A DNA stretch of 6,848 nt from PVC group bacterium (GCA_022560555.1 JADFSZ010000094.1:1-6848); one strand, 5' to 3'. Shown: positions 1-6,848, numbered from the stretch's first letter. Notes: generated by a model not told the origin, from the letters alone. A program made the numbers and translations.

Positions 1-5
1 GAAAT

Positions 6-1289
6 GTGAGCAAGGAGGACTTGCAACAGTTGGCTGAATCGTTAAATAAGAGCCTTGATGAATTGACGGCTGAAGATATTGCTTTGTTTTTAGGCGTTGA
101 AAATTTGTCCCCCGAGCAATTGGAAGCTTTTTTAGCTCATATGGGGGAGGATTACGAGGACTTAGGCCCACCGAGCGAAGCTTTACAAGAGTTGATGGGC
201 ATGGAGGAAACGATTATCGATCAACTCTCTGATTTGAGCGTTGAAGATCTTTTGACTTTGGACAGTCTCTTAGACGCGGAAATTAATGAATTATTAGGGA
301 CAGATTTATCAGCTGAAGCTATTGATATTATACTGGATACAATTGACGAGAGGACTCAAAACGCTTTGGAGGATTACCTTGATCTTCAAGCCATTCGGGA
401 TGACTTGGCGATGTTGCTTAGTGACATCTCTTTTAGTGATTTTGAAGCGGAATTGGCCATGCGAGAAGATTTTATGACGGGAAAAACATTGAGAGATCGC
501 TTTGGACGATTTGTGCGTAGTGAACAGTATGTTCTCAATAATTCTGATATTAATCAAATACAGATTGTTTCCGTGACGGCTCGTTTGGGTAGTTCTGGAA
601 AAGATGCGGGTGTTACAGCAACGTCTGTGAAGTTTAATTTTGATGATTTATCCGGAGTGTCCAATATTCGCACCGGTCTTCCGTGGAAAGATATATTGGG
701 CGTTGGACAACTAGGTCAGCGTATGCTAGTTACAAACGGTATTGAGTATTCAGATTTTGGGGATCCAGGGGCTGTGGCTCTATCGTCCGTCAAATTAGAA
801 ATGTTTAATCCTTTAGGAGATAATATCGCTATAAAGGACGTGTATCAGGGAGTAACAAATCCGGGAACTTTTGTTCAAGAAATTGATATGGGTAGCTCTT
901 CTCAAAAGGTGAATGGAGTACAAATTGATTCGCCGAGTAATCGGGAGTTTAAGGCGCAAAAGACGGCGGATCAAAACGGTTGGTTATGGTGGATGGGGTA
1001 CGATACCGGCGGTGGCGGATTTTCACCTTTAGATTCTGGTGATAAATACATTCAATTCCAGTTTTATTGGATTAATGATCAAGGAGATATTCAGGATGTC
1101 CAAACTGTTTTTGATGGTATTAACCCGGCCATTATGTCCGGAGATGGACCGATTCAAAATATTCAGGATATTTTGAATCCGGAATCAGGATTCAATCTGC
1201 AATTCCGTGTTACCAGTACGGAATTTCCGAACAATGAACACATTGATGCTGTTTTTGATCCGGCGCTCATAACACCCTATGTTAAATAA
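6..1289 (+). CDS. Hypothetical protein with a hyperacidic helical-repeat N-terminal region and an unassigned beta-type C-terminal domain; the 5' end may be truncated by the window
   Basis: The 427-codon ORF ends at TAA 1287-1289. The listed start is GTG at 6, but the frame has no stop back to nt 3, so the gene may continue upstream. An in-frame TTG at 30 lies 11 nt after a perfect AAGGAGG (12-18) and is an alternative start. In aa 1-157 I hand-count about 43 Asp/Glu against 5 Lys/Arg. From about aa 185 the sequence is rich in Gly/Gln/Asn/Ser/Trp (for example GWLWWMGYDTGGGGFSPLD). No signal peptide, TM segment or catalytic motif is recognisable. Confidence 0.75.
   Translation: MSKEDLQQLAESLNKSLDELTAEDIALFLGVENLSPEQLEAFLAHMGEDYEDLGPPSEALQELMGMEETIIDQLSDLSVEDLLTLDSLLDAEINELLGTDLSAEAIDIILDTIDERTQNALEDYLDLQAIRDDLAMLLSDISFSDFEAELAMREDFMTGKTLRDRFGRFVRSEQYVLNNSDINQIQIVSVTARLGSSGKDAGVTATSVKFNFDDLSGVSNIRTGLPWKDILGVGQLGQRMLVTNGIEYSDFGDPGAVALSSVKLEMFNPLGDNIAIKDVYQGVTNPGTFVQEIDMGSSSQKVNGVQIDSPSNREFKAQKTADQNGWLWWMGYDTGGGGFSPLDSGDKYIQFQFYWINDQGDIQDVQTVFDGINPAIMSGDGPIQNIQDILNPESGFNLQFRVTSTEFPNNEHIDAVFDPALITPYVK
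9..476 (+). repeat. Degenerate tandem peptide repeats (protein level) inside ORF1, motif L-[ST]-x-E-[DQA]-[LI]-x-x-[LFI]-L
   Basis: The copies read from the translation are SKEDLQQLAESL (aa 2-13), LTAEDIALFL (nt 63-92), LSPEQLEAFL (nt 105-134), PSEALQELMG, LSVEDLLTLDSLL (nt 234-272), LSAEAIDIILDTI (nt 306-344) and ISFSDFEAELAM. The similarity is at the amino-acid level only, and I see no strong DNA-level repeat. Confidence 0.6.
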
Positions 1290-1341
1290 TATATGTTGTT
1301 TACGTTGACACCAAAGCTTACTTCAAACCGAGTGACCGTGT

Positions 1342-1369
1342 TTTACTCTCCTTTTTGATTGGGTATAAT
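1342..1369 (+). promoter_or_regulatory. Candidate sigma70-type promoter for the kinase operon (TTTACT, 16-bp spacer, TATAAT)
   Basis: A consensus -10 hexamer TATAAT sits at 1364-1369. TTTACT at 1342-1347 matches TTGACA at 4 of 6 positions with a 16-bp spacer. It lies in the only sizeable intergenic gap (1290-1404), about 36 nt upstream of ATG 1405. This is motif matching by eye, so the transcription start is unknown. Confidence 0.35.
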
Positions 1370-1373
1370 ACCC
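1361..1373. promoter_or_regulatory. Perfect 6-1-6 inverted repeat GGGTAT-A-ATACCC overlapping the -10 box; possible operator
   Basis: The sequence gggtataataccc equals its own reverse complement except for the unpaired central base. It fully encloses TATAAT 1364-1369. The sequence observation is certain; a regulatory role is inferred. Confidence 0.3.
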
Positions 1374-1404
1374 TTCAATCCGCAATTCATGATATATATA
1401 GAAT

Positions 1405-2835
1405 ATGAATGACATTGTTGACTTTCTAAAAACAGTCCCCGCCTTCAAAGATCTAAACGAGATCAGTTTATCTCTTATCAATCTCAGGCTTGAAAGCGTT
1501 TCTTATAAAAAAAATGATTATATTATTCGATGCGGAGATGAAGCCGATGCTCTTTATTTGATGGATGACGGCTCTGCCGGTGTCCGGATCACCGTTGAGG
1601 GAAAAACAAAAGAAGTTTCGGTTTTAGAAAAGGGGGAAGTTTTCGGAGAAATGGCTCTATTGACAAATGAGCCGCGGTTTGCCGATGTCGTTGCGACAAC
1701 GGACGTTCACCTCTACCGTCTCACCAAAAAAGATTTTATAGATATTTGCACTAAATTTCCAAGCATTTCCAATTTCTTAACCCATCTTTTGGCTGATCGT
1801 CTCGGAGCTAAATCGGATGTCATGCTGAATAAAACTATCGGCAAATATCAAATCCTTCAGAAAATCGGTCAAGGAGGTATGGGGGTCATATTTAAAGGAG
1901 TTCATAAAGAGCTTAATCGCTTTGTGGCCATGAAAATGCTTCCGCATCCGTTTGTTTTTGATAAAGGTTATCTGAAAGGATTTAAAAGAGAAGCACTCAT
2001 AATATCAAAACTGAACCACCCTCATATCGTCCAAGTGTATGACACGGATTATGCCTACAACACGTATTTTATTATGATGGAATTGATCGAAGGGAATTCC
2101 CTTCGTGAAGTTTTAAGAGATCAAAGACGCATGAGTCCGATTATGACCGAAAAAATTGCCAGACAGCTCTGTGAAGCCCTTATTTATGCCCATCAAGCAG
2201 GTATCGTTCATCGGGATATTAAGCCGGAAAATATTATGATTGATGCTAAAGGACATATCAAATTGATGGATTTCGGGATTGCCCGCTCCTCTTACACGGC
2301 TGATACCAAAGATTGTATGGGCACCCCTGAATATATGTGTCCGGAAATTATCCGCGGAATCAATTCAGGACCAAAGGGGGATTATTATTCCTTGGGGGTT
2401 ACCTTGTATGAATTGCTAACCGGCCGTCCGCCGTATCAAGGAGACAATGTGATCTCTTTGACTATTCAGCAGCTAACGGAAGATCTTAAGGCTCCCGCGG
2501 ACATTGTTGCTGATGTTCCGATGCAATTGAATAACTTTATCATGAAGTGCCTTAAAACGGAGCCGAAAGAACGTTTGGATCGACTGGAAGATTTTCTTGA
2601 TGATGTGCCCATTCTTATGCAGGATGTGAAAAAAAATGATGATAAAGATTTGACACTGATGGATACAGTTTCCATTGATCAAGAATTAATGAAACCGGAT
2701 CTGAGTCCGGACGAAAAAGCGAAGCTTAAAGAGCATTGTCACAAAGTGATACTAAAAAGACTGACTCCCTTGGAAAGTCTTCCGCCGTTCCGGGATACTA
2801 TCAAAAAAATCCGAAAACTTTTGAAGGATATCTAG
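1405..2835 (+). CDS. Cyclic-nucleotide-binding domain fused to a Hanks-type (eukaryotic-like) Ser/Thr protein kinase
   Basis: The ORF is 476 aa, from ATG 1405 to TAG 2833-2835. The N-terminal part has CAP/PKA-type cNMP-binding hallmarks: IIRCGDEADALYLMDDG and the phosphate-binding cassette FGEMALLTNEPRFADVVA (1642-1695). The kinase motifs are all present. They are the G-loop GQGGMG (1867-1884), VAMK lysine (1933-1935), alpha-C Glu in FKREAL, HRDIKPEN (HRD 2209-2217), DFG (2269-2277), GTPEYMCPE and DYYSLG. No TM segment is visible. Confidence 0.93.
   Translation: MNDIVDFLKTVPAFKDLNEISLSLINLRLESVSYKKNDYIIRCGDEADALYLMDDGSAGVRITVEGKTKEVSVLEKGEVFGEMALLTNEPRFADVVATTDVHLYRLTKKDFIDICTKFPSISNFLTHLLADRLGAKSDVMLNKTIGKYQILQKIGQGGMGVIFKGVHKELNRFVAMKMLPHPFVFDKGYLKGFKREALIISKLNHPHIVQVYDTDYAYNTYFIMMELIEGNSLREVLRDQRRMSPIMTEKIARQLCEALIYAHQAGIVHRDIKPENIMIDAKGHIKLMDFGIARSSYTADTKDCMGTPEYMCPEIIRGINSGPKGDYYSLGVTLYELLTGRPPYQGDNVISLTIQQLTEDLKAPADIVADVPMQLNNFIMKCLKTEPKERLDRLEDFLDDVPILMQDVKKNDDKDLTLMDTVSIDQELMKPDLSPDEKAKLKEHCHKVILKRLTPLESLPPFRDTIKKIRKLLKDI
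1417..1800 (+). other. cNMP-binding (CAP/PKA-R-like beta-barrel) domain of the kinase, about aa 5-132
   Basis: The domain begins only 4 residues from the N-terminus. The conserved Gly/Glu/Arg of the phosphate-binding cassette are present. A C-helix-like segment (DFIDICTKFPSISNFLTHLLADRL) precedes a linker of about 15 aa into the kinase domain. Confidence 0.85.
1846..2598 (+). other. Protein kinase catalytic domain, about aa 148-398
   Basis: It runs from YQILQKIGQGGMG to KERLDRLEDFL. The catalytic residues appear intact, so it is predicted active rather than a pseudokinase. The activation segment DFGIARSSYTADTKDCMGTPE carries several Ser/Thr/Tyr residues. Confidence 0.9.
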
Positions 2836-2840
2836 TCCCC

Positions 2841-4352
2841 ATGTCTCTTCGGGCTCTTAACTTTCCTTTATCCGTCCCCAGAAATGTCGTGACCGTCATC
2901 ATCGGGTGTGTCTGGATTTTGATGATGGGGCATCTTGTCAAAACTGAGATTCATATTCAAAAAGACCGAACAGATAAAACATTTGTGACTAGTCCCATTA
3001 TCAGACCCTTTAATCAATGGATGGAGATATTTTATAAGGGGGAAAAATTGGGATATTCTCACACGGACTTGACGCAAATGGATAGAGAGGGAGAAACGAT
3101 GTTTTCGTTGTCCCATCGGACCCAGTTAAAAATGAAAGTTCTGGATGTGACCCAAAACATTAAGATGAGCGGATTTAGTTTTTTTGATGCGGAAGCCAGG
3201 CTGAAGAATTTTACTTTTTATGTTGATACCAAAAGCTACAAAATGGTTCTGAAGGGCGAGATGCATGACCAAGTATTGTCCGTTCATTTAAAAACAGGAC
3301 AATCAGAGCAGTCATTCGATCTGAATGTGCCGGAAAATATTATATTTTCGGAAGATATGAACTTTTTAATGACTCAGAAAAAATTTCGTCCCGGAGATCA
3401 CGGGCAATTCATTGTTTTTGATCCCATGGCGATGGGTCAATATGCATTGACCTATGACGTGTTAGAAAAAAAAGATGGTTTATTAAAGATCGAGTTTAAC
3501 TATCGCGGACTTTTAAGCTATGTGTGGCTCAATGAGCACCGGGAAATCGTTAAAGAAATCAATCCATTAGGCTGGGTCATGATTCGCTCTACACGTGAGG
3601 ATGCCTTAACAGACATGCCGGGAAATCTGGATTTAACGAATGCAACATCCATTCCTGTTACAAAAGAAATCCCCAATCCCCAAAACATTAAAAAACTTAC
3701 TCTCGGGATACAAGGAATCGACGCGGGGGTGTTACGGGATTTCCCTCCTAAAGAAATACAAAATATTGATGTCATTCAAAAACCTTCCGGAATTGAAATT
3801 ATTATTACCAAACCGGGCGAAAATGACCTTGAGATATTGAGAGAAATCGAAGAGCCTGACGAAGAAGCCATGAGCGTATATCTTAAAGGCGAAATACTGA
3901 TCCAAACCCAACACCCTTTGATCGTCTCAACCGCGCATGAGATTGTTGACACTGATTTAGATCTCTGGGGCGCGGCAAAAAAGATTAATGAATGGGTCTT
4001 TGACACACTCGAGAAAAAACCCGTCATATCCATTCCATCCGCGCTTGATGTGCTGAAATCGGGGTATGGAGATTGCAATGAACATACGGTCCTCTTTACC
4101 GCTCTCGCGCGCGCGAAAGGGATCCCGGTCATTCCGATCGTCGGACTTGTATTTTTGGATAATAAATTTTATTATCATGCTTGGCCGGCGGTCTATGTCG
4201 GTGAATGGATACAGATGGATCCGACCTTCGGACAAAATATTGCGGACACAACGCATATACCATTTTTTGCCGGGTCTCTTGAAGAGCAGGCGCGCATTGC
4301 GAGCCTTGTGGGCCGGATTCAAATTGAAGTAATAGACATTGTGAATGAGTGA
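2841..4352 (+). CDS. Membrane-anchored transglutaminase-like (Cys-His-Asp) superfamily protein
   Basis: The ORF track starts at 2736, which is a TTG overlapping the kinase by 100 nt. The first in-frame ATG is 2841, 5 nt after the kinase stop, with AAGGA at 2824-2828. This gives 503 aa. A single N-terminal hydrophobic helix VVTVIIGCVWILMMGHLV is encoded at 2886-2939. The C-terminal core reads GYGDCNEHTVLFTALARAKGIPV...YYHAWPAVY...QMDPTFG, with Cys codon 4074-4076, His 4176-4178 and Asp 4218-4220. Confidence 0.88.
   Translation: MSLRALNFPLSVPRNVVTVIIGCVWILMMGHLVKTEIHIQKDRTDKTFVTSPIIRPFNQWMEIFYKGEKLGYSHTDLTQMDREGETMFSLSHRTQLKMKVLDVTQNIKMSGFSFFDAEARLKNFTFYVDTKSYKMVLKGEMHDQVLSVHLKTGQSEQSFDLNVPENIIFSEDMNFLMTQKKFRPGDHGQFIVFDPMAMGQYALTYDVLEKKDGLLKIEFNYRGLLSYVWLNEHREIVKEINPLGWVMIRSTREDALTDMPGNLDLTNATSIPVTKEIPNPQNIKKLTLGIQGIDAGVLRDFPPKEIQNIDVIQKPSGIEIIITKPGENDLEILREIEEPDEEAMSVYLKGEILIQTQHPLIVSTAHEIVDTDLDLWGAAKKINEWVFDTLEKKPVISIPSALDVLKSGYGDCNEHTVLFTALARAKGIPVIPIVGLVFLDNKFYYHAWPAVYVGEWIQMDPTFGQNIADTTHIPFFAGSLEEQARIASLVGRIQIEVIDIVNE
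4044..4232 (+). other. Transglutaminase-core-like catalytic region
   Basis: The order and spacing of the G-x-C-x-x-H / HAW / DPT pattern is typical of the transglutaminase-like cysteine protease/transglutaminase fold. It sits at the extreme C-terminus of the protein. Confidence 0.85.
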
Positions 4353-5100
4353 GGCTCAGATGAAAAAACATATGATTGAAATCAGTAACATGACAAAATC
4401 TTTTGGTGAAAATACGGCTGTTGACAGACTAACTCTCAACGTGGCTCAAGGAGAATTTTTTTGTTTCCTGGGTCCTAACGGTGCCGGAAAAACGACAACG
4501 ATCAAAGTGTTAACAGGGTTATTATACCCGACCTCCGGGGAGGTCAAAATTGACGGCTTGGATATGAAAAAGGACCATGTGTCCGTTAAAAAGATCATGA
4601 GCTATATCCCGGATTTTCCGTATATTTTTGAAAAGTTAACGGGCCGTGAATTTTTAGAGTTTGTAGCACGTATGTATGATGTCCCTCCTGAATTATCCGA
4701 AGAGAGGATTCAGGAGTACTTGAAAATGTTTTCGTTGACAGACAGGGCCGATCATTTAATGGAAGACTATTCTCATGGCATGCGTCAAAAGATTGTTATC
4801 AGCGCGGCCATGATTCATGATCCCAAACTGATCATTGTCGATGAGCCCATGGTCGGGCTTGATCCCAAGGGGATCCGTCAAGTGAAAGACTTATTTAAAC
4901 AAAAGACCAAAGAAGGCGGGTGCGTTTTTATGTCCACGCATATCCTGTCTATGGCCGAAGAGCTCGCGGATCGCATAGGCATTATTCATCAGGGCCGATT
5001 GGTTGCTTTGGGTACGAGGGATGAGATTCTTGCGCGCGCCGAACACAAAAAAGACTTTGAGGAGATCTTCATGGCTCTCTCTGATGAAACGGAATCATAA
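4345..5100 (+). CDS. ABC transporter ATP-binding protein (ABC-2 / DrrA-CcmA-like subfamily)
   Basis: Walker A GPNGAGKTT is at 4471-4497. The signature variant SHGMRQ is at 4771-4788 and Walker B LIIVDE at 4828-4845. A Q-loop-like YIPDFPY and an H-loop STH are also present. The start is ambiguous. ATG 4345 overlaps the upstream stop by 8 nt. ATG 4360 has GAGG (4351-4354) 5 nt upstream. ATG 4372 would give the typical MIEISNM N-terminus. The stop is TAA 5098-5100. Confidence 0.93.
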   Translation: MSEAQMKKHMIEISNMTKSFGENTAVDRLTLNVAQGEFFCFLGPNGAGKTTTIKVLTGLLYPTSGEVKIDGLDMKKDHVSVKKIMSYIPDFPYIFEKLTGREFLEFVARMYDVPPELSEERIQEYLKMFSLTDRADHLMEDYSHGMRQKIVISAAMIHDPKLIIVDEPMVGLDPKGIRQVKDLFKQKTKEGGCVFMSTHILSMAEELADRIGIIHQGRLVALGTRDEILARAEHKKDFEEIFMALSDETES

Positions 5101-5118
5101 ATCACTTTGGAATAAAAT

Positions 5119-6804
5119 ATGGAATATCCCTTTTACGAAATTATTAAACTGAAATGCACTATTCTCAAAAACACAATTCTTTCCTTAAAGAAACAACCCC
5201 GTCTTAAAATCATTTTTATCAGTGTGTTTACTTTTTGTCTGGGTCTAGCCATTTACTTTTCCATGTATCGCGCCTTTAGTTTTGTGTACCAATTTCCGGG
5301 TTTTGGCGAGTTTTTACTTGACCGGCTTCTTTATTTATTTTTCTTTTCCCTTCTGTTGATGCTGATTATGAGCAGTGCCGTCACAAGTTATATGACATTG
5401 TTTCGATCAAAAATAAATGAACATCTTTTTGTCCTTCCCATACATTACAGAACGGTATGGAGTGTCCGGTTTTTTGATACTCTTGTTTATAGCTCGTGGG
5501 CATCACTGTTTTTGGTGCTGCCTCTCATTCTTTCGTATGGCCAAATTCGTCACGCAAGCGGACTATTTTATTGTATGGGGTTTTTGGTGATACTTCCCTT
5601 TCTTGTGCTGGCAGGCGGAGTGGGAACTTTAGCGGCGAGTCTGCTTGTCCGTTTAAGTCAGGCCCATCGAAACACCCTGCGTACGATATTGATCGGGACG
5701 CTTGCTATCGCCGGCATAGCTCTATTGTGTTGGACGCGGATTTGGAGACAAGAGCCCTCCGGTCATGGAACGGAGCTTGTGATCTTGAATAAAATCTTAT
5801 CTCACACGGCATTCACGCAAAATCCATTTTTGCCGAGCTATTGGTTGAGCCAAGGCCTCATTGATGTCTTAAAGGGATCCCTAAAGCAATCCATGGTTTA
5901 TTTCGGTCTCATATGTATCAATGCCGCGCTGATTTTTCAAATCAATTATCATGCGGGAGGGAATTTTTATTACCGGATCTGGGAAAACGCGAGTTTTCAT
6001 AAGAAAATGAAAAGATTCAGGAGCTCTTTTTATGCACGGCTTGAGCTCTTATTCGGGTTTGTAAACAGCCATATTCGCCAACTGATGATCAAAGATATAA
6101 AATCATTTGTCAGGGATCCGGTCCAGTGGACACAGTTTTTGATCTTTTTCGGACTACTGGGTATATATATCGCGAACTTAAAGCAAATGCCGTATCAAAT
6201 CGAAACCATGTTTTGGAAGGTTATTATCTTGTTTTTAAATCTGGCTTCAACGGCTATGGTTTTAGCGACATTGACAACCCGTTTTGTCTTTCCCCTGTAT
6301 AGTATGGAAGGGAGGCGGTTCTGGATCATCGGTATGATGCCGATAAAAAAGAGCTGGATTTTGTGGGAAAAGTTTTTTCTCTCGTTTATTAGTGTGACTC
6401 TGATAACAGAGTTTCTTATTGTTCTATCCAACATCATGCTGGATTCCCCGAAAGATATCATGCTTTTTACTTGTTATGGCGTTTTTCTTATTAGTTTGGC
6501 TTTAACGGGGCTTTCTGTCGGGATGGGTGTTCTTTTTCCTAATTTCCAGGATGAGAATCCGTCAAAGATCGTATCCGGATTCGGAGGAACCCTCGTTTTA
6601 TTATTGAGCCTCACTTATATCATTTTGATGGTGGCTTTTATGATGATGCCGGTCTATATGTATTATGTCAAAGACGCCCTGACGCACAAATTGTACGGAT
6701 TTTGGATCTTAGTTGTTGCCTTGATGTGTACACTCGTTAGTATTATAATGGGCCTTGTTCCCATGCTTCTCGGGATCAAACGTTTAGAAAAACTTGAATA
6801 TTGA
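5119..6804 (+). CDS. Large polytopic membrane protein; putative fused (internally duplicated) ABC-2-type exporter permease
   Basis: The 561-aa ORF starts 18 nt after the ATPase gene. About a dozen hydrophobic segments are readable by eye. The two halves share a motif after their second TM segment: LPIHYRTVWSVRFF (5434-5475) and MPIKKSWILWEKFF (6337-6378). The permease role is inferred from position next to the ATPase and from topology, not from a recognised family signature. Confidence 0.75.
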   Translation: MEYPFYEIIKLKCTILKNTILSLKKQPRLKIIFISVFTFCLGLAIYFSMYRAFSFVYQFPGFGEFLLDRLLYLFFFSLLLMLIMSSAVTSYMTLFRSKINEHLFVLPIHYRTVWSVRFFDTLVYSSWASLFLVLPLILSYGQIRHASGLFYCMGFLVILPFLVLAGGVGTLAASLLVRLSQAHRNTLRTILIGTLAIAGIALLCWTRIWRQEPSGHGTELVILNKILSHTAFTQNPFLPSYWLSQGLIDVLKGSLKQSMVYFGLICINAALIFQINYHAGGNFYYRIWENASFHKKMKRFRSSFYARLELLFGFVNSHIRQLMIKDIKSFVRDPVQWTQFLIFFGLLGIYIANLKQMPYQIETMFWKVIILFLNLASTAMVLATLTTRFVFPLYSMEGRRFWIIGMMPIKKSWILWEKFFLSFISVTLITEFLIVLSNIMLDSPKDIMLFTCYGVFLISLALTGLSVGMGVLFPNFQDENPSKIVSGFGGTLVLLLSLTYIILMVAFMMMPVYMYYVKDALTHKLYGFWILVVALMCTLVSIIMGLVPMLLGIKRLEKLEY

Positions 6805-6811
6805 GCCGTCC

Positions 6812-6848
6812 ATGAAATCTCTCATAGAAATTCTTGAAAACACAGCCC
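6812..6848 (+). CDS. Start of a further co-directional ORF (MKSLIEILENTA...), truncated by the window end
   Basis: ATG 6812 lies 7 nt after the permease stop (TGA 6802-6804), and the frame stays open to the window edge. Only 12 codons are visible, so no function can be assigned. Confidence 0.3.
   Translation, partial: MKSLIEILENTA

Follow-up and report, generated by a model that had tools for sequence, protein, structure and literature searches.

In LptB2FG-LptC and MlaFEDB, the ABC ATPase and polytopic permease are combined with an accessory protein consisting of one N-terminal membrane helix and a periplasmic beta-rich domain. FtsEX switches cell-wall hydrolases, CcmAB drives the release of holo-CcmE and, in M. 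tuberculosis, the Hanks kinase PknF regulates the neighbouring ABC exporter Rv1747, whose FHA domains read phosphorylation. TgpA of P. aeruginosa is an inner-membrane protein with a periplasmic PF01841 domain (PMC3507681, PMC10318531), and LapG/LapD/LapEBC includes a second-messenger-controlled periplasmic transglutaminase-like cysteine protease encoded near an ABC exporter (PMC10990149).

The locus described here (positions 1342-6848 of a 6,848-nt stretch from a PVC group bacterium, GCA_022560555.1 JADFSZ010000094.1; the whole stretch is referred to as the window) encodes a cNMP-binding Hanks-type kinase, a transglutaminase-like protein, an ABC ATPase and a PF16949 permease. Likeness to LptB2FG-LptC and MlaFEDB is one of design only (co-encoded ATPase, permease and putative bitopic accessory); no LptC or MCE sequence or fold match was found, the permease appears to be of ABC-2 (type V) class, and the catalytic transglutaminase-like domain on the accessory is present in neither of them. 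NosDFY, CcmAB and GldAFG are of the ABC-2 fold class indicated for this permease, with NosY and CcmB among its structural matches and GldA among the sequence matches of the ATPase, but homologues of NosD, NosL, GldF, GldG and CcmC/D are missing here and the permease is a single-chain 12-helix PF16949 protein. The mycobacterial ABC-2 efflux pump Rv1217c-Rv1218c also combines a single-chain permease of ~12 helices (chain length 509) with a separate ATPase, but the sequences are without detectable relation (no PDB sequence match) and that pump has no accessory protein or enzyme.

Like TgpA, the transglutaminase-like protein is predicted to be anchored in the inner membrane with its PF01841 domain in the periplasm, but the two differ in N-terminal architecture, and a TgpA/MoxR-DUF58 cluster was rejected as the window contains neither MoxR nor DUF58; nearly all related loci also lack them. 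The two occur together only in L174, where the transglutaminase-like, ATPase and permease genes lie inside a MoxR-DUF58...BatA-BatA-TPR cluster, while L047 and L109 have a lone MoxR match. As in the Lap system, a transglutaminase-like enzyme, here predicted to be periplasmic, is encoded near a putative ABC exporter and a second-messenger domain; however, the protein matches PF01841 only, with no other Pfam family, and so no BTLCP (the LapG family), at E 0.01, there is no LapD-type (GGDEF/EAL/HAMP) receptor, the messenger domain is a cNMP-binding one located on the kinase, and the transporter is ABC-2 rather than type I secretion. PknF-Rv1747 likewise has a kinase gene adjoining an ABC exporter of ABCG-like class, but neither the ATPase nor the permease here gives an FHA match and the adjacency is not conserved. 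Also rejected were a lasso-peptide cluster (no Asn-synthetase-like cyclase in the window or among conserved neighbours; the ABC is of split ABC-2 rather than McjD-type fused organisation) and a Gld ABC transporter (GldA 189.7 bits against a cut-off of 402.6; no GldF or GldG match in the window). The initial annotation, which had found no fit with lasso-peptide, TgpA/MoxR, Gld or CBASS/Pycsar systems, was correct in this respect.

Gene organisation

Four complete orfs, followed by the beginning of a fifth, lie on the + strand (Table 1), as annotated initially, and the domain assignments made then were recovered by domain matches. Junctions read from the sequence are +5 nt between the kinase and transglutaminase-like genes (2836-2840), +18 nt between the ATPase and permease genes (5101-5118) and +7 nt between the permease and fifth genes (6805-6811), all as previously given. 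The -8 nt overlap reported between the transglutaminase-like and ATPase genes holds only if the ATPase starts at the first ATG (4345). An alternative start, ATG 4360, has GAGG 5 nt upstream, and another, ATG 4372, is the one called on a near-identical contig (L085; ATPase of 242 aa) and the point at which the alignment of ATPase homologues begins. This start codon is the sole uncertain point in the genes and junctions described; the junction is -8, +7 or +19 nt and is tight whichever start is used.

Table 1 Features of the locus (window coordinates).
Feature	Position	Strand	Details
Promoter-like site TTTACT-16-TATAAT	1342-1369	+	upstream of kinase gene; 10/12 positions match
Kinase gene	1405-2835	+	476 aa; cNMP_binding 9.7e-23, Pkinase 7.6e-63
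Transglutaminase-like gene	2841-4352	+	503 aa; Transglut_core 3.7e-15
N-terminal membrane helix	2880-2972	+	residues 14-44; family motif FWxxMMxxLxRxE
Periplasmic beta-barrel domain (predicted)	3009-3590	+	residues 57-250; YmcC/DUF3108/DUF1849 type
Transglutaminase-like core	3915-4349	+	residues 359-503; Cys412 4074-4076, His446 4176-4178, Asp460 4218-4220
ABC ATPase gene	4345-5100	+	251 aa from first ATG; ABC_tran 7.7e-29
Permease gene	5119-6804	+	561 aa; PF16949 ABC_tran_2 7.2e-139
Fifth gene (start only)	6812-6848	+	ATG at 6812; begins MKSLIEILENTA...

A scan of the window identified no terminator-like site at any gene junction, as stated in the initial annotation; the two + strand sites within the span (4133-4145 and 6396-6413) are both intragenic. 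The promoter-like element noted upstream of the kinase gene is present, but the window shows no enrichment of such sites (22 vs 15.8 ± 3.5 in shuffled sequences) and several others on the + strand are intragenic, so that this match carries little weight. The genes look operonic, in line with the single transcription unit suggested earlier, and the kinase gene, with its 5-nt gap, is probably co-transcribed with the genes that follow in this organism. The same arrangement was found in two assemblies from other samples, on contigs L001 (98.7% identical across window positions 197-4790) and L085 (97.7% identical across 2798-6848).

Conservation of gene order

Loci centred on transglutaminase-like genes were compared in species-representative genomes with at least 3.5 kb downstream of this gene (63 loci). 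In 49 of these an ATPase gene and then a PF16949 permease gene follow directly on the same strand. Loci bearing this trio carry at least ten phylum-level labels, including Omnitrophota, Nitrospirota, Desulfobacterota, Verrucomicrobiota (with Kiritimatiellia and Lentisphaerae), Acidobacteriota, NC10, Binatia, Hydrogenedentes, WOR-3 and Ignavibacteria; the phyla of all labelled carriers seen so far are generally regarded as diderm. Clustering of all neighbouring orfs returned these three families as conserved and none besides, and no conserved gene family was found downstream of the permease gene in 84 loci; nothing links the fifth gene to the module. In several lineages the trio is a single cassette beside housekeeping genes such as secA and smc. 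The permease gene directly follows the transglutaminase-like gene, with no ATPase gene between, in four loci; six of the 63 transglutaminase-like genes stand alone and six have an ATPase gene without an adjacent permease gene. As judged from gene order, the transglutaminase-like gene, ABC ATPase and PF16949 permease constitute a conserved module found across many phyla and so far unstudied, a literature search having identified no published description of it.

When loci were centred on the permease, 25 of 55 had neither a transglutaminase-like gene nor an ATPase gene directly upstream, and the adjacent accessory gene was missing in about half. Since many permease loci are without it, the accessory gene is not an obligate neighbour of the permease family.

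Architecture of the module proteins

The transglutaminase-like protein (2183 homologues found) is modelled by AlphaFold2 (mean pLDDT 90.1) as a membrane helix followed by a beta-barrel and a transglutaminase core. Charges flanking the helix (+2.1 on the N side vs +0.35 on the C side) predict that the N-terminus is inside and the rest of the protein periplasmic. Foldseek matched the beta-barrel to 6ntr (DUF1849) and 2h1t (DUF1089), and family members give weak Pfam matches to DUF3108 and DUF6134; the relatives DUF1849, DUF1089 and DUF3108 are themselves uncharacterised. The initial annotation had overlooked the helix and beta-barrel as a conserved transporter partner. The enzyme core belongs to PF01841 (56.6 bits against a cut-off of 23) and has a Cys-His-Asp triad, with Cys412, His446 and Asp460 all invariant in an alignment of 28 sequences, while in one of 61 sequences this still holds for Cys412 and His446, and Asp460 is nearly invariant (at least 90%). 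Its closest solved structures are 3isr, PeiP/PeiW, TglA and PNGase.

In 30 of 62 permease-centred metagenome loci, a homologue of the N-terminal region is encoded exactly one ATPase gene upstream, and most of these homologues are ~285 aa and do not contain the enzyme core. In an hhalign comparison these short proteins matched residues 11-257 of the protein encoded in the window (probability 100%, E 3.2e-40). Searching with a profile built on the N-terminal region identified 4213 representative proteins (about 4,200 clusters at 50% identity), the best 150 of which include 85 with the enzyme core and 52 short ones. The occurrence of short homologues without an enzyme domain in the same position suggests that the transglutaminase-like protein is a transporter accessory subunit that gained an enzyme domain. 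On this homology, it is the membrane helix plus beta-barrel, and not the enzyme core, that forms the conserved transporter partner.

The ATPase is of ABC-2/DrrA-type class (signature motif YSHGMRQK) and is 45-58% identical to ATPases encoded after transglutaminase-like genes elsewhere; it also resembles lantibiotic-protection and PSM-export ATPases, below score cut-offs. The permease belongs to PF16949 (464.5 bits against a cut-off of 25.7, residues 28-560), gave no NCBIfam match at E 0.01, and is predicted to consist of two repeated halves with about 11-12 membrane helices in total (AlphaFold2 pLDDT 84.8). Its periplasmic loops are short but strongly conserved (invariant P239 and W242; 392-402; 480-491). 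Foldseek matches include Rv1217c, ABCG2, Wzm, NosY, PmtCD and CcmB, with probabilities of ~0.8-0.99 but weak E-values (0.05 or worse), plus low-probability matches to MurJ and MATE, and the best full-length match is Rv1217c (PDB 8k1p; 524 aligned columns, TM-score 0.45).

The kinase gene

The kinase has a cNMP domain (residues 32-116; PF00027, 80.4 bits against a cut-off of 27.5) that retains the phosphate-binding cassette residues Gly-Glu and Arg, and a Hanks-type Ser/Thr kinase domain (residues 148-392; Pkinase, 212.8 bits) in which the catalytic Lys and the HRD and DFG motifs are conserved; the protein has no predicted membrane helix. In an alignment of 15 family members, K177, E196, H269-R270-D271 and D289-F290-G291, as well as the cNMP-site residues G81, E82 and R91, are invariant or nearly so, and the protein looks soluble and catalytically intact. 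A role as an anti-phage defence kinase (PD-T4-6, MADS MAD6, BREX PglW) was rejected, as PADLOC matches span the generic kinase domain only and the scores lie below the family cut-offs (159.9 vs 460 for MAD6; 108.9 vs 990 for PglW); neighbouring proteins gave no defence matches save generic ATPase similarity.

No Hanks kinase gene was found within 10 kb in 80 transglutaminase-centred loci or adjacent in 80 permease-centred loci, two of which (L118 and L139) have weak kinase matches only, on the opposite strand ~4-6 kb downstream. Nor is there a kinase neighbour beside P0004 or P0007, the two closest transglutaminase-like homologues with contigs read (32-34% identical), and at four loci that encode homologues of the cNMP-kinase neither a transglutaminase nor an ABC gene is a neighbour and the trio is lacking. 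The tabulation of neighbours proposed in the initial annotation thus gave strong and wide synteny for ATPase and permease, but, on the refutation criterion set there, the association with the kinase, then taken as part of the system, fails outside the lineage. By comparison of these loci, the kinase is a neighbour specific to the lineage of this organism and lies outside the conserved module. With no kinase beside the 160 related loci and no trio at the four kinase loci, the route formerly envisaged from cyclic nucleotide through phosphorylation to the envelope has adjacency in one species-level population as its basis.

Proposed function and alternatives

The functional unit is probably the three-gene envelope module, with the transglutaminase-like protein as accessory to a type-V (ABC-2) transporter and the kinase as a lineage-specific addition. 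The transporter would be made up of a single 12-helix PF16949 permease and the ABC ATPase in two copies, with the transglutaminase-like protein serving as a bitopic accessory subunit whose conserved membrane helix presumably docks onto the permease within the membrane. The periplasmic beta-barrel may receive or hold the transported molecule, while the C-terminal periplasmic Cys-His-Asp domain, an addition in this subfamily, may act by cleavage or transamidation on an amide bond of either the exported molecule or a component of the envelope. Should the kinase regulate the module at all, it would have to act on a cytoplasmic part: with a predicted periplasmic location of the enzyme domain, the targets accessible from the cytoplasm would be confined to the ~15-aa N-terminal tail of the transglutaminase-like protein, the ATPase and cytoplasmic parts of the permease.

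It is unlikely that the four genes instead form one signalling-effector cassette, in which a cNMP-activated kinase would control envelope remodelling or export by phosphorylating the ATPase, the permease or the transglutaminase-like N-terminal tail. PknF and its neighbour Rv1747 would provide a precedent, the kinase and cNMP-site residues are intact, and the 5-nt junction, with no terminator- or promoter-like site between kinase stop and transglutaminase start, fits a real regulatory link; the databases hold no close relatives of this organism (the next-best transglutaminase-like homologue is 34% identical). Retention of the arrangement in L001, a second assembly from another sample, also fits, but at 98.7% identity L001 belongs to the same species-level population and is not independent. 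Against such a cassette, an adjacent kinase is missing from all 160 related loci and from P0004 and P0007, the four kinase-homologue loci have different neighbours, a Pfam scan identified no FHA or other phospho-binding domain on the transporter, and the enzyme domain is predicted to face the periplasm.

More doubtful still is a complex that moves no substrate, its ATP-driven conformational changes being passed across the membrane to switch the periplasmic thiol enzyme on or off, after the manner of FtsEX and CcmAB. High conservation of the accessory membrane helix and of the short periplasmic loops of the permease would be consistent with this, as would the cell-wall isopeptidases PeiP and PeiW among the structural neighbours of the enzyme core; however, the fold class indicated for the permease is common to true exporters as well as to CcmB and NosY, and because about a third of the accessory family is without any enzyme domain, the transporter cannot have switching as its general role. 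A papain-fold enzyme that trims or destroys a peptide handled by an ABC-2 pump, comparable to PCAT exporters, LanFEG-type immunity or a degenerate lasso-peptide cluster, is very improbable. The resemblance of the ATPase to lantibiotic-protection and PSM-export ATPases, the presence of PmtCD among the permease matches and weak matches of 60 of 61 family members to Transglut_core3, which we take to be the lasso-peptide B-protein family, all point this way, but no cyclase or other biosynthetic gene was found by Pfam scan of the five proteins of the window or among conserved neighbours at 84 loci (small precursor orfs lay outside this search), the single cassette lies beside housekeeping genes across many phyla, and the enzyme is predicted on the periplasmic side, unlike PCAT-exporter and lasso-cluster proteases.

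A wider reading of the three-gene module, possible if somewhat doubtful, is that the trio represents an unrecognised but widespread envelope machine with a dedicated bitopic beta-barrel subunit, coupling ATP-driven extraction or export to covalent processing and, in this lineage, placed additionally under cyclic-nucleotide and Ser/Thr-phosphorylation control. If this is true, the helix and beta-barrel proteins would be a new accessory family, with a periplasmic thiol enzyme on over half of its best-matching members.

Gene content of the window

ORF calls on the + strand recovered all genes of the initial annotation, four complete ones and the beginning of a fifth. The spacings of 5, 18 and 7 nt reported there are right, but the 8-nt overlap before the ABC ATPase gene applies only if the first ATG is the start codon; alternatives are ATG 4360, which has GAGG 5 nt before it, and ATG 4372, where the gene was called to start on a near-identical contig. 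Nothing terminator-like was found at any junction, as originally noted. A promoter-like site is present at 1342–1369, although such sites are no commoner in the window than in shuffled sequence. The window carries no Rfam RNAs or tRNAs and no repeats other than short two-copy matches.

Complete genes in the window and main features of their products
Product	Position	Strand	Features
cNMP-binding Hanks kinase, 476 aa	1405–2835	+	cNMP-binding residues 32–116; kinase 148–392
Transglutaminase-like protein, 503 aa	2841–4352	+	C-terminal core; Pfam match residues 364–461
ABC ATPase, 251 aa	4345–5100	+	Length counted from first ATG
Permease, 561 aa	5119–6804	+	Pfam PF16949 (ABC_tran_2), 7.2e-139

DrrA-type ATPases usually carry the signature YSGGM(R/K); the corresponding motif of the window ATPase (residues ~142–150; about 4770–4800) is YSHGMRQK, and the His is also found in the ATPase of related locus L011, the sole homologue compared for this feature.

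The gene order is the same in two assemblies from other samples, which share 98.7% and 97.7% identity with the window; these were the only near-identical contigs found, both are short and, as they represent the same population, they do not constitute independent evolutionary evidence. Upstream of the kinase gene, ORF 6–1289 is apparently the C-terminal 427 aa of a 682-aa FecR-domain protein called on one of them (L001; 694–2742). The ORF itself has no Pfam match, and the N-terminal end of its product is very acidic. Although the remainder is 98.7% identical to L001, positions 1–196 of the window do not align with it, which may reflect a variable region or a difference in assembly.

Conservation of the transglutaminase-like, ATPase and permease genes

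Alignment of >2,000 full-length homologues of the transglutaminase-like protein (about 30% identity) was used to fetch loci, and 80 from species-representative genomes were searched with the window's proteins, synteny counts resting on tblastn and HMM searches. The initial annotation had placed kinase, transglutaminase-like protein, ATPase and permease in one cassette. Of these, the ATPase and permease genes are widely syntenic with the transglutaminase-like gene, but the kinase gene is not: all 80 loci lack a Hanks kinase within 10 kb. Where at least 3.5 kb of downstream sequence was available (63 loci), the ATPase gene and then the PF16949 permease gene directly follow the transglutaminase-like gene on the same strand in 49; six loci have the ATPase only, two the permease only and six neither. 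Carriers of this trio are labelled Omnitrophota, Nitrospirota, Desulfobacterota, Verrucomicrobiota, Kiritimatiellia, Lentisphaerae, Acidobacteriota, NC10, Binatia, Hydrogenedentes, WOR-3 and Ignavibacteria, while the permease-only form is from Poribacteria and Abyssobacteria and the ATPase-only form from Planctomycetia. In the MAG records of two trio contigs, L044 and L012, the organism is given as ‘Bathyarchaeia archaeon’ and ‘Enterobacteriaceae’, probably through errors in binning or labelling. When all neighbouring ORFs were clustered, these three were the only conserved families.

The next most frequent family was SecA: in 8/84 clustered loci from several phyla (among them L006, L018, L022, L031, L043, L044 and L061), secA immediately precedes the transglutaminase-like gene. 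In L094, L100 and L167 the gene after the permease is a small YjbQ/UPF0047-like one. These neighbours may point to a connection with secretion or simply to inherited gene order. In L006, L007, L018 and L022 (Poribacteria, Abyssobacteria and two ‘bacterium’ MAGs) the permease gene directly follows the transglutaminase-like gene, and no ATPase gene was found on the available sequence (up to 10 kb each side). In L005 (12399–13880), L172 (9674–12173) and L173, the transglutaminase-like and ATPase genes are followed by a gene for a B12-binding radical-SAM enzyme, plus a glycosyltransferase gene in L172, and the permease gene is not adjacent; L005 and the contigs of homologue P0004, L172 and L173, are loci of two of the closest relatives of the window protein (34% identity).

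Short and enzyme-fused forms of the accessory protein

The reverse search, of 80 metagenome loci centred on permease homologues, identified a full transglutaminase-like gene in only 3/55 loci with enough upstream sequence. In many others this slot, just upstream of the ATPase gene, is occupied by a gene for a ~285-aa protein that aligns to residues ~14–250 of the window protein, i.e. its membrane helix and beta-rich domain (profile-profile probability 100%, E 3.2e-40, residues 11–257). With HMMs, 30/62 permease-centred loci were found to have an accessory gene upstream of the permease gene and separated from it by exactly one ATPase gene. A profile of the N-terminal region gave 4213 matches at E ≤0.001 among 1.84 billion representative proteins; among the best 150 of these, 85 are ~500 aa and carry the DCxEH enzyme motif, which 52 proteins of ≤330 aa lack. 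Together, the short forms and profile matches indicate that the transporter's conserved partner consists of membrane helix and beta-barrel, and that a large subfamily has gained the transglutaminase-like core at the C terminus.

Accessory homologues of about 410 aa (stop to stop), intermediate between the short and enzyme-fused forms, are encoded by L101 (3740–5020), L114 (3771–4997) and L166 (3897–5132). No Pfam family matched their additional region, and further C-terminal modules may exist in the family. L096, L116, L124, L135, L156 and similar metagenome loci have a longer conserved block in common, encoding a TPR+LysM protein, the short accessory protein, ATPase, permease, a coiled-coil membrane protein, a small membrane protein and an MGMT-like methyltransferase, in that order.

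Predicted structure and topology

AlphaFold2 gave a confident model for the window's transglutaminase-like protein (pLDDT 90.1), with a long membrane helix (14–44), a beta-rich domain (57–250), a small linker domain and, at residues 359–503, the transglutaminase core. Foldseek matched the core to the putative cysteine protease 3isr, the pseudomurein endoisopeptidases PeiP/PeiW, TglA and PNGase, and the beta domain to the beta-barrel-like DUF1849 (6ntr) and DUF1089 (2h1t). Some family members have weak matches to DUF3108, described in PMC4364669 as having a YmcC fold, or to DUF6134. Cys412, His446 and Asp460 are invariant in a 28-sequence alignment; with 61 sequences Cys412 and His446 remain so and Asp460 nearly so. 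Net charge flanking the membrane helix is +2.1 on the N-terminal and +0.35 on the C-terminal side so that, by the positive-inside rule, barrel and enzyme are predicted to be periplasmic.

For the permease, the predicted structure (pLDDT 84.8) consists entirely of helices and has two repeated halves. Its best structural matches, all with weak E-values, include the ABC-2 (type V) permeases Rv1217c (full length, TM-score 0.45), ABCG2, Wzm, NosY, PmtCD and CcmB; a PDB sequence search gave no match. As the permease lacks a large periplasmic domain, the accessory protein would supply one.

Comparison with known systems and proposed function

The cluster corresponds to none of the named systems considered, in line with the initial annotation, since defining features of each are absent: lasso-peptide, TgpA/MoxR-DUF58, Gld, Lap, defence-kinase and PknF-Rv1747 systems were all rejected on this basis. 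The likeness to defence systems extends no further than general kinase and ATPase features, and the neighbours of the trio are housekeeping genes. In one genome (L174, 2158–11415) the trio lies inside a MoxR-DUF58-[trio]-...-BatA-BatA-TPR cluster, an arrangement like that of the Bat/aerotolerance operon and of the genes around TgpA. A general association of this kind was rejected, as searches of 164 loci (L001–L084, L089–L168) with the L174 proteins found MoxR and DUF58 together in none; L047 and L109 have lone MoxR matches. No paper describing the module was found in the literature. Its design resembles LptB2FG-LptC and MlaFEDB in the bitopic accessory subunit, and NosDFY, CcmAB and GldAFG as ABC-2 systems with periplasmic partners.

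From the parts list, synteny and folds we infer a complex, its substrate handling and its chemistry as follows. The trio would form a three-part envelope machine, in which an ATPase dimer and one 12-helix permease make up an ABC-2 transporter and the conserved helix of the bitopic accessory subunit docks onto the permease. The barrel would handle the transported molecule and, in this subfamily, the thiol enzyme may process an amide bond, either of that molecule or of the envelope.

The initial annotation also suggested regulation of the module by the kinase, which we consider unlikely. Gene pairs as closely spaced as the kinase and transglutaminase-like genes (5 nt) are commonly co-transcribed, and co-transcription is likely in this organism. 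The window kinase, 41% identical to its best match outside its own population, retains catalytic and cNMP-site residues and belongs to a populous family of ~450–500-aa cNMP-binding kinases from Planctomycetota, Riflebacteria, Myxococcales and others. No kinase gene lies beside the transglutaminase-like gene of the two closest homologues with contigs read (P0004 and P0007), and four loci of kinase homologues have unrelated neighbours, different in each. The window kinase has no predicted membrane helix. A cytoplasmic kinase would have access only to the ATPase, the permease's cytoplasmic parts and, in the accessory protein, the tail of ~15 residues. A functional link, for which the 5-nt gap is the one supporting observation, would be specific to one lineage and is unproven. 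Slightly less probable is a switching role without transport, as in FtsEX. A peptide export or immunity system is more doubtful than either. The envelope machine remains our preferred reading. What the initial annotation observed is confirmed and its interpretation is supported in part: of the cassette first proposed, the trio stands as a real, widespread module while its kinase link is confined to one lineage.

If functional, the kinase adjacency would provide a rare bacterial cNMP-gated Hanks kinase with an identifiable target, and is currently a lead. Among ABC transporters paired with a bitopic periplasmic protein (Lpt, Mla, Lol, FtsEX, Nos, Ccm) are several central machines of envelope biogenesis. 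The trio, apparently uncharacterised so far, belongs with the ABC systems that have an accessory subunit and is best described as a new variant among them. It adds another such pairing, conserved in many mostly uncultured phyla, with a partner that often carries a predicted catalytic transglutaminase-like domain and whose conserved link to the transporter is its helix and barrel, not its enzyme core. Three ‘hypothetical’ annotations thereby become one testable unit.
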